A stretch of DNA of 64,000 nucleotides from Leucoraja erinacea (Eukaryota). The notes beneath the pieces are model-generated. The model did no database searches and was not told the origin of the DNA. It saw nothing but the letters and a program-made list of their open reading frames with translations. Position numbers and translations under genes: made by a program. Shown here one piece after another: positions 1-64,000 of the stretch (position 1 is the stretch's first letter; every line of letters begins with the position of its first letter). The DNA is taken from the NCBI RefSeq assembly GCF_028641065.1, contig NC_073377.1, positions 161,138,001-161,202,000 on the forward strand. The letters run 5' to 3'.

Positions 1-846
1 TTGACTAAGAATTAAATAGTGGGAAATTGAGATTGTATCATTGTCAAAAAGGTGAATATGTTTGCCATTGGAGAGCTTGGTGACATAATATGCGCATTAC
101 ATTTCAGAAAGTATGGTAGATATGCCTGGAATCAATAGCAACCTATGGGGTTTCAATCTAATATTCTTCCCATAATTGTGATATTTCTATTTTCCAGCCT
201 GCTTTGACATTTAACCATACAATATTTCCAGAGTCCAGTAATTTCAGGATAACTAATTTAATTTATTACAGTATACTTTAAATTATATAAACACTTAATA
301 GTATGTCAAATATCCTCATACTGTGTGATCCATTAATCTGTGTAGTCATTGGGAAGAAGGTTACACAAAAAGAAAGACAGGAGGTGTTGCATGTTGCTAA
401 CATCACATTTTTGGTATTTAAAAATTAAAATATGAAAACAAAATTTTTCAAAGGTAACTTAGATGCTGAAGTGGAATTCTGAAATTAACAAAAACATTGA
501 GCAGATTAGTTAACATTTGATAACATTTTAACTCCTGAATTGTTCAATCCTTGCCTTTATTTATTACAGTAATACTGATTTGTTGTGGCTAATCTTGCTT
601 TTCCAAAGCAAATTAAACACAGATATATTCATTTGCATAATTATTGCTAGCTGTGGTTACATAATGGGATTCCTACACAACACCATAGCTACTCAATGGA
701 CATATTTAAACAATGGACTTGGTTGTTCTTTCCTTTAAAACACTGCATCTTACATTGTGGATCTGTTGTAGGTTGAGAGACAATCCAGAAACAAACATTT
801 TTATTTGGAAATTCTGACATGTTTTAAACATATATTTTCCTTCCAG

Positions 847-964
847 ATTGTCCAGTGATAGCGTTAATGCCGACCTACATTCACTTGACAGTAGAACAAA
901 ATCGATGCAAATACATCTAAAGCAAGACGTTGACCTATTTCATCAAATGGAGGATTTCATTCAG
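847..964 (+). CDS. FHDC1: FHDC1/INF1 formin, internal coding exon (C-terminal part of FH2 domain)
   Basis: Acceptor tttccttccag (AG 845-846) and donor CAG|gtgagc. Encodes (R)LSSDSVNADLHSLDSRTKSMQIHLKQDVDLFHQMEDFIQ, matching the FHDC1 FH2 segment ending QMEDF(L/I)Q. Confidence 0.9.
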
Positions 965-1037
965 GTGAGCCAGTATCTAATAGACAAACTAGTGCATTTC
1001 CAAATAACAGCAAGATGGAGTAGAGTTTTAATTATTA

Positions 1038-1343
1038 CTAGACCAAGTGCAGACCCGTTGGGTCTGCTCCCCCAATGGTGTGATCCCCCAACCCAATATT
1101 CCACCATGCACCCGTCTCCTCCAATGGAACTGAAACCGTTCTCAAAAGTAAGATTCCAGCACTGCCCTGCCTCTTTAAAAAAAATCCCTGCCTGCTGCAG
1201 CAGTGAAAAGTTCAGTGTTCCTGTCTTGCAACATTGTTTCGAAGTGTGTTGGAAGCTGAGGAAGGAGCAGCCGTCAACGAATCGAAAGGCAGGAAGGGAT
1301 CCGTACTGCAGGCGGACTGATTTGAGTTTTATATATATATAGA
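1038..1343 (-). mobile_element. Non-autonomous Helitron (306 bp), both ends intact
   Basis: Minus strand reads A|TCTATATATATATAAAA ... CAGACCC-AAC-GGGTCTG hairpin, CACTTGGT CTAG|T. This shows a 5' TC, 3' CTAG, subterminal hairpin, AT target and no TSD. Confidence 0.85.
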
Positions 1344-2587
1344 TGGTGAGATGACTGCAGTTTATTTAAAAACAGCATGGCATTCTAAGCTTCTGCAGTA
1401 GATTGCATGAGCTAGAAAAATTAACAAATGCAGGTCTGTTTGTTGCTCTGCTGGCAATCTTAATGTTCACACTGTACCTATCTCAAATGTCCAATGTTCT
1501 TCATGCGCTTTGTTTGAATTTATCGAGAATATTCAGAGTTTAGTTCTGGAGTACAATATTTATCCCACAACTGGGGTGATCAAATGACATACAATTGGTG
1601 TATACATTGGTGACTTGTGGCCATCTTCCCTTGTGTGGAATAAATCTATATTCATTGCCTAAACAAAGAACATTCTGTTTCTGGCATAATTATAAGTATT
1701 AAATAACTGTTCAGAATTTTTGAAAGAGACCAAAAAGAACATGATTATTATGCTAACAAAATTTGGCAGCCATTTTAAAAATTGGACTTTATTCAAAGTA
1801 ACACGATAAATTCCAATCTTATTAGGTCAATGATAGAGCTAGAAAATTGTAGCTCTGTTAATGACAGCACAAAGATAGATCAGTAAGATTTAACTGTGCC
1901 AACTACAGGACAGAATCTTTGCTTATTCAACCTTTGCTGGATGTATCATTTAGAGCGTTTGATAGAGAATTCTATTTCTGCTAGCAGTAGGGAAATGAAT
2001 AATGTGTAAGACATGCCTAGGGAAGAAGTACTCATAAAATACAGGTGGTTAAAAAAAACCTCCAAAGGCTGTGGGCCTGGAGGTACTTGATTCGATGTTG
2101 TAGGATTTCCGAAAAAAAGTGATGGAGAGTTTGTGATTTTATTCTTGAATAATTTAACTCGCATTGAACACGAACATAAGTAATAGGATCAGGAGCTGCC
2201 CTTGTGGTCCTCCAAGCTGGCTCCACTATTGAATAAGGCAGTGGCTGATCTAATAATGATAAGATAATGATTTGCCTCATTTTCCCCACTCCCTCACCTC
2301 CTCCTTCTTAAGAGTCAAGTCAAGAGTGTTTTATTGTCATTTGTCCCAGATAGAACAATGACATTCTTACCTCTCCCCCCCCCCCCCTCCTCCTCACATC
2401 TCATGATCATTAACTCGTCCATGGACAAGTAAAGTGTGCATCAGGGCCCTGAATAGATACAGTGAAAGTACTAGGCTATTTCACATTAGGCCAAAGTAAT
2501 ACCCAGATACATCAGGCTCATTGTTTGCTTTAATTATTAAATTAATGATCACGCTAGATAACAGGTACTGGCTGTCATTTAGTGTCA

Positions 2588-3851
2588 TTTATATATTACT
2601 AAAACTAAGATCTTGACCACTTTCTGACTTTCTGTTTCGTGATTTCTGAAAGAACGCCGCCACTTACGGCTGTGATTTCTGGCCACCTCGCTCAGCGTCC
2701 CTCTCCGCTGAGCTGGACCAGAGGATTTTTCCCATCGATGAAACATAAAAGAGTTATTAATGTTCAATAAATGTTGAAATTCTCTCTGCTGCCCCTGCTG
2801 GTGGGAGGGGGGAGGGACTATAAAACCCGGAAGTGTTGTGCCTCAGTCAGTCTCTGCAAGATGGGGGAACTGAGAGGGTCACGTCTCTCAGTCTGAGCTG
2901 TGAATAACACTGAACACATGTCTACTAAACTGTGAATGTGGTTTTACTTAACTTGAGTGTCCTTAATGTGGTTTGAAAATGAAAATATGGTTGGTTTGAA
3001 GTAAAAGCAGTGCAAATGGTTGGTGGGGGTTTGGGTTGAAGTTAAAAGCACTGCAAATAGTTGGTGGGGGTTTGGGTTGAGGTAAAGAGCAATGCAAATG
3101 GATGTTTGGGGGTTTTGTGTTGAAGTAAAAAGCACTGCAAATGGTTGTTTGTCTAAACTTGACAACTTCCTGTTTGTACTGTATATTGATTTTAGATAAA
3201 AGGCTACCACTTATGGCTGTGATTTTTGGCCATCTGACTCAGTCCCCTTCTGCTCATCAGGTGCAGAGGATTCTGCCCGTCAATGAAAAATAAGTGTTAT
3301 CAGTGTTTAAAAAAATGTTGAGAATCTCTCTCCTGTCAACCACGCCATGAAGGCCACAGCTTTTCCAGCGGGAGGGGGAGGGATTATAAAAAAACGGAAG
3401 TGTGGGTGTGGCTCAGTCCCTACATGATGGGGGAGGGAGAGGTCACAACTCTGTCTGAGCTGTGAATCAACTGAACACACTGAATGTCTACTGAACTGTG
3501 AGTGTGGTGTTTTGTGTGGTTTTATGGTGGCCTTGCACCCTGCATGAAATGGTGGCCTTGCACCCTGCATGAAATGGAATTTCAAGGAATAGCCGTGAGT
3601 CAACTGCCATCCCACCAGCAGTGAGTGAGCTGCCAACACATCAGGCTTGAGGGTCTGAGCTGCCACCCCAAGAATCCATTTGGCCCACAATGTCCATACT
3701 AGCCCTCGGGAGACCAGTCCCTTCAGCCCACAACACCCATACCAGCACTCCAGAAAGCCTGGAATTGTAATTGGTGGAGAGGTGGAATATTGCGTCGGGG
3801 GACCAGCCCTCCCGTGTGAACATGGGACCCAACGGGTCCCACTCAGTCTAG
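2588..3851 (+). mobile_element. Non-autonomous Helitron (~1.26 kb) with internal duplication and minisatellite
   Basis: 5' end A|TTTATATATTACTAAAA (decayed TC) and 3' end GGGACCC-AAC-GGGTCCC hairpin then CTAG|T (3848-3851). Internal direct repeats at ~2660-2945 and ~3205-3515; ~40-bp minisatellite at ~2985-3150. Confidence 0.75.
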
Positions 3852-4126
3852 TTTGCTTCTAAAATCTTAATAACTATAATTTAGAAGAACAAGAAAGCTA
3901 GATTTTTTCAAAAACATCATCATTTAGATTACCTGATTTTAGGACATTATTGCAATGTAACCTGTATGATGTTTGCAGATAATGATTTGTGAGAGATTCA
4001 CTGTATCTTAATTGGTACACATGGCAATAAAATACCTTTGAACTTTTTGAACGATGGAGAATGAAGGCACAATGTTATTTCTGTTCATTGCGTGTTTGCT
4101 GATGTACTGTATATCTTACCCTGCAG

Positions 4127-4291
4127 CAAGGTTTGGGAGAAGTGGACAGATTAGAGGCACAACGGATGGAATTGCAGAGGGAAGCCAATACCCTCATTGA
4201 TTTCTTCTGTGAAGACAAAGAAACAATGAAATTAGAAGAATGCTTCAAAATTTTCCAAGACTTTTGTGATAGATTCAAAAAAGCTGTCAAG
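4127..4291 (+). CDS. FHDC1: FHDC1 penultimate coding exon (end of FH2 domain)
   Basis: Acceptor ccctgcag and donor AAG|gtaagt, 165 nt, phase 0/0. Encodes QGLGEVDRLEAQRMELQREANTLIDFFCEDKETMKLEECFKIFQDFCDRFKKAVK; LIDFFCEDK..MKL.ECF.IF.DFC is characteristic of FHDC1. Confidence 0.95.
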
Positions 4292-4297
4292 GTAAGT

Positions 4298-4414
4298 CGG
4301 CCCGAAACGTTGCCTATTTCCTTCGCTCCATAGATGCTGCTGCACCCGCTGAGTTTCTCCAGCTTTTTTGTGTACCTTCGATTTTCCAGCATCTGCAGTT
4401 CCTTCTTAAACACA
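4298..4414 (+). mobile_element. Penelope-like terminal-repeat fragment directly after the FHDC1 splice donor
   Basis: cggcccgaaacgttgcctatttccttcgctccatagatgctgctgcacccgctgag...; related pieces at ~23470-23560, 34800-34950, 36555-36630, 36940-37030 and 55270-55390. Confidence 0.6.
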
Positions 4415-4614
4415 ACTACACTGATCTGCCTGTGAACCATTTTGTCGGCTTTTGGAATGAGGGATTTCTGATTGCCTCACTGTCACCAAATATATACAGT
4501 AGATGGCGCTGTTTACTGAATAACTAAAGGAAAGCTCTCATAACTCTGAAACCTAAAATCTGAAGCAAATCTTAAAATAAGATAACAACCAAATGTATTG
4601 TAAGTGCAGCTGAG

Positions 4615-5096
4615 TAGACAATAGACAAATAGGTGCAGGAGTAGACCATTCGGCCCTTCGAGCCAGCACCGCCATTCAATGTGATCATGGCTGATCATCC
4701 CCAATCCGTACCCCATTCCTGCCTTCTCCCCATATCCCCTGACTCCGCTATTTTCAAGAGCCCTATCTAGCTCTCTCTTGAAAGCATCCAGAGAACCTGC
4801 CTCCACCGCCCTCTGAGGCAGAGAATTTCACAGACTATCCACTCTCTGTGAGAAAAAAGTGTTTCCTCGTCTCCATTCTAAATTGCTTACTCCTTATTCT
4901 TAAACTGTGGCCCTGGACTCCCCCAACATCGGGAATATGTTTCCTGCCTCTAGCGTGTCAAAGGCCTTACCAATCTTATATGTTTCAATGAGATTTCCTC
5001 TCATTCTTCTAAACTCCAGAGTGCACAAGCCCAGCTGCTCCATTCTCTCAGCATATGACAGTCCCGCCATCCCAAGAATTAACCTTGTAAACCTAT
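4615..5096 (-). mobile_element. CR1 (HER1-like) LINE 3' fragment
   Basis: C-terminal EAGSLDAFKRELDRAL...GYGEKAG plus CR1 3' UTR and short tandem tail. Confidence 0.9.
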
Positions 5097-5108
5097 GAAT
5101 AAGAATGA

Positions 5109-5378
5109 TGAATGAATAAGTTTATTGGCCAAGTATTCCCATACAAGGAATTTGCCTTGGTGCTCTGCCCGCAAGTGACAACATGACATACAGTGACAGT
5201 TAGGAATGGCACATAAAACATTAAACATTAATAATAAAACACTATTGATTAAACATGTGAATTAAATAAAATACCAGAGCAAAAGGAGGCTACAGATTTT
5301 TGGTTATTGAGTACAGCTACTACTCGTGGGGAAAAAAAGCAGTTTTTATGCCTGGCTGTGGCAGCTTTGACAGTACGG
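5109..5378 (-). mobile_element. LINE (Rex1/Babar-like) 3' UTR fragment
   Basis: (attc)n tail and gccaataaac end on the minus strand; the same end recurs at ~12810-12850. Confidence 0.5.
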
Positions 5379-6175
5379 TATCAGACAACCAAAAAATCAG
5401 CCTTCATTTGAAAAACATTTGAGGTTGATGTTGCAATTGATGCATGCCCCGGATCGGACCGACTATGAAACATCGACTGGACATCGCTCTGCGTTGACTG
5501 AGGTTTCTCAAGCTGGGCAGTTCCAGTGTTTTACTGGCTTTGCTGCAGGTGAGAGAAAGGAGCCATCGTCTCCAGTCCTGATGCTAATCAGTGACTCAAA
5601 CTAATATTTTATGTAGACAGACATTCTTCAAGGACAAAATCTAGATCAGTTATGATTACAGATCATGAATCAAAACAAACATCCTGTCTGATTTAATGCA
5701 CAACTTAAAATAACATTTTGGTCAATGAACATTAGAGGGAATAGCTATAAGGTGGGAGGGTAATGTTTAGCCTGTTCACTGCCAAGATTTTCTTCACTAT
5801 TGGCCATGAGCCTTGTATATCCACCACATATATCAGTGTGTCCATAATGAAGATATGTGGGGCAAGGTTTTACACAGAGAGTGGTGGAAGACCTGGAACA
5901 CAAGGCCAAGGGTGGTGGTGGAGGCAGCAGAGATGATAGTGGTGTTTGAGGCTTTTGGATAGACACTTAGAAGTGCAGGAAATAAAGGAATATGGATCAT
6001 GTACTGGCAGATGTGATCAGTTTAACTTGGCATCATGTTTGGCTCAAACATTGTGGCCTGAAGGGTTCCTTCCTGGGCTGTTCTGTTCTGTTCTATGAAT
6101 TATTATCTATAGAATGGAGAAGGGCCCACTGAATCACACTTGTAAATTCCATCCTGCCCAAAGACCATAAGATTA

Positions 6176-6790
6176 ATCAGAGCATTGAGTATAGAAGCTG
6201 GGATGTAATGTTAAAATTGTACAAGGCATTGGTGAGACCAAATCTGTAGTATGGTGTACAATTTTGGTTGCCTAATTATAGGAAGGATGTCACCAAAATA
6301 GAGAGAGTACAGAGGAGATTTACTAGAATGTTGCCTGGGTTTCAACAACTAAGTTACAGAGATGGGTTGAATAAGTTAGGTCTTTATTCTCTGGAGCGCA
6401 GATGGTTAAGGGGGGACTTGATAGAGGTCTTTAAAATGATGAGAGGGATAGACAGATTTGATGTGGACAAGCTTTTCCCTTTGAGAATAGGGAATATTCA
6501 AACAAGAGGACATGACTTCAGAATTAAGGGACAGAAGTTTAAGGGTAACATGAGGGGGAACTTCTTTACTCAGAGAGTGGTAGCGGTGTGGAATGAGCTT
6601 CCAGTGGAAGTGGTGGAGGCAGGTCCGTTGGTATCATTTAAAAATAAATTGGATAGGCATATGGATGAGAAGAGAATGGAGGGTTATGGTATGAGTGCAG
6701 GCAGGTGGGACTAAGGGAAAAAAAGTTGTTCGGCACGGACTTGTAGGGCCGAGATGGCCTGTTTCCGTGGTGTAATTGTTATATGGTTAT
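6176..6790 (+). mobile_element. CR1 LINE 3' fragment
   Basis: ERVQRRFTRMLPG..RGDLIEVFK..TRGH..FFTQRVV..WN.LP; same subfamily as 32175-32628 and 53995-54592. Confidence 0.92.
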
Positions 6791-7052
6791 AATAGGCTCT
6801 TTTGAGAGTTAATACAGGAAATATCAATGTTTTCTCCAGAAGAGGGGAGATGTTTGAACCAAACAAATTATTCTAAGAAGAAAATAACTGAATTGTATTT
6901 GTGGTTTTCAGACATTTTTGCCACAAGGGATTCTCCAAAATATCATTCATAATCTAGGATTAGAAAGATTTATTTTAAGTTGTGCATCAAATTGGACAGG
7001 AGTTTTGTTTTGAATTTCTATGTCAACATAATTCAAGAAGTATCATTCAATG

Positions 7053-7520
7053 TTCAAGTCAAGTCAAGAGAGTTCATTCCCAGACGGGACAATGAAATCA
7101 TCAGCACTACAGCACAACAGAATATAGTAGGCACAAATACAGAACATATTAGATTAGATTAGATTAGATTAGATTCCTTTATTGTCATTCACACCTTTCG
7201 GTATGAACGGACATTTCGATGCCTGCAGTCATACATAATAATAATAAACAACAAAACATACAATAAACACAAATTAACATCCACCACAGTGAGTCCACCA
7301 CATGTCATATCAGTGTGTCTATATACCATTATATAAATATATACACACATCAATAAATAAGCAGTTACAATGCAAATAAACAGATAATGGTCTCTTAATG
7401 TTCAGAGATTTGTTTCAGTTAAGTTTAATAGCCTGATGGCTGTGGGGAAGTAGCTATTTCTGAACCTGGACGTTGCAGTCTTCAGGCTCCTGTACCTTCT
7501 ACCTGAAGGTAGCGGGGAGT
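7053..7520 (-). mobile_element. Rex1/Babar-like 3' fragment with nested 3' end of a second retroelement (7147-7300, (AGATT)n tail)
   Basis: (caagt)n tail; 7420-7518 is the reverse complement of an LPSGRRYRSL..T.SRFRNSYFPTAIRLLN-type coding end. Confidence 0.6.
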
Positions 7521-7612
7521 TAATGTGGGGATTTTGCGTTTATTTATTTAAGGGAAATTGGCATTAAAATAAAATAATGAATTAATGAAAAACAAATCTC
7601 TGTACCCCATAG

Positions 7613-10025
7613 GAAAACAGAGACAGAGAAATTAAGGAACTCTGTCAACAACAAAGGCAAAAGGAATTGGATGAGAAACGGCATTCGTGGGCTGCTGGTG
7701 AACGGAGTATCTTTGGAAGGAGTAGTAGCGAAAATGATGTGAAACTGCTCATCAAGGATGGACTACATGACCTAATAGCTTTCACTCATCCGAGATCTCA
7801 AAGCCCCGGGAGTGTGAAGAGAACTAGAAGCAGACGTTTGCGCTCATCGGAAGGTGCTGCTATTGACAGCCATTTATTGTCATTTTTGCAGGCTGCACAT
7901 ACAGAAGAACAAGCTAAGTCAAACAGTATCCCTCGTTCTGTTGCACGTAGCTCTAGACAGAGGGTAGCCTGGCAAAAGATGTCAGAAACCCACGATGGAA
8001 GCTTAGATAGTGCCCACTTTGACTCCAATCAGGGCTGTGCTCATACCACAGTTATAAAAGACAGCTATCTCTGCTTGGCTTCAGCTGAGCCATGCACTGC
8101 TAGGAATACAGAGACCGCTCCTACAGAGAACTTCACAAAGACTGAAAGTGCAGTTGGTCAGCATGAACAAGATGCCTACAATAACAATGAGAATATAATA
8201 AAGGATAATGCCCACACAAAGTATACAGACCTCACAAACCTTAACCAGATGATCGCCTCCGAACAGCAGCTTGAGCTTCTTGAAGGTTTACAGATTTTCA
8301 ATTGCACCAGTGCCACTGACTCTAGCCAAGTGACGACCTGTGATGATGTTACACTAACCGACCTGGAGTACAGCGAAGACCTGAGTTTGCATACTCCTAC
8401 TACAGATGTGAGTTTGTCGACACCGAGTACTGATGTGAGTGTGCAGACTCCCAGTACAGATGTGGGCATGCAAACTCTCAGTATAGATGTGGGTGTGCAG
8501 ACTCCCAGTACAGATGTGAGTGTGCAGACACCTAGTACAGATGTGAGTGTACAAACTCCTAGTACAGAGGAGAATCTGCAGACTACTGATACAGATGTCA
8601 GTGTGCAGGCCTGTGACACAGATATGAGTCCCCTGATGCCTAGCACCAGTGTAGGCATTCAGACATCCTCTAGCTCTGATTCTGGTGCATTTTCTGGCCT
8701 GGTCTCGAAGATATTTGATGGTGAGTCTTACTGCTTTACGGATTCTCGGTCATTACCACAGAAAATAAAGAATACAGAAGGCACTGAAGTATCCATCCAG
8801 AGTTCAGATGCAGCGAATAACTCTGTTTTAAACAAGGGAAAGCAGAACGGTGTTTTTTGTTTTGGGATATACAGGAGGTGGAGATTGTTCTGAACCTTCA
8901 GAGCAATGTGAAGTCAAAGCTGCCTGCCAGAAAATCCAAGTAGAATCACAACACCAATTTAGAAGCCCTAAAGGAGATCACACTGAAGTTTCTAATGATT
9001 TGTCGGACAATTCTCTCATTCCCATTACCAAAAATATAACCATTAATAATGGCCGTGCTCTTGAGGCAGCCTCGGAGACAATGAACTTACCAAAGGTAGC
9101 AAAGCAGATTTGCAGTTTAAAGCAGCCTAGTATGGTTAGAGGGGAAGCATTGCCCACTCCAAAATCAACTTTGCATTGTTTGAGCAGTCCAGTTCCTCCT
9201 AAAACCTCAAGGACAACAAACCACCCTAATAACGAGGAAATGAGGAGGGTTTTGCCAATATCAAAGTCAAGTAGAAGATCCAACAGTGTCAGAAGACCAG
9301 AAGCAAAAGCATTAAGTAATGATGAACAAAAACACTCTCATAAGGCTTCAGGGTCAAAGTGGCGAGACGGTTTGTCAAAGACTCCTCGCAGGTCCAGCTA
9401 TCCAGTGGCAGAACAAAAGCCAACAAAAGAGACTGCTGCTTTGGCAAACGCATCTAATAGCATTGCAAAGCGTAAAGACTCCCTCAGAAAACCTGCCGCT
9501 AAGCCAGTCCGAAATCTCCCCAAGCCAAAGCCCGATGAAAGCAGTAAGATTTGTCGCTCAGTTACAAGAAGCTTCCCCAGGCACAGCACAAATACAGGCG
9601 GAACAACAGAGTCCACGGGAGGAAATAGCAATTCAGCCTCACCAATGCTTACTCCCAACTTTGCCAGAAACACTGTGGCCTCTTCCTCTCGACGCCAGAG
9701 GACAGATCCCAGACCGATTCCCAGCACGTCTCCGCAGCCCGCCAAAGCAACAAACCTCACCAGAACCTCTTCGCAGAGGCAGTCTACGCCCAAGCACGTT
9801 GGGACAAACCATACAAAGAGCAGTGAAAATACCAGCATGAAACGGCCAAGTACCCAAAAACTGGGGAGCAAGACCGAAGAGGAGGAGAAGGCACCAACAT
9901 GCAAAACACAGTCCACCTACACAGGCGACAACACTTCGCAAACATCAACCGAAAAGAAACACCTTCCAGCCACAGATTCCATTAGAAGCAAGAAAACGCC
10001 AGAAAGATCATCGAAGTGGAAGTAA
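7613..10025 (+). CDS. FHDC1: FHDC1 terminal coding exon(s): disordered tail and C-terminal microtubule-binding region; reading frame shifts near 8850-8890
   Basis: Acceptor ccccatag|GAA, in frame with ORF 7667. The first frame gives ENRDRE...RHSWAAGE..FGRSSSENDV. The second frame (8850-10025) gives LRKPAAKPVRNLPK, FARNTVASSSR and LTRTSSQRQ, all FHDC1 C-terminal motifs. Stop TAA at 10023-10025. Confidence 0.88.
8393..8662 (+). repeat. In-frame 27-nt (9-aa) tandem repeat, 10 units, consensus TPSTDVSVQ
   Basis: Units start at 8393, 8420, 8447, 8474, 8501, 8528, 8555, 8582, 8609 and 8636 (ACTCCCAGTACAGATGTGAGTGTGCAG-like). Confidence 0.95.
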
Positions 10026-12050
10026 AATGTTTTATTGATTACGTAGAGCTTAGGGCAGTAGCAAGTTAAAATCTTTGTAGACCTTCCCGAATGGAAGTTC
10101 TCCCTTTGTGTGCCTGCAGTTCGATTTTCCATTGGTGTGTATTGGTGTTCTGCATTGGTCAAACATGCCGGGTCTTGCCGGCAAGAATCAGTTACCCTTT
10201 GTGAACCATCCTTTGTGGCACCAAGAAATGGAGCAGGAAACTGCCAGGACCAGCTCTGCCTTTTAGACATGAATCTCCTGCCATTCATTCACAAATTCAT
10301 TGATGTACAGAAAAAGCCTGTTGGCCTTATCGCATCTAAACATGGCAGCAAGAGGCAGAGATTGGAGATCCAGTGGGGGGGAATGATAATTGAATTTGGA
10401 AATAATAATCCCATTCGACAGAGGCCGAACCAGATCTCAGCAGCGTTTGGTAAAGTTGCGACGTATTTGCTAATTCCTCAGGAAGAAGTACCGATCCGTG
10501 GTATTTTCAGGATTAAGTGTGAGTGCTGCTTCTCCGTGATGGATTTTGATCCATTCCATGAAAATGTCAAGAAGCTAAGCTAGCTTTATATCTCTCTGCA
10601 GCTGGTGAATGTATCTTTTTAAAATGTCAAGATTAAATCTTCAAATTTTTAGAAGATGGCTATTTATAGTTATGGTGGGCTCCTACTTTCTTTTTAAGGG
10701 AGGAAAGTACTGGTGCTAAGGAATAGAAATGTATAGAGAAACTAGTGGACGAATGAGTGGGCTGGAGTTTCCACTTGATTACATAGTTGCAGCACAATAA
10801 TTTATTTTTTGTATTGTGATATGAATAATGTGTATAAATACACAGTGCATAGCATATTCTGTACAGTATTGGTATATCTTAGTTAAACTCCATGGACGGG
10901 ATAACTATTGTGTTCAGTCACTTTCACCAAGGGCTCATTACGACTATAGAGATTGGAACCAAGGGTCGAAGGGACCACTATATGTAGCTGGGACAAGTCA
11001 ATATGAATTGATACTTTTTCTGGTCGCCCCTATGTTGGAGGAGTCACATGAGTGCAAACCGATGAACATTGTAGAGTTCTTACTCTGAAACACAACGATA
11101 GTCCATTCGATGTCGAATGTTGGCTGGTGAATTTTGAACACAGGCAGTGCCATGAAACAGCCGCACACTTTGTAGTTAATGATATCCTTATATTGAATAT
11201 TGTGCTAGTATGCATATGGGGATGTTGCACTGTTTCTTCAGCAGTTGGCTTTTTACTGATCTCATTAAACATGAAAGCTGCTCGTTTGTCTGCAACTGCT
11301 TTGTTAGGCCTGTGCCTGTCCGAGCAATGGTGTATAGGACATTTCCTGCTCTCGTTCTATAGTGTTTTTTATGGGGCTATGTTACACCCAAATTTCTCTC
11401 CAGGTGGTACTTTAACCTAAAAAAATATATATTTTTGTTAGATATGAGATCATTATATCTCTTAACAGCCACACATACTGCCTGTGAAACGGACAAGACT
11501 GAATGTGGGTGGTACTGCTTCTGAAGCTGCCCCATTTACTTGAGATGAATGTTTTTTTACTATTGGCAGATTAAGGAATTCCAGTCTCTTATTGTTTGTA
11601 ATTCAATTAGCATGGGGTGTTACTACACATCCGCAAAAGTGTTAGAGTTTAGTGTAATATAACAAGACTGATTTACCTCCTGAAGAGGTCAATTTTAAAG
11701 TGTCTATTTTTTTTCGTCTTCATAATTTGGTCATTTGGATTTGAGGATTGAATTTGGCTTCATTGTCCATTCCACCCCTTGTCTATTGCGCCCTCTGGTG
11801 GCATTGTGTAACATATCTATGGTAATTGCTTTCTTTTACCGTTCCATCTGCATCCACCCTCATTAACTATTAAACGGCTCAATGGACGTTCAAATTTTAA
11901 GATCACCTTACATTTGTAAACAAAAGTGATGTATCTCTGTAAATTGAAATGAAGTGTTGTAGTATTTGCACGTTCCACATAACTCCTGTTCAGTCAAGTA
12001 TTAAAAGTCAGTTCTGTCCCATCAAATAGTGATTGTGTTGCCTACTTATT
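10026..12050 (+). other. FHDC1: Probable FHDC1 3' UTR; 3' end uncertain
   Basis: About 2 kb with no recognised repeats follows the stop codon. Candidate ATTAAA at 12000-12005 with GT-rich sequence downstream; repeats resume at ~12190. Confidence 0.5.
11787..11803 (-). promoter_or_regulatory. CTCF-binding motif
   Basis: Minus strand TGCCACCAGAGGGCGCA matches the CTCF core consensus CCASYAGRKGGCRS. Confidence 0.55.
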
Positions 12051-12189
12051 GCAATGTGCTTTCCTAATGAAGCTTTATAAAGATTAACTGTTAGAAACTG
12101 CAATCTAAGTTGGGCCCTAACGGTGTGCAAAATTGGGACGGTGATTTGTGCTGTCAATATTCAGTTTCATTTCTGAATAATACAGTCTA

Positions 12190-12724
12190 GATTCGAGATA
12201 CAGCGTGGAAACAGGCCCTTCGGTCCACCGAGTCCGAGCCGACCAGTGATCCCCATCCACTAGCACTATCCCACACACACTAGGGACAATTTACAATTAG
12301 ACCAAGCTAACTAACTTACAGACCTATACGTCTTTGGAGTGTGCGAAGAAACCGGATATCCCAGAGAAAACCCACGCAGGTCACGGGGAGAACGTACAAA
12401 CGCCGTGCAGGCAAACACCCGTAGTCATGATCCAACCTGGGTCTCTGACACTATAATGCCCCTGTCCCACTTGGGAAACCTGAACGGAAACCTCTGGAGA
12501 CTTTGCGCCCCACCCAAGGTTTCCGTGCGGTTCCCGGAGGTTGCAGGTGGTTGCCGGAGGTTGCAGGTAGTGGAAGCAGGTATGGAGACTGACAAAAACC
12601 TCCGGGAACCGCACGGGAACCTTGGGTGGGGCACAAAGTCTCCAGAGGTTTCCGTTCAGGCTTCTTTCCTAAGTGGGACAGGGGCATAAGGCAGCAACTC
12701 TACCACTGCGCCACCGTGCCGCCC
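12190..12724 (-). mobile_element. HE1-like tRNA-derived SINE interrupted by a MITE
   Basis: Matches the copies at 26040-26324, 30680-30982 and 32801-33083; the SINE sequence resumes after a TAA duplication. Confidence 0.85.
12457..12686. mobile_element. PIF/Harbinger-type MITE (230 bp, long TIRs, TAA TSD)
   Basis: ~85-bp inverted arms TGCCCCTGTCCCACTT..AAGTGGGACAGGGGCA; TAA at 12454-12456 and 12687-12689 duplicates the host SINE site. Confidence 0.9.
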
Positions 12725-15160
12725 TCTACCGCTACACCACCGTGCATGATAGGGGTTGATGGAACAATGATAGGTGTTGAATTTTGCAGCCTCGATGGCA
12801 AAGATAGATGAACGAATGAATAAGTTTATTGGCCAAGTTTTCACATACAAGATGCTTTGTAAAATCACACTAATTGAAATGTGATTGAAGTTTTGCATCA
12901 TAACATCCCAAAGAGAGATCTGTGATATGTGTTACGGCGGCAGGCGCGGGCACACCGCGACGCCCTGTGTCTCCCTTTCAAGGGAGATGCTAAAAATGCA
13001 TTTCGATGTCTCTGTACTGTACACTGACAATGACAATAAATTGAATCATTTCATTTCATTTCATTTCATTTCATTTCTGTGATAGCAATCTTCTAACTTT
13101 GAAGAGTTAGTATTTATTCTTTTCCCACTGTGTCCACGTATTCATTAGTGGATTGCAGTGGGAGTTGGAAAGGTGGAGAACTGAGCACATGGATGTCAGT
13201 GGGTGTTTAGAAATGGACGCATGCATAAGCAGCAACATAGGATATAACCCCTTGAATGTGATCTACATTGATAAGAACGTCTGATCTTGGCTGTCCATTC
13301 CCTGAACCGGTTGTCCCCCAGGTTGCGGCAGGGTCCTGTGCCTCAAACTGTCTGTAAACAACAGTTCACAATTTGGAAATGTGCCTGTGAACGGAGTTCC
13401 CACACAGCTGAAGTTGCCTGTACCCCGCAGCGGCTGGCAAACCCAAACCTACAATCGGTCATCCAATTGTTTATTTGTATGCATGGGCTGTACATAAGTC
13501 ACCCGTTCATAAACTGTAACTCTTGATGTCCAAGTGATCTATCCGAACCTTGAGTATATTCAATGACTCAATCACCTCAGCTGCCTTGGGTAAATGTTTT
13601 TTTAAATATTTGAAAGCTACAAGAAGGATACTAAAACATGCCGGCTCTAGTGTACTGTCTAACTGGGGTCTATCTTACACTGTTACACTTAGTATGAGAT
13701 TGTTGCCTAATGTATAGTGGAATCATCACTGAATTGTATCCAAAAACATAATTTCACTGTACTTCAGTACACAGGACAATAAAGTATTATTGAACTATTA
13801 AATAATTCCAAATGCTCCGTGAGTGGAAGGAAAATACACTCATCTCCAGACTAAAAGATAGACTCCATAATCTAGAGCAATTCCCCCTCGTTCCTGGGTC
13901 GCCAACATGTAAACGCTCTCAGTATTCACACTGTCAAGCCCAGACTCTTACACATTTCAGTATGTTCATCTCCCATTCTAAACACCAATGAGCGTATGTT
14001 CAATCTGCTCAACTTCTCCTCCAAAGGCAACCCCAAGTAAACTTTCTCTCAACTTCTTTTAATATAAATATATTGGTATCTGGGATAAGGTGATCTGTTG
14101 CCTTGGAGAATAGCAGTCAGTGTGACAGGGACAAGGGATAAAGGGGGAAGGTATGACACTTATGATTTAAAAAAAACCCCGAAATGGGACTGGTCAGGTT
14201 GTGCAACACCTGATTTATGGAAATCTGCCTTTATGAAAAATTATCTCATTCATTTTTTAAGATTTTTTTCAAGATAGTAATATATTTCATGGTATCATTA
14301 ATAACCCGGATGCGGTATATGTTTCATCAGATACATTATGGGAAATGTTAAGGAGAACCTAGAAAATATTCAATGAAGCAAAAGAATTATAGGAAGTCTA
14401 TGTTAAGGGCAGTGACAAAAAAAATTATATTAAAAAAAAAATCAGTAAATGCAGTTCCTCATCAAATGGAACCTTACGTAACCCAGCGTCAACCTGTTAT
14501 CTGCTATCCCACTTCAGAAATCAAGATGAGTTAGTATCCATTTCACTGGTAGCTACTTTCTGAGCTCCCTTTTATACATCAGAGCACTGGTTACCATGCT
14601 CTCTTTCACACACAGGGGCATGGTGCATGCACTCCCTTTCACACAGTGGGACTTCAGTTGCAACGCTCCAATTACACTGACGGTGCCCAGTTTCAACACC
14701 CCCATTAAACTCAGCATTTATTCCTGCATTCGTTTGAACCTCACCCAGCTTGGTTTTTAGCACTCCTTTGAAACTTGGTCAGGCCTGGTTTCCCGTGTCA
14801 TTTGAACTTACCTTATTAACTGGAAAATGTATTCTTCTACTGTGTAATGTCTCAAGAAAGTGTCGGAGAATTAATAAAAAGAAATCCAATTGGCCAGAAA
14901 ATCTACTAGTTCACCCCCGAGACTGAGCATTCTGGATTAACAGAAATTTACTGTAGGTGTGGGTTAAACAACGCATTGGAGAATCACTGGGTTTCCACGG
15001 TACAGCAATGTGAGTGATTTAGTACACATTGCTCTGATGTATAGTGTTAGTTGGCATTTTAACATTACAATTTGCTGACACTTCCCTCCTGAACTGCACA
15101 TGATAAAAGTTGATAGCATTGTGATTAATTCATTAGCAAGGATTGAGTACTAGCTAACAA

Positions 15161-15630
15161 ATTCCTGGGATGTCAGGACTGGCTTATGAAGAAAGACTGG
15201 ATAGACTTGGTTTATACTCTCTAGAATTTAGGAGATTGAGAGGGGATCTTATAGAAACTTACAAAATTCTTAAGGGGTTGGACAGGCTAGATGCAGGAAG
15301 ATTGCCCCCGATGTTGGGGAAGTCCAGTACAAGGGGTCACAGCTTAAGGATAAGGGGGAAATCCTTTAAAACTGAGATGAGAATAACTTTTTTCACACAG
15401 AGAGTGGTGAATCTCTGGAACTCTCTGCCACAGAGGGTAGCCGAGGCCAGTTCATTGGCTATATTTAAGAGGGAGTTAGATGTGGCCCTTGTGGCTCAGG
15501 GGATCAGAGGGTATGGAGAGAAGGCAGGTACGGGATACTGAGTTGGATGATCAGCCATGATCATATTGAATGTAGGTGCAGGTTCGAAGGGCCGAATGGC
15601 CTACTCCTGCACCTAATTTCTATGTTTCTA
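15161..15630 (+). mobile_element. Young CR1 LINE 3' fragment
   Basis: MSGLAYEERLDRLGLYSLEFRRLRGDLIETYK...; tail tttctatgtttcta. Confidence 0.92.
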
Positions 15631-15701
15631 AATTGGGATAAAAGAGCCATTTTCATATTAGCAAAGAATCTGGAAAGGGGAATGGTCAACATTTCAGGTC
15701 T

Positions 15702-16640
15702 TGTAAGATATTACGGATTCAGCTTGTAGATAGAAACAAGCGCAGGTTTTCAGTTCCACTGTTGCCAGTATCGGTCTTTATTGTACAAAAGTACACTGCA
15801 CATACTCATATTCACAAGACTGATAAGATATAGAATATATCACATGACATAGATCATACCATTCTAGTACTCAGTTCTTAAAGTAACAGTTACCATTATA
15901 TACACACACTGCTCTCCCCTTAGAAGGTCAAATAACTTGTAAATTATACAACCAAGAATAATTTTATACATTTAATCTGACGACTGGTTTACGCACTCAT
16001 ACTGATCTGCTGAGTGGTTTAGGGGGAGTGTCAGGTTGTTGTTCTAAAGGAGAGTCAAGTTCAGGATTATTTACCTTGGTCTCTACTTTGTTTGGAGATT
16101 CTGCTCTTACATCTGAACTTGGAATAATACCAAGGCTCTGACAGATCTGTTTCTTCGTCTAGGCTTTGCTCTTGTACCAGTTCAGCGATCCCTTACTGCG
16201 ATCATATGGTTTATGTGCCATACACTTCTAACATGTCCTCTAATTTCCACCAAGTATTTCCTGGTACCACACACTTCCACTACTGTTCCCACCTCCCCAT
16301 TTGCTTTGTAAGTGGGGCTGAGAACACGAACCTGATCATATGTATTGAACCTACATTCTTTTTGACTTCCACTATAATGACGTTTCTGATCAGATTGTTT
16401 GCATTCAACCTTAGGAGATAGGTTAGGTAGAAGCAAATTCAGTCTAGTTCTGAGCCTTCTTTTCACAAATTCACCAGGCGTAGCTTGTGGCGTGGTACGA
16501 TATTTCAGTAAGAAACTAGCTAGCTGCTGTGACATACTGAATTTTGAATTCCCTTCAAGAACTTGTTGCTTGAGAGCTCCTTTGATTATCCTGACTGACC
16601 TCTCCGCCGCATCGTTAGATGCCAGATGGTAAGTTGGTAA
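15702..16640 (-). mobile_element. Gypsy LTR retrotransposon remnant: integrase C-terminus, PPT and 3' LTR
   Basis: Minus strand reads YHLASNDAAERSVRIIK..FLLKYRTTP..RRLRTRLNLL..RKPVVRLNV*, then PPT AGGGGAGAGCAG (15909-15920). The LTR runs TG...CA at ~15908-15702 and contains AATAAA. Confidence 0.8.
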
Positions 16641-17169
16641 GACGAGACAAAAATGAGGAAGATGAGAATATGTTTTGCTTTATAGATTTATGTATTGAGA
16701 GTGCATTTTAAAATCATGTTGTTTTGGCCATTGCAATTGGTACGGCCTTGTTTGGTGTTTTGAAAACACCAGGATACCGTGTTGTTGCAATGGTCCTTCA
16801 CCCAAAGTTGTACAGTTTTTAAGCACTCGTTTCTCTCAAACTGCTAATCTGGCCATGTTTTCAAAAAGATCTGCCATTGACCTGTCTGCTACTCACTTTC
16901 TCTAATTTGTTCATTAACCCACATGTACAATAATTTAGACAATTAGTCTGATAAAGGACACAACACTTCACCTGGTCAATCCACCTCCACATATTATGCC
17001 TGAACTTGCTGCATTCCTCCAGCCCTTTATGTTTTACTAACCAGTTTATTTTTGTAAAGAAGTGATGCCTGTAATGTGAGAACAGATTATTTTCCCTAAA
17101 ATAAAACATATATACAAAATACTGTGCAAAAACATTTCATACATCCTCGATGTCTACACATTAGATAAT

Positions 17170-17890
17170 GTCAAGTCAAGTTTATTCGTCACATACACAT
17201 ACGAGATGTGCAGTGAAATGAAAAGTGGCAATGCTCGCGGACTTTGTGCAAAAAAACAAAACTACAAAATAGAATGGAACAGAATCACATATTCACATAT
17301 TACATATTTGTGGGAGGGAAAAAAAACAAAACAGCAATTTTAAAAAGACACCACACTACAGTAGAAATGGTTCAGTAAAGTTAGTCCCTGGTGAGATAGG
17401 AGTTTACAGACCTAATGGCCACTGGGAAGAAACTCCTTTTCATCCTCTCCGTTCTCACAGCATGGCAACGGAGGCGTTTGCCTGACCGTAGCAGCTGGAA
17501 CAGTCCGTTGCTGGGGTGGAAGGGGTCTCCCATGATCTTGTTGGCTCTGGAGTTGCACCTCCTGATGTATAGTTCCTGCAGGGGGGCGAGTGAAGTTCCC
17601 ATAGTGCATTCGGCCGAAGGCACTACTCTCTGCAGAGCATTCTTGTCCTGGGCAGAGCAGTTCCCAAACCAGATGGTGATATTTCCGGACAAGATGCTTT
17701 CCACAGCCGCTGAGTAGAAGCACTGGAGGATCCTCAGAGACACTCTGAATTTCTTCAATTGCCTGAGGTGGTAAAGGCGCTGCCTTGCCTTACTCACGAG
17801 TGCTGCAGCGTGTGATGTCCATGTCAGATCCTCTGTGATGTGGACTCCTAGGTATTTAAAGCAGCTCACCCTATCCACAGTATCCCCATC
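17170..17890 (-). mobile_element. Rex1/Babar LINE 3' portion
   Basis: FKYLGVHITEDLTW..KARQRLYHLRQL..ESILSGNITIWFGN..LQRVV..HP..LFQLLRSGKR..SFFPVAIR; 3' UTR with (cttga)n tail. Confidence 0.88.
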
Positions 17891-17926
17891 AAATAGTGTC
17901 ATAGTGTTCATAACAATCTTTAAACT

Positions 17927-18728
17927 GCCTGCAGTCCGCCCTTTCACCCTTTTTAATTTTTATTTTTAGTCCTATTAAAAACAAAATGTTTGTTGGAGGT
18001 CTTTTATGTGGTGGGTGGGGGGAGGGGAAGGGGAAACTTTATTTCCTGGTCCCTACCTAGTCGGAGAGGCAGCTTTCCTCCGAGCTGCTTCTTCGCCCCT
18101 TCCGTCGCGGCCTACCATCAGACTGGAGCGGCCTTTCCTGTCGAGACAGGCCGGGACTACAACTTTGGCAGTGGTGCAGCGCTGGGACACCATCATGGAG
18201 CGGGCGATGCCTTACCGGGTTGCCGTGCGGAGGGCTCCGGAGTGCTGTGACCGCCGACTCCAACATCAAGGCGCTGTGGCTGCGGCGCTGGATTTAAAAC
18301 ACCGCGGTGCCTGGGACCAAGATCAACAGAGTCGGAGCTCCAACCAGCGCGGCCTGAGGACTACGGGAGCCGCGGTCTCCGGGGAGGGAGCGGCCGCTCC
18401 AGACATTTTCCAAGTCGCGGAGGAGTGTTCACCCGACGCCGGAGTTCCAGCTTCCCGGCAAAGAGGGCCTGAAAACATCGGACTGGCTGCAGAGGCCACA
18501 AATAGGCCCCGACCTCAGGTGATTCACAGAGGAAGAGGACTTAACTTTTTGTTGCCTTTCCCCACAGTGGAAAATGTTGATTCTGTTGTGGGGGAACGTT
18601 CATGTTGAATTCTATAATGTGTTGTGTCATTTTAATTTTTCAATGGATGTACGGAAAACTTTATTATTTATTTTATGTAAAGCACTTTGGTTTCAACACG
18701 AGTTGATTTAACTTTACTAACTTACTAA
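17927..18728 (+). mobile_element. CpG-rich non-autonomous retroelement (family 2)
   Basis: Closely similar to 60800-61806 and related to 47560-48197; no credible ORF. Confidence 0.7.
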
Positions 18729-18840
18729 ACAAATCACCTTTGCCACTCATGTGGCTCCGAGGTGTTTGAGTTATCGGCCCCACTGGAGAAGCCGGGATTT
18801 TCCAGGGCGGTGAGACGGAGAGCCAACGTCCCAGAACAAG

Positions 18841-19341
18841 AGGGAGTGCAGAGAAGGTTCACCAGACTGATTCCTGGGATGTCAGGACTGTCTTATGAAG
18901 AAAGACTGGATAGACTTGGTTCATACTCTCTAGAATTTAGGAGATTGAGAGGGGATCTTATAGAAACTTACAAAATTCTTAAGGGGTTGGACAGGCTAGA
19001 TGCAGGAAGATTGTTCCCGATGTTGGGGAAGTCCAGGACCAGGGGTCACAGCTTAAGGATAAGGGGGAAATCCTTTAAAACCGAGATGAGGAGAACTTTT
19101 TTCACACAGAGAGTGGTGAATCTCTGGAACTCTCTGCCACAGAGGGTAGTTGAGGCCAGTTCATTGTCTATATTTAAGAGGGAGTTAGATGTGGCCCTTG
19201 CGGCCAAGGGGATCAGAGGGTATGGAGAGAAGGCAGGTACGGGATACTGAGTTGGATGATCAGCCATGATCATATTGAATGGCGGTGCAGGCTCGAAGGG
19301 CCGAATGGCCTACTCCTGCATCTAATTTCTATGTTTCTATG
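18841..19341 (+). mobile_element. Young CR1 LINE 3' fragment
   Basis: EGVQRRFTRLIPGMSGLSYEERL...GYGEKAGTGY plus 3' UTR. Confidence 0.92.
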
Positions 19342-19419
19342 TAATAAACGAGAAGTTCTCTCAATGACGAGCGTTCTGCAACACCCTCTCTTGCCGCTCC
19401 CCCCTCTGGGCAAAAGACT

Positions 19420-19655
19420 GTGTGCATCTACCCGATCTATTCCTCTCACGATCTTGTACACCTCTATAAGATCATCCCTCATCCTCCTGCGCTCCGTGGA
19501 ATAGAGACCCAGCCGACTCAACCTCTCCCTATAGCTCACACTCTCTAGTCCTGGCAACATCCTCATAAATCTTTTCTGAACCTTTTCAAGCTTGACAATA
19601 TCTTTCCTATAACACGGTGCCCATAACTGAACACAATATTCTAGATGCAGTCTCA
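19420..19655 (-). mobile_element. CR1 LINE fragment
   Basis: MRMLPGLESVSYRERLSRLGLYSTERRRMRDDLIEVYK. Confidence 0.85.
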
Positions 19656-19659
19656 GTAG

Positions 19660-20930
19660 GCGAGATCAGTCAAAGTCAGCATGGATTTATGAAAGGGAAA
19701 TCATGCGTGACTAATTTGGGAATTTTTTGAGGATGTAACAAGTAGAATGGATAAGGGAGAGCCAGTGGCTGTGGTAGATCTGGACTTTCAAAAAGTCTTT
19801 GGCATGGTCCCACACAAGAGATTAGTGTGCAAAATTAGAGCACATGGTATTGGGAGTAGGTTATTGACATGGATAGAGAACTTGTTGGCCGACAGGAAGC
19901 AAATTGTAAGAATTGACTTGTCCTTCCCAGAATGGCAGGCAGTGACTAGTGGGGTCACTGCTGGAACACCAGTTGTATACAATATAGATTAACGATTTAG
20001 ACGAGGAAATTAAATGTAACATCTCTAGGTTTGCAGATGACACAAAGCTGGGGGGCAGTGTGAGCTGCGAGGAGGATGCTATGAGGCTGCAGGGTGACTT
20101 AGATAGGTTGGGTGAGTGGGTAGAAGCATAGCAGATGCAGTATAATGTGGATAAATGTGAGGTTATCCACTTTGGTGACAAGAACAGGAAGGCAGATTAT
20201 TATCTGAATGGTGCCAGATTAGGAAAAGTGGAGATGCAATGAGACATGGGTGTGCTGGCAGTGATGAAATTGGCCGAAAGCTAATGACATGTTGGCCTTC
20301 ATTGCAAGAGGATTTGAGTTTAGGAGCAAAGAGGTCCTACTACAGTTGTGCAGGGCCTTGGTGAGACCGCACCTGCAGTATTGTGTGCAATTCTGGTCTT
20401 CTAATATGTAGAAGGATATTATTGCTATTGAGGGAGTGCAGCGTAGATTCACCAGGTTAATTCCCGGGATGGCGGGATTATCATATAATGAAAGAAAGGG
20501 TCGATTGGGCATGCATTCACTGGAATTTAGAAGGATGAGAGGGGATCTTATAGAAACATACCAAAATCTTAGAGGATTGGACAGGGTAGTTGCAGGAAAA
20601 ATGTTCCCAATGTTGGGGGTGTCCAGAACCAGGGGTCACATTTTAAGAATAAGGGGCAGGCCATTTAGGACTGAGATGAGGAAAAACCTTTTCACCCAGA
20701 GAGTTGTGAATCTGTGGAATTCTCTGCCGCAGAAGGCAGTGGAGGCCATTTCACTGGATGTTTTCAAGAAAGTTAGACTTAGCTCTTAGGGCTAAGGGAA
20801 TCAAGGGATATGGTGAAAAAGCCAGAACGAGGTACTGATTTTGGATGATCAGCCATGATCATATTGAATGGTGGTGTTGGCTCGAAGGGCCGAATGGCCT
20901 GCTCCTGCACCTATTTTCTATGTTTCAATG
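19660..20930 (+). mobile_element. Decayed CR1 LINE (RT domain to 3' end)
   Basis: QHGFMKGKSC, LDFQK.F..VPH, RFADDTKLGG and C-terminal motifs, with stops and frameshifts. Confidence 0.9.
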
Positions 20931-21859
20931 TATCTCAAGCGTGTTTCGTTTTTTAAATTAAAAGTTATAATGAAATTTTTAATGGGATAGTAAACTTTAC
21001 GATTGCTAAAATAATCTTTTGCCTGTTAAGAATTACTTTTATATTTTTGGATTGTGTTTATTCCAAAGTATTTGAAAGTATGAATACGTAGGAATAATGA
21101 AAACAATATTTAAAAAATATTTATAAAATTCACTGACGCTTTTCTCTGATGCATTTGTGCTCTATATGTTGTTTGAAGCACTTATCACCAATTGCACCTT
21201 TTGCATTCTGTTTGAGACTTATGAGTATCTGTCTGCTTGAAGACCCTGCTTACCAGCGATTCCCTGGAATAGTGGGTGTTTTTGCTTTGCTGCTGATTAC
21301 AGGATTCAGGCCCATATGTGAAGATATTTCTATATCTACAAAACCTACTGAGTGGTGGTCTGCTGCATTGACATGTGGCCTTCAGTTTGTTTGTCATCAA
21401 AAAAAGTACAAGCAAACTATGACAAATTAGAAATGATGCTACAAGTCAAAGAACGGGATTTGCACAAAACAAGTTTTGGAGCAATGAAGCATTTTATATG
21501 TTCAATGAAGACAAAAAGCAAATGCAACTATATAAAGCTAAAAATGCATTAAGAAAACACAATGTAGTTATGGGAACAGCATCTGACATGGAGGCCGAAT
21601 CATGTGTTGTTTCAGTAGAGGGCGCTGTAGGCTGTGGATTCCAGTGGAGTTTGGGATTCCACACAACATCAATTTGGTTGCCATGGTGTATTTACGGTAT
21701 TGGCGTTCTCTAGATGTCACGGCCGTAGCAGGTGTCTGCAGGGGGAGGTGGGGGTTTGCATTGGGGCTCTTCAGGTAAAGTTGGCTTTTGGTTGCAATTC
21801 TTGCAGCTGCAACAAAATATACGATCAATCAAATATATATTTCTCATTAACACAGTCAT

Positions 21860-22760
21860 AGACCTATGCCGCACAGAAATATGCCAACTCCCCCATGCTG
21901 ACCAACATGTCAAACTGAGCCAGCCCAGTTTCCTCTATCCCTCTGAATCTTTTCTATCCACTTATCTGTCCAAATGTTTTTAAACATTGTAACTATATCA
22001 ACCTCTACAACTCATTCTGCTAGCTCGTTCTCTAAGCCCATCACCATCTACATGGATGAAAACTATCCCTCCCGTACCTTGAAATCTCCCCCCCCCCCCC
22101 CTCACCTTAAATCTATGCTCTCTAGTTTTAGAATCCCTGCTCTGGGACTATGCTGTGATCATCCACTTTCTTCACGGTCCTCCTGATCACATACACCTCT
22201 ATAAGGTCTCCACTCTACCTCCGACAATCCAGGGGTAAAAATCCCAGCCCATTTCGCCTCTCTTGGTAACTCAAGCCCTCCAATTCCTGTTACATCCCCA
22301 TACATTTCTTCAATCCCCTTATCAGATTGATGACATACTTCCTGTAGCTTGGCGAGCAGGACTGCACAGAGAACACCAAGTGTGGTCTCACCACCACTTT
22401 TACAACTGTGATATGATGTCCACGTTTCCATAGTCAATGGAAATAGCCCCGAACCAATGAAGAGACGTGTGCCAAGCACCTTCTTCATCCCCCCCCCCCC
22501 ACCCCCTTTCTATCTGTGTTGCCACTTTCAGGGAACAATGCACGTGTAACTCTAAGCCCCTGCATTCTACAATGCTCTCCAGGGTCCCACCATTTACTGT
22601 GTACATCATGCCCAGGTTTAACTTGCATTAGGCACTTGTCAAAGTTTAATTCCGTCTGCAGTTCCTTAGCTCACTCCCCCAATTCATCCAACTCCTGTTG
22701 TCATCTTAGATAACTGTCTTCATTATCCACTACATCATCAATATTGATGTAGTCCACAAA
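21860..22760 (-). mobile_element. Old, degenerate CR1 LINE
   Basis: Fragmentary CR1 motifs (reverse complement of sKFvDyi, lvrphl.., RgdLIEV). Confidence 0.65.
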
Positions 22761-23608
22761 CTTACTATTCAGGAGTTCCTCTTCTTGCCCTCCTGATTTC
22801 CTTCTTCAGTATAGCCCTACATCTCTTATACTCCTCAAGGGATTCACTTGATCCCAGATGCCTATAGCTGAAATATGCCTCCATTTTCCTTACCAGTGCC
22901 TCAATATCCCATGTCAACCAAGGGTCCTTCATACTTACATTGGAAGAAAGTCATAAAAATATTTAACTGTGTAAATATAGGTGTTCCCTATCATTTCACC
23001 TGAAGTCAATCCGTCAAACCAACGCAAAATGAATGAAAACATGACAGAGAATTGTCTTGGAACTATTCATCAAATAAATAAAAGATCCCCTTATGCATTT
23101 AAAGGCAACTTCCATCAGTTATATCTGAGCCATTAGAACATGAACTGTTAGGAACATTCTGGTTTTAATCTAAACCACATATCACCACTTATTTTGTTGT
23201 CCTTTCACCATTGTCAATATGCCATTGAGCACAACTTTGGAACATTGGAAATCATCCAGACTGCCATGTTTGTGGTGTCTCAACATAAATGTGAAGTTCA
23301 TACCCACTTCCACCTTTTTCTCCCAAACTCTGCAAATGAGTCCTCTTTAAATATAGTTTCTATTGTTATTGGAAGTTGCTCTTTCACATTATGTATAATG
23401 ATGTATCACTAATCTGGATAACCCTCGATATGAAAACATTCTGCTCATTTCCTTGTAGATACAAGAAGGTCTGCAGAAGGCTTCTGACCCGAAACATCAC
23501 TTATCCATGTTCTCCAGAGATGCTGCCTGACTCGCTGCGTTACTCCTGCATTTTGTGTCTTTTTCTGCTGATTTACTCAGTTGTTTTGACTATTTTACCC
23601 GTTCACTT

Positions 23609-24734
23609 ATAGAAACATAGAAATTAGGTGCAGGAGTAGGCCATTCGGCCCTTCGAGCCTGCACCACCATTCAATATGATCATGGCTGATCATCCAACTC
23701 AGTATCCCGTACCTGCCTTCTCTCCATACCCTCTGATCCCCTTAGCCACAAGGGCCACATCTAACTCCCTCTTAAATATAGCCAATGAACTGGCCTCGAC
23801 TACCCTCTGTGGCAGAGAGTTCCAGAGATTCACCACTCTCTGTGTGAAAAAAGTTCTTCTCATCTCGGTTTTAAAGGATTTCCCCCTTATCCTTAAGCTG
23901 TGACCCCTTTGTCCTGGACTTCCCCAACATCGGGAGCAATCTTCCTGCATCTACCCTGTCCACAACCCCGTCAGAATTTTGTACGTTTCTATAAGATCCC
24001 CCTCTCAATCTTCTAAATTCTAGAGAGTATAAACCAAGTCTATCCAGTCTTTCTTCATAAGACAGTCCTGACATCCCAGGAATCAGTCTGGTGAACCGTC
24101 TCTGCACTCCCTCTATGGCAATAATGTCCTTCCTCAGATTTGGAGACCAAAACTGTACGAAATACTCCAGGTGTGGTCTCACCAAGACCCTGTACAACTG
24201 CAGTAAAACCTCCCTGCTCCTATACTCAAATCCTTTTGCTATGAAAGCTAACATACCATTCGCTTTCTTCACTGCCTGCTGCACCTGCATGCCTACTTTC
24301 AATGACTGGTGTACCATGACACCCAGGTCTCGCTGCATCTCCCCCTTTCCTAGTCGGCCACCATTTAGATAATAGTCTGCGTTCCTGTTTTTGCCACCAA
24401 AATGGATAACCTCACATTTATCCACATTATACTGCATCTGCCAAACATTTGCCCACTCACCCAGCCTATCCAAGTCACCTTGCAGTCTCCTAGCATCCTC
24501 CTCACAACTAACACTGCCCCCCAGCTTAGTGTCATCTGCAAACTTGGAGATATTGCCTTCAATTCCCTCATCCAGATCATTAATATATATTGTAAATAGC
24601 TGGGGTCCCAGCACTGAGCCTTGTGGTACCCCACTAGTCACTGCCTGCCATTGTGAAAAGGACCAGTTTACTCCTACTCTTTGCTTCCTGTTTGCCAGCC
24701 AGTTCTTTATCCACATCAATACTGAACCCCCAAT
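23609..24734 (-). mobile_element. Young CR1 LINE, RT core to 3' end
   Basis: VTSGVPQGSVLGPQLFTIYINDLD..KFADDTKLGG..; a frameshift near 24000. Confidence 0.95.
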
Positions 24735-26039
24735 CTGAGAAGATGGTTCTTCTGGCAATATTAAAAACTAAAACTATACTGAATATACCTTTACATCTCC
24801 TTTTTGCCAAAATGTCCAACTGAAGCTTTCATACAATGATGGAGTCATATTGAAAAACAGCAGGGAGATGGGTCTGTTGGCTCACCTAGTCAGCAGCAAC
24901 CATCATGCATCCGATATTACACAAATCCTAATTATTTAACACTAATTTGTTTTATTCTCCACACATTCACGATTAACGTTTCCTCAGATTCTACCACTCA
25001 TCTACACATTAGCGGTACTAGAGAATGGCCTGGTTACCCGCCAACCTTCATGATTTATAAACATGGAGGAAACCAGAATATTCAGGATCCCACATAATCA
25101 CAGAGAAATAGTACAAACTCCATGAAACAGCAGCCGAGGTCTGGGGCTAAGATCAGAGGAGCAGAAGACAGCCGCTCTACTAATGACACCACTGTTCAGC
25201 CTGAGTTATTCAGTTGTTGCTGAATATTCAGAAATGGCTCAAGGAGGCCTGATTGTAGCTGTTGTTCCGAATTACACCACGTATTAAAATTTGAATACCA
25301 GATCTATTTCCCAGATGTCAGGTGTAGGCTGTGTTCTGAAACCTGCTCTAATTATAAATTGCAACAAAAAAAGAGATAAAAATATAAATCATACAAATCT
25401 GAAATTTTGTAGACAAACTTGCTCCGAAGAGGGGAGGTTGGATCTGAAATATTCTCTCTGCTCCTCGTGGGAACTCTGCAATAAAAGAACAATTAAGACC
25501 CATTTTAACATTGCCAGAAATTGGCAGCCAAATGCCGTGAAGTCATTCTGCACATGGAGACCTTTCAGCTGACAGCATGGACAGCTGTGATTGTCGAACC
25601 ACACCATTGTAGATGTGAGTAGGCAATATCAGTAATTGAAGGAAGAAAGTCATGAATTAAAATAATCATTTGAAGATTATTGCCTATGGCCAAGTAGTAA
25701 TTACTGTAGCAATCGAAAAGAACAGCATCCTGCATAATGATTGTACACGTTAAATAGCAAACCTCACCCAGTATAAAGACTATACCAAGTTGAAACTGAG
25801 TCGGTTTTGGATGATATAAGGTTGCTCCAGAAAATAATATGCAGTGAACTTTTTAATTCAGCTTGTAAATTCATTATCTCTTGGAAATTATTCCAGGAAG
25901 TTGTCTTTCACATAATGAAATAGAAAGGTATTGCATTATGTTAGGACATTCAGGGATGGATTAGTCTTTCACAGATGATTAGATACATCTATTCTTTTCC
26001 ATAGCCTAGTGCTTCTTATAGTCACTAGACATTACTTTA

Positions 26040-26324
26040 GAAAACAGGCCCTTCAGCCCATCGAGTCCGTGCCAAACGCCGATCTCCCCATATCCTGTAT
26101 TAACAATATCCTACATGTTAGTGACAATTTTTGTACAACATACGGGAGGCAATTAAATTTACAAACCTGTACAACTTTGGAGTGTGAGGGGAAACCAGAG
26201 CACCTGGAGAAAACCCACGTGGTCACAGGGAGAACGTACAAACTCCACAGAGTGAGCACCCGTAATCAGGATCGAATGCAGGTCACTGGCGCTGTAAGGC
26301 AGCAACTCTACTACTGTGCCACCC
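26040..26324 (-). mobile_element. HE1-like SINE
   Basis: Same body as the 12190-12724 SINE. Confidence 0.8.
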
Positions 26325-26374
26325 CTACTACTTTTCCTATCAATTGCCCGCCCAGCAAACAAAACAACAGCTTA

Positions 26375-26600
26375 TGCCCCTGTCCCACTTAGGAAACCTG
26401 AACGGGAACCTCTGGAGACTTTGCGCCTCACCCAAGGTTTCCGTGCGGTTCCCGGAGGTTGCAGGTGGTTGCCGAAGGTTGCAGGTAGTGGAAGCAGGTA
26501 GGGAGACTGACAAAAACCTCCAGGAACCGCACGGAAACCTTCGGTGGGGCGCAAAGTCTCCAGAGGTTTCCGTTCAGGTTTGCTAAGTGGGACAGGGGCT
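26375..26600. mobile_element. Harbinger-type MITE, same family as 12457-12686
   Basis: Near-identical sequence; flanks TTA / TAA. Confidence 0.9.
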
Positions 26601-26764
26601 TAACTCTTCATTCAGTGAAGACATGTTCAGTTCTCTGTGGTAATCTTCACTATGGATACCACTATTTTCAATGTTTATCTTTGTGCAGCGACAGTGTTCA
26701 CTTTATTTAGAGAAATAAGCACCAACACGAATAATTGGAGCATGTCAGGATAATGCATCTCGTA

Positions 26765-27700
26765 GTGGCATGGAACTATAATGTTGTGGCCATTATGGAG
26801 ACTTGGTTGGTTGGGAGAGGGACAGGACTGACAGCACAATGTTTTCAGAGTTTTAATGTTTCAGACGTAATAGAGAGGGAGGTAAAGAGGTGGAGGAGTT
26901 GCATTACTAATCAGGGAGAATGTCACAGTGGCACTCAGAGATGGCACAGAGGGCTCATCCACTGAGGTAATATGAGGAAAGCTCAAAAATAAGAAACCTG
27001 CAATCACTCTGATGGGATTATACTATAGTCCTCACAATAGCCAGCAGGAGATAGAGGGACAGATATGTAGATAGACTGTGGGAAGAGTCAATAGGAATGG
27101 TGGTGTTATAATGAGTAACTTTAACTTCCCCAATATTGACTGGGATTTCCTTAGTGCAAAAGATTAGGACAGGGCAGAATTTGTAAGGTGCATCCAAAAG
27201 GGTTTCTTGAACCAATTTGTGGATTGTTCAACTAGTGGAGAGACCATAATGGACCTGTATTGGGAAATGAACCTGGCCAGGTGTTTCTGTGGAAGAACAT
27301 TTTAGGAATTGTGATCACAACTCCATAAGTTTTAAGATAGTTATGAAGAGGGAAAAATCTGGACCAATGGACAAAAGTACTAAATTTGGATAAAGCAGAG
27401 TATAACATTATTCGGCAGGAGCTTCGGAGAGTATATTGGGAGCAGCATTTATGGAGAAGTCCACATCAGATATTTGGTATTTAGCTAAAAAGTATCAGAG
27501 TTAATCAGAGTTGAGGATCAGCATGTTCCAGCAAGGAGGAGGGAGAAAGATAGCAAAGGAAGAGAACCTTGGGTGATAAGAGAGGTTGTAAATTTGGTCA
27601 AAAAGTAAAAGGAAACATATGTAAGGTTCAGGAAGATGAAATCAGACAGGGCCTTCGGGGAATACAGAGCAAGCAGGAAATAACTCAAGCAAGGAATCAG
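26765..27700 (+). mobile_element. Decayed CR1 ORF2 endonuclease region
   Basis: WNYNVVAIMETWL, YYSPHNS, FNFPNIDW and CDHNSISF motifs. Confidence 0.8.
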
Positions 27701-27704
27701 AATG

Positions 27705-28063
27705 GTTGTTAGGGGTTGTGTTATGGTCTGACTCTGGGGTGGAAGATTGCAACCTTCACATGGTCCGCCCTGTTTCGACTAATGCAATCGACTCGACGTA
27801 CACAAATGGAAAATCAAATAGAAAAAGTTGTCCAACAACTTTAGGCTGTGCACGCCACACGAAGGAAGAAGATGGTCTGACTCCGACATGTATATTGATT
27901 GCCTCCTTTTAGTGATAAGGATCGGATGAACCGCAGCACAAAATTGCCTACAGTCTCCAATAATCAGTATTTTCTTGTTTTCAACCATGTGGGTACATTG
28001 ACCCCCCCCCCCTTGCAAACGCGCTTTGGGAAAACAGACCCAACGGGTCTGCACTTGGTCTAG
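27705..28063 (+). mobile_element. Helitron 3' fragment
   Basis: CAGACCCAACGGGTCTGCACTTGGTCTAG|T, identical to the 3' terminus of the 1038-1343 element. The 5' boundary is a guess. Confidence 0.7.
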
Positions 28064-28359
28064 TTGACATGTAAAAATGCATTTACTTACACAATGTGTA
28101 TATCCCTCATGAGCTGCTCCACAGGTTCGCCATTAGGCAATGCAGAAACAACTGTTTTGGCTGTGACAGTCATGCATTTACATTGTGATTTAACTAGAAG
28201 GTGGCTTTCAGCATCAGCTGTAAGAAAATAGACATGGTTATTAGCTTTCTGAATCAGTAGCATTTATAATAAGTGTGGACGTTACAATGTCCAGCAAATC
28301 CAGGCGCAAATTGAATGCATCTGTTAATTGGCTTGCGAGTACAGAAAAAAAACTATAAG

Positions 28360-28822
28360 GTAAGATAAGATAAGATAAAATACCGTTTATTGGCGTTTGA
28401 ACCTAAGTTCAAACAATATGTCGTTTCTGCAGTTGTACGAACAAGAAAAAAAAACAAGACACACAATTAACACAATTTACACAAACATCCATCACATTGG
28501 ATCTCCAAACACCTCCTCACTGTGATGGAAGGCAAAGTCTTGTCTCTCCCCTGTTCTTTATTCTTTTCCTGATGTTTGTATGTATGAATGTATTTATGGA
28601 ATTCCCTGCCACAGAGGGCAGTGGAGGCCAAACCACTGGATGTATTTAAGAGAGAGTTAGATAGAGCTCTAGGGGCTAGTGGAGTCAAGGGATATGGGGA
28701 GAAGGCAGGCACGGGTTATTGATAGGGGACGATCAGCCATGATCACAATGAATGGCGGTGCTGGCTTGAAGGGCCGAATGGCCTCCTCCTGCAACTATTT
28801 TCTATGTTTCTATGTTTCTATG
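28360..28822. mobile_element. 3' end of non-autonomous retroelement (minus, 28360-28580) next to a CR1 3' end (plus, 28597-28822)
   Basis: (aagat)n tail with TTTGAAC-CTAA-GTTCAAA hairpin, then WNSLPQRAVEA.. and a (tttctatg)n tail. Confidence 0.75.
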
Positions 28823-30679
28823 TACACAATATTTTAAATGCAGCCTCAGTAAGCCTAGATAATTGTTTTAAGCCATTTGTATTTTTGTACTTGAATCCTC
28901 TTGCAATAAAAGCCAACATAACACAAGACATGTTGTGCCTGCATGCTACCTTTTAGTAATTCATGTAAATGGTCACGCAGATTCCTCTATCACGCCATTC
29001 AATCTTTAATTACTTAAAAAGACGCTACCTTTCAATTTTTTCTACCAAAGTGTACAAATGTACATGTTGCCACAATCAGTTCCTGCCTGTTTTCCTGAAG
29101 CCTCTGCACCCTCATCACAACCAACATTGCTACCCAGCGATGTAGCAAGTACGAGTGTGGAGATTTTACATGATATCTAAATGGACATAGAATGTGAACA
29201 GTAGTTGCTCAGTCACTCTGTTTCACAGATCTCTGTACCTTCTGGCAGATGAGTGCTGGCCCACCAACATGCCATAAACATTCATCACAAACATGGGGAC
29301 CGGAATAATATCTAAGCTGACGGATGTGTGGTTATCTGGTTTATCTCATCTAAAATAATGTGGTGATAGCAGAGCTCTGAAAAATGATATAAATTGTTTT
29401 ACAATACTTAAGATTTAAAAAAAATTCCTACAGTGAAAATCATCATGCCTTGAAGATTTATTTACCAAAAATCAATTATGTTTTTCCTTTAGCTTTTACC
29501 ATTTACATTCATTCAATTTTCCTTTGATTTGCGTTTTGTTTTGTGTCGTTGATATTTTATTTCCCTCGGGATATAAAATATTAATTTCAAAAGTGCTCCG
29601 TTCACTTAGTGTTCAATACAATCTCACTGGTATCTCTTACGATCTTCCCTCGTAGTGTTATTTTTCAAAATGCATTTATATTAAAAATTAGATTTTTGGT
29701 TTTAACCTTGATGATGCTTGCAATTCTTTTTTCAATTTCTTCCATTTATTACTTAACATGCACTCCTGACGTCGCTCTGAGCAAAGATGTGGTTATCTTA
29801 TTCAAAAATAGTATTATAATGGCTGGCATTAGAAACGTAAATGTCTCGTTTTTGGCAGTGAGTATGCGTTTGGCGCCGGGTTCAACTCGCATTGATCGGG
29901 TTGAGGTAGAGGGTAGTCAAGTAATAAATGCAAGAACATGAAAAAAATTGCACGTACCATCAAAGTTAACACTCATTTATTAGTTCATTTGAATTAAATC
30001 ATGAAATAATGTTTTTTGGAGTCTTTCAAATGTAGTAGAGTTTTAGGAAACAGAACAGTTTTTAAATTTGCTTTATATGTGATTTTAAAAATTGTAATCA
30101 TCTTTTGTGAATCTGACCATTCATTTATACATTTATATTCAACAATTGCATTTTACTTGAATTTTAAATCTTTTCATTAAGTTTTTTAGTTTATTTTAGT
30201 TTTATTTATATCTAAAAGTCTTAATTAATAGTCAAGGAGGCCCAATATAGCAGTGTCCTATCTGCTTGGGTATGGATATCAGTATGGGATGCTTTAGGAC
30301 CTGTTATGACACTTTGCTTAAATAACTAAATGGAAATAAAGAATCCGAGCTCCTCAATTGATGAGTTGGGAATTAATATTCCCTTTCTTTAGATCCATGT
30401 GTTACAGATTGACTCTGGAACTACCGGTAATCTGGAGTTAATTTATGGTGAGTAGAAACTAAAACCTCTGTAGCAGAAACTCATTTTAAGTGGTTGCTCA
30501 AATTTGGGAGGAATTACACAATTAGTAACTTCTATTTAAAAAAAGTCAAGATATGCCAAAGATGCACATTCATGGCCACGGGATACACAGCAAGGACAAT
30601 GTTATCATTCATAAATCACTGGGACCGCTGCATGCGGAGGCGATCATATTCATCTGCAAAGAGACTGCATGAGTATACG

Positions 30680-30982
30680 ATACAGCATGGAAACAGGCCC
30701 TTCAGCCTTTCGAGTCCATGCTGACCATCGATATATCGACTATCACACGTTCTATGTTATCCCTCTTTCTCATCCACTCTCTGCACATTAGGGACAAGTT
30801 ACAGAGGCAAATTAACCTACAAACCCGCACGTCTTTGGAATGTGGGGGAAAACCAGAACACCGCGAGGAAATCCGAGCGATCACAGAAAGAACGTGCAAA
30901 CACCACACAGACAGCACCCAAGGTCAGGATCGAACCTGGTGTTGTGAGGCAGCAGCTCTACCAGCTGCACCACTGTGCCGCT
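30680..30982 (-). mobile_element. HE1-like SINE
   Basis: B-box reverse complement ggatcgaacc; shared body and CR1-like tail. Confidence 0.8.
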
Positions 30983-32174
30983 CTAGTGCTCGTACAGTCC
31001 ACAAATCAATTCACATCTAGTCTAATCTAGGCTTGTACTACTGTCTCCACAAACAGTCAACTCATTGTCGTTGCTTCTCATTATGTAGGAAGAAAACGTC
31101 TTCATTATTTTTTAGTTTTTATACTTTAGAGGTTTCTATTGCTAAGAAAACAGGAAATATTTATGCATCACATTGAACAATGAAAAATGTCATAATTAAA
31201 CACCACACCTGCTGCAAGAATTGTGAAAAGCAGAATTGCTGCAAAAGGCTTCAGTACTTGTTTGTTCTTCATAACTGGGAGCTTCACCTTCTTTGATCTT
31301 CCGTTTGTCTTGTGGCTCTACACGCAGTCTGATCAGAGTGCTCACACAAAATGAAAGACCAAAGTGTTTTGCCTGTTTTTTTGAATTTGTTCCTTTAATT
31401 AGCTTCAAACTATTTTCGGTTCCATTTTAAGACATAGCTTTAGACAGAAACCAGATGCTGGATCCGCTGCCTTTGATTGGGGAGTTTTAAAAATAAAAAA
31501 CGCAACTGAAATTAATTCAGACATACATCCAACCACAACTGGACAGCTTGCAATGATTTTTCTTAGTAAATAAATCCAGTTTTGGCTCACAACAGTGCAA
31601 GAAGCAGTAGAGACCCACAGATGAAGTGAGATGCAAAGAATGGTGACAGTAATATGGGCTGAAAAAACTAACAAGTAAAAAAAAAAACTTACGTATTAAT
31701 AAGGACAAACTAAAAAGTTTAACAGGTATATTGAGCTGGTGGCTGAAGAAATATCGAGCCCTCCAAAGACAGATGCAAGGGACATTTTAAATGCAAATCA
31801 GAAAACCGCAGAGCAGTTAAAAATATTTCTTGAATTCTCACAATAGGGATATGAGGAAACTAAAAATAAATCTATTGAAGACATTTTACTGGGTTTTTAA
31901 GAAATAAAAGAAAAGTTATGGTAAAAATAATAGCTTAGAATTGATTTTGCAACAATGTTTTTCAGTGTTAAATCACTATTAGCGATCTCTGTGAAGTGGC
32001 TTTGAGCATTTCTGACAGGAGTGCGTTTATTGGTGCCTGCATGAAAACTATGGGATGATTTATTTTATCAAATGCTGCTGTGCTTCATGCAGGCAGACAA
32101 GGCGTTATTACCCAAACCTCGTATATCTGCCATATATCCTTACACCTCTGACTTCCTTTAAAGAGTCACGCCAC

Positions 32175-32628
32175 ATATAACCATATAACAATTACAGCAC
32201 GGAAACAGGCCATCTTGCCCTTCTAGTCTGTGCCGAACACTTATTCTCCCCTAGTCCCATCCACCTGCACTCAGACCATAACCCTCCATTCCTTTCCCGT
32301 CTATGTACCTATCCAATTTATTTTTAAATGATAAAATCGAACCTGCCTCCATCACTTCCACTGGAAGCTCATTCCACACAGCTACCACTCTCTGAGTAAA
32401 GAAGTTCCCCCTCATGTTACCCCTAAACCTTTGTCCCTTAATTCTCAAATCATGTCCTCTTGTTTGAATCTTCCCTACTCTCAATGGGAAAGCTTATCCA
32501 CGTCTATCCCTCTCATAATTTTAAAGACCTCTATCAAGTCCCCCTTAACCTTCTGCGCTCCAAAGAATAAAGACCTATCTTGTTCAACCTTTCTCTGTAA
32601 TTTAGGTGCTGAAACCCAGGCAACATTC
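32175..32628 (-). mobile_element. CR1 LINE 3' fragment
   Basis: GDLIEVFKIMRGID..TRGHDLRIKG..FFTQRVVAVWNELP. Confidence 0.9.
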
Positions 32629-32800
32629 TTGCCACAATGCGTGGAGAAATTTTCCCGCCAGCAGGGAATGTTCACAAGGGAAGATTGAATTCTCTGGTGC
32701 TGGGTTGGGAGGGAAGGGGTTGATATATCCTGGGGGCAGAGAAACGTACACTCTCTGGAGTAGAATCGTGTGTGGAGGAGGCATCTTCCTAGTCCAAGGA

Positions 32801-33083
32801 CATTACAGCGCCAGAGACCCTGGTTCGATCCTGGCTACGGGCGCTGTCTGTATGGAGCTTGTGTGTTCTCCCTGTGATCGTGTGGGTTTTCTCTGGGTGC
32901 TCCAGTTTCCTCCCACACTCCAAAGACGCACAGGTTTGTAGGTTAATTGGCTTCGGTAAAAATTGTAAATTGTCCCTAGTGTGTAGGATGGTGCTAGTGT
33001 ACAGGGATCGCTGGTCGGCGCGGGATCAGTGGGCCGAAACGCCTGTTTCCACGCTGCATCTCTAAAACTAAAAACTAAAAACT
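32801..33083 (+). mobile_element. HE1-like SINE (5' truncated)
   Basis: B-box GGTTCGATCC at 32822-32831; tail (aaaact)n. Confidence 0.85.
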
Positions 33084-33584
33084 AAGATGGTATGGTTTCA
33101 GTATGATCACAAATGCGTGCTCTGAGCTTTGTGAAATGTTGCAAATGCAGATCCCCCTCTGAATGATAAAGTCACATCAACCAAAAAGTCAAAAATTCCC
33201 CACCATAAAGGTTGTATATTTTGACCTTTATTATGCCGCAGTGATTTATAAGTTACTGGCTGCAGAATTGTGAGGCTGTATTTCAGGGAGGTGGTGACCT
33301 TCACCTTGAACAAGGGCAATAGACACACTTGCGTGAGGTGGTTCTTGGCGATTTCAGAGATCGCTCTTGTATGTGTGGACTTCCTGGTGTGAGGATATCC
33401 TGAGTGATAGGTTGATAAAAGAAGACCTACAAAACCAGGAGTGGATAATGTGTTGGAATACTCACTCTTTTCTCAAATAGTTTCTCGTTGCTCATTTCTC
33501 AGCTGATGAACGTGAAACTACTCATGTATTTGCATAAATTATCGGTGTTTCATCACTAGCTTGTGAGATTCTCGGTGTTTCAGC

Positions 33585-33895
33585 ATCTATCCCACCTCGA
33601 CAACAGAGACACCTGCGTGAGAATGCTGTTCATCGACTTTAGCTCAGCAGTGAACACCATTATCCCCTCCAAACTGATCACCAAACTCATCGACCTGGGC
33701 ATCGACCCCTCCCTCTGCAACTGGATACTGGACTTTCTGACCACCAGACCCCACCCAGTCTGTTAGGTTAGACAAGCACACCTCTTCAACCCTCACCATG
33801 AACACCGGCGTTCCACAGGGCTGTGTGCTGAGCCCCCTCCTCTACTCCCTCTTCACCTACGACTGCACACCTGTACATGGTACTAACACCATCGT
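33585..33895 (+). mobile_element. Rex1/Babar RT fragment
   Basis: [45 protein letters not shown]. Confidence 0.88.
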
Positions 33896-34573
33896 CCAGG
33901 AAAGAGAGTTCACGTCGCGGCCCTGCTTCCACCAATCTTTCCACCATCACGCACAAGAAGCACAAGAAGCGACAAGGCGGACACCATTGTATGCAGATGC
34001 CGAGAAGTGCGTTCAGCTCTGAACAGCATCTAATCTTGTGAGGTGGATGAATGGGGTGCATTTAATCTGGCTTTTGTCAGTGATGCCAATGTACTTGTGT
34101 CGTTGAAGCTGCACTCGTGCTGACAAATAGAAAATAACGCATGCCGTCCCCGACTTATATAACGTAGATGGTGGAAGGCTCGGCAAGTTAGTTGAAATCA
34201 GTGTCACAGAATACACAGCCTTTGACTGACCATTGTAATTACCTGTACAATAATTATATAGATGTCTTGTTTCAGTTTCAGACCAACGGTGACTCCTACA
34301 ATACTGCTTTCGTGGCTTCATGAAAGTTAATGCTGTTGAATGTCAAGGAAAGTTAGTTACATTATTTCTTGTAAGAAACAAGTATTGTCTCCAACATGGA
34401 CTTGATGTGATAGTGTGCACATGTATGTGCCTCAAAAAAGTCAAAAATAAGATTTTTCAATATTTTTAACATTACAAAATGATGACTAAATTGAAAAAGT
34501 AAAATGTATTAATTTTGCCCACAAGCAGCTTATAGTGCGATGATCTGCCATAGACAACAACAGCAATGAGCAA

Positions 34574-34735
34574 TAGAAACATAGAAACAGAAATATAGGT
34601 GCAGGAGTAGGCCATTTGGCCCTTCTAGCCAGCACCGCCATTCAATATGATCATGGCTGATCATCTAAAATCAGTACTCCGTTCCTGCTTTTCCCCCATA
34701 TCCCTTGAATCCTTTAGCCCGAAGAGATACATCTA
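34574..34735 (-). mobile_element. CR1 3' end
   Basis: (atagaaac)n tail plus CR1 3' UTR. Confidence 0.85.
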
Positions 34736-35269
34736 ACCCAATACGTGTACCTGCATCTTTTTGTCTACAAATAAAGCACTGTGTCAAATATGGGCACAAC
34801 ACAAAGTGCAGGAGCAACTCAGAAGGTCAGGCAGCATTTGTGGAGGGAATGGAAAGATGATGTTTGGGTCGGGACCCTTCTTTAGTCTGAGCTTCTCCAT
34901 ATTTTATGTTTTGCTCAAGATTCCAGTATCTGCAGTTTCCTGTGTCTCCACTGTTTCAAACTTGGGGCATATGTCACTTGTCACACGAGTCCAGTACTGA
35001 ATAATGTCTCTATTTTGAGGCCCCATTTCCTTCATGTTTGCAATTCAATTCAATTCAAGCATTTTCTCACTTAAAACAAGATAGGAACATGCCGATATAC
35101 AAACCAACCAAGTCGGAGCAAGAGTGGCACTTTCAGCCTGTTCCGCCATTCAAAAAAATTGCAACCTCAATCTGAATTCCTGCCGACCCAGTTAATCTTT
35201 CACCCCCATGCTCATCAACATTGTTTCTACCTCTGAATTAAAAATATTCAAGGTTGCTGTTTCTCAACA

Positions 35270-36132
35270 TTCAAGATTCAAGATTCAATTTAATTGTCAT
35301 TTGGACCCCTTGAGGTCCAAACTAAATGTCGTTTCTGCAGCCATACATTACAAACAAATAGACCCAAGGCACAACATAATTTACATAAACATCCATCACA
35401 TCGCTGTGATGGAAGGCCAAAAAAACTTATCTCTCCACTGCACTCCCCCCCCCCCCCCCCCCCCATGTCAGAGTCAAAGTCAAAGCCCCCGGCTGGCGAT
35501 GGCGATTTGTCCCGCGGCCATTAAAGCCACGCCGGGTGGTGCAAGGTCGCACACCGGGTCTTGGTGTTAGAGCCCCCGGCGTGCGCTCGCAGAGTCCCGC
35601 GGCCATTCCAAGCCGCGCGGGGCGGTGATGTCAGGCCCCGCTCCAGGAGCTCTTCGACCCCGCAACTCGGGCGGGAGAAGTCGCCATTGCGAGAGCCCTG
35701 AAAAGCGGTCTCCCTCCAGGGACCCGCGGGCTCCCGGTGCCGCCGTCCGCCAGACCCGCAGTTGCAGCCTCCGAATCTCCGGAGGTCGGGCCGCAGCAGC
35801 AGCACGCTCCACCACCGCTCCACCCGCTCCGGACTCGGCCAGCTCCGTGACGGTGAGGTGAGTCGTCAGCACCAGAGCCCCCGGTCTTCCTGTTGGGGGC
35901 CGCTCCCCGTTGCAGCCCCAACGACAACGGAGACCCGACAAGAAAAGGTCGGGTCTCCCGTGCAGGGAGAGATTTAAAAGTTACCCCCTCCCTCCCACCC
36001 CACCCCCACCCCCCCCCACACACACACCCCCAACAAAAAATAACAAAAACTACATAGAAACATAGACAAAAAATAATAAAAACGCGGACGGGCTGCAGAG
36101 GCCGCTGCTGACGAGAGTCGCGCCGCCTACCG
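35270..36132 (-). mobile_element. Full-length CpG-rich non-autonomous retroelement (family 1)
   Basis: 5' end CGGTAGGCGGCGCGACTCTCGTCAGCAGCGGCC coincides with that of the 49822-50680 copy; 3' stem-loop plus microsatellite tail. Confidence 0.8.
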
Positions 36133-37206
36133 AGTTTCTACTTCCCTTTCAGGAAGACATTCCAAAACTCATTATTCTTGGTAGAGAAAAAAGTTCCCCA
36201 AGCTGCCTCAACCCTGACTTAAATGAATGACTCCTTCTTTTTAAACAGTGTCCCCTAATTAGAGATTCTCATCCACAATGCAAAGGTCCTTTCACATCCA
36301 CCATGTCAAGCCACCTTGGGATGTGCTATCAGTCTGACATTCCAACAAAAAAACGGGGCTCCCGATATCATCTTCTTCCATCTCCCCCTTCTCTACCTTC
36401 TCCTCACCTCCTACTGTTCCTGCGCCTCCTCTTTCTACCTTAGACCATATTGGTCGGTGTGGGCGAGTGGGGCTGAAGAGCATCTTTCCACACTGTATGA
36501 CTATAACTATAATCACCTTCCCAGATGTTGGCAAATGCTGACTCTATAATTGCCAGGTTAAAGAAGGGTCCTGATCCGAAACGTCACCTGTCCATGTTCT
36601 CCCGAGATGCTGCCTGACCAACTGAGTTAATCGTGCATTTTGTGTTTTTAATTATAAAGTGGGATATCTACCTCATGCTGAACTGCAAGTTGCAGAGTAC
36701 GTGGTCTGGTGTTGGAAGTCAGTTCAAACAACTGATTCTGCGAGATTTCTCTACGAAGACTTCTACCACAAAGTACCTTCCAACTAACTCTAGACTTGGA
36801 AAACTGCTGTACATTGGGGTGTGCAGAACATGAGAGTGAGATGATGACTTTAATATTAACATTAATGGCCATGTAAGGGCTGGTCGTGTGACTTTCCTTG
36901 TGCAGATGAGACCACTGCAAAGAAGGATTGGTCAGATGGTGCACAATAATGCTGGAGAAACTTAGCGGGTGCAGCAGCATCTATGGGTGCAGATGCATTT
37001 TCCAGCATCTGCAGTTCCTTCTTGAACACTTCGTCAGATGGTGTGTAGGTAGGTTCTATGAAACTCAGTCGCATCAATAAGGCATTGCATGTAACATGGT
37101 GTGTAGCATCTGAACGTTAATTCAGATGATCTTGTCCGTTATAATTGTGAATATGCTATAAAATTATATCTCTGAGTAAAGTTTTGAGATGAACTTTACT
37201 ATCTAA

Positions 37207-37536
37207 TAGCCCTGTCCCACGGTACGAGTTCATTCCAAGAGCTCTCCCGTGTTTAAAAAAAATCAAACTCGTGGTAAGCACGGAGAATGAACGTAGCGGG
37301 TACGTCGGAGCTCGGGGATGTCTCTGAGCGTCTCGTAACGCTAACGGCAGGTACTCGGGAAGACTCACTAACAGCAGGTAAGCACGGGAAGACTCGTCAA
37401 GATTTTTCACCATGTTGATAAATGTCCACGAGAGCCCCGAGTACCGACGAGTGGCCATTACCGTAAATCTCCGAGTTCGATTCAGGGCAAACTCGGGAGA
37501 GTTCTTGGAATGAACTCGTACCGTGGGACAGGGGTT
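37207..37536. mobile_element. Harbinger-type MITE, second family (330 bp)
   Basis: TIRs CCCTGTCCCACGGTACGAGTTCATTCCAAGA.. / ..TCTTGGAATGAACTCGTACCGTGGGACAGGG; TAA on both sides. Confidence 0.85.
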
Positions 37537-38471
37537 TAACTCAGATCAACAAATCTTGCACAGTTGTTGAAGGATTTGGAAAAGATTAGGGATAGTTTTA
37601 AGTTACAGTAGACAAGGCCTTTATTCAAAAGGTTAGTTTTGAATAGACTTAAAGTTTTCAGTCTTTTGTTGATGAGTTATTTAGTGCCTCGATAACTCAG
37701 AACTTACGCTATTTCTCGTAGGGAAGTTAACTCCCCACACATGTGTCTTCTGCTTTGTAGTTTTATGCTGCTCCTCCCTATATTGTTTAAATATTGTAAG
37801 ATGTCACCCTATGTCCTTTCATTCAAGATACATTTATTTGTCACGTACTAATTGGTACAGTGAAATGTGTGAAATAAGTTCATTCTGACTTATGGCAGGT
37901 GTGAAGGTTTTACAAATAACTGGATGTCTAAATGTAATCTAGAGTAAGATTTCCAGTGGTTACAAACAGGAAATAACCGTTCTTTAAACCTAAACATCTG
38001 TCATTTTGCATATCCTGATAGAATTAATTGCTGACTAATATAATGAAGACATTCCATGTGAGAATCTTGCTACAAAACTTTTAAGCAGATTTTTTTATCA
38101 TTTTTCTTGCCGCAAAAGCAATACAATTAGTTTCCAAATTTAAGGAAAATGGCAGAAATATTTGAATAAATGCTTGAGTCTGTGAAGGAGCAAAGTGTGC
38201 CAAAGTATTTCAAAAGATCACAGTCAGATTACAACGATGATAAGATAAACTTTAGGAAGGGTCATAGAAAAGTTAGCTGAACAGGTTAACCTTAAGGAAA
38301 AATTAAAAGGAGGCGAGATGGAGGAAGTTATAGAGACAAATTTAGAATGAATGGCGGAGAAAATTGGCAAAGATAACAATTGCTGTGAAATACAATGAGG
38401 AAACATAGAAAAGTATAACGTTGGAACAGGCCCGCAATGTCCATGACAAACCGGATGCCAAATTAAACCAA

Positions 38472-39098
38472 ATTTGAGTATAGGAGCAGGGAGGTTCTAC
38501 TGCAGTTGTACAGGGTCTTGGTGAGACCACACCTGGAGTATTGCGTACAGTTTTGGTCTCCAAATCTGAGGAAGGACATTATTGCCATAGAGGGAGTGCA
38601 GAGAAGGTTCACCAGACTGATTCCTGGGATGTCAGGACTGTCTTATGAAGAAAGACTGGATAGACTTGGTTTATACTCTCTAGAATTTAGAAGATTGAGA
38701 GGGGATCTTATAGAAACTTACAAAATTCTTAAGCGGTTGGACAGGCTAGATGCAGGAAGATTGCTCCCGATGTTTGGGAAGTCCAGGACAAGGGGTCACA
38801 GCTTAAGGATAGGGGGGAAATCCTTTAAAACCGAGATTAGAAGAACTTTTTTCACACAGAGAGTGGTGAATCTCTGGAACTCTCTGCCACAGAGGGTAGT
38901 TGAGGCCAGTTCATTGGCTATATTTAAGAGGGAGTTAGATGTGGCCCTTGTGGCTAAAGGGATCAGAGGGTATGGAGAGAAGTCAGGTACGGGATATTGG
39001 ATGATCAGCCATGATCATATTGAATGGCGGTGCAGGCTCGAAGGGCCAAATGGCCTACTCCTGCACCTAATTTCGATGTTTCTATGTTTCTATGTTTC
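38472..39098 (+). mobile_element. Young CR1 LINE 3' fragment
   Basis: YRVLVRPHLEYCVQFWSP...; open frame through to the 3' UTR. Confidence 0.93.
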
Positions 39099-39189
39099 TA
39101 AACCAATCCCGTCTGCCTGTACATGATCTATATCCCCCCACTTCCTGTATATCCATGTGCCTATCCAAAAGCCACTTTAATTTCTCTTA

Positions 39190-39385
39190 ACTTTAGTTTA
39201 GTTTAGTTTAGTTTAGAGATACAGCACGGAAACAAGCCCCTTCGGCCCATCGAGTCTGCAACGACCAGTGATCCCCACACATTAATGCTATCCTACACAC
39301 ACTAGGGACAATTTACATTTACACCAAGCCAATTAACCTCCAAACCTATACGTCTTTGGAGCGTGGGAGGTAACCGAAGATCTCA
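39190..39385 (-). mobile_element. HE1-like SINE 3' half
   Basis: (tttag)n tail plus SINE body. Confidence 0.8.
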
Positions 39386-39392
39386 CCCTTGA

Positions 39393-40153
39393 CCCTTGAA
39401 GACCGAAAAAGGTGAATTTATTATGGGGAATAAGGAAATGGCAGATGAGTTGAACAGGTACTTTGGATTTGCCTTCACTAAGGAGGACACAAACAATCTT
39501 CCTGATGTACTAGTGGCCAGAGGATCTGGGGTGACAGAGGAACTGAAGAATATCCACATTAGGCAGGAAAAGGTGTTGGATAGACTGATGGACCGAAGGT
39601 TGATAAATCCCCAGGGCCTGATGGCCTGCATCCCAGGGTACTTAAGGCAGTGGCTCTAGAAATTGTGGACGCATTGGTGATAATTTTCCAATGTTCTATA
39701 GACTCAGGATCAGTTCCTGTGGATTGGAGGGTAGCTAGTGTTATCCCCACTTTTTAGGAAAGGCGGGAGAGAGAAAACAGGGAATTATAGACCAGTTAGC
39801 CTGATATCAGTGGTGGGGAAGATGCTGGAGTCAATTATAAAAGATGAGATAGCCGCACATTTGGATAGCAGTAACAGGATCGGTCTGGGTCAGCATGGAT
39901 TTACGAAGGGGAAATCATGCTTGAATCTCTGGAACTCTCTGCCACAGAGGGTAGTTGAGGCCAGTTCATTGGCTATATTTAAGAGGGAGTTAGATGTGGC
40001 CCTTGTGGCCAAGGGGATCAGAGGGTATGGAGAGAAGGCAGGTACGGGATACTGAGTTGGATGCTCAGCCATGATCATATTGAATGGCGGTGCAGGCTCG
40101 AAGGGCCGAATGGCCTACTCCTGCACCTAATTTCCATGTTTCTATGTTTCTAT
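39393..40153 (+). mobile_element. CR1 LINE with ~1-kb internal deletion
   Basis: PLFRKGGREKTGNYRPVSL..QHGFTKGKSCL is fused directly to NLWNSLPQRVVEA. Confidence 0.88.
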
Positions 40154-40835
40154 GCTGGATTGTGTGATGGTCCGGGCTGCGACCACTAATTAAGAACTTA
40201 TTAAGTGGAGCACTAATTGCACGCTGATATAAACATTGATAGATGAACAGATTAAGATATTGCTCCAGTGATGTAAACTGTGTGTATCCAGGAGCAACCA
40301 ACCAGCCTACTGTATGCAAAGTAAATGGGACCGGGATTACAGCTCATTTCATGCTCTTTCTCCACTTAATTATGTGGAATAATAGAGGATCAACTCACAA
40401 ATATTTGTTGTGTTTTTCCAGATAGTAGCGCTAAGTGAACTAAGGAGCCGAGTGCTGATAATTACTGAAAGACTGCAAATTACTGAGAGGACAGTAATAT
40501 TCAATGTACAGTCTGCGTTGATGCAAGATTTGACCATGGAGATCAAATAAACATATTAAAGATGGAGATAAACTCATGAGAAGGGGTGGCCCATGAATAC
40601 AGGTTGTGAAATGTCGTGCAACAACCTGTTCTAATTGTGTTGTGAAATCAAAAACCGTTTGAGTGCTAACTCATGGGGTCACCACCACAATTTGTACTCT
40701 ATCATTGGTGATCGAGGGCAGGGACATTATATTGACCAGAATTCTCACAATTTAAAAACATTCAGTAATACTTAAAGGGAATTGTGATGACAAGAAAACA
40801 TTTTATCAGGATGGATCCCAGCTTACATTGAAATG

Positions 40836-41567
40836 TAGAAACATAGAAAAAAGGTGCAGGAGTAGGCCATTCGGCCCTTCAAGCCTGCACCGCCATTCAA
40901 TATGATCATGGCTGATCATCCAACTTAGTATCCTGTACCTGCCTCCTCTCCATACCCCCTGATCCCTTTAGCCACAAGGGCCACATCTAACTCCCTCTTA
41001 AATATAGCCAATGAACTGGCCTCAACCACCCTCTGTGGCAGAGAATTCCACCGATTCACCACTCTCTGTGTGAAAAAAAATGTTCTCATCTCGGTCCTAA
41101 AAGACTTCCCCCTTATCCCCAAACTATGACCCCTTGTTCTGGACTTCCCCATCATTGCTAACAATCTTCCTGAATCTAGGCTGTCCAACCCCTTAAGAAT
41201 TTTGTACGTTTCTATAAGATCCCCCCTTAATCTTCTAAATTCCAGTGAGTACAAGTCTAGTATATCCAGTCTTTCTTCATCTGAAAGTCCCGCCATCCCA
41301 GGAATCAGTCTGGTGAACCTTCTCTGTACTCCCTCTATGGCAAGAATGTCTTTCCTCAGATTAGGAGACCAAAACTGTACGCAATACTCCAGGTGTGGTT
41401 TCACCAAGACCCTGTACAACTGCAGCTGAACCTCCCTGCTCCTATACTCAAATCCTTTTGCTATGAATGCTAACACACCATTCACTTTCTTCACTGCCTG
41501 CTGCACCTACTTTCAATGACTGGTGTACCATGACACCCAGGTCTCGTTACATCTCTTCTTTTCCTAA
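40836..41567 (-). mobile_element. CR1 LINE, specific to copy A
   Basis: QAVKKVNGVLAFIAKG...; flanked by CAGCTT on both sides. Confidence 0.9.
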
Positions 41568-41569
41568 TC

Positions 41570-42078
41570 AGCTTGCGTTGGGAACAGCTCCATCCAAGAC
41601 CGCAAGAAATTGCAGCCAATTGTGGACAGAGCCCAGCTCAGACCATCACACAATCCATCCTTCCTTCTATTGACTCCATTTATACCTAACGCTGCCTTGG
41701 CAAGGCCAGCAGCATAATCAAGGAAGTGTTGCACCCTGGCCACTCCCTCTTCTCCCCTCTTCGATCAGGCAAAAGGTATAGAACTGTAAAAACGTACACC
41801 TCCAGATTCAGGGACTGTTTCTTCCCAGCTGTTATCAGGCAATTGAATCATCCTACCACAACCAAAGAGCAGTGCTGAACTACTATCTACCTCATTGGTG
41901 ACCCTTGGACTATCCTTGATCGGACTTTGCTGGCTTCACCTTGCACTAAACATTATTCCCTTATCATGTATCTATACACTGTAAATGGCTCAATTGCTAT
42001 CATGTTTTGTCTTCCTGCTGACTGGATAGCAGGCAACAAAAGCTTTTCACTGTACCTCGGTACACGTGACACTAAACA
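41570..42078 (+). mobile_element. Rex1/Babar 3' fragment (duplicated at 50681-51177)
   Basis: GNSSIQDRKKLQ..HPGHSLFSPLRSGKRYR..RFRDCFFPAVIRQLN plus 3' UTR. Confidence 0.8.
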
Positions 42079-42234
42079 AAAGTTCGAGGTGGGAATAAAT
42101 GCTGGCCTTGAGATCTTGGATAATTTAACAAAAAATGTTGCTGAGGGTGGTATGATTGATGTATAGATGGGCGTTCACAGAGCTGATAGAACAAGCAGCC
42201 TTTTTCAGTGCAACATTGTTAAAAGTTTTTCCAT

Positions 42235-43543
42235 TGTTCTTGTCAAAAGTTTTAGAAAGAGTTCTGCTGGATAGAATAAATGAGTTTGTTAACTCCACAG
42301 ATAACCAGTTTGGCTTTAAAGCTAAACATGGCACTGACTTATGCATATACAGTATGCCCTAAAGGAGATTGTAAACAAATATAGAGGCAAAAACTATTCA
42401 ATCCTTATGTGCTTTATTGATGCTTCCAAAGCCTTTGACTGTGTTAATCACAGAAAGCTGTTTGGTAAAATGAGTCAAAGAGGGGTGCCTAAATACATTG
42501 TTAGAATTCTGGCCTACTGGTATCGCCCACCAGACTATGCAAATAAAATGGGGCAATAGGGTCTCAGCCACATTTGGGGTTAGCAATGGTGTTAGACAAG
42601 GGGGAATTTTGTCCCCAGTCCTTTTTAATCTATATATTGATGATCTGTCTAAACAATTGAAGGCCTGTAACACTGGGTGCGTGATTGGTAATATTTTAGT
42701 GAACCATATTATGTATGCAGATGATCTTGTGGTCTTTAGTCCATCTAGCGCTGGTCTCCAGCAGCTCCTTACTATATGTTCTGTGTATGGTGTGGAACAT
42801 GACATTAAATATAATGCTAGTAAGAGTGCTGTTATGATCTGTAGAACCAAAGAGGATAAATGTCTAAAATTTCCTGATTTTAAATTGTCTGACAATAATC
42901 TTAGTGTCTGTAATAAGGTAAAATATCTAGGGCATATTATTACAGAACAAATGACAGATGATGAGGATATTTATAGGCAACGACGCATGCTGTATGTACA
43001 GGCGAATATTCTATTGCGTAAATTTGGTGCGTGTGCAGATGTGGTGAAGATGTCGCTATTTAGAGCATACTGCACACCACTCTACACTGCGCACCTGTGG
43101 TCGAACTATGGAAAGACAAGTTTGCAGAGACTAAAGGTGGCATATAACGATGCCATGAGAACACTGCTAAGGAAACCTAGATGGTGTAGTGCCAGTAATA
43201 TGTTTGTGGCTGCAGGAGTCAGTACTTTAGAAGCTATCCTAAGACATCACATGTATTCATTGTAGGATAAATGACTCTAAAAATGTGATTATTGTGGCCT
43301 TGTCAAACATAAGGGTTAGCACTACACGCTACGAATCCCAGCTGTGGAGACACTGGTATTGTTGTCTCGTTGTAGGACATTGATCATTCTTTTAATCTGG
43401 ATTTTTAACTTATGTATTGTGTTGTTTTTTTTAAATATAATTTATATATACTTTATGATATTTAATATGCAATGCATTTTTAATGTGATGTTGCCCCTTG
43501 TCTGCACCTCGAGTCTGTAATAACATTTATTTATTATTATTAT
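42235..43543 (+). mobile_element. RTE-X-like non-LTR retrotransposon, 5'-truncated RT and 3' end
   Basis: QFGFKAKHGTDLCIY, FIDASKAFD, NGVRQGGILSPVLFNLYIDDL, YADDL, VKYLGH; (TTA)n tail; a few frameshifts. The clade assignment rests on motif recognition. Confidence 0.75.
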
Positions 43544-45647
43544 CAAAATTAGGCGCGTAAATATTTATCATAGTTAATGGTGTATTGTAAATTTCTCCCG
43601 TGACTATAACATATCTTCCCTCTTTATCAGATATGGATTTCTTTAATTTAAAAGGTATGCCTTTCCGAATTATAATGGCCGTGCCTATTTATTATTATTA
43701 TTATTATTATTAACAGCAGTGTGTCTCTTGCGACACGGACAATCAGTTTGTATGTATATTTAACCCGATGACAAGGCACAGAGTTGGGTGAAAGGTTGGT
43801 TTGTCAGACTACATGGAAACATATAATAGTGTAAACTGTGGGAGGGACAAGAATCAGAGACAGGCTGGTGAAGTGAGCACACACATGGTGAGTGAAATCT
43901 CATGGACCAAAATGTGAAGAGAAATATTTGAGTATGTAGAGGGGCAACATACTGTAACTGAAGTAGTGACGTTACAGTAGGAGGCAGGACTGAAGGAGGG
44001 GCCACACAAGTCTCTGGCAGGGCAAGTTTGGAATGGTGCACAAGGGTAGATGGCATCCTTGGATTTATACATTAGTTATATTGAGAAATTGCATAATCAG
44101 TAGTAAGAAAAGCAAATGCAATGTTAACATTTATTTCAAGAGGACTAGAATACAAACACAGGGATGCAATGCTGAGGCTTCATAAAGCACTGGTCAGACT
44201 GTCTTTGGATTATTGTGAACAGTTTTGGGTCCCATATCTGAAGAAAGATGTGCTGGTGTTGGAGAGGGTCCAGAGGAGGTTTACGAGAATTTACCTATCT
44301 CTTCCCCCTCAACCCCATTCTCCTGCCTTCTCCACATAACCCCTGACATGCTTACTAATCAAGAATCTATCTAAGTGCCTTAATAATATCCATTGACCTG
44401 GCCTCCGCAGCCTTCTGTGGCAATGAATTTCACAGATTCACCACCCTCTGACTAAAGACATTCCTCCTTATCTACTTCCTAAAGAAACACCATTTTATTC
44501 TGAGGCTACGACCCCTGGTCCTAGACGCTCCTGGTTAGAATCATCGATCACTACACCAGGTTCAGGAATAGTGACTCTCTTACACCGACAGGTTCTTGAA
44601 CTGACCTGAACAAATCTAATCGTACCTCAGCAACAGAACACACAAGACCACTCCTTGCACTGCCTTGGACATGTGGAGGGGATACTTTGGTGTTCCATAT
44701 CAATCTCCCTGTGTCTCTTTAAAATGATGACCAGGATACGATTATTGGATTCAAAGCAGTTTATTAACAAAACTTGCACGCACGCAGTTTTTCATACATA
44801 TAATATAGCAAGCTCTTGACAGACACATTTCTTGCTGTGCAATGCTGCTTATAGCTGAAAATAATATGAAGTATGTTCTTAAACTAAAGGCCATTCGTCC
44901 ACATTTCTCTGGTTACTCTAATTTAATGTTCCTTGTGTTACCGACAGAGAAAAGGCGAATGACAAAGCAATAGAGACCCTGAAAAGAATGGAGCAGTGGC
45001 TGGAAAGATGTGTCTGGAAAAACAGAGTCGGGTGTAGTACCGTGCCCCTGGATTTACAATGTCATCAGATCAGAAAAGCTCAATCACCTCCAGAACTATC
45101 AAAGCAGAGAAATTTGCATGGCTTTGAAAATACCTGAAATGGTGGCGGAGTTTTGGTGGTGGTTGGGAGTTGAAGAGCTAGAGGTGAGAATACTTGAATA
45201 TCACTTATACATAACCAGCAAAGACACCTGTGCTGAATGATCTGCTGTCAACCTCATTCTATGAGTTAATATTGGAGACTTTCCCTTATAGGGAAGAGAT
45301 AGAAGATTTGGCATTATATTTAGGAACAGACAAATACATTTTAGAATGCCATGTATTTAATGCTTAAATCATTATCAGAGATACAATCCTTTTTATTTAG
45401 AATTAAAATCACTTCACCAAAAAAACATTTGTAGGTATAAAACCTGTTTCATCACCTCAGGATACCATTGTGGCAATGAAGCCCTTCAAAATGTATCCTA
45501 CTTTGCAGTTTTGGTCAGTAAGTCACTAATAAGCATCTTCACCCAGGCAGCCTTCCCACTCAAACAAACTTCTTTACGTGGGTTAATCTGATGAGCTCTG
45601 AAAGAAAAAGGGAGGCATTTTATCTTTCTAGTTATTAGAATTTTTTG

Positions 45648-45664
45648 AGGGGGGGATGGGGGAA

Positions 45665-45696
<32 letters not shown>
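45648..45696. repeat. Poly-G tract
   Basis: About 30 uninterrupted G plus flanking G runs; the paralogous site at 59131-59166 is shorter and interrupted. Confidence 0.9.
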
Positions 45697-45697
<1 letters not shown>

Positions 45698-47559
45698 AAA
45701 TTGCAACATCATTTAATTGTCAGAGTTCTCTTGTTTGTTCCTTTCACTTGTGGCAGATGATCTGCCGATAAAATGCAATTCATACAATTTCTCCACATTA
45801 TCACGAATCCCACCCATTGAAATATAAACATGAAAATTTAAATGCATGAACAATTCTTACATGATTTCCACGTAATTGCACTCTTTGTTCGCAGCGATGA
45901 TTTCAATTTTATGAATATTATCCACGAACATGCGATTTGTTTGAAACGTACTGCACCTACATCGTGATCCTAAATTGATATTTTTATGAGCCGCTGTAAA
46001 ACAAATGACAAGTTGTAAAGACATATTCCTTAAAATTAGTTTTATTACTTTCAGTGTTCACAATGTGGCCCCTTCTTTGGCCTTCTGCGCTGTTATAACA
46101 AGCCTATTCTAAGACCGAGGAAGGATACATCAAGTTCCATCTGGACACATAGTATCCTGCAAGCCTGAACATCAAATAGAACAACCTGGAAAACACACAC
46201 TGTCTTTGAATCAGAACCTGCCAAACCCACTCAGGATTTTATGTTTCAGTGTGATCACCGCTCATTTTTAAAATTACAATGAGTACAGACCCACCCGCTT
46301 CATCCATTTATTATAAGACAATCCATATCTAATATTATCCAAGTGAACATTCGTTGAACTGTCTTCTGTTCCTTCAACTGGCTGAATGAATCAAAAATCT
46401 AATTACAACTATAAAGCTTAAAGACTCTAAATGACAAGATCTAGGGTATTTTCCTCACCCATAGACAAAGCTGCACAAATTCCAAGCAGCAGCAGGAGTG
46501 TAGCACTAACTCTGTAGTTCATTGTCGGAGTTCCAGTCTTCTCGAGCCTTGCCTTTCTGATTCAGTTGGTTTTTCTTGGTGTCTTCTATTTGCTCTGTAA
46601 TTTATATTCTGAATAACTAGGGGTTGCTCAATATAATGAAATTGCAACGGCCACTGGTCACTGGTGCAACAGAAAACACTGATTACATCAAGATAGTCAA
46701 ATTAATAATAAGCAGAAATGTTGCAATTTGTAGATTATATCAAAATAGACAGTTTGTTTTAAAAAAATAAGCTTTAAACAAGTTAATGGTGTGACGGAGA
46801 CAGTAGGAAGTTGGAACAGGAGCAGGCCATTCAGCACTTGAGCCTCTCTCATGCTCAATAAAACCATGGCTAATACAACGTTCCAAATCTGCTCTCCCAC
46901 CCTGTCCCATTACACTCAATTCTTTTACAGATCATACATTTTTCTCCACTTTGAATATATTCAACGATTCAGCCTTTCCTGGGATAAGGAATTCAGATAA
47001 GTCACCGATATTTGAGGGAAGATATTCTTCCTTGTCTCATTCATAAATGCCACCTCCACCTTATTTTGCGTTGGTGTGTTTTGGTCCCAGACTTTACTAC
47101 AAGCAGGATCATCTTTCCAACACACGGCTGCCACACCCCCTCAGGATTTTTATGTTTCAGTGTGATGAGCTCTCATTGTTTTAAGTTACAATGAGCACAC
47201 CCCCACCCGTTTCAACCTTTCTCACACAAGACAATCCATATCCAAGTGAACATTCTGTGAAGTGTCTCTAATAATTATCTATTGTTCCTTAAATAACATG
47301 GTCACAAAACTGCTCACGTACTCTAATGTTGTCTCACTAATGTCTTACGCAGTAGCCGTAAGTTTCCCTGCATTTATATTCCATCTCTTTTGAAATGAAA
47401 GGCAAGTATCTGCTTCCTTCCTGATCCGTGCTGCACCCAAGAGAAACTTCTGTATTCATGCTGCATGTTTCTGCTATCTTTTGCCATTTAAATCATAATT
47501 TGACTACACATCCTCCCTGCCTTTTGAATGGACGTCATCTCTTATTCTTAATAACCGAG

Positions 47560-48197
47560 TCCTTGCAGCCTACCACCTGGATCGGAGCGGCCTTTCCTGC
47601 CGGGGACCGGGAACTGGACCAGAGCTTCAACAGCGGCGGGGCAGCGCTAAATTCACCGTGGAGCGGGCGATGCCAACCCTGGAACGCCGTTTGGAGCTCC
47701 GGAGTGTTACGCCGCTGCTCCAACATCGTGGAGCAGCGGTTTGGGAGAGCTCCCAGCGCGGGCGGCGCTGACTTCAATATCGCGGAGTCGCGAGCGTTGA
47801 ATCTCCGCCCGGCACGGCCTCCGGACTTTGGGAGCCGCTGACTCCGGTAGGAGGTGGCCGACTATGATGTCCAAGCCACTGAGGAGGTCCCCCAGCCCCG
47901 ACGCCGGACTTACATCACCCCGGCAAGCGGGCCTGTACATCGGGCCGCCCGTAGCGGCGACTGCGGAAGGCTCGGGGAGGCCCCGACCACGGGTGAACAT
48001 TGGGGAACATTAGAGGAGAGACTGACTTTGGTACCTTCCCTCAAACTGGGAAACTTTGATTCTGCTGTGTGGGGATGTTTTATGTTGAACTCTATCGTGT
48101 GTTGTGTTCTTTATTTGTATTGCATGGCTGTACGGTGAACACATTTCACTGTGCCAACTGGCACATGTGACAAATTAATGTATTTTGTATCTTGTAT
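47560..48197 (+). mobile_element. CpG-rich non-autonomous retroelement, 5' truncated
   Basis: Homologous to 18110 onward; ends with a TGTGCCA-AC-TGGCACA hairpin and short (ttgtatc) tail. Confidence 0.7.
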
Positions 48198-49058
48198 CGC
48201 TGATGGGAGAAGAGGGAATGTCTGGAGTGAGACTCGTCCTTAATTATGCCGGTGGCTTTGCCAAGGCTGCATGAAATTTAGATAGGGCCAATGGAATAGA
48301 TATTGGATTGTGTGATGGTCTGGGCTGCGACCACTAATTAAGAACTTATTAAGTGGAGCACTAATTGCACGCTGATATAAACATTGATAGATGAACAGAT
48401 TAAGATATTGCTCCAGTGAAGTAAACTGTGTGTATCCAGCAGCAACCAACCAGCCTACTGTATGCAAAGTAAATGGGGCCGGGATTACAGCTCATTTCAT
48501 GCTCTTTCTCCACTTAATTATGTGGAATAATAGAGGATCAACTCACAAATATTTGTTGTGTTTTTCCAGATAGTAGCGCTGAGTGAACTAAGGAGCCGAG
48601 TGCTGATAATTACTGAAAGACTGCAAATTACTGAGAGGACAGTAATATTCAATGTACAGTCTGCTTTGATGCAAGATTTGACCATGGAGATCAAATAAAC
48701 ATATTAAAGATGGAGATAAACTCATGAGAAGGGATGGGCCATGAATACAGGTTGTGAAATGTTGTGCAACAACCTGTTCTAATTGTTGTGAAATCAAAAA
48801 CCGTTTGAGTGCTAACTCATGGGGTCACCACCACAATTTGTACCGTATCATTGGTGAACGAGGGCAGGGACATTATATTGACCAGAATTCTCACAATTTA
48901 AAATCATTCAGTAATACTTAAAGGGAATTGTGATGACAAGAAAACATTTTATCAGGATGGATCCCAGCTTGGTTTGGGAACAGCTCCATCCAAGACCGCA
49001 AGAAATTGCAGCCAATTGTGAACAGAGCCCAGCTCAGACCATCACACAATCCATCCTT

Positions 49059-49820
49059 ACATAGAAACATAGAAATTAGGTGCAGGAGTAGGCCATTCGG
49101 CCCTTCAAGCCTGCACCACCATTCAATATGATCATGGCTGATCATCCAACTCAGTATCCCGTACCTGCCTTCTCTCCATACCCTCTGATCCCCTTAGCCA
49201 CAAGGGCCACATCTAACTCCCTCTTAAATATAGCCAATTAACTGGCCTTGACTACCCTCTGCGGCAGAGAGTTCCAGAGACTCACCACTCTCTGTGTGAA
49301 AAAAGTTCTTCTCATCTCGGTTTTAAAGGATTTCCCCCTTATCCTTAAGCTGTGACCCCTTGTCCTGGACTTCCCCAACATCGGGAGCACTCTTCCTGCA
49401 TCTAGCCTGTCCAACCCCTTAAGAATTTTGTACGTTTCTATAAGATCCCCCCTCAATCTCCTAAATTCTAGAGAGTATAAACCAAGTCTATCCAGTCTTT
49501 CTTCATAAGACAGTCCTGACATCCCAGGAATCAGTCTGGTGAACCTTCTCTGCACTCTCTCTATGGCAATAATGTCCTTCCTCAGATTTGGAGACCAAAA
49601 CTGTACGCAATACTCCAGGTGTGGTCTCACCAAGACCCTGTACAACTGCAGTAGAACCTCCCTGCTCCTATACTCAAATCCTCTTGCTATGAAAGCCAAC
49701 ATACCATTCGCTTTCTTCACTGCCTGCTGCACCTGCATGCCTACTTTCAATGATGGTGTACCATGACACCCAGGTCTCGCTGCATCTCCCCTTTTCCTAG
49801 TCGGCCACCATTTAGATAAT
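49059..49820 (-). mobile_element. Young CR1 LINE, specific to copy B
   Basis: SLKVGMQVQQAVKKANGMLAFIARG...; nearly identical to 23609-24370. Confidence 0.93.
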
Positions 49821-49821
49821 T

Positions 49822-50680
49822 TACAATACAATACAATACAATACAATACAATACAATTTATTTGTCATTTGGACCCCGTTGAGGTCCAAACGAAATGTCG
49901 TTTCTGCAGCCATACATTATAAAACGAAAAAGACCTGAGACACAACACAATTTACACAAACATCCATCACAGCGCTGTGATGGAAGGCAAAAAAACGTAT
50001 CTCTCCCCTGCACTCCCCACCGATGTCAGTCAAAGTCAAAGACCCCGGCGGGCGATGGCGATTGTCCCGCGGCCATTAATGCCACGCCGGGTGATGCAAG
50101 GTCGCGCACCGGGTCTTGGTGTTAGAGCCCCCGGCGGGCGCACGCAAAGTCCTGCGGCCATTCCAAGCCACGCGGGGCGATGGTAAGTGTCCCCGCTCCA
50201 GGTGCTCTTCAATCCTGCAACTCGGGCGGGAGAAGTCGCTGTTGCGGAAGCCCCGAAAAGCGGTCTCCCTCCAGGGACCCGCGGGCTCCCGGTGTTGCCG
50301 TCCGCCAGACCCGCAGCTGCAGCCTCGGAATCTCCGGGGGTCGGGTCGCAGCAGCGCTCCACCACAGCTCCACCCGCTCCGGACTTGGCCAGCTCTGCAA
50401 CGGCGAGTAGGACCACAGCTCCGCAACTGGAGCCCCAGGTCGTTCCTGCTGGAGGCCGCTCCACGTTGCAGCCCCAACGACAACGGAGACCCGACAAAGA
50501 AAAGGTCGGGTCTCCCGTGCAGGGGAAAGATTTTAAAGTTCCCCCCCCCCACCCCAACCCCCCCACACACACATACCCCGACAAAAAAATAAAATAAAAA
50601 CTACATAGAAACGAGACAAAAATAATAAAAAGACTGACGGACTGCAGAGGCCGCTGCTGACGAGAGTCGCGCCGCCCACC
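49822..50680 (-). mobile_element. Full-length CpG-rich non-autonomous retroelement (family 1), (TATTG)n tail
   Basis: Collinear with 35270-36132 from end to end. Confidence 0.82.
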
Positions 50681-52412
50681 GAACAGCTCCATCCAAGACC
50701 GCAAGAAATTGCAGCCAATTGTGGACAGAGCCCAGCTCAGACCATCACACAATCCATCCTTCCTTCTATTGACTCCATTTCTACCTCACGCTGCCTTGGC
50801 AAAGCCAGCAGCATAATCAAGGACGTGTTGCACCCTGGCCACTCCCTCTTCTCCCCTCTTCGATCAGGCAAAAGGCAGCATGTAAAAACGCACACCTCCA
50901 GATTCAGGGACTGTTTCTTCCCAACTGTTATCAGGCAATTGAATCATCCTACCACAACCAAAGAGCAGTGCTGAACTACTATCTACCTCATTGGTGACCC
51001 TTGGACTATCCTTGATCGGACTTTGCTGGCTTCACCTTGCACTAAACATGATTCCCTTATCATGTGTCTATACACTGTAAATGGCTCAATTGCAATCATG
51101 TTTTGTCTTCCTGCTGACTGGATAGCAGGCAACAAAAGCTTTTCACTGTACCTCGGTACACGTGACACTAAACAAAACTGAACAGAGGAACGTCTTGGGG
51201 AAGTCTTTGTGGGGTTCAGAAGTTGCAGCTGAATTATATTACACCCCACATTACTCTTTATTCATCATCACAGGGTCTAAATATTAGAACCCCCGACCTT
51301 CCACTATCTTGGGAATATCTCCATCATACAGTGGATCAAGGGTAGTTACAGGTGGGAATAAATGCTGGCCTTTGCTTGATTGAGATCTTGGATAATTTAA
51401 CAAAAAGAGTTGCTGAGGGTCGTATGATTGATGTATAGATGGGCGTTCACAGAGCTGACAGACACACAATATAACAAGTGCCTTTTCAGTGTACTAACAC
51501 TGCAACATTATTAACAGCATTATGTCACTTGCTACACGGACAATCAGTTTGTATGTATATTTAACGCGAGGCCCAGAGTTGGGTGAAGGGTTGGTTTGTC
51601 AGACTACATGGAAACATATAATAGTGTGAACTGTGGGAGGGACAAGAATCAGAGACAGGCTGGTGAAGTGAGCAGACACATGGTGAGTGAAATCTCATGG
51701 ACCAAAATGTGAAGAGAAATATTTGAGTATGTAGAGGGGCAACATACTGTAACTGAAGTAGTGACGTTACAGTAGGAGGCAGGACTGAAGGAGGGGCCAC
51801 ACAAGTCTCTGGCAGGGCAAGCTTGGAATGGTGCACAAGGGTAGATGGCATCCTTGGATTTATACATTAGTTATATAGAGAAATTGCATAATCACTAGTA
51901 AGAAAAGTAAATGCAATGTTAACATTTATTTCAAGAGGACTAGAATACAAAAACAGGGATGCAATGCTGAGGCTTCATAAAGCACTGGTCAGACTGTCTT
52001 TAGATTATTGTGAACAGTTTTGGGTCCCATATCTGAAGAAAGATGTGCTGGTGTTGGAGAGGGTCCAGAGGAGGTTTACGAGAATTTACCTATCTCTCCC
52101 CCTCAACCCCATTCTCCTGCCTTCTCCACATAACCCCTGACATGCTTACTGATCAAGAATCTATCTAAGTGCCTTAATAATATCCATTGACCTGGCCTCC
52201 GCAGCCTTCTGTGGCAATGAATTTCACAGATTCACCATCCTCTGACTAAAGAAATTCCTCCTTATCTACTTCCTAAAGAAACACCATTTTATTCTGAGTC
52301 TACGACCCCTGGTCCTAGACGCTCCTGGTTAGAATCATCGAGCACTACTCCCCTCCATCCCACAGATGCTGGAGTTCCTTCAGCAGATCATTTATTGCAA
52401 AAGAAAAATATG

Positions 52413-52945
52413 TTTCAAAGTTCAAAGTTCAAAGTAAACTATTGTCAATTCAAATAAATTCGATTGAAATTGCGTTTCCCCATACTCCAAATGTGCAAGT
52501 AATATTTATAACACAGACAGACAATATACCAATAAGATAGACAATATGCATTATTTAAAATATTCACAGTGTGCCAGACTGTAGTAACATTTTGAGGTAT
52601 GTCATTAAGATGCAATAATAAAGGTGCAATATAGAAAAGTGCAAATAGCATACTGCAGACATTGAATTAAAGTTAAATGTTCATGGAATTTTCTTGAGTG
52701 TGTTGAGTAGTCTGATGGCCTGAGAGAAAAAGCTGTTTTTGAATCTGGTGGGTTTGCTCCGCATACTGCGGTAGCGCTTGCCAGATGGTAGGAGAGTGAA
52801 CAGTTTGTGTGCTGGGTGGGTGGTGGCTTTGATGATATTGGTTGCTCTCTTGCGACAGCGAGATGGGTATAAGTCCTGGATTGCAGGTTGGGGTGATCTG
52901 GTGATCTTCTCCGCTGTCCTCACCACTCTCTGTAAACCATTGACC
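52413..52945 (-). mobile_element. Rex1/Babar 3' fragment
   Basis: LQRVVRTAEKIT..HPAHKLFTLLPSGKRYRS..RFKNSFFSQAIRLLN; (tttgaac)n tail. Confidence 0.85.
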
Positions 52946-53994
52946 GTTTTAGCGTGCAGTTTGCAGATAACACTAAAGTAGGTGGTATTGTGGACAGTGA
53001 AGATGGTTGTCAAGGATTACAGTGGGATCTTGATCAGCTGGGCGAATGGGCTGAGGAGTTTGGTGCAGGTGGGTGAGGGGTGTTTTGGGATTTTTGGAGG
53101 TCCGGTTGAGATGGGACCTTCATGGTGTATGTGGGCCCTGAGGCCATGGTGGAGTAAGGATTGTAGGGGTGCTAGTGCAGGGTTCCCTGGAGGTTGTGTC
53201 ATAGGTGGGGAGGATGATGGAGAGGGCTTGTTCTACATTGGCCCTTGGCATTCAGGGTATTTAGTGTGGAGTTTGGAATGTTGTGTTGCAGTTGTACAGG
53301 ACGTTGTGGGGCCACATTTGGAGCACTGTGTTCAGTCTTGGTCACAGGGATGTCATTGGGCTGGAGGGAGAGTACAGAGAAGATGAGTGAGGATGTTGCT
53401 GGGACTGAGGGGTCTGAGATATAAGGAGGTTGGGACTTTGTTCCGTGGAGTGCAGGAGGCTTATTGGACAATGGAGGAGGATGAAGAGGCTTTAAGACCT
53501 CCTTGTGCTTCCATGAGTCAAAATCACACATGATCAGATCACTGAGAAAAGAATGTGAGGCAGCATGTGGAAACATTTGTTTAAAAGATGAACTGGTTGT
53601 GATCTGCAATTCATTGATTGCAAAGTTACTGGAAACAGAATTTTAAATGGTATGAATGAATTTTAAAGAAAGACTGAGCCAACTGTTTTACTTTATAAGT
53701 TCTGTCACCAAACTGTCTGAGGCACATTCGTCCTACACTTTCCTTCAGCGCTATATGTTCCTATTAATAGTATAACAGGTCTGTTAAACATAACACTTGT
53801 AATAGCTTGGAAGACTGACACATCTCATCCAGGGAATATACAAGATTAGTCTTGATCTTTCAGATCAAGGTGTTTTATATCTGCTGGGCAATGGATTGTC
53901 ATATAAAGGCAGCAGAATAGCTGGTGCTAGCAAATCAGATTGAATTATAAATGGAATTTAATCCTGATAGTTATGACACATTGCACAAATTCAT

Positions 53995-54592
53995 ATAACC
54001 ATATAACAATTACAGCACGGAAACAGGCCATCTCGGCCCTACAAGTCCGTGCCGAACAACTTTTTTTCCCTTAGTCCCACCTGCCTGCGCTCATACCATA
54101 ACCCTCCATTCCCTTCTCATCCATATGCCTATCCAATTTATTTTTAAATGATACCAATGAACCTGCCTCCACCACTTCCACTGGAAGCTCATTCCACACC
54201 GCTACCACTCTCTGAGTAAAGAAGTTCCCCCTCATATTACCCCTAAACTTCTGTCCTTTAATTCTGAAGTCATGCCCTCTTGTTTGAATCTTCCCTATTC
54301 TCAAAGGGAAAAGCTTGTCCACATCAACTCTGTCTCTCCCTCTCATCATTTAAAAGACCTCTATCAAGTCCCCCCTTAACCTTCTGCGCTCCAGAGAATA
54401 AAGACCTAACTTATTCAACCTATCTCTGTAACTTAGTAGTTGTTGAAACCCAGGCAACATTCTAGTAAATCTCCTCTGTACTCTCTCTATTTTATAAAGA
54501 CATCCTTCCTATAATTGGGCGACCAAAATTGTACACCATACTCCAGATTTGGTCTCACCAATGCCTTGTACAATTTTAACATTACATCCCAG
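53995..54592 (-). mobile_element. CR1 LINE 3' fragment
   Basis: Near-identical (reverse complement) to 6200-6790. Confidence 0.9.
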
Positions 54593-54826
54593 CTCCTGGG
54601 TGTTAATATCTCAGATAACCTGTCCTGGGCCCAGCACATAGATGGAATCATGAAGTGCCAACAACACTACTTTTTTCAAAGTTTAAAGAGATCTGGCATG
54701 TCACCAAATACTCCAACACAATTCCACAGAAACATTGTAGAAAGTATTGTGACTGGTCACATCATGGCCTGGTATTGCAATTCTATCTGCAAGGAATGAA
54801 AGTGTTGCCGTCCATCACAGGTACAA

Positions 54827-54896
54827 CCCCCGCCCCCCCCCCCCCCCCCCCCCCACCCCCCCACCCCCCCCCCCCCCCACCCCCCCCCCCCCACCC
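54827..54896. repeat. Poly-C tract (G-quadruplex potential on the minus strand) inside an old Rex1 fragment (54595-55010)
   Basis: About 70 nt that is almost pure C. Confidence 0.9.
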
Positions 54897-55643
54897 AGGT
54901 TCAGGAATAGTTACTCTCTTACACCGACAGGTTCTTGAACTGACCTGAACAAATCTAATCGTACCTCGGCAACAGAACACACAAGACCACTCCTTGCACT
55001 GCCTTGGACTTGTGGAGGGGATAAGATAGAGTAAAGTGTGTGTAAGAGATAAGCGGTTAGAGCAACACTGAGGAAAAGCGTAGTCACGCAGAAGATGTTA
55101 CAAATGTTCAACACATTTTACCACAGTGGGTGGTGTGGATCGGTTTCTCACAACATTATAGAAGCTTCCGGATGAGCACTTGTATTGCCAATGCATAGAA
55201 GGTTACAGACAAAGTACTAGTAAATGGCATTAATATAGATGAGTACTGGATGTCATGGGCATGCTGATTTGTCTGTTTCTGTCGAAGATAGACACAAAAT
55301 GCTGGAGTTGCAAAATGCATCGGGTCAGGCATCAATTCTGGAGAAAAGAATAGGTGATGTTTCGGGTCAAGACCCATTTTCAGACATTCAGCCTGTTTTT
55401 GTGTTCTATAAATCTAATTGACTTAACACAGCTTTGGTGTTCCGTATCATTCTCCCTGTGTCTCTTTAAAATGATGACCAGGATACGATTATTGGATTCA
55501 AAGCAGTTTATTAACAAAACTTGAACGCACACAGTTTTTCATACATATAATATAGCAAGCTCTTGACAGACACATTTCTTTCTGTGCCTTGCTGCTTATA
55601 GCTTCAAATAATATGAAGTATGTTCTTAAACTAAAGGCCATTC

Positions 55644-56300
55644 ATAGAAACATAGAAACATAGAAAATAGGTGCAGGAGTAGGCCATTCGGCCCTTTGAG
55701 CTTGCACCGCCATTCAATATGATCATGGCTGATCATCCAACTCAGTATCCTGTACCTGCCTTCTCTCCATACCCCCTGATCCCTTTAGCCACAAGGGCCT
55801 CTTAAATATAGCCAATGAACTGGCCTCAACTACCTTCTGCGGCAGAGAATTCCAGAGATTCACCACTCTCTGTGTGAAAAATGGTTTTCCTCATCTCGGT
55901 CCTAAAAGATTTCCCCCTTATCCTTAAACTGTGACCCCTTGTTCTGGACTTCCCCAACATCGGGAACAATCTTCCTGCATCAAGTCTGTCCAACCCCTTA
56001 CGAATTTTGTAAGTTTCTATAAGATCCACCCTCAATCTTCTAAATTCTAGCTAGTACAAACCGAGTCTATCCAGTCTTTCTTCATATGAAAGTCCTGACA
56101 TCCCAGAAATCAGTCTGGTGAACCTTCTCTGTACTCCCTCTATGGCAAAAATGTCTTTCCTCAGATTAGGAGACCAAAACTGTACGCAATACTCCAGGTG
56201 TGGTCTCACCAAGGCCCTGTACAACTGCGGTAGAACCTCCCTGCTCCTATACTCAAATCCTTTTGCTATGAATGCTAACATACCATTCGCCTTCTTTCAC
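55644..56300 (-). mobile_element. CR1 LINE, specific to copy B
   Basis: MLAFIAKGFEYRSREVL..; TTCAT duplicated at the flanks; absent from copy A (~44895). Confidence 0.9.
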
Positions 56301-57029
56301 AATTACTCTACACAAAAAAAGTCGTTGAAAGGAGACCAACTCCTTAAGAATGTTCATCCACATTACCCTAGTTACTCTAATTTAATGTTCCTCGTGTTAC
56401 CGACAGAGAAAAGAAGAATGACAAAGTATTAGAGACCCTGAAAAGAATGGAGCAGTGGCTGGAAAGATGTGTCTGGAAAAAGCGTAGTCGGGTGTAGTAC
56501 CGTGCCCCTGGATTTACAATGTCATCAGATCAGGAAAGCTCAATCACCTCCATCCTGATGTGCCAATGACTGCCATTAAAAAAGGAAACAGGGATTGTGT
56601 GCTTTGTCCATCTCATCATAGAATTAAAAAATAGAGAGGAATTATTATTTTTTATTTTTTTGTAATCTATTTAGTTTAATGAAACAATCATTATCATTGG
56701 CTTTATATGTGTGATATACATCTATGGTGCTTGTTGCTGCTTTATGGACAACTAATAAATGCTGGCCCTACTTATATCCTACTTCTCGCATGGAGAAGAA
56801 GAATTTGCATTCACACAACATTGTTCACTTCCTTACCAATTGCAAGTTCTTCACAGCCAGTAACATGCTTTTGAAACATTACCACTGTGCACAAAAAGCA
56901 TCCATTTTCTTCAACAAACCACTAATGGCAATGAGATCAACATAATTGCTCAGTTTCTCAGCACTTCTAGCATTTTGTATTATTTATTTATTTTGTTGGT
57001 GTTTTTTGTTGTTGTTTATTTTATTACAA

Positions 57030-57442
57030 TACTCACATGAGGTTCAAACGAAATTTGGTGTCTGCAGCCTTACAAGAAAAGAACCAAGACACACACCAAC
57101 ACAATTTACACAAACATCCATCACAGTGAGTCTCCTGCTCACTGTGATGGAAGGCAAAGTCTTATCTCTCCCCTGCTCTCCATTCCTCTCCCGAAGTCGC
57201 AGTCAAAGGCCCCGGCGGGCGCTAGCATGTCCGCGGCCACTCAACGCCACGCCGGGCGATGTAAGGCCCTGCCCCGGGACTTGGTGTTGGAGCCCCCGGC
57301 GGGCGCTGGCAAGTCCGCGGCAAATCAAAGCCGCGCCGGGCGTTGTAAGGCCCTGCTCCAGGTCACTCTCAACCCCGCAATTCGGGCGGTAGAAGTCGCC
57401 GTTGCCGGTGCCCCGCAAAGCAGTCTCCCACTGGGGACTCGC
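57030..57442 (-). mobile_element. CpG-rich non-autonomous retroelement, 3' half
   Basis: Related to 35300-35730, with an internal ~85-bp tandem duplication. Confidence 0.7.
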
Positions 57443-57449
57443 GTATTAG

Positions 57450-58157
57450 AAGTTAATACAGTACAAAACAGTACAGTGGAACCTAATTTTAGGTGCCAAC
57501 AATGTAATACCGTAATCCATTCTATGTACAACCTCTAGTTTTATGTTTTGAGAAAGAAGTAAGCAAGACAAGAAAAAGAAAACAATAGAAAGGGGAAAAG
57601 AGGAAAAATAGCTGGTAGAGAATAGAAAAACGTGAAGTGTGTATATAAAAAAAAAGAAAAAGTGGAAAGTAGAAATAGGAGAGAAGGCCCCTTAAAAGAG
57701 AAAATTTCAAATCTGTATTCGGAGATGTAGATCTATCCACGTCATGAACTGAAATCAGCAATCTTTACGGTACCGCTGCATCACATGATTCCAAAAAGTC
57801 GATGAAAGGAGACCAACTCCTTAAGAATTGGTCATATTTATCTATTAGTCGGAGTCTCATTTCTTCAAGGCGTGCTATGTCCATCATATTCCTAATCCAC
57901 ATTTTAACAGTTGGTATGGTTGTATTTTTCCAAAATTTACGTATCAATTTCTTTCCAATTATTAACCCATAATTTAAAAAAACGTTTTGGTCTTTATTTA
58001 AATTGATATCGTCTACTATTATTCCAAATATAATCCATTCCGTTTTAGGTTCTATTGTGGACTTGAAAAGCTTTGTAAATATATCAAATATATCGCTCCA
58101 AAATTTATTCAACTTTGTACATCCTACAAATGAATGTGTTATATTAGCATTTTGAAA
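57450..58157 (-). mobile_element. L1-clade LINE ORF2 C-terminus and 3' UTR
   Basis: THSFVGC.KLNKFWSDIF..WIIFG..GKKLIRKFWK..PTVKMW..WSPFIDFL, typical of the C-terminus of fish-type L1. Confidence 0.8.
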
Positions 58158-60799
58158 AATAGCGAGGAATTATGATAAACCTTTCATAGGTTTCTAGCTG
58201 ATGTAATCCTTCCAGTTCTTGGCACCAAATTACGTCCAAAATCAAAGTCCCACAAAGCTGATCTACAAGAATGAAGCCATGTTTTTGGAATCTCTATTTT
58301 ATTGAGAAAAGCTTGGTTTATTTAACAGGGCAGAGGTGGAGTGAAGGTGAGATTTGAAGCATACTGTATATCCAATATCCAGTATATCATGAAATATAAA
58401 ATGGAGGAAGGACGATGAAAGTGTTGCTCGTGGCAAAAGCATCATTGACTAGAGGGCACGGATGTGGAGAAATTTGCAGAAGAAACACAAGGAAAAGAGC
58501 TGTTAATCTGGAGTTTCTCTCTGAAAAGGCAATGGAAGCAGATTTGATGGTAACTTTCAATAAAGAGTTAGTTGGAAGAACTATCAAAGCAGAGAAATTT
58601 GCATGGCTTTGAAAATACCTGAAATGGTGGCGGTGTTTTGGTGGTGGTTGGGAGTTGAAGAGTTATAGGTGAGAATACTTGAATATCACTTATACATAAC
58701 CAGCAAAGACATTTGTGCTGAATGATCTGCTGTCAACCTCATTCTATGAGTTAATATTGGAGACTTTCCCTTATAGGGAAGAGATAGAAGATTTGGCATT
58801 ATATTTAGGAACAGACAAATACATTTTAGAATGCCATGTATTTAATGCTTAAATCATATCAGAGATACAATCCTTTTTATTTAGAATTAAAATCACTTCA
58901 CCAAAAAAACATTTGTAGGTATAAAACCTGTTTCATCACCTCAGGATACCATTGTGGCAATGAAGCCCTTCAAAATGTATCCGACTTTGCAGTTTTGGTC
59001 AGTAAGCCAATAATAAGCATCTTCACCCAGAGAGCCTTGCCACTCAAACAAACTATTTTACGTGGGTTAATCTGATGAGCTCTGAAAGAAAAAGGGAGGC
59101 ATTTTATCTTTCTAGTTATTAGAATTTTTGAGGGGATGGGGGAAGGGGGTGGGGGGGAGAGGGGGGCTAAATTGCAACATCATTTAATTGTCAGAGTTCT
59201 CTTGTTTGTTCCTTTCACTTGTGGCAGATGATCTGCCGATAAAATGCAATTCATACAATTTCTCCACATTATCACGAATCCCACCCATTGAAATATAAAC
59301 ATGAAAATTTAAATGCATGAACAATTCTTACATGATTGCCGCGTAATTGCACTCTTTGTTCGCTGCGATGATTTCAATTTTATGAATATTATCCACGGAC
59401 ATGCGATTTGTTGAACACGTACTGCACCTACATCGTGATCCTAAATTGATATTGTTATGAGCCGCTGTAAAACAAATGACAAGTTGTAAAGACATATTCC
59501 TTAAAATTTGTTTTATTACTTTCAGTGTTCACAATGTGGCCCCTTCTTTGGCCTTCTGCGCTGTTATAACAAGGCCTATTCTAAGACCGAGGAAGGATAC
59601 ATCAAGTTCCATCTGGACACATGATAACCTGCAAGCCTAAACATCAAATAGAACAACCTGGAAAACACACACTGTCTTTGAATCAGAACCTGCCAAACCC
59701 ACTCAGGATTCTATGTTTCAGTGTGATCACTGCTCATTTTTTAAGTTACAATGAGTACAGACCCACCCGCTTCAACCATTTAACCATTTAACCATATAAC
59801 CATATAACAATTACAGCACAGAACCTGCCTGCACTCATACCATAACCCTCCATTCCCTTCTCATCCATATGCCTATCCAATTTATTTTTAAATGATACCA
59901 AATTATTATAAGACAATCCATATCTAATATTATCCAAGTGAACATTCGGTGAACTGTCTGCAATAGTTCATTCAACTGGCTGAATGAATTAAAAATCTAA
60001 TTACAACTATCAAGCTTAAAGACTATAAATTACAAGATATTGGGTATTTTCCTCACCCATAGACAAAGCTGCACAAATTCCAAGCAGCAGCAGGAGTGTA
60101 GCACTAACTCTGTAGTTCATTGTCGGAGTTCCAGTCTTCTCGAGCCTTGCCTTTCTGATTCACTTGGTTTTTCTTGGTGTCTTCTATTTGCTCTGCATTT
60201 ATATTCTGAATAACTAGGGGTTGCTCAATATAATGAATTTGCAAAGGCCAGTCACGGGTGCAACAGGAAACACTGATTACATCAAGACAGCCATGATCAT
60301 ATTGAATGGCGGTGCAGGATCGAAGGGCCGAATGGCCTACTCCTGCACCTATTTTCTATGTTTCTATGATAATCAATTTAATAATAAGCAATATTAATAA
60401 TGTTGCAAATTTTAGATCATATCAAAATAGACAGTTTGTTTAAAAAAAATAAGCTGAAAAAAAGGTAATGGTGTGATGGAGACCATTGGAAATTGGAACA
60501 GGAGCAGGCCACCCTGCACTTGAGGCCCTCTCAACTCTATAGGGGGTTGCACGTAAGGTCACCGGGTCATAGGGCTCGACGCACGGAGCCGCTAAATCCA
60601 ACTGGAAGACATCCGTCACTTCCGGTATATGTTATTAATGCTAGAAACGTGTACTTTCCTACCTGTTAAAACCCGCCAAAATGTTGAATTTTTACGCTGA
60701 AAAAAATTGTGGGAGTCGGGGTAAGTGTGAGCGACATGTACCCAACTTTAGGATTCCAAACGTGAAGCAAAATGAAGGTATAGAGAAGCGAGAACTGAA

Positions 60800-61806
60800 G
60801 GGAAGAGGGAAACTTTATTTCCTGGTCCCTACCTGGTCGGAGAGGCGGCTTCCCTGCGAGCTGCTTCTTCGCCCCCTCCTCGCGGCGCCTACCATCGGAC
60901 TGGAGTGACGTTTCCTGTCGGGACCGGCCGGGACTACAGCTTTGGCGGCGGCGCAGCGCAGGGACACCATCACGGAGCGTGTCCCACGAGCATGTGACCT
61001 GCATGCGGCATGCGCAACCAGACCAGAAGCGGTGGCCGCGTGGAGGTCGAGTGAGTGACATGAAGTCCGAGCGAAGTCCACGGGAAGTTCGCGTGTGATG
61101 TACGGCGTCGAGGCGGCTGTGGGCCGGCAGAAATTTTTGAACACGGTCAGTTTTTCGGAGCCCCGCGCGAAGTCGGGACCAGCTCCGCACAACTCCATAC
61201 GGCTCCGGCGATCGAAGTGGGACCTGTCCCGTGTGGCCGTACGGCTCAAGCGACCACGTTAGGTCGCACTTGCCGCATGGAGTCGCATGCTCGTGGGACG
61301 GGCCCTTTACCCGGGTCGCCTTGCGGTACGCTCCGGAGTGCTGTGACCACTGACTTTAACATCCGAGGAGCTGTGGTTGCGGGCGTCCAGCCGCGGGCGG
61401 CTCTGGATTTAAAACATCGCGGAGCCTGGGATTTGAGATGGCCAGAATCGGAGCTCCAGCCAGCGCGGCCTGAGGACTACGGGTGCCGCCGTCTCCGGGG
61501 AACAAGCGGCGGCTCCAGACATTTCCAAGCCGCTGAGGAGCGTTCACCCGACGCCGGAGTTCCAGATTTCCGGCAAGTGGACCTGAAAACATCGATCTGG
61601 CTGCGAAGGCCACAATAGGCCCGACTATGGGTGAACAGGGGATGGGACTGGACTTTGCTGCCTTCCCCCACAGTGGGAACCATTGTGGGGGGATGTTTTT
61701 ATGTTTTTATGTTTATTGTTAAAATTCTGTAATGTTGTGTCTTATCTTTATTCATGTGCTGCATTGTCAAGTCAACTTTCACTACACCATTTGGTGTAGT
61801 GAAAGT
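60800..61806 (+). mobile_element. CpG-rich non-autonomous retroelement (family 2) interrupted by a MITE
   Basis: Collinear with 18020-18640 on both sides of the insertion. Confidence 0.75.
60979..61306. mobile_element. Harbinger-type MITE, third family (left end clipped)
   Basis: GTCCCACGAGCATG..CATGCTCGTGGGAC TIRs; followed by TTA, which corresponds to the host site ccTTAccggg. Confidence 0.7.
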
Positions 61807-61849
61807 CTGGGACATTTGGAATGAACTGATCCTGCACCTTCTGTATTAT

Positions 61850-62600
61850 TCCCAGAAATACCTGCCATTGTCCCACTGTCATCCCTGCTAGGGTATCTTT
61901 CCAGTCAACATTGGCCAGCTCCTCCCTCATGACTCCATAGTCCCCTTTAACACCAACACCTCCAATTTACCCTTCTCCCTCTCCAATTGTAGATTAAATT
62001 TGACCATATTATGGTCACTACCTCCTAATGGCTCCATAACCTCAAGTTCCTTTAGCAAATCTGGTTAATTACTTTAGACTAAATCCACAATTGCCTTCTC
62101 CCTGCAAGGCTCCAATACGAGCTGCTTTAAGAATCCATCACAGAGACACTCCACAAACTCCCTTTCTTGGGGCCCAGTACCAACCTGATTTTCCCAATCT
62201 ACCTGCATGTTGAAATCTCCCATTATCTTTACTACATGCCAATTTGAACTCCTGATTCAACTTGCACCCCATATCCAGGCTACTGTTTGGGGGCCTGTAG
62301 ATAAGTCACATTAGGGTATTTTTACCCTTACAATTCCTTAGTTCTATCCATACGGACTCCACATCCCCTGTTTCAATGTCACCCCTTGCAAGGGACTGAA
62401 TTTCATTCCTCACCAACAGAGCTACCAAACCCCCTCTGCCCACCTGTCTGTCTTGAATATTCAGTTCCCAGCCCTGGCCCTCATGCAGCCATGTCTCTGT
62501 AATTCCCACAACATCATACTTGCCAATTTATAACTGAGGCTCAAGCTCGTCCACTTTATTTCTTAACTTCGCTCATACACAACACTTTGACCTCCGTATT
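61850..62600 (-). mobile_element. CR1 ORF2 endonuclease region, decayed
   Basis: GITETWLHEGQGWELNIQ..VESVWIELRN..GDFNMQVDW. Confidence 0.85.
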
Positions 62601-62962
62601 CACGTCCCCTCTCACACCGCTCACAATTGGCCCTGACCTTACTCCCTTATCCTTTCTCAAACCTTTTCTTCCCATTAATTCAAGAGTCTTTTGTAACTTT
62701 TCCTGTACTCACTTCCCCTTTAACTCCATCTTTGTACTCCCAATTTGTCAATCCATCTCCCCCGCAGTTTTGGTTCCACTGTTGAGTTCCATTGGTGGGA
62801 TCTACATGTCAGCGTTGCAGACTGATCCGTATATTAATTGCTTGTTCAAACATCACACACAGTCAGTAGATGCACATTGAGAAATGGAGTCCTGTGCACT
62901 TCCTGTCAGACATTTGTCCTGTTGAAGCATGTTGCGTGAATGTCCGCGTTGGGACATTCAGT

Positions 62963-63178
62963 GGGACGACAGATGGTGCAATGGGCTAAGTGTTCGGCTG
63001 GTGACCTGAAGGTAGCCGGTTCGAATCCCGCTTGGAGTGCATACTGTCGTTGTGTCCTTGGGGCAAGACACTTCACCCACCTTTGCCTGTGTGTAAATGT
63101 AATGTAATTATGTGAAGCACTTTGGGGTCAATGCAAGTTGACTAAAAATGTGCTATATAAATAAGATTATTATATTAC
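62963..63178 (+). mobile_element. tRNA-derived SINE with L2-type tail
   Basis: A-box TGGTGCAATGG (62974-62984), B-box GGTTCGAATCCC (63018-63029), GTGTCCTTGGGGCAAGACAC core and aagcactttg..aaaatgtgctatataaat tail. Confidence 0.85.
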
Positions 63179-63722
63179 TATGTCATTGGCAGTGCCAGCC
63201 TTTATGTACCACTCGATTCATGGGTATCATTTGGAATTTAGGATGTTGCTGTGGCACCTGTCAATTCAACCCCCAACACAAGGAAGAGTCAACAATTAAT
63301 ATTCAGGAAGCTATTGAAGAGTTGCTGAAATTATTAAACTGACAAAATCTCTTGCGATAAACAAAACATTTCATGGAAAAATATCGCAACAGATATTCTG
63401 CAAAAACAAATTGCATAATCCCAACTGCAGAAGATAGAGATGACTTGACAAATGTGGGCTGTGGCCACAGGATTAGGCTTGAACCACACGAGGCTGTGGC
63501 GAGGGGGTGGAGGGGCGAATGCTGGGAGAGCAGGTCCAACTGGCGAAGGAGATGGCTTGGAAATTCTCGCACTTCTCAATCACAAAATGGAAAGGCTTGA
63601 GGAATGCCTGGTTGTGAAGCCTGGGATACGTCTTCCTGGGAAATGTGCCTTTCAAGGGATCGGCTGGTGGTTGACCAGACTATTGCAACCGTTGCAAATA
63701 CTGAGCACAGTGATGGGCTCAG

Positions 63723-64000
63723 AGAATTAGAATTAGAATTAGAATTAGAATTAGATTCCTTTATTGTCATTCAGACCTTTCGGTCTGAACAAAATTATGT
63801 TGCCTGCAGTCATACACAGAACCAATAAAAACAAAACATACAATAAACACAAATTAAACATCCACCACAGTGAGTTCACCAAGCACATCCTCACTGTGAT
63901 GGAGGCAAAGTCTTAGTCTCCGTCTCTTCCCTCCTTGTTCTCCCTCTGCGCTGAGGCGATCGATCCAGGCCGGAGATGCCGCCCTCCAGTCCAGCGGACC
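63723..64000 (-). mobile_element. 3' end of a CpG-rich non-autonomous retroelement (runs off the window)
   Basis: (AGAATT)n tail and TTCAGACC-TTTC-GGTCTGAA hairpin; same end as 7147-7300. Confidence 0.7.

What the first reader, a model, noticed from the sequence alone, without database searches (positions are those of the whole stretch)
8393..8665. Multivalent LC8 (DYNLL)-binding array built from a coding minisatellite in FHDC1
Seen: a 9-aa repeat gives DVSVQT, DVGMQT, DVGVQT, DVSVQT, DVSVQT, EENLQT, DVSVQA and SVGIQT in a low-complexity tail. Units differ at many third codon positions yet keep D-V-[SG]-[VMI]-Q-T. Established: LC8 binds disordered motifs of the type D(-4)-x-x-[TVIM]-Q-T. Tandem arrays occur in ASCIZ/ATMIN, Nup159 and Chica/FAM83D. 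Phosphorylation of the Thr in Bim's TQTP motif blocks binding. Inference: this FHDC1 may have gained about six LC8 sites that zip the two tails of the FH2 dimer into a rigid ladder between the actin-nucleating and microtubule-binding ends, possibly switchable at the QT-P sites. I do not recall such an array in mammalian FHDC1, so this could be an undescribed lineage-specific formin-LC8 module.
Basis: partly seen in the sequence, partly recalled or inferred. Interest (0 to 1): 0.8.

Follow-up and report, generated by a model that had tools for sequence, protein, structure and literature searches.

The report
Skate formin repeat resembling LC8 sites
A skate's FHDC1 formin gene carries a real, transcribed 9-amino-acid repeat, shared by sharks and absent from bony vertebrates, whose units look like docking sites for the dimerising hub protein LC8; that binding is plausible but untested.

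Summary
Window 8375-8671 (+) is an in-frame 27-bp minisatellite of 11 units inside the large terminal exon (7613-10025) of FHDC1 of a rajid skate. It is 96% identical to Amblyraja radiata XP_032873321.1. RNA contigs splice the last FH2 exon (4127-4291) onto 7613, and RNA reads cover the repeat with no skipping.

The array is not private to this species. Amblyraja has 12 units. Six sharks have 3-15 units with the consensus T-D-V-S-L-Q-T-P-D. None of 173 bony-vertebrate FHDC1 proteins has an array; some of them carry a single ancestral [DE]DLSL unit at that place.

The skate unit T-D-V-S-V-Q-T-P meets all eight published positional rules for LC8 motifs. It shares VSVQT with the validated binder SON, and the region is predicted disordered.

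Three things weaken the LC8 reading:
- Sharks have Leu at -1, seen in none of 79 validated binders.
- The near-identical peptide SDVSSQTP is a measured non-binder.
- The 9-residue pitch leaves a 1-residue linker, against a documented minimum of 3, so neighbouring units probably cannot be occupied together.

LC8 binding is therefore the leading hypothesis (about 0.4), not a result. The neighbouring note of a "154-nt intron" is contradicted: the window has a 1-nt frameshift there.

The parts
8375..8671 (+). In-frame 27-bp coding minisatellite of 11 units of 9 aa. Units 2-6 (8429-8563) are the homogeneous core reading [TI]-D-V-[SG]-[VM]-Q-T-[PL]-S. The flanking units are degenerate.
   Evidence: TRF; unit table; pairwise unit distances
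7613..10025 (+). Terminal coding exon of FHDC1, running from the end of FH2 through the disordered tail and C-terminal region to the stop. It is read in two frames in this window because of a 1-nt frameshift near 8836-8838.
   Evidence: tblastn with P0001, P0078 and P0076; the RNA contigs align from 7611 because the last two bases of the donor exon (AG) equal the acceptor AG at 7611-7612, so the exon starts at 7613
4127..4291 (+). Last FH2-domain exon (…LIDFFCEDKETMKLEECFKIFQDFCDRFKKAVK). It has a GTAAGT donor and is spliced to 7613.
   Evidence: The loose end of RNA contigs at 7611 matches window 4266-4289 exactly; tblastn
845..964 (+). Preceding FH2 exon (…SVNADLHSLDSRTKSMQIHLKQDVDLFHQMEDFIQ). 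Its start coordinate is approximate.
   Evidence: Translation; tblastn match of P0001 residues 121-165
8836..8838 (+). GGG run carrying one extra G compared with transcripts and orthologues. It causes the apparent frameshift in the terminal exon, downstream of the repeat.
   Evidence: P0078 and P0001 read …AANNSVLNKESRTVFFVLGYTGGGDCSEP straight through; frame switch in tblastn; the loose end of an X2 contig reads AAGGAAAGCAG
8153..8374 (+). Conserved segment just upstream of the array: a weakly predicted helix (…IASEQQLELLEGLQIF…) followed by the acidic stretch CDDVTLTDLEYS that leads into unit 0.
   Evidence: AF2 helix at exon residues 181-225, pLDDT 53-65; 60-71% identity to sharks

Best explanation
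The feature is an in-frame 27-bp minisatellite in the terminal exon of FHDC1. It arose no later than the common ancestor of sharks and skates, by tandem amplification of a single acidic-hydrophobic element ([DE]-D-L-S-L) that some FHDC1 proteins of bony vertebrates (birds, frogs, axolotl, coelacanth) carry about 250 residues after the FH2 domain. The result is a disordered array of 3-15 units, 11 of them here, with the consensus T-D-V-S-[V/L]-Q-T-P-[S/D].

Each unit is an amphipathic strand-forming peptide. V(-3), V/L(-1) and T(+1) would face the hydrophobic groove of the LC8/DYNLL dimer, with Q(0) and D(-4) on the other side and P(+2) as the strand breaker.

The most likely function is multivalent, avidity-driven recruitment of LC8 dimers. 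These would cross-brace the two tails of the FH2 dimer between the actin-binding and microtubule-binding ends. Because the pitch is only 9 residues, LC8 would load at most about every second unit, in more than one register, so expect 2-4 dimers on the skate array rather than 6-8. The Q-T-P threonine could act as a proline-directed phospho-switch.

Shown: the array, its frame, its transcription, its phylogenetic spread, the conservation of its consensus, and its fit to the LC8 rules. Inferred: LC8 binding, stoichiometry, cross-bracing and phospho-regulation. The confidence given (0.4) is for the LC8 function; the structural and evolutionary description alone is about 0.9.
For: - Real coding array in FHDC1.
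- Transcribed and retained. RNA contigs show the 4291-to-7613 splice, raw oligo-dT RNA reads cover 8370-8690 with no joints, and four Logan-assembled skate contigs (3.4-4.7 kb) encode the array.
- Present in Amblyraja (12 units) and six sharks (3-15 units) with the same consensus in 7 of 9 positions. That 78% matches the conserved boxes of the tail (0.71-0.80) and exceeds its loosest parts (0.34-0.47).
- Synonymous excess among the core units.
- Absent from 173 bony-vertebrate FHDC1 proteins.
- The skate unit meets every positional rule of Jespersen et al. 2019: Q at 0, a mid-sized residue at -1 and +1, P at +2, no aromatic at -2, a residue of at least Val size at -3, and D at -4.
- Val at -1 occurs in 6 of 79 validated binders and 0 of 32 non-binders. 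SON RCVSVQTD, MAST1 RHQSVQTE, ZFPM1 SDKGVQTP and KIBRA LDVSSQTD are close relatives of the unit (hand count).
- In the DYNLL2 crystal structure the +1, -1 and -3 side chains point into the hydrophobic groove.
- Weak, non-canonical motifs bind LC8 cooperatively when arrayed, as in KANK1.
- The region is predicted disordered: pLDDT about 30-35 and no secondary structure.
Against: - No binding data exist, and LC8Pred and AlphaFold-Multimer could not be run here.
- ANKIB1 SDVSSQTP, two residues away from the skate unit, is an ITC non-binder, and only 7 of 19 PSSM-predicted peptides bound in that study.
- In sharks 50 of 56 units have Leu at -1. No validated binder has Leu or Met there, and the one LQT peptide tested (PLK1) did not bind.
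- The pitch leaves a 1-residue linker. The shortest documented is 3 residues, and neighbouring LC8 dimers already touch at that spacing.
- The best-conserved positions are D(-4), S(-2), L(-1) and Q(0), whereas T(+1) is only 77-83% conserved. For an LC8 anchor, +1 should be among the most constrained.
- The D-[LV]-S-L core predates the QT.
- Copy number ranges from 3 to 15, and single units have lost Q in every species, so no particular valency is required.
- A mammalian FHDC1 BioID screen named Cep170, EB1, Snap29 and Arl2 among its putative interactors and did not name DYNLL. No paper links FHDC1 to DYNLL.
- An unrelated abalone protein carries a similar 9-aa PDVVVQTSS array, so such repeats do arise elsewhere.
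Confidence: 0.4

Rival explanations
1. Tolerated low-complexity expansion. A coding minisatellite sits in a disordered linker where length and sequence matter little. It is kept recognisable by unequal crossing-over and gene conversion, and the LC8 likeness is coincidental.
For: - Copy number varies from 3 to 15 between species and by one unit between two skates.
- Units at the edges are degenerate while the centre is homogeneous, as expected for a turning-over array.
- Each lineage has its own fixed variant (V against L at -1, S against D at +3), as concerted evolution gives.
- Between the two skates the array changes about as fast as the rest of the tail.
- A similar DV-x-VQT 9-mer array exists in an unrelated abalone protein.
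Against: - The unit consensus is 7/9 identical between sharks and skates, two of the deepest branches of living elasmobranchs, while nearby tail segments have fallen to 34-47% identity.
- The array is present in all eight species sampled.
- The core units show a synonymous excess.
- Stegostoma and Chiloscyllium share unit-by-unit orthology, including the degenerate SIIT and SLKT units, so turnover is slow and homogenisation alone cannot explain the conserved consensus.
Confidence: 0.25
2. Multivalent copy of an older FHDC1 motif for a partner other than LC8. The functional core is D-[LV]-S-L, conserved as a single element in some bony-vertebrate FHDC1 proteins, and elasmobranchs multiplied it to raise avidity. 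On this view Q-T-P is secondary.
For: - Birds, frogs, axolotl and coelacanth have one [DE]DLSL[HYRQC]S unit at the homologous place, after the conserved TDLE stretch.
- In sharks the best-conserved positions are D 98%, S 93%, Q 91%, L 89% and V 82%, ahead of T(+1) at 77%.
Against: - No known linear-motif class fits D-[LV]-S-L-Q. CtBP PxDLS, SUMO-interaction, LIR, clathrin-box, PP2A-B56 LxxIxE and calcineurin LxVP patterns were compared by eye and none matches (own knowledge of the patterns).
- Q is 91% conserved in the array but is not conserved in the bony-vertebrate single unit, so the array acquired a new constraint.
Confidence: 0.2
3. Multi-site phosphorylation module. Each unit has a proline-directed T-P site and hydroxyl residues every third position (T-x-x-S-x-x-T). 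This suits priming followed by CK1-type sequential phosphorylation, which would tune the charge of the FH2-to-microtubule-binding linker. It is compatible with, and could gate, LC8 binding.
For: Read directly from the unit sequences: TDV-SLQ-TPD and TDV-SVQ-TPS give T, S, T at positions 1, 4 and 7 of nearly every unit, and T-P in 65-75% of units. Phosphorylation of the equivalent Thr in Bim's DKSTQTP releases LC8 (established knowledge, not tested here).
Against: This is pure pattern inference with no phospho-proteomic data. It does not explain the strong conservation of D, V, L and Q.
Confidence: 0.1
4. Assembly or annotation artefact: the repeat is mis-assembled or lies in an intron.
For: The window does carry one probable base-level error about 170 nt downstream of the array.
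Against: The same array is found in independent RNA contigs and raw RNA reads, in four Logan-assembled skate proteins and in seven other annotated species.
Confidence: 0.01

Closest known systems
Multivalent LC8 (DYNLL) duplex scaffolds: ASCIZ/ATMIN, Nup159, Chica/FAM83D, KANK1 L2
   Same: Several TQT-type motifs are clustered in a disordered segment of a protein that is itself dimeric or becomes so, and individually weak motifs could gain from avidity. The KANK1 case also links actin-associated structures to microtubules.
   Different: Those arrays are made of non-identical motifs with linkers of 3 to 40 residues. This one is a true minisatellite with a fixed 9-residue pitch and a 1-residue linker. 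Its anchor is VQT or LQT rather than TQT. No binding has been measured, and no formin is among the validated clients of Table S4 (FMN2 EAKSIQTS is listed there as a non-binder).
Single validated LC8 motifs with a VQT or DVS context: SON RCVSVQTD, MAST1 RHQSVQTE, ZFPM1 SDKGVQTP, KIBRA/WWC1 LDVSSQTD
   Same: They share VSVQT (SON), D-V-S-x-Q-T (KIBRA) and VQTP (ZFPM1) with the skate unit TDVSVQTP.
   Different: Three of the four have Arg or Lys at -5 or -3, which the algorithm weights positively; KIBRA does not. The skate unit has Thr at -5 and Val at -3. ANKIB1 SDVSSQTP, the closest peptide overall, did not bind.
FHDC1 (INF1) of mammals
   Same: Orthologous gene with the same layout: FH2, then a long disordered tail with conserved boxes, then a conserved C-terminal region ending in W-K.
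   Different: Mammalian and other bony-vertebrate FHDC1 proteins have no tandem array and at most one stray D..[TVILM]Q[TVI] match.

Membership tests
FHDC1 orthologue | FH2 domain immediately upstream in the same transcript | tested here: met
   Exons at about 845-964 and at 4127-4291 match FH2 residues 121-223 of P0001, which carries PF02181. RNA contigs join 4291 to 7613.
FHDC1 orthologue | Best matches are FHDC1 proteins along the whole tail, including the C-terminal region | tested here: met
   E=8e-216 and 96% identity to XP_032873321.1. The next hits are FHDC1 of coelacanth, frog, lizard, sturgeon and others. P0078 is 99.5% identical over 8835-10022.
LC8/DYNLL-binding linear motif (TQT type) | Gln at position 0, with a mid-sized H-bonding or hydrophobic residue at -1 and +1 | tested here: met
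   Skate core units have VQT or MQT, and the last unit has IQT. VQT and IQT occur in validated binders; Met at -1 has no precedent. Shark units have LQT, and Leu at -1 has no validated precedent either.
LC8/DYNLL-binding linear motif (TQT type) | Flank rules: -4 polar (Asp favoured), -3 at least Val-sized, -2 not aromatic, +2 Pro/Asp/Glu and not hydrophobic, no internal Pro | tested here: met
   The unit has D at -4, V at -3, S or G at -2 and P at +2. One unit has L at +2 (TDVGMQTL), which is disfavoured.
LC8/DYNLL-binding linear motif (TQT type) | Motif lies in an intrinsically disordered, accessible region | tested here: met
   AF2 gives pLDDT of about 30-35 and no secondary structure over exon residues 226-359. 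This was a single-sequence model, so the evidence is weak.
LC8/DYNLL-binding linear motif (TQT type) | Score above the LC8Pred thresholds (amino-acid score 12.9, volume/polarity score 0.1) | not testable with these tools
For orientation only: SDVSSQTP scores 15.6/2.1 and RCVSVQTD 18.9/7.5 in the published human scan.
LC8/DYNLL-binding linear motif (TQT type) | Direct, QT-dependent binding to LC8 | not testable with these tools
   This needs ITC, SEC-MALS or native MS, or at least AlphaFold-Multimer with LC8.
Multivalent LC8 duplex scaffold | Two or more motifs spaced so that LC8 dimers can sit side by side (documented linkers are 3 residues or longer) | tested here: not met
   The pitch is 9 residues, which is an 8-residue motif plus a 1-residue linker. 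The shortest documented linkers are 3 residues in dASCIZ QT2-3 and 3-4 in KANK1. The condition is met only if alternate units are used (18-residue pitch, 10-residue linker).
Coding minisatellite | Head-to-tail DNA repeat with a period that is a multiple of 3, in frame, inside an exon | tested here: met
   Period 27, no indels, open frame throughout, and covered by RNA.

The most novel reading that the evidence does not exclude
Elasmobranch FHDC1 is the first formin whose linker between the actin-nucleating FH2 dimer and the microtubule-binding end is turned into an LC8-braced duplex. It would do so with a genetically length-tunable minisatellite of 3-15 units at the tightest motif pitch known (9 residues). 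That pitch would force alternate-site or sliding occupancy, and the QTP threonines could gate loading by phosphorylation.
Probability: 0.3. Interest if true: 0.65.

Novelty: new member of a known kind. Interest (0 to 1): 0.5.

Why it matters
If LC8 binds, this would add a formin to the list of multivalent LC8 clients. It would also provide a natural series for study: the same unit in 3 to 15 copies, with Val or Leu at -1, at a 9-residue pitch. That series bears on how linker length and motif strength set stoichiometry and rigidity in LC8 duplexes, a question the field currently studies with engineered ASCIZ and KANK1 constructs. It would further suggest how a disordered formin tail can be stiffened between its actin and microtubule ends. 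If LC8 does not bind, the array remains a clean example of an ancient coding minisatellite whose peptide consensus is conserved between sharks and skates, built by amplifying an older FHDC1 motif of unknown function.

Tried and rejected
The step was left out and replaced by hand counts.
No shark or Amblyraja DNA could be fetched, so between-species codon analysis of the units was impossible and only protein-level comparison was done.
3. No chimaera FHDC1 and no batoid other than skates turned up in two word searches. The origin of the array is therefore bounded only at the shark-skate ancestor.
4. The reading of 8721-8874 as a 154-nt intron was rejected: there are no spliced reads, the depth is the same as in the flanking exon, and orthologues and same-species proteins read through it.
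5. Pfam finds nothing in the tail, as expected for a disordered region.
6. A literature search for FHDC1 together with DYNLL1 gave only gene-list co-mentions.
7. Other linear-motif classes (CtBP PxDLS, SIM, LIR, clathrin box, B56 LxxIxE, calcineurin LxVP, TRAF, polo-box, FHA) were compared by eye and do not fit the unit.
8. An ancestral LC8 site elsewhere in FHDC1 was looked for and not found. The skate 'CQKIQVES' is not conserved in sharks, and stray motifs occur in only 17 of 173 bony-vertebrate proteins.
9. Rfam finds nothing in the highly expressed repeat fragment at 7423-7519.
Full report
**1. What is there.** Tandem Repeats Finder reports a single strong array at 8382-8608: period 27, 8.4 copies, 78% matches, no indels, score 237. 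In the frame of the long open stretch 7613-8890 the array reads as 11 nine-residue units at 8375-8671: EDLSLHTPT, TDVSLSTPS, TDVSVQTPS, TDVGMQTLS, IDVGVQTPS, TDVSVQTPS, TDVSVQTPS, TEENLQTTD, TDVSVQACD, TDMSPLMPS, TSVGIQTSS. The centre (units 2-6) is homogeneous, with 3-7 nucleotide differences per pair. The edges are degenerate, with 8-18 differences.

**2. Which gene, and is it expressed.**
- The exon protein (window 7613-8719) hits FHDC1 isoform X2 of the thorny skate Amblyraja radiata (XP_032873321.1) at E=8e-216 and 96% identity. FHDC1 of coelacanth, frog, lizards, sturgeon, lungfish and teleosts follow.
- tblastn places FH2 residues of that protein on window 830-964 and 4121-4300, and the tail on 7613-10022.
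- Contigs from two probable RNA runs align from 7611 and carry, before that point, letters that match window 4266-4289 exactly. The last FH2 exon (4127-4291, GTAAGT donor) is therefore spliced to 7613.
- Raw oligo-dT RNA reads cover the repeat bins (8370-8690) at about the same low depth as the rest of the exon, and no joint of any kind was found. Four Logan-assembled skate proteins carry the array. The refutation test 'transcripts that splice out the repeat' is therefore not met.
- The source is a rajid skate. One Logan-assembled protein (P0078) is identical to the window across the array.

**3. How widespread is it.**
- A word search with the Amblyraja protein found the orthologues of six sharks. 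All have the array at the homologous place, directly after the conserved …CD[DE]VTLTDLEY[AS] stretch: Heterodontus 15 units, Stegostoma 11, Scyliorhinus 11, Cetorhinus 8, Chiloscyllium 8 and the sawshark Pristiophorus 3. Amblyraja has 12, one more than the window.
- The shark consensus is T-D-V-S-L-Q-T-P-D and the skate consensus is T-D-V-S-V-Q-T-P-S, identical at 7 of 9 positions. That 78% equals the conserved boxes of the tail (0.71-0.80 identity between skate and sharks) and exceeds its loosest segments (0.34-0.47).
- Per-position conservation over 56 shark units is D(-4) 98%, S(-2) 93%, Q(0) 91%, L(-1) 89%, V(-3) 82%, T(+1) 77%, P(+2) 75%, T(-5) 66% and +3 57%.
- Stegostoma and Chiloscyllium share unit-by-unit orthology, including units that have lost Q (SIIT, SLKT). 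Turnover is therefore slow.
- Birds, frogs, axolotl and coelacanth have a single [DE]DLSL[HYRQC]S element at that place. The array is thus an amplification of an older FHDC1 element. It happened no later than the shark-skate ancestor.
- Chimaeras and rays could not be sampled.

**4. Selection.** In core units 2-6 there are 9 synonymous and 5 non-synonymous differences from the consensus, and 9 of the 14 lie at third codon positions. With 6.3 synonymous sites out of 27, the naive binomial p is 0.0013 and the dN/dS-like ratio is 0.17. Counting distinct events rather than cells gives about 6 to 4, and allowing for transition bias the excess is only suggestive. The motif codons and the linker codons do not differ in this respect (8:11 against 6:9). 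The stronger argument for constraint is the deep conservation of the consensus described in section 3.

**5. Fit to LC8.**
- Jespersen et al. 2019 (PMC6607443) give these positional rules: Gln at 0; a mid-sized H-bonding or hydrophobic residue at -1 and +1; Pro, Asp or Glu and no hydrophobic residue at +2; no bulky aromatic at -2; a side chain at least as large as Val at -3; a polar residue, typically Asp, and nothing hydrophobic larger than Ala at -4. T-D-V-S-V-Q-T-P meets all of them.
- In their Table S4 (my hand count), Val at -1 occurs in 6 of 79 validated binders and 0 of 32 non-binders. Asp at -4 occurs in 31 of 79 against 7 of 32. Val at -3 occurs in 7 of 79 against 2 of 32. Pro at +2 occurs in 12 of 79 against 5 of 32.
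- The close relatives SON RCVSVQTD, MAST1 RHQSVQTE, ZFPM1 SDKGVQTP and KIBRA LDVSSQTD are all binders.
- In the DYNLL2 crystal structure the side chains at +1, -1 and -3 point into the hydrophobic groove (PMC3078936). The unit puts T, V/L and V there, and D, S and Q on the other face.
- AF2 on the single sequence gives pLDDT of about 30-35 and no secondary structure over the array.

**6. What speaks against LC8, or limits it.**
- (a) ANKIB1 SDVSSQTP, which differs from the skate unit only at -5 and -1, is an ITC non-binder although LC8Pred scores it 15.6/2.1. Only 7 of 19 matrix-predicted peptides bound in that study.
- (b) Leu or Met at -1 occurs in none of the 79 binders. The only LQT peptide tested (PLK1) did not bind, although LC8Pred does pass some human LQT 8-mers such as NCKAP5 RDIGLQTP. 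Sharks have Leu at -1 in 50 of 56 units.
- (c) The 9-residue pitch leaves one residue between 8-residue motifs. The shortest documented linkers are 3 residues (dASCIZ QT2-3) and 3-4 residues (KANK1). At 3 residues neighbouring LC8 dimers are already in lateral contact and produce off-register species, while linkers of 6-9 residues give homogeneous complexes (PMC10046861; the KANK1 preprint). Adjacent units are therefore unlikely to be occupied together. Alternate units (10-residue linker) would fit well, giving perhaps 2-4 dimers on the skate array and several possible registers.
- (d) T(+1) is less conserved than D(-4) and S(-2), which is not the order expected for a TQT anchor. The D-[LV]-S-L core also predates the QT.
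- (e) No literature links FHDC1 to DYNLL. A mammalian BioID screen named Cep170, EB1, Snap29 and Arl2 among its putative interactors. Mammalian FHDC1 lacks the array, so this says little about elasmobranchs.
- (f) An unrelated abalone protein has a PDVVVQTSS 9-mer array.

In favour of tolerance, KANK1 shows that arrays of weak and even Q-less motifs can bind LC8 cooperatively.

**7. Verdict on mechanism.** The structural and evolutionary description (a conserved, transcribed, elasmobranch-wide coding minisatellite in the FH2-to-MTBD linker of FHDC1) is secure. That the array is under peptide-level constraint is likely, about 0.75. That the constrained function is LC8 recruitment is the best single hypothesis, about 0.4, ahead of three rivals:
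- a tolerated neutral expansion (0.25);
- multiplication of the older D[LV]SL motif for an unknown partner (0.2);
- a multi-site phosphorylation module (0.1), which is not exclusive of LC8. The unit has hydroxyl residues every third position and a T-P site.

The placement between the actin and microtubule ends rests on the mammalian domain map: N-terminal FH1-FH2, with boxes 4-5 forming the C-terminal MTBD (PMC4713130 and PMC6080654).

**9. Side result.** The neighbouring note s1-876362 reads 8721-8874 as a cryptic 154-nt intron that repairs a frameshift. The evidence points the other way:
- RNA reads cover that stretch at exon-like depth with no joint.
- Amblyraja and three of the four Logan-assembled skate proteins read straight through it as …AANN[SC]VLNKESRTVFFVLGYTGGGDCSEP; the fourth (P0076) also reads through but lacks the four residues SVLN.
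- tblastn shows a frame switch within 8835-8866.
- An RNA contig reads AAGGAAAGCAG where the window has AAGGGAAAGCAG.

The window therefore has one extra G at 8836-8838, either an assembly error or a rare allele. There is no intron there. The repeat lies upstream of this site and is unaffected.

Noticed in passing
window 8836-8838 (context 8721-8874): The apparent frameshift in the FHDC1 terminal exon comes from one extra G in a GGG run. Transcripts and orthologues read through in frame, and no spliced reads support the proposed 154-nt intron.
   Followed up: partly
window 8822-8833: There is a 12-nt in-frame indel polymorphism or species difference (loss of SVLN). It is seen in the Logan-assembled protein P0076 (…AANNKESRTV…) and in the loose end of an X2 RNA contig at 8821.
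   Followed up: partly
window 7423-7519: An intronic fragment of about 100 nt has RNA depth 20-200 times that of the neighbouring exon, with sharp loose ends on both sides. It is an interspersed repeat expressed from many other copies. It has no Rfam match.
   Followed up: partly
window 6250-6711, 15158-15538, 18729-19247, 20412-20786, 38467-39123 and others, both strands: Many open stretches share a conserved peptide block (…IERVQRRFTRMLPG…LGLYSLERRRLRGDLIE…) and look like retroelement ORF remnants. This is typical repeat-rich vertebrate intergenic DNA. Pfam gave no hit for the 6250-6711 piece.
   Followed up: no
window 8153-8374 (exon residues 181-254): A predicted helix (…IASEQQLELLEGLQIF…) and the acidic stretch CDDVTLTDLEYS directly precede the array. 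They are conserved from sharks to coelacanth and frogs, and their function is unknown.
   Followed up: partly
P0011 (XP_048247127.1, Haliotis rufescens), residues about 270-370: An unrelated abalone protein carries a 9-residue tandem repeat PDV[VA]VQTSS with the same D-V-x-V-Q-T core and pitch. It may be a convergent low-complexity repeat.
   Followed up: no
window 8918-8941 (…AACQKIQVES…): An nNOS-like IQV match lies downstream of the array in skates. It is not conserved in sharks, so it is probably chance.
   Followed up: partly
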